Positions 1-64,000 of a DNA stretch of 64,000 nucleotides are shown here, piece after piece. Each line of letters starts with the position of its first letter. The stretch's first letter is position 1. Origin of the DNA: Heterodontus francisci (lineage: Eukaryota); the NCBI RefSeq assembly GCF_036365525.1, contig NC_090388.1, positions 32,863,231 to 32,927,230 of the forward strand. Reading direction: 5' to 3'. Both the position numbers and the translations under genes were made by a program. Under the pieces are notes generated by a model. The model ran no database searches, was not told the DNA's origin, and worked only from the letters and a program-made list of their open reading frames with translations.

Positions 1-1060
1 TATGAAATTGGTTGAATGACAGGAAACAGAGAGTAGTGGTTAATGTATATTTTTCAGACTGGAAGAAGGTTTGTAGTGGAGTTCCCCAAGGGTCAGTGTT
101 AGGACCTTTGCTCTGCCTGATGTATATTAATGCCCCACACCTTGGTGTACAGGACACAATTAAAAAATTTGCGGAAGCATTGTAAACTTTGAGGAGGATA
201 GCGTAGAATTTCAAAAGGACCATAGACAGGTTGGTGGAATGGGCGGACAAATGGCAGATGTAATTTAATGCAGAGAAGTGTTAAGTGATTCATTTTGGTA
301 GAAAGAACGCAGAGACAATATAAAATATAGGGTACAATTTTGAAGGGGTGTGGGAGCAGTGGGACCTGGGTGTATATGTACATAAATCATTGAAGGTGGC
401 AGGACAGGTTGAGAAAGTGGTTAATAAAGCATACAGGATCCTAGGCTTTATTAATACGGGCATAGAGTACAAAAGCAGGAAATTATGTTAAGCTTGTATA
501 AAACACTGGTTCGGCCTCAAGTGGAGCATTGCATCCGGTTCTGGGCACCACACTTTAGGAAAGCTGTGAACGCATTGGAGAGAATGCAGAAAAGATTCAT
601 GAGTATGGTTCCCGGGATGAGGAACTTCAGTTTCATAAATTGGAGAAGTTGGGTCTGTTTTCCTTGGAGAAGAGAAGGTTGAGAGGATATTTGATAGATG
701 TAATCAAAATTCTGAGGGGTCTGGACAGATAGGGAAAAACTGTTCCCATTGGTGGAAGTATTGAGAACAAGAAGGCACAGATTTAAGGTAATTGGCAAAA
801 GAAGCAATGACAACATGAGGAAAAACGTTTTCACGCTGTGAGTGGTTAAGATCTGGAATGCACTGCCTGAGAGTGTGGTGGAGGCAGAGTGAATTGAAGC
901 ATTCAAGAGGGAATTGGATTATCTGAAAAGGAAGAATGTACAGGGCTACAGGGAGAAGGCGGGGGAGTGGCACTAGGTAAATTGCTCCTTCGGAGAGCCA
1001 GCGCAGACATGAAGAGCCAAATGGCCTCCTTCTGTGCTGTAAAAATTCTGTGATTCTATG
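1..1060 (+). mobile_element. CR1 LINE 3' fragment (degenerate ORF2 C-terminus + 3'UTR)
   Basis: SGVPQGSVLGP-like sequence and LYKTLVRPQVEHCIRFWAPH; CR1 tail ending ATTCTGTGATTCTATGAT. Confidence 0.93.
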
Positions 1061-3098
1061 ATGCCAGCTGACTCGGATTCCCCTGTCAGCATTCAGATTT
1101 CTCGCCAAAGTCTCTCTCACAATGTTCTAGATTAAGCAGATTGTGATGAGTATGCTTGCTGCTTGATATTGGATGTGGCTATCAAGAATATCAAAGTGGA
1201 CAATGCGTTGCAAGATGCCTTGCATTGATTCTTCCACCATCCTTAAGGCAGTTGGTCATTCTTTAGTTGATGAGGAAACTGAGGCTTGCAATATATGCTG
1301 GAACATGTTAGTTGGAGGCTGGGTATGAGAATATGCACTCATTTATCTATCGTTTGGTGCCTATGATTTTGTCACAGAGGCAGATACTGTTGATGCTTTG
1401 CACCTCCATCTATTAGAATAATTGATAGAGTATGTCTAAACTGTGGTCAGGAGAATGGTGACAATGCAATCATATTTTATAGTCAGTTGAACTGTTGACC
1501 ATGCTAATTGTAAGGAGCACAAGCAGGACTTCCTTCAACTTGTACTGTATTATTAGTATTCAATTTGTTTTATGGATGCTTGTTTCATGTGATTAAACAT
1601 CCCAACTACTGAGCCTACTAATACCCAAGATCTCTCACTCCCTTTGTCCTTAGTTGTTTGATCACCATTCATTATGTGAATGTATCCTCCTAACATTCAT
1701 GTTGCCTATTCTTCCCAATTATTTTCTTCCTATACTTTACACTTGTATTCATATTAAATCCATCTGCCACTACCCACTAACATATTTTGTCCAACTTACT
1801 TTGTAGGTCCATGGCTGCCTTCTTAGCTTTAATTGTCCCCACTTCCCAAATTGCCATTGTCTGTGATTTGACCAATTGCACTGTTTTTGAATCAAATAGT
1901 ACTTTTATTGAGGTAATTACTTTGTTTGAATTCTGCTAAAATGACATTGTTAATTTGGTCCCATATTCTGGCAGCAGGATCACAGACCCACAAAACTCTG
2001 CATCTAAAACTCTGCCTCTGGAATATAGACACAAGATCAAATTATATAAACACAAGGAAATAGATCAAGAATGTATCTTTTGGAATCCAAATTAAATAAG
2101 TAATGATATATAAACAGATCAAGTGGTTAATGTAAATTAGAAATAAAAGCATTTGAATCAGTGATCCCTGGGATACTCAATACTTCCTCAACCTCAACTT
2201 CACTTTTCCAATAAGTGCCTGCTGGTTTGTATTCTTTATCCAATTTCCTATTTAGTCCCAGATTTTAGCTTAAATTCTATCTGTTTTATGTTAAGTTGCA
2301 GCCTTCAAGCAAAACTTTATCGCAGGATTTTTAGGAGTTTAGTTACACATCATATCCTCCTGTATTAGACGCTATTTGGTGGAGGTGAGAACAGGCATGT
2401 GGCTTGCTTCCAGGCATCTCTAGTAAGTTCTTTAACTAGCCGCAAGAAAGTACAGAAGAGTGTCTCAAAGTGAGTCACTCTCCGATTATACTCCTGCAAA
2501 GCTCCCAAACATCTCATCACTTCTGTAATGGAGAACTCAAGTGGGTAATTGTGAGTTCAAAGCTCACATTCAGCTACTCTGAAGCTCAGCATGTTGGGAC
2601 ACTAACAATCTGTACAGCTATCTCAATAAAGGATATTTTAACTTTCAATAATAGAACTCAGAACATTTTAGTAAGCAGTCATATTTAATATGATTTGCAT
2701 GAAGTCACCCTTTCAGTAAACACAACTGATGTTTTGTAATTTGAGTGATAATCATAGATTGCGATTCTGCAGTTAAGCAACTTTTCATAATGGATTCTTT
2801 CTTGTAAATTTGCTGTCTACTGTAATATCTGCAGAAATACCTCTATCTATTGTGTATCTATTTAATCAGGCTTTAGCAATTTAATTGGGGACTGTTAAAA
2901 TATTCAGCGAGGTAGATGTGTAGCTGAACTGAACAGCAGGCGCTGTGTATAATGGACAGCCAAACCGATACCACCAGATCTGGGCCACTGCCCAGACGAA
3001 TTTCTACCCCTCATATAAAATACAAAAATTAACTGGAGTGCAATAATACTGCTATATTTTGTTAGCTTTGCCAAAATTGCATAATTTTTTTTTTTTTT

Positions 3099-3435
3099 AA
3101 AAAGAGATACAGCACTGAAACAGGCCCTTCGGCCCACCAAGTCTGTGCTGACCATCAACCACCTATTTATACTAATCCTACACTAATTTCATATTCCTAC
3201 CACATCCCCACCTGTCCCTATATTTTTCCCTACCACCTACCTATACTAGGGGCAATTGCTAATGGCCAATTTACCTAACAACCTGCAAGTCTTTAGCATG
3301 TGGGAGGAAACCGGAGCACCCGGAGGAAACCCACGCAGACACAGGGAGAACTTTCAAACTCCACACAGGCAGTACCCGGAATTGAACCTGGGTCCCTGGA
3401 GCTGTGAGGCTGCAGTGCTAACCACTGCACCGCCC
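3099..3435 (-). mobile_element. HE1-like V-SINE
   Basis: Reverse complement of the copy at 32589; tRNA-like head, V-domain GGGTTTCCTCCGGGTGCTCCGGTTTCCTCCCACA, CR1-type tail. Confidence 0.9.
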
Positions 3436-4659
3436 TCTTAAGAAAAGAATGTTATGCTTTTATTGTTAGGTTGCTTTTATTACAAATGTTTTAGTTGTAT
3501 TTTCACTAACTTTAGAATAGAATTATTCTCTGTTGAGAGACACATATCATGCATTACTGAAAAAAGACATTGATTTATTATATCCTCAGTCTGGGTAACA
3601 TCTGCATTACAACAAATTGAACTCTAGAAACAAATTGTCATTAGGAAACAAATTTGCAGCAGAAATACTAATATTGCACAAGATACCTGATGGAGTTGGT
3701 GTTGTTTCGGGAGAAAAGCAATCTTAAAGTAGATGGAGACTTGAAAACAGATAAAGAATAATTTCACTGATACAATAGAACATAATGTAAACACTGCAAT
3801 TAAAATTAGTAAAGCAATAACAAAATTACAAAGACTAGTATCCATAATAAAAGGTAACTCAGGCACAGGGATAGAAAGAAGTCAGTGCACCTGCCTCCAC
3901 ATAACTCTCATGCAATTAGCTTTTGGAGTTAACATCTTAAACTAATTCTATTCATTAACCTCCTCCATGGATCCTGGTATGAATGAATATCAGAGAAACT
4001 GACACTGGAGTATTCTGGGATAGCTTGTCTGTTCCATAATACTAGTGTCAATAGAATTAATCTGCTTATAAATCAATTACATATTTGTTCCCCTCAACTC
4101 CCCAAAAATATTTACTATTTTAGCAAATACTTCATATAGTTTTTTTTTTTTTTAAGTACTTGCAGTTAGTATTTGATGTTATATGACACAATCAAATCTT
4201 ATTATAAGCTCATCACGATGAAAATAGTTCCTACCAGGGTTTAGTTATAGCTCCAAGAGAAAAATTCATTGGACTGCAGGAAAATATTTATTACAAGAGA
4301 TCTGTAACAGATGTTTCATTATCTGCAAAATGTTTAAATAAAAATTCAAAGTGATGCTACATATTCTTTCAGCTGTGAGAGGCATTTTTCCTGTTTGCTA
4401 TAAATTCCCATTACCTGTCAGAAATGAGAACACTGTGGTCTGTGGTGTTTATCTGTTATCAATTACTATTTGGTAGTTTTAAGGGAAAATTTTGTTTTGA
4501 TTTTGGCATGAATGCTGCTAGGATCATTTTGATTCAACAACTCCTGGTTTGAAAGGACAGTTAACCATACTTCTTATTGACAATCAGATCGATACCACAC
4601 CCAATTAACTAAATAATTGAAAGATTACACTTTTGTAATTAACACAAGGATATTAGATA

Positions 4660-6596
4660 TTTATTTTGTATGCTTTTAGGATTTGTCTATCAACATAGAA
4701 TGGATGAATTGTGAATCTTCATTTTAAATTGTTGAGATGAGATCATAAGTCAGGAAGACAAGTTTGCCAGATATTACCTAAATGATAGCATTAAATTATC
4801 TTTAACTCTACCACAAGTATTTATTTTTATATATTGTAATGCTGTGTTTAAAATGTTCCTTTTTGGGCCATTTTACATGGATACTGAATGGACAGCTGCA
4901 AGATTGAAGCAGCACAATTACAGACGAAAGGCACTACCCATATCTATGAACTACAACCTAAAATGCGCAGAAGCAGATGGCAAGATCTCCAGTACAAGCT
5001 TTTTTCTCTTCTTTCCATTACTTTCTGGCTTATTATTATACAATATGCATTATAGATTTATTATCCTCTAGTGCACTAACATTGTGCAGACTTAGAAATG
5101 TCATCCTGGCAGTGCATCATAATCAGAACGAATTATGCAAATTGAAAGTCCATTGACCGTTATCCCAACATTACTAAAGTTTTCAGTTTGAGAATTACTT
5201 CACTGGTAAGACAAGTGTCAAATTGTGTTTGATTCTCAGTAGATTACTTTACTTGTTATTTTTCATCTTTACATCAAGCTGTATAAAACAGGCCAAGACT
5301 TTTAACCCCAAGGTCATGATTTAACTAAAATTCCTTCTTTTAAAAAATGGACTTGTGGTATTTTTCGCTAGCTTGCTATTTTTCACAAATCACTACTCCA
5401 CATTCAGAGTTTTAAGAGAAGTTGGGTAAAATGTTACACACAAGCCTAGTTTCATTTAAAGTAACTTCTAAAAGTTAATGCATTTGTTTCACCAAAACAT
5501 TATTGATTGTTTTCCAGTTCGCAAAAGATATTTCCTACAATACTGAAACTAATACTGAAGTTCCAGTAATCTGCAGAAAACCAAAGGAAAAATAGACAGT
5601 TTTAAATGTTATCAACTCACTACTGTATTTCAGTATACATACTGAGGAAGTAAAGATGAATACTGAAAATCTGTACATTTTACAGTGAGATTATGAATGA
5701 CATTGTTATACATAGTTTGCATAAGTTAAATATTTACAGATATAAGCTGTTAGTACGTTTGTCATCCAAAACTAAAGTTCTCTGTACATATATTTTCAAA
5801 AAGTATGAAAATGCCATTCTTTTAGAACTCAGCATAGCAAGTTAAAATTTTACTTTGTAAGCAATATAAATTTTGATGCACAGTTGCCATGCAACTGAAA
5901 TACAGTGTCATCACGGAGTAAATGTCATGTTTTCATTTCCAACTTAAATGGTCAGCAATTCGGAAGATTTTATCCTCCAGAGGTAAATATTATGCCATGA
6001 CTTGCAGACAATGGAAGCCAATTGTAGTTTTTAATTATTTGTAAAGGCTTAGAACAAATTTAAAGTACAGCTATTTTATATTAGTTATGCTATTGACCCC
6101 TATAGAAATACAAAGTTTTCAAATATTCATTTTGGAATGTTAGTATAGCACTTTATACTGTTTAAACTCTGTTATAATGCTGCTACTATAAGATTTCTGT
6201 ATTCTCGCTGTTCCTGTGTTTTCTTTATTGCTCTTTTTATATTTGTTGAGATGTTTATAGCATTCTGTAGTTTGAGGGACCACTGAAAATTATTTTAATA
6301 ACAGTGGTAAGGGTCTTTTTGAACAAAATGACCTTGTCCTTCAGTCCATCAATATTTGCTTGGTTCAGTTCGGTTCAAATTGCAGTATATTGGACATATT
6401 TTCTTCTGAACCGAATGTCCTGTCCATCCGTATTTGGTTTTCTTTGGAATTACGCTTGCTCGACATTGTCATATGTCAACTGCTCATTAAGACCAATAAG
6501 ATCACTTGACTTTAATATGCTCCTTTAGCCCAAAGCTTCTCCAAGCTACGCTTGTTCTGTGTCTATTTGGCTTAGCACTCTATTGATGTCTTGCAG
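4660..6596 (-). other. wnt16: Probable wnt16 3'UTR (end uncertain)
   Basis: AT-rich, largely repeat-free stretch after the stop; minus-strand AATAAA candidates at 6224-6229, 4820-4825 and ~4660; Pumilio-type UGUAAAUA at 5731-5738. Confidence 0.5.
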
Positions 6597-7061
6597 CTAC
6601 TTGCAGGTGTGCACGTCTGTCATGGTCTCACATCTCCGACAGCGCACATAACAGCACCACACAAACTTGCAGTCGCACCGCTCCACATGCCGGACTACGT
6701 GCGTATTATATCCCCGGCCACAGCAAAGCAAATTACAGCCGTCGGCGGCCGGCGAGGTGCGGTTGCATTGCCTCCCCCTGGTCCCGTGGATCCCCACCTT
6801 CTTATCTTCCACACAATAATTGGGTGACTTTTTAATATGCACCAGGTCCTCTCTGTTGACAGGCACTTTCCGCTGCACCTTGTCTTTGCGACGAACCTTT
6901 TTCTTTGACCTGTCCAGGATCTGGACGCTATGCTCGTATTTGTCTTTTAGGAATTGGCCAACTTTGTTGAAGGAAGACATGGTCTTCCAACAAGTCTTCA
7001 CAGCACACGAGCCAGACACTCCATGACAACGGCAGTTTACAGTCATCAATTTGGACACTGC
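6597..7061 (-). CDS. wnt16: Wnt16 coding exon 4 ([25 protein letters not shown]...[11 protein letters not shown])
   Basis: Acceptor TACAG|GCA at 7062/7061; CHGVSGSC with the palmitoleoylated Ser; C-terminus MTDVHTCK as in WNT16; the four exons total 1083 nt = 360 aa + stop. Confidence 0.98.
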
Positions 7062-8744
7062 CTGTAGGAGCCACCAAAAAGATAGTTAACATCAGAACTT
7101 TTCGAAAACTGCTTAAGAACCAAGTTAATTAAAACAACCAGAAAAGCTAATCACTCATACATTTCATTACTTTAAGGCTGTGGTTATACCACAGCTATTG
7201 ACCTCGAAGCATAGACATCAGTGAAGTTATACCGCTAACCATGTTTCACTGCTCCGCCACAAAACATGTCTTGTGTGTTCTTTGACGTGTGCTCAGAGTT
7301 CCATCTCTGAATTGTTACTTTTAAAACATGAGTGGGGGAGGGGAGCCTCTGCTGTCCAACACTGGAAAGTGATTTTATAAATTGTAAAATGTGGCATGCA
7401 CTTAGCTGGAATGCAAATGCAAACTCAAAAGTCCCATGAAATTGCCTTCTAGAGGCTTTCCTTTGCCTTCGGTGCATTCACAATCAAGTTTATTGCAATG
7501 GAAAGCCTTTGCACCAAATTTGTGGTGTAAATCAGGTTCCAAGACATGAAATTACCCCAAACAATCAGGATATGTCACTCCTTTTGGCACCAGTGGCAAA
7601 TTGATCCCGGAATATGGATTACAGCTGAATTTACATTTTAACTGCATGATTAATGCTCAGCAAAAATGCTTTGTAGTTTATAATTACAGTGTGAATATAT
7701 CCATTGTGTACTCTGGAGTCAGAGCAGAACTGACACCGCAGCTAGACTGGTACTGGGGCACTGGTACTATTTTAGGTCAGTATGAAAGTGACATCAACTA
7801 CATCCTAAACAGGACACCAGGTTATGATGGTACCATTGTTAGTTACATTGTTGGTAGAATGATTATTACAACTGTAAAGCATAAACAATGCAGATCACAC
7901 CTTTAACTAAATTAATAAGCATGTAAGATTCCAAACTGTTATCTAGTAAACATTAACTACAGATTGAATGTCAAATGAAGCCAGAAAATTCAGACCTATT
8001 AAGAGAGTAAATGTATTGTGGATATAATTAAGGAATAATTGTAAAGCTCATCAACGCACATATTCTCAACATGCGGTGCTTAGTGAGATCAGTTTCCCAA
8101 GAAAAGTTTAAATTCTTGTCTGCATTTTTTCTTCTCATCCTGGGAAACAAATTATAATCTCAAAACATTCAGTCCTACCAGTTTTGTGCTATATCTGCAC
8201 GGTGTTTTGCAAAGAATGCAGGGATATCAGTACGGATAAAGTTTTCACAGAATTCAAGTTGCTAATATTCTGAGTGATGCCTGCAACATTCAGGCATTAC
8301 AAATATAGCATCCAGATGGCGTGGGAGCCTATTAAACCCATTCAAATTATTGTAACATAGCATGAATTTGGATTGAGCCTTTGGTAGTGGTAGTGGTAGT
8401 GTTCCTGCCTCAGAGTCAGACAGGGAAGGATTCTAGCCCCACTCCAGACAGCTCTGGTGATTGGAGACTAGAGTATGGTCTCCAAATATCAGGTTGACAG
8501 CCAGCAGGCAAGTCTGGAAGAAGTGACCACTGCATCAGTGATATAATCCTGGCTGTGAGTCATCAGGGTTGGGTTCAGTCAAACTCTGGATAATGGGTTA
8601 ACTTGCATCTCATGTTGTGGGTGCCCCCACATAATAAAGAGTTGGTGAGGCTCTTTAGCCTTGATTGCAGACCACTGAGAAGATGCTCCCAAGATTTTAA
8701 AAAAACCCTTGAGGAAATTGCCTCACCTACTGTTAAAAAAAAAC

Positions 8745-10370
8745 AAAGACAAAGAACAAAGATAATTACAGCACAGGAACAGGCCCTTCGGCCCTCCAAG
8801 CCTGCGCCGATCCAGATCCTCTCTCTAAACATGTCGCCTATTTTCTAAGGTTCTGTATCTCTTTTCTTCCTGCCCATTCATGTATCTGTCTAGATACATC
8901 TTAAAAGACTCCATCGTGCCCGCGTCTACCACCTCCGCTGGCAACGCGTTCCAGGTGCCCACCACCCTCTGCGTAAAGAACTTTCCACGCATATCCCCCC
9001 TAAACATTTCCCCTTTCACTTTGAACTCGTGTCCTCTAGTAATTGAAACCCCCACTCTGGGAAAAAGCCTCTTGCTGTCCACCCTGTCTATACCTCTCAT
9101 GATTTTGTACACCTCAATCAGGTCCCCCCTCAACCTCCGTCTTTCTAATGAAAATAATCCTAATCTACTCAACCTCTCTTCATAGCTAGCGCCCTCCATA
9201 CCAGGCAACATCCTGGTGAACCTCCTCTGCACCCTCTCCAAAGCATCCACATCCTTTTGATAATGTGGCGACCAGAACTGTACGCAGTATTCCAAATGTG
9301 GCCGAACCAAAGTCCTATACAACTGTAACATGACCTGCCAACTCTTGTACTCAATGCCCCGTCCGATGAAGGAAAGCATGCCGTATGCCTTCTTGACCAC
9401 TCTATTTACCTGCGTTGCCACCTTCAGGGAACAGTGGACCTGAACACCCAAATCTCTCTGGACATCAATTTTCCCCAGGACTTTTCCATTTACTGTATAG
9501 TTCACTCTTGAATTGGATCTTCCAAAATGCATCACCTCGCATTTGCCCTGATTGAACTCCATCTGTCATTTCTCTGCCCAACTCTCTAATCTATCTATAT
9601 TCTGCTGTATTCTCTGACAGTCCTCTTCAGTATCTGCTACTCCACCAATCTTAGTGTCGTCTGCAAACTTGCTAATCAGTCCACCTATACTTTCCTCCAA
9701 ATCATTAATGTATATCACAAACAACAGTGGTCCCAGCACGGATCCCTGTGGAACACCACTGGTGACACGTCTCCATTTTGAGAAACTCCCCTCTACTGCT
9801 ACTCTCTGTCTCCTGTTGCCCAGCCAGTTCTTTATCCATCTAGCTAGTACACCCTGGACCCCATGCGCCTTCACTTTCTCCATCAGCCTGCCATGGGGAA
9901 CCTTATCAAACGCCTTACTGAAGTCCATGTATATGACATCGACAGCCCTTCCCTCATCAATCAACTTTGTCACTTCCTCAAAGAATTCTATTAAGTTGGT
10001 AAGACATGACCTTCCCTGCACAAAACCATGTTGCCTATCACTGATGAGCCCATTTTCTTCCAAATGGGAATAGATCCTATCCCTCAGTATCTTCTCCAGC
10101 AGCTTCCCTACCACTGACGTCAGGCTCACCGGTCTATAATTACCTGGATTATCCCTGCTACCCTTCTTAAACAAGGGGACAACATTAGCAATTCTCCAGT
10201 CCTCCGGGACCTCACCCGTGTTTAAGGATGCTGCAAAGATATCTGTTAAGGCCCCAGCTATTTCCTCTCTCGCTTCCCTCAGTAACCTGGGATAGATCCC
10301 ATCCGGACCTGGGGACTTGTCCACCTTAATGCCCTTTAGAATACCCAACACTTCCTCCCTCCTTATGCCG
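8745..10370 (-). mobile_element. Young 5'-truncated CR1 LINE in wnt16 intron 3
   Basis: RT motifs NYRPVSLTS, YMDFSKAFDKVPH, GVPQGSVLGP, FADD; frame open over ~1.5 kb except one TGA at 9568-9566. Confidence 0.97.
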
Positions 10371-10803
10371 AGTGTTGGTAGCACTCTCCCCTCTAACTCA
10401 GAAGGTTGTGGCTTCAAGTCCCACTGCAGAGACTTGAGCACAAAAATCTAGGTGGCAATCTAGTGCAATACTGAGGGAGTGCTGCACTGTTGAAACTGCT
10501 GTCTTTTGGATGAGATATTACACCGAATTCCCAGCTGCCCCCTCAGGTGGATGTAGAAGATGCCATGGCCTATTTCAAGAATAACAGGGATCTATCCCTG
10601 GTGTCCTTGCCATTACTTATCCCTCAATCAACATCTCAAAAAAATGTGCGAGTCATTATCACATTATTGTTTGTGGGAGCTTCTTGTGCACAAATTGGTT
10701 GCCACATTTCCTACATTACATCAGTTTTAAAAGTACTCCGTGGGCTGTAAAGAGTTTGGGGTCCAGAAGTGGTGAAAGGCGCTATATAAATGCAAGTCTT
10801 TCT
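10371..10803 (+). mobile_element. SacSINE1-like (DeuSINE) element
   Basis: tRNA-like head (GGCTTCAAGTCCC), Deu-like core GGATGAGAT...AGATGCCATGG...CCCTGGTGTCCTTGCC, L2-type tail GGCGCTATATAAATGCAAGTCTTTC. Confidence 0.75.
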
Positions 10804-10949
10804 TGTCTTACTCTTCCCTAGTAAATGACTCAAGAATCTCATGTATGAGACTCCACCTTGCGGCAGATCACAACGGTGTGAATTCTATGTTTGGTACCAA
10901 GTTAAAATACGCACACTTTGGGGAAAGACTGTGCACTTTCATTGACGCC

Positions 10950-11600
10950 AATTTAGCTTGCCGAGCTTGGGTCCCCTCCCTACCTGCCGGCCGGCCTCGT
11001 TGTTATGCAGGATCATGGTTGCCCGCGCTTCTTTCTCTCCTCCGATTTCACCGGCAGAGGGCTTGTCGGTCGAGTGGATGAATTTCCGGCTGAACACCAT
11101 GCCGTACTGGGTGTCGTCCGAGCAGCCGCCCCAGTGCCAGCCCTCGTCGGCCGAGCCGCCGCTCTGCAGGCTCGTGTCGCACGAGCACTCGGTCAGGTTG
11201 CCGGCGCTGCACGCGCGAGTCACCGAGTGCACGAGTCCCGCCGCCATCACCGCCTGAATGAAGGCGCTCTCCTTAGTGCCTACACACGGGCGGGGCACAG
11301 AAAGACAAACTCAACCGTTACTGTAAGAGAGCAGCTTCCCCAATAACAAACATATATATATAAAAAAACCACCACCACCACCAAACTGCAATAGCACTGA
11401 ATATTGGGCACTGCGCATAACGAGCGGCCAATCCAATATCGCCCATTTTGCGCCACCGCCCGAGAGGAATTTCTCCCCCGCCAAGCTGCTACATGTAACT
11501 AATTAGCGGCTAGAGGCACGAGCCGGGCGCCAGCTCTCCATTCCCGCGCTCTGCGGCGCCAGCTCTTCACGCAGCAATAACAAACGCGCGAAGCAAAGTC
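10950..11600. promoter_or_regulatory. GC/CpG-rich island over wnt16 exon 3 and adjacent intron 2
   Basis: Visibly dense in CG/GCGC (e.g. 11140-11300, 11400-11590) against an AT-rich background. Confidence 0.75.
10984..11279 (-). CDS. wnt16: Wnt16 coding exon 3 ([27 protein letters not shown]...WHWGGCSDD...HNNEAGRQ)
   Basis: Acceptor GTAG|GC at 11280/11279, donor CAG|GTAGGG at 10984/10983; 296 nt; canonical Wnt motifs. Confidence 0.97.
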
Positions 11601-12928
11601 AGTGAACCAAAGACTTTCATTACAATACACGTGTTGGGTGAGTAGGTTAGCGTGTTTTACTGAATGAATATTTAACAAATGATAAATTCTTATCGGTTTG
11701 CTTTATGACTCTGGTTTACATTTTGAAAGGTTAAGGGAGCAAGTGGGCGGCAGCTACTAAAGGACCTGGACTAGCCTGCAGATCTTCATTTCCATTTTGC
11801 TGAAATATGGTCGGGTTACTTCCTGTGCAAACTACACACAATGCTGTAGAATGATACGGATCAAACACTTCACGTGAATGTTCATTATTCTCTTTCCCCA
11901 GCTGCGGGCTGTGCACTGAACCGCGCACATAAATGCAGCCTTTAGTGAGATTTTGAACGATAAGAAATGCAGCTTTTTATTTGGGTGTAACCTAGCAAGC
12001 TTGCAAAACAGTTTACCAAACTTCAGCGCTTGTTCTCTGTTCGAACATGGCTCGATTTCGGTACAAGTCACATTTCTGTATTGTATTAAAATAAAAATTT
12101 ATCACACCATTCATGTAACTTGTAATAATTGGTTGTAATACCTTTAGATTTAAAATATTAGAGGGGTAGCAATTGTGCTATTAAAATGAAAGCAGTTTAT
12201 ATTTATAAAGTATACTACATTTTAATTCGGCAGTTGCATCCTATAGGGAAAAAATGCATATTAATGACTGAATTTATAAAAAGACAAGTGTCATCAATGC
12301 CCTATGAACGTATGTGGGTTTTGGTTTAAAACTGTACATGTTGTTTTCCTATATTGCGGTCTGGCTAAATGACTCCTGTATTAAATGTACCTGCTTATTT
12401 TCATTTAAAATTTCCTTGAACTGTTACCTTCAGCTTCCTTACATTTTTTCCATGTTCTGAAACGCTTAGCATCACAATACTGACACTTGATCAGGGTTAA
12501 AAAGCTTGTTCAGAAAGTTAACAGAAACCACATGGGGACATTCTGATCAAGCTACATAATGACGTGCACAACAGCCCATTGCAGCTGTTCGCTAAACAGA
12601 ATTACTTATTTGCGGTTTTATGAGGCAGTCAAGTTAATACTCTACCCGAAGAATATTGTTAAATATTAAGATAAAGTTTTGGTTTAAAACTACTGTAAGT
12701 ACTTCGTAGCTGCTGCATTCTATATTACAACGACATTTGGGATATGTAAACGATAATTAGAAATATTAAATTTTTGCTGCTGTATGCTTTGTTCCATGTT
12801 ATTTTACCTGGTTAATCTGTTTCCACTTATCAGAATCAACGATTTCGTGCTCTTCTACTTAGAATTTTGAAATATTGTCTTTACACCTGGACTAGAGATC
12901 AATATTAAAAGTATATATTGGTATATAC

Positions 12929-13031
12929 TTGTTCTGATGAAAGGTCACAGGCCTGAAACGTTAACTCTGCTTCTGTCGCCACAGATGCTGCCAGACCTGC
13001 TGAGTATTTCCAGCACTTTCTGTTTTATTTT
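12929..13031 (+). mobile_element. Penelope-like terminal repeat fragment containing a minimal hammerhead ribozyme
   Basis: CTGATGA-stem-GAAAC core at 12934-12959 followed by CACAGATGCTGCCAGACCTGCTGAGTATTTCCAGCA; related sequence in reverse orientation at 30836-30915. Confidence 0.7.
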
Positions 13032-13054
13032 ATATATTTGTACTGTTGACTTAC

Positions 13055-13281
13055 CACTGGTTAGCTCGTAGCCAAACACAGAATAATCATTTGTAGTAGA
13101 GCAGTTCCACCTCTCGTGTTTAAACTGATTCTGGCACTCGTAAATACCAATGCGTGCTCCTTCTTTAATGATCGGCAAAAGATTGGGTTTTCTTTTACAT
13201 AAATCTTTCTGTTTGTTTGAAAGTGGCAAACCAAGACAACCCAGCTTCTCCGTAGCTCCACTGGCTGTGGATCCCAGCCAC
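13055..13281 (-). CDS. wnt16: Wnt16 coding exon 2 (WLGSTASGATEKLGC...QKDLCKRKP...ECQNQFKHERWNC...FGYELTS-G)
   Basis: Acceptor ACAG|G at 13282/13281, donor G|GTAAGT at 13055/13054; 227 nt with consistent phase; WNT16-diagnostic QKxLCKRKP and FGYEL. Confidence 0.96.
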
Positions 13282-13379
13282 CTGTCGTGAGGATATAGAA
13301 ACGCACATCACTAACAAATAAACAGTGAATCGCAAATAAATACTGAATCCCACTCTTTCAACGATTAAGGTTTACTTAC

Positions 13380-13474
13380 ATCCAATTTCCTTGACAATAG
13401 CGGGGAAAGACTGTTAGAATTGCTGCGAGTAACACACAACACCGACATAATCCAAAAGAAACCTCTCTCTCCAT
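13380..13474 (-). CDS. wnt16: Wnt16 coding exon 1 (signal peptide; MEREVSFGLCRCCVLLAAILTVFPRYCQGNW-M)
   Basis: ATG at 13474-13472; hydrophobic signal peptide ending QGNWM as in WNT16 (AQGNWMWLG); donor AT|GTAAGT at 13380/13379; 95 nt. Confidence 0.93.
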
Positions 13475-13729
13475 GACAGAATCATTTATTATCTTGTGCC
13501 ACGCGAAGGTGTCACGGTTGTTAATGTAATTGAAAATCGGCCCAGATTGCTGCAAATTTAAGGGGATTATCCTTCAGTATGGCCACACTATCCATGCTGT
13601 AATCCTGTGAGGTTTTACAAAACAGGATTCTGAGATCGAGTGTGAAAGAGATTGAGAATAACAAATTCACAGAGAGATAACATTTGGGGCAAATCCTTGC
13701 AAAAGGACGAATTCGATTCGGCGTTGTGT

Positions 13730-13840
13730 TACCTCTGTCTGCCAATCTTATACTTCCCGCCCATGTACACTTCCCATTGGACAAACGCAAAGTTAAAATG
13801 AAATAGACCGGTGTGGCGATTGGTTGGTTGTCCTGTGTCA
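13730..13840 (-). promoter_or_regulatory. Candidate wnt16 proximal promoter
   Basis: ~260-350 bp upstream of the ATG: three CCAAT/ATTGG boxes (~13742, ~13776, ~13819) and an E2F-like TTCCCGCC (~13754); TSS not determinable from sequence. Confidence 0.45.
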
Positions 13841-15929
13841 CCACTACTCTTAAACAGTGTTTCGTATAGTTTACCCCCTTAGTGTTAACCTCGACCACGA
13901 GGGAGCTTCAGTTCTGGTACGGGTGGTAGCAAAATATCTCAAGTTCAGTTACAGTTGAAATCATTGTTGATGTTGTTAAATTCCGAATTAGATCACAGAC
14001 TTGTTAACGTGCTCTCGTTGTGCACAATACATGCCGCACTTTTCTTACTAGATTATTACCAGAAGCCACATTTTGTCTATCTGGACAATTATTTCACTGA
14101 TTAAGAATCTTCAGCCAATTTAGTATATACAGTGCCAGGTTAAAAGGTGAAATATCAATTACGACTGCAATAAGTGCCACCCAAAAGTTTATAATAATGC
14201 AGAAAATGTTTTGGGAAAAAGATTGCTCCATCCCTTTCTTAACTGTAGTTAGAGTAATAATAGATTTGGACATCTGAGACAATGCGCAAGGAGTGTTTGC
14301 TAAATGTTAAATTTACTGGATTGGGAAGCGTTCTTTTTAACCCCTTGAGCGTGGAATGATAGTTCAGCTATTAAATGCCACGCGCGTTTGTTGTAGTTGG
14401 AAATATATTTTGGACGTGTTAAGATAATCTTCATCTCAATCAGTATACACAAAGTTTAGTCAAATGCATACCTATGTATGATTTGTAAAATGTGGAACGT
14501 TTCAACAAAAAATTCCGATTTCATTTTAGCCAGTGTTTTGCTATAACGATTTTGCCCGGAAAACTGGCTTCTATTTATGAAGTGCAGTAATATTGTTACT
14601 TCGATGACAGAATGAAATTGCATTTGGTACATTTACTTTGGGAACAGCAGTTTTACGAATTGTATCGGCGTAGCAATTTAATAAACATAAGCATTAAACT
14701 TATTGCTTACTAAATTGATCGCTGTGATCGAAAATCTGAATTACCATTTGGATGTAAATTTTGATTGTGATATTTAGACTTAAAATTCGATTGAGCTATG
14801 TTGGGAGCTAATCAAATTTCTACAGTGTTAGTTCGTATAAGGTGTTCACAGTGTTGGAAACATCTGTTTTGAATGCATATTATCAATCTTTTACTTCAAT
14901 TTGTAGAATACTTGCAATAGTTGAGCATACCGAGCGTTTGCAAAGCCGATGGATTTGAAATTACATACGTTTCTGACCTTTTAACTCTTTCACTCGGCAA
15001 CTGGAATATACTTACCTTTTAAACCGTATCTCGCACCACTTTGTCAAATTGATGGACGCATTGAACTGCGCCGTTATGGCATATTTAAACACTAAGGGGT
15101 TCCAGGGCTGATCAATCTATTTGCAGATATTAGGTCAACGGAATTTGTTATTGAATATTCGAATAAACGACTTGCGATTTTTAATCCAAGCCGCCTTTCG
15201 GTGACGTTTGTCGTTCATCTGTTTCTGTGAAGTATCGGATGGTTCCAGTGTGATCCCGATTTCTTGTCAAGTCTGTCCACAGCACAATGTCTAATTAATC
15301 ACCCACTAAAACACGGGGACGTACCGAGTCAGCATGAAACATTCTGCCAAATGATTCGGTTGCTACTCAATATGACTGTGATATCATAAGCAATGGCGAT
15401 TATTTGTGATATTTTACATTTTAACTCCCCATAACCTTTCTTCATGTTCCTAATTTGGTAAAACCGATTATTAATTTTCTCTGCTGAAACTGCGTAACCT
15501 GGAATTATCAACTTGTACATTTCAGTTCATTTCCATTTAACATATAAAAGCAGAAATATGGTTTGATGTAAGGGTACACATACTGCAGTTAGATGATTTT
15601 GTTTTCTAACACGTTAGTTTGGTGGCTAAATGGCTGGTCAGGAGCAAGTATTGACATTGACTCCAAGCAGCAGTAAATTTGCTTCGAGTACATTTCAAAC
15701 TTCTCGAGAAAAGCTAATTACTGAATTAATTTGTCTCAAGATACGATGTGTCATAAGTGGAGTGAGACATTCAGTTCCTTCAAGTGAAGACTTAAAAGTA
15801 GTTTCATCTGAAATACATAATTAGGAAGAATGACCGAATTGGGGGATGGGATCAAGGGAGAGAGGGAGACTGGTGTTTGAAAACTGACGTACAATCTGAA
15901 TGTACTAGGTAACAGCCACTAATATATTA

Positions 15930-16615
15930 ATATACCCGAAGTCTCGCCCCCTCCGCACAGTGCCCCCGCGGTGGCTGTGGTGGGAAGAGACCGTTGCCCA
16001 CCTCTTCCTGGAATGTGTCTTCGCAAAGCAGGTGTGGAAAGAGATGCAGTGGTTTTTGTCGAGGTTCATCCCAAGCAGCTCTGTAACACAGGAGTCTGTG
16101 CTCTACGGGCTGTTCCCAGGGACGCACACTGAGACAAACGTCAACTGCTGCTGGATGACTATCAATTCGGTGAAAGACGCCCTTTGGTCTGCCCGAAACT
16201 TGCTGGTCTTCCAGCGCAAAGAGTTGTCCACCACCGAATGTTGCAGACTGGCACATTCCAAGGTCCAGGACTACGTGCTGAGGGACGCAATAAAGCTTGG
16301 GGCAGCCGCAGCAAAGGCTCAATGGGGAAAGAACACTGTGTAAGGTCCCCCCACCAAGCTGCACGAGGGGCTGGATCCATGGGAAACCCCTCGAACTGTA
16401 TCGGGAAAATTTCTGTCTCCTGCATAATGTAAAAATGTATCTGGCATGACAAATGTGAAATGGAAGGGTTGTGAGGCAACTCATAATTGTATTGAAGGAA
16501 ACTGATCACCTTTGCACTGTTTGTATTTTTTGACTTGATGCTGTTTTAAACTGTTTGGGAATGTAATTTTTACAGATTTTTATGAATAAAGTATATTTTG
16601 GAAATAAAAAAAAAT
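15930..16615 (+). mobile_element. Tx1-clade (L1 superfamily) LINE 3' fragment
   Basis: C-terminal zinc knuckle CPRGGCGGxETVAHLFLEC, ALWSARN motif, AATAAA and poly(A); same family as 62327-63527. Confidence 0.9.
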
Positions 16616-19039
16616 AAATATTGTTTATTGTGTTGGATTAGCATCATGGATAGTCCATCAATTATATTCGAATACTATTTCAGTTCAGGATTCCAACTGT
16701 AAGCTGTGTTAGTGATGTAATTTAATCAGTTCCTTAAGAACACGTTAGTTACTAAACTAACCGATTTGAAAAGGAGAGTGTGTTCTCAAAAGTATACAGT
16801 TTGCTACAATATATCAATTACACATTTCGTTAAAGTAGTGACTCGAAGTGAAAAGACAATGTATTTATCAGACTTCCAAAATTATGCTTTTCTATCTTTT
16901 ATTATGGAAACGTTTGTTGGAGAAGCTGTTGTAGCAATGTGAATTAGATACAAATCTCGCATATCACACCATAGTTAAAACATATACATGAATCATACAC
17001 ATAAGAGAACCATGAAACATTACTAGACGTCAGTGTAATTTTACTGTTTTGTTGCGTCTAAGGTTTAAATTAATTATACAATGCTTTGATTTCCAGAAGT
17101 TATTTTTTGTAAATCGTTACTGAACCTTTTCGTATGAGCTAATATTCAAAACTAGCGAAGGCTTTGTGTGCGTTCTCCTAGATAGCTTCTTAATAAATTA
17201 CTTTAATTAGCATAAACTGAACTCGAACTGAGCCCAATCTTTGTTTCACTCTATGCTCTAATAAATTTGAATATTGGTGCTTAAGAGCAATGGAAAACGA
17301 AACATTCAGGAGTGTTATTAGACCTGCAATTCTAAATTCCGAAGAACTGCAGTTCTATATTCATTGCATTTTAATGCCTGCTGGGTAGTTTAAATGACTA
17401 CATATGCCAGAAGTACTGGATAGTACTACAGTACTCGCTCATCATGGGGTATCTAACGTTCAGGGTTTAAGAAAATATGAACCAGTTTAACTCGTTGCTG
17501 CCCAGATCAATATTAAGCACCACACTGAGAAATATATTTTATTGTAAAAGTACAGACTGCTGTTTTCATGATACGGTGCCAATGAGTAATCTGCTCTATG
17601 AATGAAATTAAAGATATTTTACCCGAATCAATAGTAACTCAAAAAGGCATTAGGCATATACTTGTAAATGAACACATTACATTTGACAGAAGTAATATTT
17701 TAAACGAAGGCGTGGTGGGCGTATTCCCTTTCGTCTCCTAGGTAGAAATATTCTGCAGTAAAGATTAGCCTAGCAATTCAAACGCCTTAGGCGATGATGA
17801 ACATTAACGGTAGTAAGCCGTCTAGTAAGGTTATTTTGTTTGTTATCATAACGCTACTTGCTCCTGTTTTGGAAAGGATCGTATGAATCAAAAATGATTT
17901 AAAAGTCGATAATTGCCTGAGACTTTCGGTTGAAGCCACTGATTGTAATTACTATGTATTCAATAATTACGAAATCAACGCTATATATATATATATATAA
18001 AAAGTTGCTAACACGCTGCTGCCTCACTAACAGCAGAACGAATGACTTGCAGTTCCTGTGGCGTCATTCCAACCCAGTCAAATGTCACTCTGTTTAACGC
18101 TATTTCCATAATGAGGTAAATTGTTTTTAGTCACATTTGGGAAGTTTTGCTTCCGTACGGTGTCATAACTTATCCAATAACTTCAACAAGGACTTGATCA
18201 AATGCCCCGAAGAAACTTTTGGATACCTTTTGAGTTATCGAATTTCTTTTTGCAAGCCAAGTCACTCGACACAAATTATTAAGGCTTTGCCATATGTGTC
18301 AGGATACAATCATTTGCTATAATTCGAGTTATATTGTAAAGTGCTATTTTGTTACTAAACCTCAAAATTACAAGTTAAAGCGCCTGAAGATTTAACAACC
18401 AGGAAGTGATTTCTATTGGCTATTTAACAGCAGCCTTTGCAAATAAATTACATGGCTGCTATACACTTTACGTAACAATAATTATCTGTAAATAGTGCGG
18501 TATGTAAAAATGTAAAAGTAGAACTTGTGCGTTAGAAGTCTAAGTTCAGCCATGTCTATAGAAAGAATAGTATTAAACAAGTATTATGATCATTTGCTCC
18601 AGAAAATACTGAAAAACAAATTTAGTTACTTCACATATTTATGTTTTATCTTCATGTGGCTCCAACGTTCTGCTTGACAATGTCCTGAGGCTCACCTTAC
18701 ATGAAGTCCAACTAGAACAAGAGTATTACCCCTGTCCTTGCCATCCTTCACTGGACCCTAGAATTCTCTTTCCCAAACCCTCTACCATACTACATTTCTT
18801 CCCACCTTGAAAAATCTTCTCAGAATGCATCTTTTCAAATAATTTTTTGTACCACCCTCCCCAATTCTTCTTTAACTCCTTTTCGGAATCCATTCCTTTC
18901 CCCTTTTCTGAACTGCATTGGCACGTGTTACAATGCCAAAAAGCAAAAGTTCATCATGTTCTTATTGATAGTATATTCTGACCCCAATACACTAATTGAA
19001 CAAAATTAGAAAAAATATTTGAAGAAAAGTCAGCATAAT

Positions 19040-19812
19040 TTATACCTCTCCATTGTGTCTTCCACCCTCACCTCCAACAACAAGTGCAAGGAGCTCATGG
19101 ACATCTTTGTCACTTAGATTGAAACTATTCAATCAGCTGCCTTTCTGTTTCCAACCTTCCCTTAGCCTGCTGGGGCAAACTTCCTCCAAGGTTCCCCCCT
19201 AGCCCTGAACTCGCATCTTTAATTTCTTTCCTGCCTCCCATCATGCCCTCTCTGAGCTCATCTTGTCCATGATACCCTGCTCCCTCAACCCTATTCCCAT
19301 TAAATGATTGCCCACCAACTTCCCTTCCTGCTTCCCATCAGGTGCTGTCCCTTCTCCTTCAAATCTGCCCTCTCCTCAAAATATCCAACCCATAACCCTT
19401 TGCAAACAGCTGTCCAGCTGCCCCATCTTCAATCTTCCTTTGATCTCCAAAGTCCTTATCTGTGTTGTTGCCCCCCCCCCCCCCCAAATCTGTGCCCATC
19501 TTTCTCAGAGCTCCATGTTTGAATCCCTCCAATCAGGTTTCTGCCCCTGTCACTACCAAAACGGCACTTATCAAAGTCACAAATGAATCCTATGTGTCTA
19601 TGAGAATGGTAAACTTTCCCTCCTCATCTTTCTTGACCTGTCTGCAGCCTTTGACATGGTTAACCACACCATCCTCCTCCAACCCATCCTTACTGTTGTC
19701 CAGCTGGGTAGAACTGCACGCCATGGTTCCATTCTTATTGTCTAGTCATAGCCAGAGAATCATCTTCTCCTCACATACTTGCATCATTACCTCTGGTGTC
19801 CCCTAAGGATCT
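19040..19812 (+). mobile_element. Degenerate L2 LINE RT fragment
   Basis: Frameshifted LQSGFCP, TKTALIKVTN, LDLSAAFD-like and TSGVP motifs. Confidence 0.75.
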
Positions 19813-20889
19813 ATACATTAATTGGCCACTTAAGTGACTCAGTTGGCCTCTCGGCAGCAAGGCCATCCTCAGCCTTCCCTGCCCCTGGCAAAATTGAATG
19901 GCGTCAGCAAGGCGGCGGGCACTCCACCCCTCTAACCACCTCCCCACCTTCCCTCGATATTTTATGCCCCCCCCCCCCGCCTCCCTGTCCATTCTAGAGA
20001 ACTGATAAAATTCAGACCTGTGTGTGTGTCAATGTGTGTGTGTGTGTGTGTGTACACATTTGTATATATAAAAAAGAGACCTCTACAATTTTGCCTGTGG
20101 AAAGAATAATGACACTAATCAATTACATAGAAGACTAGATGTTACAGTGTGTTATCACATTGTCCTTCGACCTCTTGAGCTGACATTTGAAACTAATTCA
20201 GATGGATTAGACAAAAAGCTACTCTCTCTGTCAGCTGCAATAATCCTATGTCATGAGTTTGGACAGATCCAATTCACTTTCCAGTGGGTGTGAATTCATG
20301 GTGGAAAATAGATCATAATTTTGAATAAATTACTGCTAAATTGGAAATTCACTCCAAGGTGCCATAATGATAGTGGCATGGGGAGTGGAAAATGTTTGAT
20401 GTTGAGCTTCGTACCCCATTTATTGAAGAAGTTTGCTGCTGATTGCAATTACAAAGTAATTTAAATCCCCTGGTGAATTGAGAGTTGGAGGCAGCAAGTA
20501 TCATTGAAGTTGATATTTTCCAGATAAAGCTCCAACAACTGCACTGCCTGTGTGGTAGTGTGAACAGTGGTACAGAGGGCATCTGTGAGAACAAATTAAT
20601 GAACACTTGCTGTTTCCAACATTAGGTACTTTCGACTTAAGAAAAGGTTTATACCACAAATCATGTAAAAACTAAAACTATTTAGTACAATATTTACATG
20701 GGGAAATTCAACTTAAAGCCACCCGTTTTGCACTTATAAAATGGATGTTAGTCCTCTGCATTCTGGACTGTAACCTTCTATAGATTTCTCAATCTATTCC
20801 TGCTAAATTGAAGTCATTCATAACAACTATATCTTTTCCTGTCCACTCTCACTTACCTGAATGAAAAGTGCTTGATCTAATTGCTCCTA

Positions 20890-21215
20890 GAATTTTACAG
20901 CACAGAAGGTGGCCATTTGGCCCATAGAATCTGTGCTGGCTCTTTGAAGGAGTCCAATCTCCTGTCCTTTCCTATACTCTTTGAAATTTATGTTTTCAAA
21001 TGTTCATCCACTTCACTTTTAAAATTGTTATGGATGCTGCTTCAGATACTGTTCTTATAGGGCATTTCATGTCCTAAGAATCCTCTAGTTAAAACAAAAA
21101 AATCTCCTAACATCCTCTTTGTTCTTTTGGTAATGATCTTAAATTTAGCCATCTTTTTACCAGCTTACTAGTCTGTGGAAATATTTTTTCCTGATTGACC
21201 TTTTCATAACCTTTT
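20890..21215 (-). mobile_element. Old CR1 3' fragment
   Basis: TACAGCACAGAAGGTGGCCATTTGGCCCAT tail in reverse orientation, like other CR1 3' ends in the window. Confidence 0.6.
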
Positions 21216-21604
21216 CTCATCTTCTGATCAGTTGCAGATGCCCACAGTTCGTTTCCTTCCCCTCATGGTCTCTCATTCTTTTCAATAGAATTTCTACCTT
21301 GTCTGCATCAAGAACTATTAAGTCCATCTCTGTTACAAGCAAGTTCTCCTTCACAGTTCTCCTTCTCAGTTTCTTTATTCTATCTCTAGGAAATAAGCAA
21401 TATCTCTGTAGGTTTATCCAACCTGATTATAGCCTCTCTCTCCAGCAAAGATCTCCTAGTCTTGCATTTTATGCTTAAGGCTCCGAGCAAAACTTTGACT
21501 TTGGTGGTAGTACAAGATTGATGAAAGTGAATTGGGAGCCCATTTTACACCCCGTCCGATTTTCTTTTCTATTGGTCCAATTTCACGTCCCATTCACCCA
21601 TCAT

Positions 21605-22025
21605 TAGCTCCCAGTATGGCAACCATTTAATTTTAAAATTCTCATCTTGTTTTCAAACCCCTCCATGGCCTCACCCCTCTCTAGTTCTGTATCAGCCTCG
21701 AGCCATACAACACTCCAACTTCTCTGTGCTCCTCCAATTTTGGGCTCTTGTACATCCTGATTTTAATCGCTGCACCATTGGTAGTTGTGCCTTCAGCTGC
21801 CTCGGCCCTAAGCTCTGGAATTCCCTCCCTAAAACTCTCCACTTCTCTTCCTCTTTCTCTCCTCCTTTAAGGGCACTCCTTAAAACCTACCTCTTTGACC
21901 AAGCTTTTGGTCATCTCTCCTAATATCTACTTATGTGGCTCAGTGTCAAATTTTGTTAGCACCTGTGAAGAGCCTTGGAACATTTTACAAAGTTAAAGCT
22001 GCTAATGTAAATGCAAGCTGTTGTA
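21605..22025 (+). mobile_element. L2 LINE 3' end
   Basis: AFSCLGPKLWNSLP...LLKTYLF motif and tail ending TAAATGCAAGCTGTTG. Confidence 0.8.
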
Positions 22026-22344
22026 GTATTCAAAATTAAAAATGTTTAGGCATTCATTTTCCCCACTCTCTGCACTGATGTATTTATTTGCTTATTTTGT
22101 CATAATTTCCCCTTATACTCTGCATACTTGGCTGTTGTATCAATATCTGCACGTGAAATCTATCATCCCTTGCTCTAGCTCTCTGTCTTTTCTACATGCA
22201 ACACTTTTTGTTTTCCCCTTTACTCTGTCTGCTGTTTCCTGTTGCTTTATCATCAATTGCTGAATCACATCTTGCGTATATCCAGGCATTCATTCTGTAT
22301 TAGGAGCCTGTAATAATGTATATTATGCTAATAGAAAGGATACT

Positions 22345-22625
22345 GCAGCCTGGTGGTTATAGTACTGGACTAGCACCACAGAGTCATGAATTCAAATCAT
22401 ACCATGGAAAGTAGTGAAAGTCAGTTCAATAATCTGGTCATTAGTGGGCTGACACAAGCAAAATAACCAAAAAGGCTAATTGATTGTTGTAAAACCCAAC
22501 TGGTTCACTAACATCCTTCAGGAAAGGGAATCTGGCCTCCTTGTGTCTCCAGTCCCACAGTATGTAGCTGATTCTTCATACTCTCAGAACAACTAGGGAT
22601 GGAAAATAAATACTGCCTGACCACT
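22345..22625 (+). mobile_element. Old tRNA-headed SINE related to the head and tail of the 39571-43053 element
   Basis: Shares GATTGTTGTAAAACCCAACTGGTTCACTAA core and CAACTAGGGATGG..AATAAA tail. Confidence 0.7.
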
Positions 22626-23330
22626 GTAGAAAAATGTTCCATTTTGTGTTACAAATGAAGTGAGGAACAGGGATGCTTGAAGGTGTGGTTGAAGAAATGG
22701 GTTTTCAGACGGCTTTTAAAGATAGAAGAGAGTAGGGTTGAAATGGCTGAAGGCTCTAGCACTGATACTGGAGTAGAGGGAGGGGCAAACGCACAGAAGG
22801 CCAGAGTCAGAGGACCAGAGGGCACAGAAAAGCTTATAAAGTTGCAGAGGTAAGATGGGGTGAGGTCACTGAGGAATATAGAGCTGAGGGCTGGATTTTA
22901 AATTTGATTATCATTTGAACAGGGAGCCAGTGTAGATCAGTGAAGATGGATATGGTGGCTGAATGGAACTTTGTGTGGCTCAGGGTGCAGGAAACATAAC
23001 CTTTGAGAGCAAATTTTAAAAAATTTTCGAAGAAAAGATAGATCGAATCCTCCTATTCATTTATAAAGTGATGGAAGGAGTCATCCTAGTGCCATCAAAC
23101 AGCACTTACTCACTGATAACATGATTGCTGATGATTAATTTGGGTTCATCCAGAACTACTGAACTCCAGACCTCCTCATAACCATGTGAAGTACCTTTAA
23201 CTATATTGTTTGAGACTTTTTAAACTAAAACTAGCACAAATGGCTAAACTGGTGTCACTGTAGCTACACCTGTGGCTAGTTGACAATTTCTATTGAACCA
23301 TACTGTTGTAGAACATGAGGAACCAACCTC

Positions 23331-23706
23331 AAAGAACAAAGAAAATTACAGCACAGGAACAGGCCCTTCGGCCCTCCAAGCCTGCGCCGATCCAGATCCT
23401 CTATCTAAACCTGTCGCCTATTTTCTAAGGGTCTGTATCTCTTTGCTTCCTGCCCATTCATGTATCTGTCTAGATAAATCTTAAAAGACGCTATCGTGCC
23501 CGCGTCTACCATCTCCGCTGGCAACGCGTTCCAGGCACCCACCACCCTCTGCGTAAAGAACTTTCCATGCATAACCCCCCTAAACCTTTCCCCTCTCACT
23601 TTGAACTCGTGACCCCTAGTAATTGAATCCCCCACTCTGGGAAAAAGCTTCTTGCTGTCCACCCTGTCTATACCTCTCATGATTTTGTCCACCTCAATCA
23701 GGTCCC
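23331..23706 (-). mobile_element. CR1 3' fragment, same subfamily as the 8745-10370 copy
   Basis: Highly similar to ~8751-9126 (KIMRGIDRVDSK...WNALPAE). Confidence 0.95.
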
Positions 23707-25444
23707 TCCTGTCATTATACTGGCACTCAGGTTACACTTAGAAGCACAAGAAAACATATCAACAAAAAGGTATGTGTAGGCACTTGGGAAGCACGGTACT
23801 AAGAAAGAGTATGTTGATTGAGCCTACTTTAGAATTTACTGCAATAAAATAAAATGTGTACTGACGTGTTGCATTATTTTTGCTGTAGGTCAGTGTCATT
23901 CAGGAAAGGGTGCACTTATTTGAAGCTGATGTCTTCACTCTGGTGACAATTATTAGCAGAATCATGAAGGGGCAAAAAGAGGGCTGATCTGTTGTCATGT
24001 TGTAGGGTGGGTAGTGATATGAAGGACTGCCCTTTTATTTGAAAGTGGACAAGAAGGAGGTTTGGCTGTGGTGCCAAAGGTAGATCATGTTCCATTGAAG
24101 ACTTCAGTGATAAGCTATGTTGTTGCTATGAGCTCACAGGACAACAGTCTTGCTTGTACTGTGTCTTTATTGAACGGCCCCTAATGGATGCCTCCAGTGA
24201 GTGTCCCATGGTCACATGACTATGGCAAGCCAGCAGGCACATTAGTACAGTATTACATTTCTCTCCCAAACATCCCCCTTTTCATACAAAAAAATTTGCA
24301 TGCATTATCATTTACACGTTGAGTTGCCCAAGTTACCCACTATGCACACAACTGTTCTCATGCATTACCAGTTCATTATTCTCGTTAGTCTCTGCACATG
24401 CATCGCACACATAGTTTTTAAATAATGCTGGTCTCTTAGTGTTGTGAGTGCGCATTGTCTTTGGCTGTTCATCTGGGTGATTTTCCTTCTCCGGGAAGTT
24501 CGTTCTTGTGTCACTTGTTGCCACGATAAATGTTGTTGTTTCATTTCTGTTGTTGGAGTGCTGTGGACTTCTGGGACTGATGATTGATCTGTGGTCTGTG
24601 CACATGGTGAGTTCACGTTTTCCTGATTGGCCGCCTGCAGTGAAGGAACAGTTTCTTCTGTTGTGCGTATGTGCCTGCGGTTGCGACGGTATATCTGGTC
24701 ATTCACTTTCACTGCATACAATCGATGTGACAACTGCTCTGCGCAGGTCCCAAGTTGCCATTTGGGCAGAGTCTTGTGAGTATTGAAGGTTTGTACCCTG
24801 ACTGGCTCTCCAATGCTCAATTCTGGCAATGGTTTGGCAGTTTTGTCAAGATGAAATTTGGCTTTTTGCCATGTCACCTTGATTTTGTCACTCACACCTG
24901 TTACTACTTATGGCTTCAGTAGCTTTTTTGCTATTGGAAGAGTGGTTTGGGTGTGGCGTGACATTAGTCTTTGTACTGGACTACTCTCTATGCCTTCAGT
25001 AGGTGTTTCTCCCCTCGAGGATTGCTTTGTATTCAACTGTGCTGGATTTGCTCGCTTTCTTTATGATTCCTTTGGCGATTTTCACTGCCGCCTCAGCCTT
25101 TCCATTGGACTGGGGATAGTGTGGAGATGAAGTATGGTGTTGAATTTCCCAATCCTTTATGAAGCGGCTGAATTCTTCACTTGTGAACTGAGGGCCATTG
25201 TCTCTCATTACAATGTCTGGAATGCCGCAACAACTGAACTGTGCTGTCAGGCATTCTACAGTCTCACCGGTAGTCTTTGAAGTCAGCTGGTCTACCTCCC
25301 AGTAGTCAGAATAGTAGTCTATGGTGACAAAATAATCAGTTCCTGTGAGAGTGAAGAGGTCTACTCCCAGCTTCATCCATGGTCTGTCTGGGCTGTAATG
25401 TGTCATCAGCGGCTCTTTAGCTTGTTTCTCTTGGTACACATTAC

Positions 25445-26825
25445 ATATGAACATACGAATTAGGAGCAGGAGTAGGCCACTCGGCCCCCCGAGCCTGCTC
25501 CGCCATTCAATAAGTTCATGGCTGAACTGATTACTCCACATTTTCACCTACCCCCGATAACCTTTCACCCCCTTGCTTATCAAGAATCTATCTGCCTCTG
25601 CCTTAAACATATTCAAAGACTCTGCTTCCACTGCCTTTTGAGGAAGAGAATTCCAAAGACTCACGACCCTCTGAGAGAAATTTCTCTTCATCTCTGTCTT
25701 ATTTTTAAACAGTGACCCCTAGTTTTAGATTCTCCCTCAAGGGGAAACATCCTTTCCACATCCACCCTGTCAAGACCCTTCAGGATCAAGTTTCATGATA
25801 ATGTTTCAATCAAGTCGCCTCTTACTCTTTTAAATTCCAGCAGATACAAGCCTAGCCTGTTCAATCTTTCCTCGTAAGATAGCCCGCATATTCCAGGTAT
25901 TAGTCTAGTAAACCTTCTCTGTATTGCCTCCAATGCATTTACATCCTTCCTTAAATAAGGAGACCAGTACTATAAACAGTACTCCAGATGTGGTCTCACC
26001 AATGCTCTGTTTAGCTTAAGCATAACCTCCCTACGTTTGTATTCAATTCCCCTCGTGATAAACAATAACATTCTATTAGCTTTCTTAATTACATGCTGTA
26101 CCTGCATACTTAACTTTTGCGATTCATGCACTTGGTCACCCAGATCCCTCTGCATCTCAGAGCCCTGCAATCTCTCACCATTTAGATAATATGCTTCTTT
26201 TTTATTCTTCCTGCCAAAGTGGACAATTTCCCACTTTCCCACATTATACTCCATTTGCCAGGTCTTTGCCCACCCACTTAACCTATCTATATCCCTTTGT
26301 AGCTCCCTTCTGTCCTCTTCACAAGTTACTTTCCTACCTATCTTTGTGAGATCAGCAAATTTAGCAACCATACCTTCGGTCCCTTCATCTAAGTCATTTA
26401 TATAAATTGTAAAAAGTTGAGGACCCAGCATAGATCCCTGTGGCACACCACTCATTACATCTTGCCTACCAGAAAATGACCCATTTATGCCTGCTGTCTG
26501 TTTTCTGTTAGTGAGCCAATCTTCTGTCCATGCCAATATGTTACCCCCTACACCATGAGCTTTTATTTTCTGCAATAACCTTTGGTGTGGCACCCTATCA
26601 GATGCCTTCTGGAAATCTAAGTGCAATACATCCACCGGTTCCCCTTTATCCACAGCACATGTAACTCCCTCAAAGAACTCCAGTAAATTGGTTAAACATG
26701 ATTTCTCTTTCACAAAACCATGTTGACTCTGCCTGATTACCTTGAATTTTTCTAAATGCCCTGCTATAACGCCTTTAATAATAGCTTCTAACATTTTCCC
26801 TAAGACAGATGTTAAGCTAACTGGC
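25445..26825 (-). mobile_element. CR1 LINE nested in the Gypsy integrase
   Basis: ORF 25970-26857 with PVSLTS...GVPQGSMLGP...RPHLEYC; CR1 tail at ~25445. Confidence 0.93.
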
Positions 26826-28318
26826 ATTGCACTGGCTGATGTGGTCCTTGATTTCATTGCTCGTGTTTGGCCTGTAGAGCACTTCTCTTGACTTCCTCAG
26901 ATTCTACTCAATTCCTTGGTGGCTTGCATGGATGCACTTTAGCATCTCTCCTCTCAACTTCTTAGGGATAATGACTCTATTTCCTTTGTACACGATGCCA
27001 TCTTGGTCTGTCAATTCATCTCTGTATGCCCAATATGCTGTTGTGACCACAGGAGTGTCCTTGATGCTTTCAGGCCATCTTTTCATCGCTACTTCTTGCA
27101 ACACTTGGAGAGTTGTTTCTTGTAGGGTAGTACACTTGATTCGAGCAAGGCGCTTGTCTGTCATATTCAATGTCTCTGCTGGGTTGATGACTTCCAGAGC
27201 ATCTCGAGCTGCAGCTTCATTTTGGATCTGGAAGATTTCACACTCTGTTGTAGCATCTCTACTTTCTTCATAGGGAGTGCTACTCTTGATAGCATGTCAG
27301 TGATGTACATCTGTTTCCCTTGCTTGTATGTCACGTCCAGATGATATCTCTATAATTGGAGTAACATTCTTTGCAGACGCTTTGGAGCAGATAGTAGCGC
27401 TTGAGGAAAATGCTTTGAAGTGGCTTGTGGTCAGACTCGACTGTCACTTTGTCTCTTCCAAGTAGGTATTGAAGAAAATGTCTTTGCTTGTGAATAATGG
27501 CCAGGCACTCTTGATCTGAGTGTAGCGTCGTTCTGTTGCGTTAACGCCCTGGTTGCAGATGTGACCGGTTGTTCTTGTTGCATTAGGGTTGCTCCAAGTC
27601 CTGTCTCGCTGGCGTCACACTGCAGGGTGACTTCATCATTTATGTCATAGTATTTCAGTACTGGCGTTGCAGTCACTAGTTGCTTGATTTTAGTGAATGC
27701 TGCTTCTTGTTCTCTGCCCCAATACCACTACACGTCCTTGGCAGTGAGTTGACGTAACGGTTCACACTCCAACGACAAATTGGGCATGAATTTTGCTAAA
27801 TCGTTGATGAAACCAACAAATCATTGCCCTGCTTCTACATTTGTTGGTCGCTGCATTGCTGCTACCACCCTCACCTTTTCGGATCCGGGCGAAGACCTTT
27901 TGTTGTCAGTACATGACCTATGTACTTGACTTCGGGCATCTTTAATTGCAATTTTTTCTTGTTCAGGTTCATCTGGCGAGCTCTGTCTATCAGTCGCACT
28001 AGATTTTGACCATGGGCAGTAATGGCTTCTTCCATTTGTATCTCCGCATCCATAAACTAGCAGATCCTCCACTATAGCTTCCATTCCAGGAATATCACTA
28101 ACTATCGCATGCTGTCTGCGTTGATACTCCTCTGGATCCGTGGAAATGCAAAATGGCATGTGCAGCCATCTGTATCTCTTGAGCGGCATCTAGAATGTAG
28201 TTAGAAAGCTGCTGCTTTCATCCAGCTTCACTTACCAGTAACCATCATTCGTATCTAGGGTAATGAAGATTTTTGCCTTTGTATGTTGTGGCAAAATTCC
28301 TTCGATAGTGGGCATGGA

Positions 28319-29678
28319 TTTACAGGCCAGTGAGTCTAACATCTGTGGTAGGGAAACTATTGGAAAAAATTCTGAGGGACAGGATTAATCTCCACTTGGA
28401 AAGGCAGAGATTAATCAAGGATAGTCAGCATGGCTTTGTCAGGGGGAGATCATGTCCAACAAATTTGATTGAATTTTTCGAGGAGATGACTAGTTGTGTA
28501 GATGAGGGTAAAGCAATTGATGTAGGCTACATGGACTTCAGTAAGGCTTTTGATAAGGTCCCGCATGGGAGATTGTCAAGAAGGTAAGAGCCCATGGGAT
28601 CCAGGGCATTTGGCAAATTGGATCCAAAATTGGCTTAGTGACAGGAGGCAGAGGGTGATGGTCGAGGGTTGTTTTTGCGATTGGAAGGCTGTGAACAGTG
28701 GTGTACCGCAAGGATTGTTGGTGGGACCCTAGCTGTTTGTAGTGTATATTAATGATTTAGACGTGAATATAGGAGGTATGATCAGTAAGTTCACAGATGA
28801 CACGAAAAATTGTGGCGTCGTAAATAGTGAGGAGGAAAGCCTTAGATTACAGGGTGATAAAGATGGCGGAACTGTGGCAAATGGAATTTAATCCAGTGTG
28901 AGGTGATGCATTTTGGGAGGACTAACAAGGCAAGGGAATATACAATGGATGTTAGGACCCTAGGAAGTATAGAGGGTCAGAGGGACCTTGGTGTACTTGT
29001 CCATACTTGTACTTGAAGGCAGCAGCATAGGTAGATAAGGTGGTTAGGAAGGCATATGGGATACCTGCCTTTATTAGCTGAGGCACAGAATATAAGAGCA
29101 GAGAGGTTATGATGTAGCTTTATAAAGCTCTAGTTAGACCACAGCTGGAGTACTGTGTACAGTTCTGGTCACCACACTATAGGAAGGATGTGATTGCACT
29201 GGAGAGGGTGCAGGGAGATTCACCAGGATGTCGCCTGGTCTGGAGCATTTCAGCTATGCAGAGAGACTGACAAGCTAGGGTTGTTTTCCTTAGAGCAGAG
29301 AGGCTGAGGGGGGACCTGATCGAGGTATACAAAATCATGAGGGGCATAGATAGGGTAGATAGGAAGAAACTTTTTCCCTTAGTGGAGGTGTCAATAACCG
29401 GGGGGCATAGATTTAAGGTAAGAGGCAGGAGGTTTAGAGGGGATTTAAGGAAAAAAAATTTCACTCAGAGGGTGGTTGGAATCTGGAACACACTGCCTGA
29501 AGTGGTGGTAGAGGCAGGAACCCTCACAATATTTAAGAAATATTTAAATGAGCACTTGAAACACCATAGCATACAAGGCCAAGTGCTGGAAAATAGGATT
29601 AGAATAGATAGGTGCTTGATGGCTGGCGGGGACACGGTGGGACGAAGGGCCTGTTTCTGTGCTGTATAACTCTATGAC
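28319..29678 (+). mobile_element. CR1 LINE nested between Gypsy gag and RT
   Basis: YRPVSLTSVVGKLLE, YMDFSKAFDKVPH; tail CTATGAC at ~29678. Confidence 0.93.
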
Positions 29679-31699
29679 ATATTGATCAATGGACTCTTTT
29701 TCACCTTGGGCCCTAATATTGAACTCATATCGTTCATAACTAATGTTCATTTGGGGTTCAAAGCGTGCCTTCAAGGCTTTCAAAATTTCTGCTGTCTGTT
29801 TTTTTGTTCTCCGGAGGGATTTAGATTGGAATACATTATGTAACAGTCTCACCCCAACAGTGATAAAAGTGTAGCTACTCATAGCTGCTCTGGTTTGTTC
29901 ATTAAATCTTTCGCAACTTTGTAATATTGCCATTGCAAGTGGAAAAACTGCCAGTTCTGCTTGACATCACTTATCATTTTGACTGGCGCTGTGAGAGGAA
30001 GATTTGCAGCCATTGTGTCTTACCAAGTGCTTTCTGTGCTTCTTTGTTCCTTTTCTGTGGCTTCCTGTGGCTTTTAATAGCTTTCAGCAGCTCTAAACAT
30101 TCCTGTGTTCCACTTTTAGTAGCTGTGCTTCTATACAGCCCTTCAATACTCAACTCTGACATGATGTTATGAGCTCACAGGACAACAGTCATGCTTGTAC
30201 TGTGTCTTTAGTGAACTGCCCCTGGTGGATGCCTGCAGTGAGTGCCCCATGGTAGAGGTCACATGACTACAGCAAGCCAGGAGGCAGATTAGTACAGTTT
30301 TGCATTTCTCTCCCAAACAGTTGTGATGCCTCTTGCAGTAAAAGCAGCCTATCCTGTTCTCCTCTTCCTCCATGATGGTGGCATACAATAGTATGCCCAT
30401 AGGGAATGTCACACCTGCTCTTCAGGAGCCGTCACTGCGGTCAGGGGATTGGAAATATTTAGAGGTGGTCTGACTCTGTTGGAAGTATTAAGAAGCAAAT
30501 CCGGTGTATATTGGCAGTAAGACAAAAGAAAAATCACTGATAAATGTTTCCCAGCTGCAGAAAATGTGATACACACCTCTGGATTCTTCTGTGTTAGAAA
30601 CGCCTCACTTCGACCTATATCAGCTGATCCTGGCAGCTGGTACAGTTCGTAATCTCAGTCTAATTATCCAGTTTCATTAGTACTGTCAAACTAGGAAGAG
30701 AACTGCTGCACAACTGTCCTTCATTTGCACATATGCAAACATACCCACCCATATCAGCAGCCATAATCTTATCATTTCAAGTAACTTTCTCATCTGATGT
30801 TTTTATCTTTTTTGAATCCATCACTGATTATTTAATAAAAGCAAAATACTGCGGATGCTGGAAATCTGAAATAAAAACAAGAAATGCTGGAACCACTCAG
30901 CAGGTCTGGCAGCACTGATTATTTAATATTCTTATACACTAAAGTTTGTAGCTATATAATAAACCCTCAGCATATTGTAATAAATGAATACTGTAGTAAT
31001 TTTGAATTTCTTGAAACTTCAGATTATTATGTCTTCAAATGTCGGAATTCTCAATAAACAAATGAAACCAGTACTGAAATAAGGCAATGAAATGTGGAAA
31101 TCACATCCACCTTCAAATTTATGTTGTGATTTTACCCACTTCTGTGAGTCTGGTACTGGGTGTTCTAGGCCAGTTGTGGTTTTGTGGTAAATTGCGTAGT
31201 TCATGTCAGTTTGAGTAGCTGGGGATAACAAGTTTGTTCCAAATAAAAATATATCAAAATTATTGTGTCACTATCTCAATACAATGGTCTCAATTTCGAC
31301 CCTACCACCCAGCAAAAAGGGAACAAGTGAGCTGTTAAAATTACAGGGATCCATTTACTGCCCAATTCCTGCCGCAAACTCCCCATGTTGTTGGGTACAA
31401 AATGTACCCGGCAGAAACTGTCAGGCGCTTGATAAATATATTCAAATCAGGGTCCCAGGATATGATTGTGACCCTGGTGCTATTTTAACTGGGCAGGGTG
31501 ACCAATCAGCTTAGTAAAACCTCATATGACTGGCCTCAGAAACTGACTGATTTGACTGGAAGAACTATTTAAAGGAGCACTTGCCTGCAGTCATTTGGAT
31601 TCTTGGGATCTCTGTTTTCCTACTTCCTGGATTGCCAAGGCATTTCAAAGATTGGAATTTTTGACTTGTTTTCTTTACTCACCTTTAATCAGCTTTTAA

Positions 31700-32190
31700 T
31701 GGGCGCCATTTTTGCTTCTTTGTTCTGGATAGAGGAACAGCAGCAGTAGCCTCGGCAATCAAGAGAGCAGTAGCTGGTCTGTTAGAGCACAGCAGGTGAT
31801 GGTGAGGTGAGGAGGGGAGGATCTGCTCGTTGAAGGCCTTACGCAGCCCTCAATCTATAGGGCTGGAGTCACTTTTCTAGACGTCTCAGAGGATCAGAAC
31901 CTTTGCTTCATCAGGCAGGCAGCTATGGATCTGGGCAGTCTTCTACAACTGGATCTGTTGCCAAATGGACCAAGGGGGTCATGCTTTGCCAGTGGCTGTC
32001 AAAGTCACCACCACTCGTAACTTTTTCACCTAAGGATCCTTTCAGGCTGCTGCAGGAGACATCACTCAATCTGCAAAACTGCATTAAGCAGGTCACCAAT
32101 GCTTTTTTAACTACGGCCAAACAATCCTTTACCTTCCCAATGGATGTAAACAGAGCTATCAGACAGCAGAGAACAGGAAGTCTGTGCTGA
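31700..32190 (+). mobile_element. PIF/Harbinger transposase remnant (HARBI1-like N-terminal part)
   Basis: Manual translation around 31980-32110: HALPVAVKVTTTRNFFT*GSFQAAAGDI..S...CIKQVTNAF. Confidence 0.75.
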
Positions 32191-32329
32191 CAGTGGACAA
32201 AATGATTTAATCCTGATACACTCATCTATCCTTCCACTATTCCATCTCTCCAGGAATGTCAAAAGATGGCTGTTAGGGGACAGGAAATACCCACTCCCCC
32301 TACGTTCTGCCATAACCTCAGCATACCTA

Positions 32330-33032
32330 TTATTTAATTCTTTCATGGAATGTGGGTGTTGCTGGCAAGGCCATACCTAATTGCCCTTAACAAATGAGTG
32401 GCTTGCTAGGCCATTACAGAGGACAGTTAAGAGTCAACCACATTGCTGTGGGTCTGGAGTCAGATGTAGGCCAGACCAGGTAAGGACAACAGATTAGTGA
32501 ACCAGATAGGTTTTTACAACAATTGATGATAGTTTCATGGCACCATTATTGAGACTAGCTTTCAATTCCAGATTTTATTAATTAATCTGGGCGGCACAGT
32601 GGCGCAGCGGTTAGCACTGCAGCCTCACAGCTCCAGGGACCCGGGTTCGATTCTGGTTACTGCCTGTGCGGAGTTTGCAAGTTCTCCCTGTGTCTGCGTG
32701 GGTTTCCTCCGGGTGCTCCGGTTTCCTCCCACATGCCAAAGACTTGCAGGTTGATAGGTTAATTGGCCATTATAAATTGCCCCTAGTATAGGTAGGTGGT
32801 AGGGAAATATATAGGGACCGGTGGGGATGTTATTGGAATATGGGATTCGTGTAGGATTAGTATAAATGGGTGGTTGATGGTCGGCACAGACTCAGTGGGC
32901 CGAAGGGCCTGTTTCAGTGCTGTATCTCTAAACTAAACTAAACTAAACTAATTGGATTTAAGTTCCACAAGGGACCATGTCCCTAAGGCATTGCTAGTTC
33001 AGTGACATTACCACTACACCACCATCTCCCCC
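32330..33032 (-). mobile_element. tRNA-headed SINE (head + LINE tail only), interrupted by an HE1 SINE
   Basis: Minus strand reads GGGGAGATGGTGGTGTAGTGGTAATGTCACTG ... GGCCTAGCAAGCCACTCA|TTTGTT|AAGGGCAATTAGG...CCCACATTCCATGAA, matching the head and tail of 39571-43053. Confidence 0.8.
32589..32951 (+). mobile_element. Full-length HE1-like V-SINE
   Basis: A box TGGCGCAGCGG, B box GGTTCGATTCT, V-domain, CR1-type tail and (CTAAA)n end. Confidence 0.92.
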
Positions 33033-33344
33033 TCTGAGTAGCACAGGTACAGTATAACAAGGGGATCATCAGGAACAAGTTTAAACACCATTATCATCTT
33101 GAGGCTAAGTTTCCAGTGGCTACTACATCACAACCTTTAAGCTGAAATTGCTCTTCTAATTCACTTGGTTTATTTCTTACGCTTTGTACGTATGTGTACA
33201 GAACTCCTATTTGGATAACAGTTCTCACTTGCGCATATGTTGCATTGGTCTTTTCACATAAATTTTGGTTTATAGGGGTGGCTTAACCCACAAGCAGACT
33301 TTGGTCCGTTTTAAGGTCTGAACTTCATTAGCATTGCAATAATT

Positions 33345-34578
33345 CTTCGAATATGTAACAAGTAAAGTGGATAATGGAGATCCTGTAGCTGTAGTAAATC
33401 TGGACTTCCAGAAGGCATTTCATAAGGTGCCGCACAAAAGGTTAATACACAAGGTAAGATCACATGGGGTTAGGGGCAATTTATTAGCTTGGATAGAGGA
33501 TTGGCTAACCAACAGAAAACAGAGAGTCGGGATAAATGGGTCCTTTGCTGGTTGGCAAGATGAAACTAGTGGGGTGCCACAGGGTTCGGTCCTCGGGCCC
33601 CAACTATTTACAATCTATCTTAATGGCTTGGATGCAGGGATAGAAGGTTCTATAGCCAAGTTTGCAGATGACACTAAAATAGGTGGAATAGTAAGTTGCA
33701 ATAAAGAAATAAGAAATTTACAAATGGATATGGATAGGTTTGGTGAATGGGCCAAAATTTTGCAGATGGAGTTTAACGTGGATAAGTGTGAGGTTATCTA
33801 TTTTAGTCAGAAGAATAGAAAGGCAAATTATTATCTAAATGGAGAGAAACCTCAGAGTGCTTCGGTGCAGAGGGATCTGGGTATCCTCGTGCATGAATCA
33901 CAGAAAACTAGTATGCAGGTACAGCAGGTAATAAGGAAGGCAAATGGAATTTTGGCATTTATTGCTAAAGGAATAGAGTATAAAAGTAGGGAAGTGTTGC
34001 TGCAACTGTACAAAGCAGTAGTGAGACCGCACCTGGAGTATTGCGTACAGTTTTGGTCCCCTTACTTGAGCAAGGATGTAGTTACATTGGAGGCAGTTCA
34101 GAAGAGGTTCACTAGATTGATTCCAGAGATGAGGGGTTTCTCTGAAGAGAAATTGAGCAGTTTAGGCCTTTATTCTCTAGAGTTTGAGAGGAGATCTAAT
34201 TGAGGTATATAAGATGATTAAGGGGATTGCCAAAGTAGACTTAGAGAGGATGTTTTCTCTGGTGGGGTAATTCAAGACGAGAGGTCATAGTTTTAGGATA
34301 AGGGGTAGCAGATTTAAAACAGAGATGAGGAGAAATTACTTCTCTCAAAGGGTCGTGAGATTGTGGAATTCACTACCCCAGAGTGCAGTGGATGCCGGGA
34401 CATTGAGTAAATTTCAGGAGGAGATAGACAGATTTTTAATTAGCAAAGGGTTGAAGGGTTATGGAGAACAGGCAGGAAAGTGGAGTTGAGGCCAAGATGA
34501 GATCAGCCATGGTCGTATTGAATGGCGGAGCAGGCTTGAGGGGCTGAATTGCCTACTCCTGCTCCTAGTTCTTATGGT
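33345..34578 (+). mobile_element. CR1 LINE 3' portion
   Basis: ORF 33367-34203 with LDFQKAF, GVPQGSVLGP, FADD, RPHLEYC; 3' tail CCTACTCCTGCTCCTAGTTCTTATG. Confidence 0.95.
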
Positions 34579-35129
34579 TGCCTGGAACTGGAGATTGACC
34601 CACCTGTTCACTCCAGGCAGAAGAAAAATAGGCCCGTAGGGAGGCCCCGATGTCAGGAGAGGCGGTGGGGGAGTGGGGCGGGGAAGAGTTGGAGGGACTG
34701 TGACCCAGATAGGTTTAATGGATCCTGGAGGACAGACCAAAAATCCCAAAATGTGACAATCTTATATGCTGAAATGAGTGGAAAACATATATTGTCTCAT
34801 ACTGCACAAGAAAGATAAATTTATGTGACAAGTTATGGTCAAGACTTACAATATCAAACCTAGCTATAACAATTACCATTAGGTTGCACAGTATTACTAT
34901 TCTCCACAAATCACTCAGTGTTTTTGGAAAAACTGAAATTTGTAAGTACTTGTGGTTTAAAATAGAATTAAAAAAGTAAACCATTTACACATCGCCCAAT
35001 AACATTTCTTTCATCATTGATTTGTCTTTTGTGTTTTTCAGTGCCTTTATTAAACCATTTATCTGAAGGCCTCAGCCTCCAAGTCTGGGCTTGGACTTGA
35101 TATTTTTGTTTTGTATCCATGAACAGATA

Positions 35130-36615
35130 TTCTTGTGGCGGAAGAGGGCATGGCTGAGATAATCAAGGAGTACTTTGCATCTGTCTTTACTAGAGAAGAG
35201 GATGCTGTCAGTGTAGCAGTAAAGGAGGAGGTAGTAGCAGTAGTAGATAGGATTAAAAATAGATGGAGAGGAGGTACTTAAAAGGTTGGCAGTACTCAAT
35301 AGTGGAGAAGTCATCTGTTCTGCATGGGATGCATCTTAGTTTACTGAGGGAAGTAAAGATGGAAATTGCGGAGGCCCTGGCCACTATCTTCCAATCCTTC
35401 TTGGATATGGGGACAGTGCCAGAGGACTGGAGGATTGCAAATGTTACATCCCTGGTCAAAAAAGGGGCGAGGGATGAAGCCAGCAACTACAGGCCAGTCA
35501 GCCTAATGTCCATGGAGGGGAAACTTTTCGAGATAACAATCTGGAACAAAATTAATTGTCAGCTGGAAAAGTAGGTGCTAATTAATGAAAGTCAACATGG
35601 ATTTGACGAACTTGATCAAGTACTTTGATAAAGGAGCAGAGTTGATGAGGGTAGTGTGGTTGATGTACATATGGACTTTAAAATATGTTTGACAAAGTGC
35701 CACATAATATATTTATAAGCAAAATTAAAGCCCATGGAATTAAAGAGACAGCTGCAGTGTGGATACAAATTTGGCTGGGGGACAGAAAACAGAATAGTGG
35801 TGAATGGTTGTTTTTCAGAATGGAGGAAAGTATACATTGATGTTCCCCAAGGGGTCAGTATATGGATCACTGCTCTTATTAATATATATTAATGACCTGG
35901 ACTTGGGTAGAAGGGAAAGGGAAGCAGGTGTATAAGAACACCACTGCCTTCAAGTTCCCCTCCAAGTCACACGCCATCCTGACTTGGAACTGTATCGCTG
36001 TTCCTTCATTGTTGCTGGGTCAAAATCTTGGAACTCCCTCCCTAATGGCACCATGGGAGTAGCTTAACCACATGGATTGCAGAAGTTCAAGAAAGCGGCT
36101 GACCATCACCTTCTCAAAGGCAATTAGGGATGGGCAATAGAGTCATTAACAACACAGAAGGAGGCCATTCAGCCCATCGAATCCATGCCGGCTTTCCACG
36201 GAGCTATGCTGTCAGTCCCATTCCCTGTCTCAATACCTATAGCACTGCAAGTCTATTTCTCTCAGGTGGCCATCCAGCTTCCTCTTGAAGTCATTAATCA
36301 TCTTTGCTTTCACCACCCTTGTGGGCAGCGAATTCCAGGTTATGATGGTTTGCCAGCGATGCCCACATCCCATGAATGAATTAAAAAAAATCAAAGTTTG
36401 CAGATGAATTGGAAATGTAATAGACAATGAGAAGGCTAACAACAGACTTCAGACTGGTGGAATGAGCAGACACATGGCAGATGAAATTTAACACAGAGAA
36501 GTGTGAAGGTGCAGTGCTATGGGGAAAGACCAGGTGAATGGGACTAATTGGCTAGCTCTACCGAAGAGCTGGCACAGGCGCAATGGGCCAAATAGCCTCC
36601 TTTCTTTGATTCTAA
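35130..36615 (+). mobile_element. Degenerate CR1 containing a nested 3' fragment of the SINE-headed LINE family (~35930-36390), itself interrupted by a minus-strand CR1 tail (~36140-36340)
   Basis: VPEDWRIANVT/NYRPVSL; 35930-36138 matches 42800-42998. Confidence 0.8.
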
Positions 36616-36999
36616 TAACATTGGAAAGCATATTAAGCAGAGAAAGAGAATATATTTTCTCATCCTAATTTCATTTTTTTTGACAAACAGTTGAATTTGG
36701 AAGCAAACAACCTTTAATTAACACCTGTCTTTTGTGAATAGTTCAAAAATCTAAACATTTTAATTACTGACTAATATCAGAAACAGAGACAGAAATAGAC
36801 AAAGTGCTTGAGCTCCCCTCTCATTTGCTGTCTGCAAGACTTGCTTGCATCCATGTTGGGGGTGTCCAAACATGGCACTGTAGCCTATCCTCAAACTTCT
36901 GTCAACTAAAGAATTTGTCATGATCCTGGGGGCAGGGCAAAACATTTAACCTCCCAGTATTCAGAAGTCTCTGTAGCACCTTCTGGCTGCCAAATCTAC

Positions 37000-37256
37000 T
37001 GGCCATTCAGGGGTGATGTCAGAAAGCACTTCTGCACACAAAGGGAAGTGGAAATCTGGAACTCTATCCCTCCAAAAAGCTGTTGATGTTAGCTCATCTG
37101 AATATTTGAAAATTGAGATCAATAGATTTTTGTTAGGTAAGACCATTAAGGGATTTAGAACCAAAGTAGGTAAATAAAGGTAAGACCCAGATCAGCCATG
37201 ATCTAATTGAATGGTGGAACACGCACGAGGAGCTGAATCGCCGTTCCTATGTTCCT
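37000..37256 (+). mobile_element. CR1 3' tail fragment
   Basis: WNSIPP-like sequence and GATCAGCCATGATCTAATTGAATGG tail. Confidence 0.75.
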
Positions 37257-37569
37257 TTCTTTGTAATCCTGGGGCTGGATCAGTTGCTCCTATCTATGAC
37301 TGGGGTAGGGGAGGGAGGGCAAGAAAATCAGGCCTCAGCGCCATTCTTCATCAACATTTGAGTTTCTATATCATATAAGAAAACAAATGAGTTGATCTTT
37401 AATAGAAAACAGAAAAACTCTATTACCTGTATTTTGTTGATTATAATAAGAATATTTACATTTTCTTACAGCTGAGAGAGAGAGACAGCCAGAGATATAC
37501 ATCTAATCAAAAAACATAAATTGTTTTTAGAGATCCTTTACAAAGTCACAAGTAGTGCTGCAGAATATT

Positions 37570-37980
37570 GGATTCCTCCCATTCAGTGCTGTCAGACTTT
37601 GTCCTCAATCTCCTCTCATTGCTGACTGACCATGAATCCACCAGCCAAGCCAAACCTCATCCCCAGTTCTGCCAAACCTCACATTTGGCTTCTATAGATC
37701 TACCAAAGCCCAGATTTCCCTTCCACACAAATGCTAGACCAGTCTTGCCAAATCTCAGCAGTTCCACTGTAGTGCTGTCAAAATCCAGGGTCCCTACCCA
37801 GGTTCTGCCAGATCCCAGGATGACTCCCCAGTGCTACTAACACCCAGGAATAACGTCTAGTGCTAAACCAAAGTACTGGCAGCACTGCTATCAAAGTACA
37901 GGATTGATCCCATGTGTACCAAAACTCCTCTACCCAATACTAATAATTACAAAAATACCTCTTACTGACCCATAGTGTAG
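37570..37980 (+). repeat. Degenerate minisatellite-like array
   Basis: Recurring (C)CAGTGCT(G/A)(C/T)CAAA...CCAGG-like units of roughly 25-30 bp. Confidence 0.45.
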
Positions 37981-38129
37981 ACTGAGATTTTAAAATGGTA
38001 AGGAATTAGAAATGAAATGGACAAATAAAGGAATAATCCCAGAATACCATTTAATCAAGATAGAAGTTGAAGTTTTCAGTCACTGTAAATGAGTGGCATT
38101 CACATTATGCCCAAATGGCATAAATAGAC

Positions 38130-39056
38130 CAATTTTTATAAAACAATATATCCTTTTATTCAACATGGGAAATGGCAGGGAGATCTATAAGTTTATTGAA
38201 ACATGTCCTAAGTTATTTTTACAGTTCTGGGAAAGAGTTATGTAAATAGATTTATGATTTTAAAAAAAAAAGACAACTCACAATATGACTGAACAATGCC
38301 TTTTGAAAAAAAAAGATATTTTTCTTTATTCCTATTTTCCAATTTAAGTGGTACTTAACGCATCCATGTATGACAAAACATTTGTCTCCCATAGTGTCAC
38401 ATACTTAAACACTATCAACTTTTATAGAAAAATTAAAAATATATAAAGTGTTAAAAGTACAAAAATATCAATTTTGTAAACATAAAACATCTGTACATAA
38501 AAAAATTTAAGACATTTGAGAATACAGGCAAGTATTCTGAACTATTTTTTGCAGGCCAAAAATAAAGGCAGCATAAATACAGGCAATGTGAGGTATATAT
38601 AATTTGATATCACCAGCAATATCTCGGGAATGTGATTCCTGTGAACAATACATACCAATATAAAAGTTATTCAGAAATATAGCATAATATTGAAATGGCA
38701 AAATAGTGCAGAAAGTGAATGAATATTGCACAGAAAGGATTAAGTAGCTTACTTAAGGACCTCAAATCTCTTGTGTGCTTAATCTTCTGTAAAATACTTT
38801 GTTTCAGCTACAGCTGTTTATGCAATTCATCTGGCCAGACAGCGAGTCACATCAATTTTCTGGCTTTCCATCTGCCATTCTGAAGCCTCAAATTTGCAGG
38901 GGCACATATTGATTTCATAAAGATTTAAAAAGTGTCACATGTCTTTGGTGGTAGCATTCATAGCCAGAGAGAAATGGAATACATGCCGTGTGGTACTTTG
39001 CACTGATCTCCAGGGAAGCAGCAAATCTTTAAAACTGTAAAAAGTATCCATTTTTT
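38130..39056 (-). other. cped1: Probable cped1 3'UTR
   Basis: Repeat-free AT-rich stretch after the stop, with minus-strand AATAAA at 38325-38330, ~38192 and 38155-38160. Confidence 0.6.
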
Positions 39057-39284
39057 TTATAGCTGAGTGGTCATAATATTCAATCTGTTCATACAGACTC
39101 TGCTGAGGAAAATTTCTGAATATGCCTGGTTGATTGGACCATTGACATGATAGTGTGATTTAAAAACAGATAAAAAGTCTTGCAGCACTGACAGCTTGCT
39201 ATGACTTGAGTTGCCCTTTCCAGCAAAGGTTGAGTGCCTTATTTTTCTATGAATTGTTGATTGGGAGAATTCAAACTTATCTAC
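39057..39284 (-). CDS. cped1: CPED1 last coding exon (VDKFEFSQSTIHRKIRHSTFAGKGNSSHSKLSVLQDFLSVFKSHYHVNGPINQAYSEIFLSRVCMNRLNIMTTQL*)
   Basis: Manual translation; acceptor TTTAG|GTA at 39285/39284, TAA at 39059-39057; YHVNGPINQAYSEIFLSRVC matches the recalled CPED1 C-terminus ([20 protein letters not shown]); expected synteny upstream of wnt16. Confidence 0.92.
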   Translation of the reverse strand, partial: VDKFEFSQSTIHRKIRHSTFAGKGNSSHSKLSVLQDFLSVFKSHYHVNGPINQAYSEIFLSRVCMNRLNIMTTQL

Positions 39285-39570
39285 CTAAACATTCAGAAAA
39301 AAGAACAATTAATTTGTATATTCCAAGAGAGCATTTATTTTTGATGAGATTCAAACTGTATCTGGTCAAGACTTTTCCAATTCTATTGTCCAAGTAATAC
39401 TTTTTATTTGAACCAGTCAAATCTGGCATCAGTGACCCTTCTACTCGGATTTAAAATATCTATTCAGATAACGAAATTTTTGTCTCTGACTTTTAACTGT
39501 TGCAATATCCCTCTTCTACTGTTGTTCACTTCCTCTTTGTTAGCTTCTTCATTTAAACATAAACAAGTAT

Positions 39571-42500
39571 GAGGGGAGGTGGTGGCATAGTGGTATTGTC
39601 ACTGGACCAAAGACCCAGGGTATTTCTCTGGGGAGATGGGTTTGGATCCCACCACAGCAGAAGGTGTAATTTGAATTCAATTAATAAATCTGGAATGTGG
39701 TTAGCACCACAGCCTCACAGCTCCAGGGACCCGGGTTCAATTCTGGGTACTGCCTGTGCGGAGTTTGCAAGTTCTCCCTGTGACCGCGTGGGTTTTCACC
39801 GGGTGCTCCGGTTTCCTCCCACCGCCAAAGACTTGCAGATGATAGGTAAATTGGCCATTGTAAATTGCCCCTAGTGGAGGTAGGTGGTAGGGAATATGGA
39901 ATTACAGTAGGGTTAGTATAAATGGGTGGTTCTTGGTCAGCACAGACTTGGTGGGCCGAAGGGCCTGTTTCAGTGCTGTATCTCTAAATAAATAAATAAA
40001 AAGCTAGTCTAATGATGGCCATGAAACCATTGTTGATTGTTGTACAAACCCATTTGGTTCACTCATGTCCTTTAGAGAAGGAAATCTGCTGTCCTTACCT
40101 GGTCTGTCCTACATATGACTCCAGACTCACAGCAATGTGGTTGACTCTTAAATGCCCTAGCAAGCCACTCAGTTGTATCTAACCACTACAAAGTCAATGA
40201 AACTGGACGGAACACCCGACATCAACCTAGGCACTGGAAACGACAATGGCAAACCTAGCCCTGTCAACCCTGCAAAGTCTTCCTTACTAACATTTGGGGC
40301 TTGTGCCAAAGTTGGGAGTGCTGTCCCACAGACTAGTCAAGCAACAGCTGACAGTCATACTCATGGAATCATACCTTACAGACAATGTCCCAGACATCAC
40401 ATCCCTGGGTATGTCCTGTCCCACTGGCAAGACAGACTCAGCAGAAGTGGCAGCACAGTGGTATACAGTAGGGAGGGAGTTGCCCTGGGAGTCCTCAACA
40501 TTGACTCCAGACCCCATGAAGTCTCATGGCATCAGGCCAAACATTGGAAACCTCCTTCTGATTACCACCTACCGCTCTCCCTCAGCTGATGAATCAGTAC
40601 TCCTCCATGTTGATCACCACTTGGAGGAAGCACTGAGGGTGGCAAACGCGCAGAATGTACTCTTGGGTGGGGGACCTCAATGTCCATCACCAAGAGCGGC
40701 TCGGTAGCACCACTTCTGGCTGAGTCCTAAAGGCCAAAGCTGCTAGACTGGGTATGTGGCAGGTGGTGAGGGAAAAACATACTTGACCTCGTCCTCATCA
40801 ATCTGCCTGTCCATGGCAGTATTGGTAGGAGTGACCACCGCACAGTTCTTGTGGAGACAAAGTCCCGTCTTCACATTGAGGATACCCTCCATTGTGATCT
40901 GTGGCACCACTGTGCTAAATGGGATAGATTTCGAACAGAGCTAACAATGCAAAACTGGCATCCATGAGGCGCTGTGGGCGATCAGCAGCCGAATTGTACT
41001 CAACCACAATCTGTAACCTCATGGCCGGGCATATTCCCCACTCTCCTGTTACCATCAAGCCAGGAGACCAACCCCTGGTTCAATGAAGAGTGCAGGAGGG
41101 CATGCCAGGAGCAGCATCAGGCATACCTCAAAATGAGGCGTCAACCTGAAGAAGCTACAATACAGCACTACTTGCATGCAAAACTGCGTAAGCAGCATGC
41201 GATAGACAGAGCTAAGTGATCCCATAACCAATGGATCAGATCTAAGCTCTGCAGCCCTGCGACATCCAGCCGTGAATGGTAGTGGTCAATTAAACAACTA
41301 ACTGGAGGAGGTTGCTCCACAAATATCCCCATACTCAATAATGGGGGAGCCCAGCACATCAGTGTAAAAGATAAGGCTGAAGCATTTGCAACAATCTTCA
41401 GCCAGAAGGGCCGAATGGATGATTCATATCGGCCTCTTCCTCGAGGTCATAGATGCCAGACTTCAGCCAATTCGATTCACTTTGCGTTATATCAAGAAAC
41501 GACTGAAGGCACTGGATACTGCAAAGGCTATGGGCCCTGACAATATTCCCGCAATAGTACTGAAGACCTGTTCTCCAGAACTTGCCGCACCCCTAGCCAA
41601 GCTGTTCCAGTACAGCTACAGCACGGGCATCTACCCGGAAATGTGGAAAATTGCCCAGGTATGTCCTGTACACAAAAAGCAGGATAAGTCCAACCCGGCC
41701 AATTACCGTCCCATCAGTCTACTCCCAATCATCAGTAAAGTGATGGAAGGTGTCATCGACAGTGCTATCAAGTGGCACTTGCTCAGCAATAACCTGCTCC
41801 GTGACACTCAGTTTGGGTTCTGCCAAGGCCACTCAGCTCCTGACCTCATTACAGCCTTGATTCAAACATGGACAAAAGAGCTGAACTCCAGAAGTGATGT
41901 GACAGTGAATGCCCTTGACATCAAGGCAGCATTTGACAGAGTATGACATCAAGGAGCCCTAGCAAAACTGAAGTTAATGGGAATCAGCAGGAAAACTCTC
42001 TGCTGATTGGAGTCGAACCTAGCGCAAAGGAAGATGGTTGTGGTTGTTGGAGGTCAATCATCTCACTCCAGGACATCACTGCAGGAGTTCCTCAGGGTAG
42101 TGTCCTAGGCCCAACCATCTTCAGCTGCTTCATCAATGACCTTCCTTCAATCATACGGTCAGAAGTGGGGATGTTTGCTGATGATTGGACAATGTTCAGC
42201 ACCATTCGCGACTCCTCAGATACTGAGGCAGTCTGTGTAGAAATGCAGCAAGACCTGGACAATATCCAGGCTTGGGCTGATAAGTGGCAAGTAACATTCG
42301 TGCCACACAAGTGCCAGGCAGTGACCATCTCCAACAAGAGAGAATCTAACTATCTCCCCTTGATATTCAATGGCATTACCATCGCTGAATCCCCCACTAT
42401 CAACATCCTAGGGGTTACCATTGACCAGAAACTGAACTGCAATAGCCATATAAATACCATGGCTATAAGAGCAGGTCAGAGGCTAGGAATCCTGCAGCGA

Positions 42501-43053
42501 GTAACTCCCCTCCTGACTCCCCAAAGCCTGTGCACCATCTACAAGGCACAAGTCAGGAGTGTGATAGAATACTCTCCACTTGTCTGGATGGGTGCAGCTC
42601 CAACAACACTCAACACCATCCAGGATAAATCAGCCTGCTTGATTGGCACCCTATCCACAAACATTCACTCCCTCCACCACCGATGCATAGTGGCAACAGT
42701 GTGTACCATCTACAAGATGCAACGCACCAAGGCTCCTTAGACAGCACCTTCCAAATCCACGACCTCTACCAACTAGAAGGACAAGGGCAGCAAATGCATG
42801 CGAACAACACCAACTGCAAGTTCCCCTCCAAGTCACACACCATCCTGACTTGGAACTATATTGCTGTTCCTTCACTATCGCTGGGCCAAAATCCTGGAAC
42901 TCCCTTCAGCACTGTTGGGTGTACCTACCTCACATGAACTGAAGCAGTTCAAGAAGGCAGCCCACCATCACCTTCTCAAGGGCAATTAGGGATGGGCACT
43001 AAATGCTGGCCTAGCCAGCAATGCCCACATCCCATGAATGAATAAAAAAATAA
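39571..43053 (+). mobile_element. SINE-headed LINE (APE endonuclease + RT, no ORF1; Jockey/CR1-group but distinct from the amniote-type CR1s here) in the last cped1 intron
   Basis: A box TGGCATAGTGG, degenerate B box GGTTTGGATCC; ORF2 pieces NIWGLVPKL...VILMESYL, NYRPISLL, ALDIKAAFDRV, GVPQGSVLGP, FADD; tail CCCATGAATGAATAAAAAAA; AAGTAT on both flanks. Confidence 0.85.
39697..39997 (+). mobile_element. HE1-like V-SINE nested in the SINE head
   Basis: Slightly 5'-truncated copy of the 32589 element with a (TAAA)n tail. Confidence 0.9.
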
Positions 43054-44394
43054 AAGTATCTATTCGCTATCCCTGCTCAGCAGTATTTCCTTTGAGTTTA
43101 TATTGTTCATCCCTCTGTGGACCTATCTCGATCTTAATTCTCCTTTTGTTACTTTACTGGTTTAGATTTTTTTAACGGCTTTTTATATTCTTTTGAGATT
43201 TTAATTTCATATTTCTTCTTTACCTTACTAATTGTCTTTTTAACCTCATTATTATATTCCCTTTTGTCAGCTCTTAATTGCCACCGACAGAGCAGTTTTG
43301 ACAACGGAGCATAACTACACATTTTCAAGATGAAGTTGTCCACTGGCATCTGTGCAGAGGGGCAGCTGTTAAATGTACAGTTCTGCAGAGAGGCCCTCAT
43401 AGGACCAGTGCAGTTTGTAGATGCATTGGTGGGTTGCTGGCCTCTGTTATGCTTTTCCTGGCCTGAACAAGCTGCTGCTGCAACTTCTCCTCTACTATGA
43501 TGGCACAGGGTTGTGTGTTTTGGGGGAAAGCCATCCCATGTCCAAAGTCAATCTGAGAGTGGGCAGCAGAAAGCACTACAGCAAACTTGGAGTGCAGGTG
43601 TCCGTGATTAAAAAATGTTAAGGACAAGGTTCCCCGGAAGCCTGTAATCAGCCCACTAACTCCTCAACTAAATCAATCGAAAGTGCTTGGGGGAAGCTTT
43701 TTTTGGGCAAAAAGTTACACCGATAGCAAGAGCAGCATAAACCCAAGAAACATTTGTGTACTTAAACAGTGCAGCTGATCTCTGAGGCTTTGACGGGTCT
43801 AAAATTTGCACTATTAAAAATCTCAAGGAAATTTGCATTTAGCGCACTAAAGGCATAAATGTACCTAAATGCACTAAAACACAAATTTCCTCGATCTTTT
43901 CAGCAAAATAACAGAGTAACAATGTTGTAAGTACTGAAGACAATAGGAAGTTCAGGGCCAATTTTTTTTAACTTTACCCTGAGATGCAGCAATGCATTTT
44001 ATCCAATGGCTCAGTGAAAAACTGACAAAAATCACTCCAACTGTGGGAGAAATGGATTTGAATAGACTTAACACAGCACATTTATAATTGTTAAACAGAA
44101 TTAAAACTACCTGTTTACATGTCACTGATATTTATTCATATACATATTTGCTAATCTTTGAATATAACTGGAATAGTATTTTGTTGGTAGTGCTGCAGTG
44201 TTTGCTGAAGTTAAAAGCATCTAAATTAGTTTTACTTAAACATGCTATATTATATATCTTTGCTTAATAAATTAATTAGGGCAAATAAATGAAACAAGCG
44301 ATAAGTTACAGTCCTGTAATTTAACACAATGAATGCACTTAAAATGTCTGTGTAACATTTTGATTCCTAAAAAGCCTCAGGAGAAACATTTTTA

Positions 44395-44562
<168 letters not shown>

Positions 44563-45462
44563 CTATAATAAAAATGTCAAGCATATGAAAATCATATTAG
44601 ATGCCTTACATCTCTAGCGTATTAACTAAAATGCAGCCTAGTAAGTGATACAGTGGTTCAGCCTAGGATTAGCTTAAACCTCTCTTTTGTTAACCTATAT
44701 CGATGTTTTTTTGTATTTGTTCTCAGAATGTGAGTGACATGGGCAAGGCTACATTTATTGCCCATCTCTGGTTGCCCTAAGAAGTTGGTGGACCTTCTTG
44801 GAAAGCTGAAATCTTAGGATAGGCACCTCTGTACAATCTACTGACTCACAGAAAGAAAGTTCTCCTTGAAGATCAGATGCTGGCACCCAAAAGTGAATGC
44901 ATCTCTTAATTTGCAGCATTAAAACAATCTTCCAGTGTCCTATGACAGGACAGCAATAATTCTGAACTCAAGCTATATTATGAAACTCTAGTGTATAGGG
45001 ATATTTACCACCTCTATAACTATGGCGGGGGTGGGAGGAGAGGGTGGAATTAGTCTGCATTATGTCTGTTTTTGGGGAAAAATACGAATTGGGGGAACAA
45101 TTTCTGCGTACAAGAGACCTCCCCCAGAAATCGTAGTATCATAAAAAATTTACAGCACGGAAAGAGGCCATTCGGCCCATCATGTCCCGTGCTGGCTGAC
45201 AAGTAGTCATCCAGCCTACTTCCACCTTCCAGCTCTTGATCCATAGCCTTGTAGGTTACAGCACTTCACGTGCATATCCAAGTACTTTTTAAATATTATG
45301 AGGGTTTCTGTCTCTACCACCCTCTGGATGAAGAAATTTATCCTCGAATCCCCTCTAAACTTCCTACCTCTTACCTTAAATCTTATTCCCCCTGTTTATG
45401 GACCAGTCAACCAAGGGGAATCGGGCCTTCCTATCTACTCTATCTAAGCCCCTCATAATTCA

Positions 45463-45970
45463 ATCAAAGTAATTACTGACAACGCAGTCGGCAGCTTATG
45501 TCATCCGACTGCGCCAATCTGCGCATGCGCTGCGTTCCGCAGTGCCAGGACTGGTTGGTGCATGCGCAGATGACATCATCGCGTAACGCGGGCAAATGGT
45601 GGGGGGATCTGGGCCGGAGAGAGCAGGGGTGGGGGGAGAGGGTGTCTAGGGAGCGGGGAGAGAGCAGGGGTGGGGGGAAAGGGGGTCTGGGGAGCGGGTA
45701 GAGAACGGGTGCGGGGACAGCGCGGCCGAGGACCTTGCTGGTGGCGGGTGCGCTCTCCTCCTTCCATCCGCCGCCCACTCCCGATCCCCGCCGCCCGCCT
45801 GCTCGGTTAAATATGTTTAGGTTGCCATCGTGTGATTATTTGAGCAGTGCCATCTTTAATCCTGGCAGCTGCCTGACGTCGCAGACTGTGACGTTTTAGT
45901 GGCACAGGCTGCATTTGCGCATGTGCCATTGCTGCACCACCTTGTGGTGGCGTTGTCAGCAAATGCAGCC
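45463..45970 (-). mobile_element. Non-autonomous element with subterminal inverted repeats (unclassified; strand given relative to the 53841 copy)
   Basis: CTGACAACGC (45476-45485) / GCGTTGTCAG (45950-45959); hairpin AGGCTGCATTTGC / GCAAATGCAGCCT; TAATTCA on both flanks. Confidence 0.65.
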
Positions 45971-47940
45971 TAATTCACATAGGTCTTCCCTCAGCCTCAC
46001 AAGGAAAACAACCCTAGCCTATCCAATCTTTCTTCATTACTATAATTCGCCAGTCCAGGCAACATCCTCTTCAATCTCCTCTCCATCCTCTCCAGTGTAA
46101 TCACATCTTTCCTATAATGCGGTGACTAGAACTGCAGGAGGTAGTCCAGCAGTGGTCTAACTAGTGTTTTATACAATTCCAGCATAACTTCCCAGCAAGG
46201 CACGTATCCCATATGCCTTCTTGACCACCTTATCTAACCTGTCCAGCCACCTTCAGAGATCTGTGACATGCACTCCAAGGTCCCTCTGTTCCTCTACATT
46301 TCTCAGTGTCCTACCATTTATTGTGTATTCCCTTGTCTTGCTAGTCTTCCCCAAATGCATCACCTCACACTTCTCTGGATTGAGCTTCATTTGCCACTCT
46401 TTCTGCCCACCTGATTGGTCTATTAATAACTCCCTGCAGTCTTTGGCTTTCTTTTTCATTATCAACCACATGGCCAATTTTTGTATTGTCTGTAAACTTC
46501 TTAATCATACCCCCTACATTTAAGTCTAAATCATTGCTATATATACCTCAAAAAGCTGGGGATCTAGTAGTGAGCTCTGTGGAACCCTACTGGAAACAGC
46601 CTTCAAGTTACAAAGACACCCATCAACCATTACACTTTGCTTCCTGCCTCTGAGCCAATTTTGGATCCAACTTGCTACTTTGCTTGGATCCCATGGGCTT
46701 CCACTTTCATAACCAGTCTGCCATGTGGGACCTTATTCAAAAGCCTTGCTAAAACTCATTTAGACTACATCAAATTCAATACCTTTATCAACCCTCCTTG
46801 TTACTGTCTCAAAAAATTCAGTGTTAGTCAGACACAGACTTTCCTTAACAAATTCATGCTGACTGTCTTTGATTAATCTGCGTCTTTCTAAATTAATATT
46901 TATCCTGTCCCTCAGAATTTTCTCACTATTGAGATTAGGCTGACTGGCCTGTAATTACCTGGTCTATCCATTTCTCCCTTTTTAAATAATGGCTGTCCTC
47001 CAGTCCTCTGGCACCACACCTGCAGCCAGGGAGGACTGGAAAATGATGGTCAGAACCTCAGCTATTTCTTCTCTTGCTTCCCTAACAGCCTAGGATACAT
47101 TTTGTCCTGGCCTGGGGACTTATCCACTTTCAAAGATGTTAAACCGCTTAATGCTTCCTCTCTTACTATGTTAATTTCATCTAGTATTTCACACTCCTCC
47201 TCCCTGATAATATCTGTATCGTCCCTCTCTTTTGTGAAAACAGATGCAAAGTATTCATTAAGCACCATCCCAACATCCTCCACCTCCACATACAAGTTAC
47301 CCTTATGGTCCCTAATAGCCCTACTCTTTCTTTAGTTATCCTCTTGCTCTTTGTGTATTTATAAAAAAAATCGGGGTTTTCCTTGATTTTACTTGCCAAT
47401 ATTTTTTCATGCCCTCTCTTTGCTTTTGTAATTTCCTTTTTAATTTTACCCCTACACTTTTTATATTCCTCGAGGTCATCTGTACTATTGAGCCCTTGGT
47501 GTCTGTCATAAGCTTCCCCTTTTTTCTTTATCCTCTCCTTTAAGCCCCTAAACATCCAGGGGCCTCTGGATTTGTTAGTCCCACCCTTTTCCTTTAAGGG
47601 AACATACTTCCTCTGAACCCTCACTATCTCTTCCTTGAATGCCTCCCACTGATCTGGAACTGATTTCCCTTCAAGTAGCTGTTTCCAGTCCATTTTAGCT
47701 AAATCACATCTCAGCTTAGTAAAATTAACTTTTCCCCAATTGGGAACTTTTATTCTGGTCTATTTTTGTCCTTTTCCGTAACTACCCTAAATCTAATTGA
47801 ATTATGATCACTTCCACCAAAGTGCTCACCAATTGATACACCTTCTACCTGCCCAGCTTCATTCCCTAAAACTAAAGTCCAGAACACTCCCTCTCTTGTT
47901 GGGCTTGCTGCCTACTAGAGAAGAAAGTTCTCCCAAATGT

Positions 47941-48900
47941 GGTTATGGTCAAGTGAGGAGGGGTCGAAGGGTTCCCTCTTTTCCCTCTCCTTGTTTGACC
48001 ACAACAGGTTTGATTCTTTCTTAAAGTGGATGTACTGGCCAATTCAGTAGGTGTTTGATTACTTACTTGCTATGATCATAACAAGGACCAATTGGACAGG
48101 TTCTCTTGAGTATAACGAAGAGGTTAACTTTATTGTACCTAAATCGAACTAATGAAAATAATAAACTAGCGCCACCTTTTATTCACACACACACACACGC
48201 ACACTAGAGATTTAGATGCACACACCAATAGATTACAGAGTTTGGAAAGGTAGATTGGTTGAGTTAGAGTCCATAGGAAAATGGGGTATACAGTTTGTGG
48301 CGTTTGGTGATTCAGCTGGCTTCCAGCTGAATTCAGTGGTCCTGAGGGTTTTAGTTTGAAGAGATAGATGACTGGTTCAGTGGATCTTTTGGAGACTGTG
48401 ATGCAGATGATTTCCTCCAACAGGGTTTCTGATTGTAGCTGGAGTATGCAAAGGTGGTCAGTCAACAGGCAGAGTTCGAAGCTTGTATGCTGAAATGGAG
48501 CGGGTCCCCCACTTTGTTCTGCATGTGTCAGAGTCCAGAAGCTTCTCCTCTGCTGAAGTGAAACACAAGCTTAAAACCACAGATGGGAAGGGGCTTGTCA
48601 CATGACAGTCACCCAGTAATTCAAACATGGTGTTTCTCTTCTTGCTAAAAAGAATAGGTAGTTCCCTTAAAATTCCTGGGTCTTGGTTCTTGCTAGGAAA
48701 TGAGCAGACATTTTGTCTCCCTCCTCACAGGCCTTGCAATGTAGGATACAGTCTTGCAAATTAGGTGGTCATCATAAGCTGCTAGCAAAGTCATCTTTTT
48801 ATTAATCTGTTCTTTTAAAAAAATTTCTTCAAAAAATATAAATTCAGATCGCCAGTGGATTAAAGAAAATTATCATTCAACAAAGCAAGTTGGCATGACA
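47941..48900. mobile_element. Solo LTR inserted in CR1
   Basis: Ends GGTTATGG...GGCATGACA (imperfect inverted termini), 4-bp TSD ATGT (47937-47940 / 48901-48904); CR1 resumes on both sides. Confidence 0.8.
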
Positions 48901-51900
48901 ATGTATTTTAAGAATTTTGCTCCCTTTGTGCCTTTCACACTAATTCTATCCCAGTTAATATTAGGATAGTTGAAATCCTCCAGTATTACTGTCCTACTGT
49001 TTTGCACTTCTCAGAGATTTGCCTACATATTTGCTCTTCTATCTCCCTCTGACTATTTGGGGGTCTATAGTACACTCCCGGTAGTGTGATTGCCCCTTTA
49101 TTGTTCTTCATTTCAACCCATATGGCCTCATTTGATGCTCCTTCTACCACATATCACGCCTCCTCGCAGATATAATTTTTCTTTAATCAATATTATGACA
49201 TCCCCTCTTTTTTTATCCTCCTATCTTATCTGAAAACCCTGTAATCAGGAATTATGAGCTGCCATTCCAGCCCTTCTTTCGGCCATGTCTCAGTAATAGC
49301 TAAATATGTTCCCATGTGTCAATCTGTGCTCTCAGCTCATCTGCCTTAGTCCTAGACTTCTTGCATTGAAGTATATACCATTGAGCACTGCCAAACTCCC
49401 CTGTCTCTTTTCTAGCCTTTGTTTCCTTTGCCTTCCAAACAGGCTTACTAATTTTCTGCCTTCCATTTCCAACTTTTTTTCTCTTCCTTCTGAATCTACT
49501 CTCAGGTTTCCATCCCCCTGCCAAGCTCGCTTAAATCCTGCCCAACAGCAAGCGGCTGTGTTCAGGTGCAACCCATCCAGTTTGTACAGGTCCAACCTCC
49601 CTCAGAAGTGGTCCCAATGCCTCAGGAATGTAAAGCCCTCCCTCCTGTAGTATCTCTCCAGCCATGTATTCATCAGCTCTATCTTACTATTACTAGCAGG
49701 TGGCACTGGAAGTAATCCGGAGATTACTACCTTTTGAAGTCCCGCTTTTCAATCTCTCTCCAAGCTCCCTAAACTCTGCCTTCAGGACCTCATCCCTCTT
49801 TCAGCCTATGCCATTGGTGCCGATATAGATGGGGTGTCCTCCTAAAATGGGTTAGACCCCTTGAATATGCTAATCAGAGGCCTGATGCTTGATTTAGTGT
49901 CCTGCTACCAAATGAGCATTGAATGCTCTGCTGAGTTTTTCTGGGTCTACAGCGGTTCTTAAAGGGACTGCTGGTGGCCACCCATGGAAAGATAAGTAAA
50001 GTTCTTTTTTCACTTTCATTAATGCAGACCAAAGAGAAGCAAGAGTGTTCCTCATGGCTCCATAGCAATACTGTAGCCTGTTGCCAGCCTGGGCTTGCTC
50101 CCCACCCCGCTTCCCATTTGCACCCCCTACCGCATCACCCCACATCCCCCACCCTCCCACCCAAGGACTTAACTGCAGGTCAATTCTATGTCAGAACTGG
50201 CCTAATTTTCCATGACCGCAATCTGTGGGCTGCATCAGTATGCCTGATTCGCATCTGCAGCATGCTGGTTTTATGCGGATGAAGCCAAATTTAGAGGCAT
50301 ATATCTTCAGACACACATTCCAAATACACTGTCCACTTATTGTTGTATTTTGGTGTTCAAATTTAATAGGGCATCCATGTCCATATCAGATTGTCAAGTA
50401 AAAATTAGCAGCCTGAACGCCATTGGAAATGCCTTTTGATCTGTACAAGGGTGGCATTGTAAGAAGAGCAGTAAGGCTGTTGAAAGTTCCGCTTGCCTCC
50501 TTTAAAACTGGTCACAGAGATACCACTATATTTTCTTGCACAGAATTTCTGTAGAAATTACAACATGGAAACAGGCAGCTTGCCCCTGCCATTGATGTTG
50601 GGGTTTATCCTCCATAAAAGCAATAACTTAGCTGAGATGGAGGAGTCTCCAGAGAGGTATGATGCCAAAAGCAGCAGTACTTTAGATTTTGGCTCTTGTC
50701 TTGCAGTACAGGATTCTTATATGTCTTAAGCATGTTAAAGGCCTTGAGATAAGCCAAGAGAATTTTGTTGTATGAAAAGACAATGTAGTTAATTGAACTT
50801 TAAATTCATTAGTGCTTCTGTTTACCACACCTGTTGCCATATCTCCATTGCAAACTTGAGATTATCAAACGTTTGTAACACACAGTAGTTAAATATTTAA
50901 ACTCCTGAAATGATACCCTAGGCCTAATTTCGTCAGCCTTAAGCTTCATAGAAAGGGCATCCAGTAACTTATAAAATGACCAGGTGGCATACGCAAAGTA
51001 TGTAGTACTTCACGTGTACTGAGACATAGAAGCTGCACTTAAGGATGTCGTCAAGGTGGTCTCCACTTTCTTCTCTGTGGTGTTGTAATGAGTTTGCTAT
51101 GTTGAACTGATGGGAGTTTATACATCCTCAGAAAAGCATGAGGTACTTTTCTTTTGGTTCCACTGTTGAGACTAAAGGATTACATTTTCTTCTGTTTGAT
51201 AATTTTAGTGAAAATGTAGACATAAAGTAGAATTAAAAGCCAACGTGTGCTTAAAAAAAACTATTCATCGATATTTAGCTATGACAGTGAAAGAAAAAGC
51301 TGATACAGAAAGCGTCTACTCCTGTTGTGTTCATACTGATAAACTTGTGCAACATATAATTGCATTGTCAAAAATGTTATACTTTACTCCAAGTCAGACT
51401 TGTCAATTACCAACTTTAATGAAGGGAAAGACTTCAAAGTATCATCACAGCAGTGGTAGAAATTAGTAATGCACAGGCGTTTTTGGTCAGTGGGAATGAA
51501 TGTAGCAGCCATGGATAGCTATATTGTAGTGGAGCAGGAGGCGAAGATGGCCCATGACAGCAGATGGCATAGGAGGTGCACAGTGGATACCACACCAGAC
51601 AGCAGTTCTACAAAACGGTGTCAGGTACTGGGGATTGGCAGAGGAGCAGTGCATGAGAGGTTCAGGCTCACCAGAAAGTGTGTGAATAAGGTTTGCCAAC
51701 TGATCAACAAAGTAATTTTCTAAACAGTAAAGGAATAATAGACTGCTTAAGACTGAATTCATTTTATTTTATCGGAGGGCAGTAGTGGTGTAGATATTTA
51801 ATATGTTTTGCTGGGCATATGACTTGTTTTGTGTTATGAACTTCTTATGCTGGTTGTGCATTTGTGTGTCTATTAAGTGCTCTCCCAGGCATAGCACTGG

Positions 51901-52389
51901 TTGATAGCTATTCAGCTAATTGGCAAGCTGCTGACAATACAGAAATTACCTACTCTTGGCTGCAAGTAACCCTAATTGAACCACATCAGTGCCAGCTATC
52001 TTCTTCACTGGAGCCATTCTGGTTCATCTCTTTCAGAGGCAATTTGGGCTGTCGTGCTGAGCTGCATAATGACACAGAGCAGTTGCTGACTTTGAGCGTC
52101 AACCTACAGCTCCTGCGCATGCCACCGTTAGACAGCAACTTCTCACAAGCCTCACTGACTTGTTTGAGCATATGGGCATCTATGGTCTCAATATAATTGC
52201 CTGTAACTTAACCGGATAAGCTGGTTAGCTATAAATGTATCTTGGATTTTGGACTCTAAAGCAACTGTGAGAGATACTTCCATTGTGCCTATAATTTACA
52301 TATTTCAAGTTTCCAGCGGAGATGCCACTGGTGGTATTGTATAATCACAGACGGATTACAATACAAACAATCTTTACCCTGCAACGTCA

Positions 52390-52885
52390 TTTAGGGGAGA
52401 TGACACTAGAGAGGTTACAGAGGAGATTTATGAGGATGTTGCCAAAAATGGAGAATTTTAGCTATGAGGAAAGATTGGATAGGCTGGAATTGTTTTCTTT
52501 GGAAGAGGAGGCTGAGGCAAGATTTAGTTGAGGTGTACAAAATTATGAGGGGCTTAGACAGAGTAGGTAGGAAGGACCTATTTCCCTTAGAGAGGTCAAT
52601 AACAGGGGGCATAAATTTAAGGTAATTGGTAGAAGGATAAGAGGGGAGATGAGGAGAAATTGTTTCACTCAGAAGTCAGTGGGGTCTGGAACTCACTGCC
52701 TGAAAGGGTGGTTGAGGCAGAAACCCCCAACACATTCAAAACAGACTTGGATATACACTTGAAGTGTTGTAACCTACAGGGCTATGGACCAAGAGCTGGA
52801 AAGTTGGATTAGGCTGGATAACTCTCCTTCAGCTGGCGCAGATTTGTTGAGCCAAATGGCCTCCTTCAGTGCTGTAAATTTTCTA
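52390..52885 (+). mobile_element. CR1 3' fragment
   Basis: LERLQRRFMRMLP...SYEERLDRLELFSLE and CR1 tail. Confidence 0.9.
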
Positions 52886-53146
52886 CGTTGCAATGACTGT
52901 ATCAAAATTTGCTGATGATAAAAGTTAGGTGGGAAAGTAAGCTGTGAGGAGTGTGCAAAGAGGCTGCAAAGTGATGTAGGCAGGTTAAGTAATTAGGCAA
53001 GAAGGTGGCATTTGGGGAAATGTGAAGTTATCTATTTGGTAGGAAGAATAGAAAAGGAGAATATTTTAAAAAAGCTAACAGAGTATATGTTGATATTCAT
53101 AGAGATTTGAGTGTCCTTGTGTACAAATCATAGTTAACATGCAGGT

Positions 53147-54762
53147 TGTTGTGGAAGTGCTTCTATTTTTAAATATTTTTTGAGGACTCGTGTTTTAGAA
53201 TTGTGGAGATGGATTCATTGGAGGACTGAAGTGATTCCATAGATGCTGGACTTTGTTTTTTTAAAGTGTCACTGTAAGGACTCTGTTTAAAAAACATTTA
53301 CTAGATGTCACATGTCTTCAGCTAAATAAACAACAGGTGCCTTCAGACTATGGGAGCTGTTTACAAGAGAGGTGACCTGTCAAGATTTATGGTGCTCAAG
53401 AGTTGGTTTCATTTTTGAATACGGTTTTGAGTCAGCTGGGTTTGTAGCCTGCTAAAAGAAACACCCAGCTCATCTTTTCTCCACCTGTCTGAGAAACCCT
53501 GCAAAATCCAGTGTGAGATAGCTAAAACCCCTGATGCTGCATTTCTCCTGAGAAGCTTCTGGAAGACTTCCTCTCAACATCTCTTGAACGAACTGCTTCC
53601 GAAAAGATCCTAGTGAGTAGTCTACGTGCATTTGGACACCAGACTGTATGCCATCTGGAACATAACATATCTTATCCTTTTTCTTCAAGAATTAACAAGT
53701 ACTTTGGCCAAGGCATCTTTATTTTTCCTTTAATCGGTGTGTGGGTGTGTTGGTTATTTAGAAGGGTCGACATACATATTTCAAACTGTGTTAAAGCTTT
53801 GCACCTTTATTGACAAAATCTTGTTTTATAATAAATTAATGGATGTGTTTGCTGACAACATAACCACTAGGTGGCACAGTACTTGCACATGTGCAAATGC
53901 AACCTCATGCATTGAAATGTCACTGTCTGTGACAGTTTTTGGCAGCTACCAGGAGTAAAGATGGCGCTACTCAATTTATCACAAAAACAAAAGCAAATGA
54001 AACCCAAGTCCCCACAGTGGCTGTGACCGTTGCCTTCATCCCAGCAACAACAGTACCCCACTCCCTCCTGCCATCACGCTTCTGTTCGCCGCTGCCTCCT
54101 GCATCCGTATGTTCACCACTCGCTCCTCTCCCTGCCTATCTGGTCATTCTCTCTCTCTCTCTCTCCCCTGCTTCCCCCATCCGAGAAAGAGAGGCGGTGA
54201 TCGTGGGAAGGGAGTGTCTGAGGGGGGAGAAGTGGTGAGGCAGGGAGGGAGTGGTTGAGAGGTGGGGGGGGTGAAGCGGGGAGCAAGTGGCTGACAGGTG
54301 GTGGGGGGGGGGGTGAGGTGGGAACGAGTGGCCGACAGGTGGGGAGTGGGGGGTGAAGCGGAGAGTGAGTGGCCAAGGGGAGGGAGAAGTGGTGTTGAGG
54401 CAGGGAACGAGAGGTGAGCAGACGTTGCAAAATACATGCACGAATTAGTCCTGGCAAGCCGGGTGCTAACGGAGGCTGTGCATGCACAGCACCATACTGA
54501 CAGGAAGGGTCAGTTCTGTGCATGTGTGAAGCTGGGAGCGCTCTGATGATATTGGCGTTGGGCTGCATTGTCAGGGGTCACTTTAAATTAATACCTTTGT
54601 TGTTTATTAAAGAAACCTGGTTGGTGGATTTTATTCTGAAATAAAAATAGGGTATATAATTGGCCGCATTGGTAACTGGGTACACATTTAAATATATGCT
54701 GTGACCTGTGGAGAAGTGGAACTAGAGAAAGACAGTGCACTCCTCCCGCCTTGGTCGTAACA
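53147..54762. mobile_element. Solo LTR (Gypsy-type) carrying a nested element
   Basis: TGTTGTGG...TCGTAACA termini with 4-bp TSD AGGT (53143-53146 / 54763-54766). Confidence 0.85.
53841..54583 (+). mobile_element. Second copy of the subterminal-inverted-repeat element family
   Basis: Begins GGATGTGTTTGCTGACAAC...GCACATGTGCAAATGCAACC, ends GCTGCATTGTCAG; G-rich low-complexity middle; TAAATTAAT on both flanks. Confidence 0.65.
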
Positions 54763-55409
54763 AGGTACAGTCAGCAATTAGGAAGGCAAATGATATCTTA
54801 GCCTTTATTGCAAGGGACTTGAGAGTAGAGTAATGAAGACTTGCTGCAATGATAATTGGAGTATTGTGTGCTGGTTTAGTCTCCTTACCTAAGGATATAC
54901 TTGCTTGGGGGTACAGGGAAATTAAGGTTCACTAGATTGATTCCTGGGATGAGAGGAATGTCCTCTGAGAAAAGATTGAGTAGAATGGCCCAATATTCTC
55001 TGGAGTTTAGACAAATGAGACATGATCTCATTGAAACATGTAAAATTCTTAGAGGGCTTGACAGGGTAGATGCTGAGAGGCTGTTCCTGGTTGGAGAATC
55101 TAGAACTAGGGGGTCATAGTCTCAGGATAAGGGATTGGCCAGTTAGGATTGAAATGAGGAGAAATTTCTTCACTTAAGAGGATTGTGAATGGTTGGAATT
55201 TTCTATCCCAGAGAGCTGTGGACGCTGAGTTGTTGAGTGTATTCAAGACTGAGATCGATAGATTTTTGGACTCTTAGGGAATCAAGGAATATGGGGCTAA
55301 GGCGAGAAAGTGGAGTTAAGGTAGAAGATCAACCGTGATCTTATTGAATGGTGGAGTATACCCGAGGGCTGTATGACCTACTCCTCCTCCTATTTATTAT
55401 GTTTTGGTG

Positions 55410-56720
55410 TTCTTTATCGCACCCTAACACACTTAACACTGGCCCTAACCTGGTACCCACAATTCAGAACTCCCACACAGTGGCAGCTATTTAATCATGA
55501 CAGCCACATCACCTAAACTTGTGGACACTGACTGACACACTTCCCTCTTTCTTGCAGGAGAAGGCTGGGCATAACAGAAGGCAGCAGGAGTTGCGGGGGG
55601 TGGGCGGGGGTAGGAGAAGGAGGCATGCCTGCATGTTTTAACCCCTATGGAGGAGATATTGCTAGCCGACATAGGAAGGGGCATCGCTGAGGCCTTGGCC
55701 ACTGGAGGGATCGATCTGTAACCAGGGTATCTGCATACCTAATCCTCCATCTCTATTCCCATTTCTCCCCCATCCCACAATCTCTTCTCACAAACTACAG
55801 ATGGGGTAAGCACACACTTCTTACTTTCTCTTCTCCTCACCACAACTCAATCCTTGTCCCTTTTTCATTTCAGATATTCCTAGTCAGAGGAGGAAGGGAA
55901 AGACGACAATGAGGATAAAGAGATGTCATCAATCGCTCTTACACTTAGGCGCCAGTTGAGAGATTGGCACTGTGCATATTTTAAGGCTCTGCACATGGTG
56001 AGACACTGGGGACAAGTGTACAGAAGCCAGGACTAGGGGAAAAGGACAGTGCAGGTGCCAGCTTGCTGGAGGGCGAGAATGCACACTAGTTCTGTTGCAG
56101 TGGAGTCAGATGAGGACTTTGATGGGGTAGGCTGACACAATCAAGTAGTTGGTGCACTGGAAAACCTGCCAGAAAACCTGTGCGCCATGTCAAGAATGGA
56201 GTAGTCCAGCTCCAACTTGGCACAGGGCTTTGCACAAAGCTTGCAGCCCATCCTTTCCAACATGGAAAATGTGATCCTCCATCAGCACACCTGTGGAACC
56301 CATTATGATGAAGTGATACAGCGTCTGATGTCACAGTTTCCATTGCAGCACAAACAACTTCCATCAGAGGTCTAAGTGCTGCTTTGCAAGCTCAAACTGC
56401 TGCCATCGTGACTCTGGATACCTCAAAGAGTTTCCAAGGTGTCACAGCAGTTCATCAATCTGTTGTCCAACAGATCAGTAGGAGTACGGAGACAATCAAA
56501 AGGTGGCTTCAAATCACCAACACACACTCAGTCGCTTCATCATCTTATTATTCTGCATGTTGCTGGCAGTTATTAGGTGCATGCACATGCAAAGCCCTTT
56601 ATCAAGATGATGTCTTGTGCCCTTCCTGTTGAAAGTCCGCCCGCATTTCAAAACCCATTTGTGTCTTATGTGGCTGCTTAGTGCCTAAAAATAAATGCTA
56701 CACGGCCCAATTTAGCGCCC
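55410..56720 (+). mobile_element. Probable Harbinger Myb/SANT accessory-gene remnant
   Basis: Acceptor TCTTGCAG followed by EKAGHNRRQQE..GGG...LHVLTPMEEIL, resembling the post-SANT motif of Harbinger ORF1; degenerate intron/exon structure. Confidence 0.5.
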
Positions 56721-59700
56721 ATTCTCTCTACCATCGTTTCACATATAATAAAATTGCAATGTTATGCAAAGTATATCTTCTAATAACTTACTCTTTCTAC
56801 ATTCGTACAAACATTTTTTTTTACTAGGGCAATGTTTTACTTACACCTTTATCAACTCTATTGGTAAAATAGCTTATTAGCTGCTTGGGAAGCAGACACA
56901 TTGTAATTGACTAATGGTAGGTCTGCTCCTGCTAATGAAATAATACTTTAAATTTGGGTAATGGGTTGAAAGTTACACAAGATGGACATTTTTCCTATTT
57001 TTCAAAGGAAAACAATTAAAGGCACAACATCATCTTGTTCTACAAATAACAATCTTTTTTTAAAGAAAATATATTACTTTCAACCCCTTGCCCTTTTTCT
57101 TCTTTTAGCATTTTTCTCCATCTAAGAGGGTGGGCTGGAGACTTGCTTCTAAGTCTTTAGCAATGTTCACTATTGCTGGCTACTGGGAAGTTATCATCTA
57201 GTTCCAATGGTAAATAGTCCAGTTGTCAAATTAATAAATCAATAATTTGAAGAATTAGAATACACAATTAGAGTACCTGAAATTACACATTGAAAACAAA
57301 GCACAATTACAAAAACTAAATGCTGTAAGCTCAGCAACATGGGCTCACTCCTTTATGGGCAATTTGTGGCCCACAGAGGACGCCCACCGAGAACCAATTC
57401 ACCCCCTGGGACCCCCCCTTCCCCTGGACAAGAAGACCAACCCCTCCCCTCCCCTCCCCTCCCCTCCCCTCAAGCTCGGCAGGGCCTTCCAGACTGGCCC
57501 CAGTAACCCTGCCACACGTAACTCTTGTCCATGATTCCACTGCTGGGCCTGGGTCTGAGTTTCTGCAGTACTGGCAGTGGCCACCGCTCCCAGTGGTGCT
57601 GCCTATACTGTTGAGCTGCCAGCCCTCTGATTGGCTGGCAGCTCTTGAAGGCGGAATCCCCATCCCTTTAAAGCCTCCTAAAACTTTGGCACAAAAAGAC
57701 CAGAGGATCGCTGGGGGTGGGGACACATGGACAGCTTTATGTAGCATTTTCCAGAGTGAAAAGTTTGCATTCTTTTTAAAGTCTTTGGTGAAAGAATAAC
57801 TAGAAATCCTGTATTTAAAGAAGTACTGTTGTAATAAAGATACTAATTTGCCTGCAAGTGTTTTGCGGGTCTCTGCTGGTAGATATTATAACTAACATGT
57901 CAACTGTGAAAAAAAGTTAATTTATTTTTTGTAAAGATGCAGTGTCATTTTTTTCTATTTATATTTTGTTTCCAGTTTTTTCCTGACCTCTTGGACTCTT
58001 CCTCAGCTTTGAGAAAGGGGTAAGTAGGTAACTTGCTCCTAAGCCTTTGGCAGTGCTGCTCTGAAGTGTCAGAGGAGCACAGAGAACTGCCTTGGAATGA
58101 GTGGCCTCTTTTTGGCATTCTTCCACAGGAGACACAGCTGAGATTGGGTACTGTAGGTGTCAGTTTTTCTTAGTTCATAGCACTTTCACACTATTTGTCT
58201 TCGAGGTTTATGGGCCGGAATCTCTCACAAATACTTGAATTCAGAACCGAGGTTGGCAATCTAGTGCTGGGGAGGGACTGCTGCACTTTCTGAGAGCCCT
58301 TTGAAAGATGCCTTAACAGAGGGGCTTCCCACTTATGTCCAGCTGAACATAAAAGCTAAAAACATGGAAAGGAAACATATTTGGTTTTCTGAAAGGTTGA
58401 GATTAAATGGGCTAAATTCTCGACTAGAGAATGAAACTTCGGAATGTGAATGATTGGAACTATTAATGTACCATTCTTTGAAATAGAGCCAAAAATATTT
58501 CACTTGTCTGTATCTTAATACTGTATGGCAATGTTTTATTATAAATTGTGTAAAGATCTACAGACTGAACTGGTCTGCACTAATTACCAATAAGAGAATT
58601 GTCATCACTACTGTCGGATGTCCTAAAATTTGTGCTTTTAACTTCAAAGGGAGAAACCTTCTCTAATACTTTATACCAGGCCCTTTCTGCTTCAACACAG
58701 AACTAGTTTTAGCAGCAAACCTATAAAGAAAATGAAAATTGGTTCTTGGATGCTGCTGCACAAACACTGTGAAGTGTCTGCATGAGCGGAAACGAAACAC
58801 ATTCAGTGTTACAAATTTTTTATTAAACCTTTGGGACATTTGGTTCTGTTGTAGAAAGATATGTATATTTTCAATCAATCACTTGGGTTTACAGAGTATT
58901 TACATTTAAGATAATTTAGAGTTTCAAATATGAGTTATGATCAGAATTAGCATCATATATTCCATTCAGCTGACCAAATTCCTAGTTGCATGATAAAGCG
59001 ATAATCACTATCATTTTATAAAATTATTGAGCTGGTCTACTTGAACAACAATATTGTAAGAAATATACATTTAATTGCTAAACAAATTAAAATAAATAAC
59101 TGCTCATCTTTCTGGCTTTATGACATTGATTCAAAGAAGTCAAACTTTCAGATCTTTACATAGAACTCAATTAACTATCGCAATAAAAAAAGTTTTGTTA
59201 ACGTAATGAATTATACCAACCTAGAAATTACTGCTAGCAATAACAGATGAATTTTAAAATGTGCACATCATTCTTTGGTTCACTTTTAACAAAATCTTTA
59301 ATTCAGTTAAAATAAACTGGCTAATGTCTGCTTAATATCAACACCAGTAAATTTTCTGCTATATTCTCTAGCTATGAATGGTATACTTTCTTGAATTTTG
59401 GCTTCATTGCTAATGAATACAATATACTATCAGAACAATTCATTTGGCAAAGCTCCAAAGGTGGTGTGTAAAGTGGAGATCAAAGCTGCTTGGACAGGAC
59501 TTGCAGAGAGAATGAATGGAGCCTCACAGCTCCAAGGGAACAAAAAGGGAAATATTTGTGATATTAAGAATGCCAATGTAATCAAACCCACATTTTACTT
59601 CTGGGCCAAGCTTTGGAAGGGAGCAAAAAGCTTTCATGATATCATTTGAGACTATGCTGAATGCCTTGAGAGGACTATGGGAGAATGCGTAGTGGTGCAC

Positions 59701-60967
59701 CTCTGACCTCATGGTCCCAATCAAAATTGTGAACTACAGCATCCTCAAGGAGGTAACATGGAAAATATAGAGACAACTTTTTTCTTTTCTGCACACTCAT
59801 TACAGTGAAGACATAGGGCACATCTTTTGTAGAGCATATGAATAGCGCTTACTGAGATGCAAATGTTGAATGGTGTGTGGAGAACCAACAATGCCACCAG
59901 AAATGAAATGCCTGAATCATTTGAATGCACTTACATATGAAGGGATGTGTACTGAACATGGGGTTGGCTACCTGTGTGCTCTTCCAATTTCTAACATTTG
60001 GATGTCTTGTTTTCAAGAGAGTATTGCTTATAACCATGGTAATCGGGTAGACACTGACGGAGGATTTCCCATTGGAAATCAGTCCCGATTTGAAGAAATG
60101 ACTAGGCATTTTTGATCTGGGAGGTGAAGAATGAGAGTTGAGTTGTTCTGCCACCACCCAGCCAATATCCTTCTTTAATTTCTTACTTGTCTTGCTTAGT
60201 AACATAGAGCCATGTATTTCATAGCAGTATCATACATTGTCATCTTCCTCTGTTAGAATGTATTCCATCCTGGAACCCTTGTTCCATACCTTGCTTTTCT
60301 CTTTCTAAAAGGTCTTTCCAAGATGAGATAGTGGCAGCTGATGGCAGCGATAACCTGAGAACTTCACAGCAAGTTGCAACACATACTCCACCTTGCATAA
60401 GAACTGTCCCAATTTGAGATTAGTATACTGAGGGGGAAAAACACTGAGTGGAGCATTCCTCACAAATGAATATGGGCAAGTGGACGAGGTAGCACATAAA
60501 GAGACCCAAATAGTTTCTCTGCTGAAGACTGTGAATGGAGCTAAGGAATATCTGTCTTCCACTTTCAAGACAAATGATGGCCCACTTCAGGTAGGTCCAA
60601 AAGGACCATGGTCATGGTTGAGAGGAACCTGAGCGGACCCACAAATCAACACTCCCCCACCCTGCCCCCCACTCCGGGTGCATTTCCAGCTGACATGGAC
60701 AGGCAAGAGCCACAGATATGTCCAAAATGGCACCTGTGTCTGCTTGTCCCAAGTAAGTAAAGTGCCTTTGTTTCTTTATGCAACTCTGTTGACTTTTCTG
60801 TTACTGCTCACTGTCCTTCTATTAGAAGCAAAAGATTAGCCAAAATAAAACTTCCATTTCCCTTTAGAGTCAAGATCTGCTGCCTTCCGGATTTTCCACC
60901 CCCAGGCTGCTAACCAGACACCCTGCCGACTTTTTTCATGCACAAGCAAACCCATTAAAATTAGGGG

Positions 60968-61606
60968 AAACTGGGAAGTATAACTTTCTTTGTGGCCTAA
61001 ATTAACTTACCTAATGGCTAATACAAAGATGCCCTTTGTCACTGAAACACTTAAAACTACACTTATGTATGAACTATATAACAATAAAGTGCAAATAGGA
61101 TGACAGGTAAACTTAGGGTCTTGCCAAATTGCCTTCCTCACCGCCAGTGGAGACTCGCCCAAGCCATAGGCGACGCAGACCCAATTTTGCTACCTTCGTA
61201 AAATATATTCTATCTGCATTAAGCTGCCTGTTTGATGCATAATGCCTCCCTCTGTATTTACTTATTCAACCAAAAAGACCCTGTAAATATCAGTCTTCTA
61301 ATGAACCAGATGCATAATTGCATGTAGCAGAACAATGCCATGGAAATTCCATTAACCTCTTTGAAACAAAGTAAAAGTATATTTTTTTAAGTCAAGCAAT
61401 GTAATGCATCCTGTGTTAATGGAAAATCTTGCGGCGGGAACTTTTAGTTTACATCTATTATAAACTGGGAAGTATAACTTTCTTTGTGGCCTAAATTAAC
61501 TTACCTAATGGCTAATACAAAGATGCCCTTTGTCACTGAAACACTTAAAACTACACTTATGTATGAACTATATAACAAAGTGCAAATAGGATGACAGGTA
61601 AACTTA
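60968..61606 (+). repeat. Near-perfect 148/145-bp direct repeat separated by 346 bp
   Basis: 60968-61115 and 61462-61606 identical by eye except for one 3-nt indel. Confidence 0.95.
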
Positions 61607-62326
61607 AAAATTTATTGTTTCATTTGATCAGCAAGTGTATAATTTATTATGTTCTACCACAAACCTATTGATCATATGTAATGAAGCCTTTTAGACATAC
61701 TACAAACTTGAATTGAAAATGATGTTTCATGACTATGAAGTATGGAGAGCAGGGCAACACAAAGGTATCACTGAAAGTGCCATTGCAGCACAGCAAGTGG
61801 CAACCTGCCTGATATAGAGGCCTCTTTGATCTGTATGCACAACAAAACTCAGATAAGCTACAGACACCCCCCCACCCCGCCACACCATGTTCACAGATCT
61901 AAGGAACTGTAACTTCAAAAACAAAATAAATTAAAGATCCTGTAATAGACAAATGTATTGGAGGGTATTTCTCAGTGTTTAGAAGAAGTCTGAAGGAACA
62001 ATTGCAGTAGCCATACTCACATAATAGTTTCCTAGTGCAGTGGGATTATAGTATAATACATAATATTAAGCCAAACACATTGAGGAGAATTTTCCCAGCA
62101 CCTTGGAGGCAGGTTTGGAGGAGGGGAGGGGCTGGGAAGATGGCAAAAATAATGTGTTGGGCAAGTTGGGTCCTTATCATGTTTGTTGCAGCAGCAGGAG
62201 TTCAGCGCGACCTTATTGGAAATGGCCAATTAAGAACCACCTCTGGGATCACCCACTAATTAGGGACAGTGGGCAAGCTGAGGAAGTGTAGGGCCAATCA
62301 GAACCGGAGATGCGAGGGAGGCCAGC

Positions 62327-63527
62327 TTTTTTTTTTATTTCCAAAATATACTTTATTGATAAAAATCTGTAAAAATTACATTGCCAAACAGTTTCAAACA
62401 GCACCAAAAAATACAAACATTGCAAGGGAGATCAGTTTCCTTCAATACAATCATGAGTTGCTTCACAACCCTTCCATTTCACATTTGTCATGCCAATTAC
62501 ATTTTTACATTTACAGCAAATGAAAATTTTCCCGATACAGTTCGAGGGGTTTCCCATGGGTCCAACCCCTCAGTTCAGCTTGGTGGGGGGACCTTACACA
62601 GTGGTCTTTCCTCATTGAGCCTTTGCTGCGGCTGCCCCAAGCTTTAGTGCGTCCCTCAGCACGTAGTCCTGGACCTTGGAATGTGCCAGTCTGCAACATT
62701 CGGTCGTGGACAACTCTTTGCGCTGGAAGACCAGCAAGTTTCGGGCAGACCAAAGGGCGTCTTTCACCGAACTGATAGTTCTCCAGCAGCAGTTGATGTT
62801 TGTCTCGGTGTGCGTCCCTGGGAACAGCCCGTAGAGCACAGACTCCTGTGTTACAGAGCTGCTTGGGATGAACCTCGACAAAAACCACTGCATCTCTTTC
62901 CACACCTGCTTTGCAAAGACACATTCCAGGAGGAGCTGGGCAGCCATCTCTTCCCCACCACAGCTACTGCGGGGGCATTGCGCGGAGGGGGCGACTCTTC
63001 GGGTGTGCAGGAAGGATCTGACGGGGAAGGCCCTTCTCACCACCAGCCAAGCTACATCTTGGTGCTTGTTTGAAAGTTCTGGTGATGAGGGATACCGCCA
63101 AATGACTTTGGCGGTCTGCTCGGGGAACCATCCGACAGGATCCCCCATCTCCTTTTCCCTTAGGGCCTTGAGGACATTCCGTGCAGACCACTGCCTGTTG
63201 GATCGGTGGTCAAAGGTGTTTTCCCGCAGAAACTGCTCCATGAAGGATAGGTGGTACGGCACGGTCCAACTGCATGGAGCGTTCCACGGCAATGTGACCA
63301 GGCCCATCCTTCGCAACACCGGGGACAGATAGAACCTCAGCACGTAGTGACACTTGGTGTTTGCGTACTGGAGGTCTACACACAGCTTGATGCAGCCGCA
63401 TACGAAGATGGTCATCAGGATGAGGGCCACGTTGGCTACATTTTTCCCGCCCTTATCCAGAGGTTTGAACATCGTGTCCCTCCGGACCCGGTCCATTTTG
63501 GATCCCCATATGAAGCGGAAAATGGCG
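62327..63527 (-). mobile_element. Tx1-clade LINE, 5'-truncated
   Basis: 294-aa ORF 62612-63496 (AIFRFIWGSKMDRVRR, WLVVRRAFPVR, zinc-knuckle region); poly(A) tail read as poly(T) at ~62327. Confidence 0.93.
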
Positions 63528-63855
63528 AATTAAGAACCACCTCTGGGATCACCCACTAGATGCCACATCTAGCAGGTCCCCTTTTCTTCATCAACTTATC
63601 TTGTTTTCCCTTTTTCTGCTCCCTTTTCTCAGCTGTGCATTATTAGGACAAGTGAGTTGTCCTATGTAACAGTAAGTGATTTGGTATTGTTCGAATCCAC
63701 CCAGAAACTGGCATTTTCATTCCCTCAAACTTTTTACGCAAAACGTCAGTACTCAGGTAGTAATTTTAGAAATATATATAATTTGCTACAGGATATTGCA
63801 TTGTGCGAAATAAGCACTTATTCTATACATGAAACAATGATATTCTGAAAATCAT

Positions 63856-64000
63856 GGGCTGAATTTTTCAGCCCCTTCAATGCGGGGGTCATGGCGGGAT
63901 GGCTCGGAAAATTCTTCTGTGGAAGGCCCGCCAGGACCCCTGACGCTGGTAAGGCTCCGTCACATTTTACAGGCGTCGACGAGGCCTCGGTGCGGCCTCC
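63856..64000 (+). mobile_element. Start of a GC-rich non-autonomous DNA element (probably Harbinger-type MITE)
   Basis: GGGCTGAATTTT terminus; similar GC-rich pieces at ~19815-20018, ~57370-57720 and ~62090-62325. Confidence 0.45.

Follow-up and report, generated by a model that had tools for sequence, protein, structure and literature searches.

Elasmobranch Zenon LINEs were described by Stuart et al. 2026 (PMC13343379) as consensuses from CarCar, HypSab, RhiTyp, ScyCan and SquAca. According to the main text of that paper, Zenon elements have no ORF1, end in a poly(A) tail and, in elasmobranchs, are absent from repeat repositories; the terms "tRNA", "polymerase III" and "start codon" do not occur in that main text. 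In Lepidoptera, repeated internal deletion of Zenon gave rise to the short Persaeus SIDE elements, which are described as having no homology to tRNAs and no Pol III promoter (PMC6740152). The bipartite SINEs derived from RTE and Vingi LINEs, such as Bov-A/Bov-tA, also join LINE 5' and 3' parts, and the available account has their tRNA head added after the deletion, their LINE being without a head; CR1-group LINEs lie outside the four clades listed there as making ORF-less bipartite elements (PMC5786205). Sharks and chimaeras carry further tRNA-headed SINEs, SacSINE1 and the CmiSINEs, which are set apart from the elements reported here by their description, namely a Deu or CORE body and an L2 tail (PMC5499810).

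As regards translation, the IGR (type 6) IRESs of dicistroviruses start without AUG at or next to a GCU and carry an anticodon-like hairpin as well as a linker that is single-stranded, within a leader of about 200 nt (PMC10516663, PMC10275262, PMC3517527, bioRxiv 2024.04.17.590008). Their pseudoknot I mimics an anticodon-codon pair beside a first codon that is not AUG and in many cases is GCU (PMC10516663). As a hypothetical case, Luke et al. 2013 (PMC3894237, available in part) raised the presence of IGR-type IRESs in non-LTR elements, and the string "retrotranspos" is absent from the IRES papers that were text-searched, PMC12221177 included. No description of a tRNA-headed autonomous LINE or of an IGR-type IRES in a LINE was found in the literature searched, which was thin on subscription journals.

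Here we analysed a window of 64,000 nucleotides from Heterodontus francisci (NC_090388.1, positions 32,863,231 to 32,927,230 of the forward strand), which holds a decayed LINE opening with a tRNA-derived head, together with SINE-sized elements made of its two ends (Table 1).

Results

The window copy and its identity

A preliminary description of this DNA had reported an A box/B box head running into an endonuclease-RT frame with no room for ORF1, and these coordinates were confirmed in the window. The family 5' end is a G-run from about 39573. The leader shared with the SINEs, with its body of roughly 180 nt, stops close to 40176; as the first endonuclease motif begins at 40283, there is no space for an ORF1. 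The RT of the window copy gave a Pfam RVT_1 match; its broken N-terminal endonuclease piece matched no Pfam family, and the endonuclease match was obtained with family copy L035. With 93.4% identity to the family majority and about 20 indels, the window copy is a dead element. A 12-nt deletion removed the 5' strand of the stem, breaking the leader hairpin, and a 10-nt frame-breaking deletion downstream of the proposed first codon is present in five copies, this one included. The SINE nested in the copy is presumably an HE1.

Table 1. Coordinates of the Zenon-related features within the window
Feature	Position	Strand	Remarks
Full-length, decayed elasmobranch Zenon LINE copy with nested HE1	39571..43050	+	family length about 3.28 kb
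Left AAGTAT, possible 6-bp TSD	39565..39570	+	near chance level for the family
Right AAGTAT	43054..43059	+	
tRNA-derived head	39573..39660	+	ARAGORN tRNA-Thr(AGT) in younger family copies
A box	39583..39593	+	preserved in five published species consensuses
B box	39639..39649	+	mutated in window copy; canonical in most family copies
Nested 5'-truncated HE1-type SINE	~39697..39998	+	later insertion; not in other full-length copies aligned
Leader body common to LINE and SINEs	39999..40176	+	
Terminal hairpin remnant	40150..40172	+	7-nt anticodon-like loop CTAGCAA at 40157-40163
Proposed first codon	40185..40187	+	ACT in window copy, CpG decay of GCT
Remnant of single APE-endonuclease/RT ORF	40185..42989	+	frameshifted in window copy
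3' tail common to LINE and SINEs	42977..43050	+	short poly(A) at end
3' fragment of same LINE	35908..36397	+	5'-truncated, insertion-split
SINE-sized derivative, older junction type ii	32330..33032	-	split by HE1 at 32590-32948 (+)
Older derivative, third junction type	22345..22625	+	tail joined upstream of hairpin

Judged by sequence, the family corresponds to the elasmobranch Zenon LINE of Stuart et al. 2026, as represented by the consensuses of the supplement (PMC13343379). The first 400 nt are near-identical to those consensuses when compared by eye, and two short family motifs matched the supplement at 6 and 5 places. All five shark and ray consensuses open with the same tRNA head, whereas the hagfish and coelacanth Zenon rows begin with a different sequence. 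A length of 3.24-3.31 kb, the lack of ORF1 and the poly(A) tail are shared with the published elasmobranch rows, and a single APE+RT ORF without ORF1, followed by a poly(A) tail, is what characterizes Zenon in the CR1 group. An RT tree of 23 rows, built without a named Zenon reference, placed the element apart from the host CR1 (support 100/99) and grouped it with L160, P0001 and P0002 (92/90) at about 50% RT identity; no close relatives beyond these were found in viral or prokaryote contigs. The missing ORF1 is normal for Zenon. Both the Zenon family and the absence of ORF1 are already published, and the tRNA head goes unremarked in the main text of that paper.

The head, leader, ORF and tail mobilise as one unit

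The whole 6.0-Gb genome was searched for the family, with reversed k-mers as controls, which gave 0 matches. A 25-mer spanning the junction of leader body and ORF had 2,761 exact occurrences; the counts for a 22-mer at the endonuclease start and for a 3' 22-mer were 11,565 and 52,313. If the 22-mers decay alike, full-length elements would make up about one eighth of the copies. Among 39 loci selected by the junction, 36 begin at the tRNA head; since the 39 are the top scorers among 10,010 candidates and hence biased, an unselected sample was drawn, consisting of the first 30 endonuclease-start matches along one contig. Sixteen of these copies extend as far as the tRNA head; truncation falls within the body in 6 others and just downstream of it in the remaining 8, so that 22 of the 30 continue upstream into the leader shared with the SINEs. 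Upstream of the 14 truncated copies the DNA is flank that is unrelated, another repeat or a rearranged portion of the element itself, and no common alternative 5'UTR or ORF1 was present among the 30. None of 39 copies has an intact ORF, the longest running to 750 codons.

Head, leader, ORF and tail therefore mobilise as one 3.3-kb unit, and the tRNA head was confirmed as a family trait of the LINE and not a chance chimera. The window locus could in principle be an accident in which a truncated LINE landed in a SINE, but nothing speaks for this except the nested HE1, itself such an accident; the 2,761 exact junction copies and the presence of the junction in five species refute it, and its probability is negligible. 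The earlier reading of the locus as an autonomous SINE-LINE hybrid is supported by the genome-wide repetition of the junction and by the head in the five species consensuses. The AAGTAT repeats of the preliminary description do lie on both sides, but as a target site duplication they are weak. Of 29 full-length copies, 3 have a TSD of at least 6 bp, the rate in mismatched flank pairs being 4.7%; this is no enrichment, and we rejected TSDs as proof of single-unit insertion.

The tRNA head and probable Pol III transcription

ARAGORN recognised a tRNA-Thr(AGT) in three of five younger LINE copies and in two of the three SINE copies tested. Across the five species consensuses, as printed and compared by eye, the A and B boxes are preserved and the arms between them vary. 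In assembled contigs from 24 RNA runs the head, the ORF and the SINE junctions were all covered; these contigs are uninformative on start, strand, cap and level.

Vertebrate Pol III terminates at four or more T. The family majority, built from 22 copies and 3,288 nt long, has no T4 run at all on the sense strand, in agreement with the depletion that had been proposed as a check. Under three null models 2.1 (P 0.08), 3.9 (P 0.016) and 4.5 (P 0.01) such runs were expected, the codon-usage-preserving null being not significant for T4 alone (P 0.08). In the ORF, runs of three or more T numbered 4 against 12.7 under synonymous shuffles, and none of 3,000 shuffles was as low. Runs of A, C and G were at expectation. 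A host CR1 copy has 14 T4 runs, and its T3+ runs (46) were close to the 43 expected. The observed/expected ratio for T3 was 0.23 in the element, the minimum among 80 metagenomic relatives being 0.69, and none of these 80 was free of T4. The copies of the family are not independent of each other. L160, the nearest relative at 42% protein identity, contains seven T4 runs, and its upstream DNA gave neither a tRNA call nor a match to the boxes, so that the tRNA head and the purge of T runs coincide in the shark lineage.

Taken on these sequence features, the element is probably a Pol III transcript. The proposal that a captured tRNA promoter may be in use thus gains from the intact A and B boxes and the purged T runs, from which we still infer Pol III itself. 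A terminator for Pol III built into the 3' end was looked for and rejected: of 60 ends fetched, 32 could be parsed, 25 without extra T and 7 with it.

Alternatively, the element may be transcribed by Pol II from an internal promoter or by host read-through, with the head as a passenger renewed by recombination with SINEs and the poverty in T as a quirk. Known LINEs use Pol II, which PMC5786205 calls very likely for bipartite and autonomous LINEs; the family majority has an AATAAA some 45 nt ahead of its poly(A), and the 98.1% likeness of young LINE and SINE heads would also be expected from head exchange. However, the loss of T runs is limited to the shark lineage when compared with the 80 relatives and the host CR1, it does not extend to the other three bases, and nine upstream AUGs would make cap-dependent scanning unlikely anyway. 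We consider Pol II transcription unlikely.

A candidate start without AUG

The family ORF has no usable AUG. In the family majority it extends over 975 codons from stop to stop, its first in-frame ATG is codon 284, past the endonuclease, and the nine AUGs in the leader upstream of the proposed start all open short frames. At the end of the leader lies a hairpin; its loop of 7 nt, CTAGCAA, is centred on AGC, and an in-frame GCT follows 12 nt after the stem; the loop is shaped, as we take it, like an alanine anticodon loop. In 64 LINE-type copies the proposed first codon is GCT in 28, ACT in 16 and another or unparsed triplet in 20. In the published rows of four species out of five, GCT is in frame with the ORF; as printed, the three from Squalus have it out of frame. 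The RhiTyp row, from the whale shark, has a spacer reduced by 1 nt upstream of GCT and by 3 nt downstream of it, which is what a coding start at GCT would predict.

A similar arrangement was found in L160, where a 12-bp stem of unrelated sequence carries the loop CCAGCTA and an in-frame GCT ACA lies 11 nt further on. None of 2,000 dinucleotide shuffles of its 300-nt region reproduced this, and 4 of the 2,000 gave some triplet, whichever it was, with a stem at least 8 bp long; the test is partly post hoc, the shared GCTACA having been noticed before the loop was tested. For a shark copy, the hairpin and codon came up in 3 of 3,000 mononucleotide shuffles. Between the two elements the R/K-rich N-terminus can be aligned in the frame of the ORF; as a point against a GCT start, L160 has an in-frame ATG four codons ahead of its endonuclease motif. 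The motif of AGC loop and GCT was absent from 42 other, more distant relatives with enough upstream DNA, in which the matches were stems of 4-6 bp with assorted codons. Contigs from three further organisms differ in the linker and at loop position 2, and stem, AGC and GCT showed no change at the 20% level, the depth over GCT being low. The pairing of loop and codon is predicted at 3-4 bp, and no compensatory change was seen.

The shark leader thus resembles the dicistrovirus IRESs in its predicted start at GCU, its anticodon-like hairpin, its linker and its length, but differs from them in that the predicted pairing includes GCU itself, PKII and PKIII were not found and there is no sequence match, as far as the viral elements are described in the sources cited above. 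CrPV forms five loop-codon pairs against the 3-4 bp predicted here, the viral linker measures 6-10 nt against 11-12 nt in the shark and L160 elements, and three pseudoknot pairs can yield weak IRES activity (PMC3517527, available part). An Rfam search of the first 700 nt of L039 returned no ribozyme, IRES or tRNA match above noise (IRES at E<=10), and helix listing gave no PKII/PKIII model common to the shark element and L160. In sharks the AACC immediately ahead of GCU could instead pair with GUGGUU; no counterpart was found in L160, and this alternative was discarded. We do not assign the leader as a type 6 (IGR) IRES, and a pseudoknot-directed start at GCU is put forward as a tentative structural prediction, which may or may not hold.

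A different start was weighed against it, in which Pol III transcription is right but translation begins at an out-of-frame AUG, with a -1 shift or reinitiation, or at a near-cognate codon, and the hairpin serves as a packaging or RT-binding signal. All five species consensuses, as printed, conserve an out-of-frame AUG 22 nt downstream of GCT, which opens a 46-codon frame; SquAca_Zenon-1 has GCT in frame with that AUG, and the two main SINE types retain the hairpin without the GCT codon. On the other hand, by eye no canonical slippery heptamer lies at the AUG, the nearby out-of-frame AUG of L160 is in a different relative frame, and it is in the ORF frame that the R/K-rich N-terminus aligns in both elements. 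Such a start appears not very likely.

SINEs composed of the two ends of the LINE

The SINE junction pattern gave 4,458 genome matches in two main variants. These elements have the properties of SINE2 elements, that is a tRNA-derived head with A and B boxes and the tail of a partner LINE, are non-coding and occur in many copies. They consist exactly of the 5' part and the 3' part of the LINE, joined at no fewer than three types of junction; in types i and ii the break falls immediately behind the hairpin, and the GCT is lost. The minus-strand SINE of the window had been described as the same head joined to the same tail, which is true once the HE1 inserted in it, unmentioned at the time, is removed, and the copy that had been taken for an older relative proved to be an older derivative joined upstream of the hairpin. 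The UCON3 SINE rows that were compared bear no resemblance to the leader body.

Identity to the LINE-majority head is 98.1% for type-i and 91.4% for type-ii heads. A head tree was calculated from the 69 of 108 classified loci with a full head. In this unrooted tree, 9 of 13 type-i heads fell within a supported clade holding 44 LINE heads, and a single clade of all 21 SINE rows was rejected (AU p 0.021); being unrooted, it is compatible with repeated deletion and with head exchange alike. One pair between head and body differs at both partners between the LINE and type-ii majorities (by eye), both changes being of the CpG type. Pairing of body with tail was tested as a cause of the deletions and dropped, since it ranked only fourth or fifth among the duplexes.

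The preliminary description had left it open whether the short SINE was a deletion derivative or the progenitor of the LINE. The several breakpoints favour the direction from LINE to SINE, and internal deletion of the LINE likely happened more than once, as far as the junction sequences indicate. The opposite order, in which the SINE came first, the LINE was captured behind it and the present SINEs are one old lineage, has in its favour that the head must originate from a tRNA or a SINE, L160 being without it, and that junction type i is present in old as well as in young copies. It would have to account for several different breakpoints between LINE 5' and 3' parts, for the type-i heads nested with LINE heads and for the rejected SINE monophyly. 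The body-end hairpin also has a counterpart in headless L160, and the body end therefore looks LINE-derived. We hold a SINE origin to be quite improbable.

The derivatives favoured here are alike to Persaeus in their origin by repeated internal deletion of a Zenon element, and to the Bov-type SINEs in their two LINE-derived parts. In contrast to Persaeus, itself without a Pol III promoter, and to the Bov-type SINEs, whose LINE has no head, the shark parent already carries such a promoter, and its deletion product is consequently a SINE.

Discussion

On balance we lean towards the view that the family is a Zenon LINE with a tRNA-derived 5' head, likely transcribed by Pol III, and that its translation possibly starts at a GCU, without AUG, by means of the predicted hairpin. 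In the proposed life cycle, Pol III would read the whole element and stop at a T run in the flank, and the uncapped RNA would recruit ribosomes internally. The AGC of the loop would then pair with the in-frame GCU and set the frame, as pseudoknot I does in the dicistrovirus IRES, and the encoded protein would copy the RNA from its 3' tail. Target-primed reverse transcription from the 3' tail is established LINE biology. As the parent LINE brings its own Pol III head, a single internal deletion would leave a ready-made SINE.

A bolder version, in which Pol II and the cap are both bypassed, the element is a 3.3-kb Pol III mRNA, driven by a captured tRNA promoter and started at GCU without initiator tRNA through a tRNA-mimicking pseudoknot of dicistrovirus type that is older than the head, and the SINEs are deletion products that keep the leader and lose the start codon, seems to us doubtful as a whole.

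The Zenon head blurs the textbook division between Pol II-transcribed, coding LINEs and Pol III-transcribed, non-coding SINEs, and it provides a one-step route from a LINE to a SINE. The old question of how a LINE ORF without AUG is translated becomes testable with the predicted 3-bp pairing. In the available part of their paper, Luke et al. 2013 (PMC3894237) noted that ORF2 would have to be thought through afresh if non-LTR elements contained IGR-type IRESs, and the shark Zenon leader offers a concrete candidate for that idea.

Deletions within the LINE copies

The Zenon LINE of the window carries a 12-nt deletion at position 40150 and a 10-nt deletion at 40196, both of which are flanked by short direct repeats. 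Identical deletions were found again in many other genomic copies (L037, L040, L042, L047-L049, L052, L055, L056 and L063), and this repetition suggests either recurrent microhomology-mediated loss or the mobilization in trans of dead master elements. In the copy L075, the LINE 5' end is fused to the final ~170 nt at a breakpoint private to this copy, indicating that single internal deletions do occur.

Insertions and other repeats

The HE1-type SINEs inserted in the LINE and in the SINE of the window occupy an equivalent linker (Table). The head or its vicinity was interrupted in 3 of 30 unselected heads (L100, L101 and L107), and the linker behind the tRNA head is possibly an insertion hot spot.

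Both members of a 680-bp repeat pair terminate with AATAAA and poly(A). The CR1-like family, which was used as control, contains ORFs longer than 850 codons in some copies.

Table. Insertions and other repeats of the window
Feature	Position	Description
HE1-type SINE in LINE	39697-39998	AT-rich linker directly 3' of tRNA head
HE1-type SINE in SINE	32590-32948	AT-rich linker directly 3' of tRNA head
680-bp repeat pair	15934-16614 and 62328-63004	opposite strands; 93% alike
CR1-like family	8894-10405 (further copies L130-L159)	young; 97-99% alike across 401-bp query

Related sequences

In the sevengill shark, a protein that carries an aldo-keto reductase annotation (P0004) includes a stretch 88% identical to the LINE ORF, with 28% of the query covered, which probably represents a gene-model artefact or an exonisation. 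Finally, the closest relative from outside the sharks, L160, has a 5' region (L160:445-655, ~200 nt) that is higher in GC than the L160 flank and shows many helices; this region, which is devoid of a tRNA head, is a second candidate IRES.
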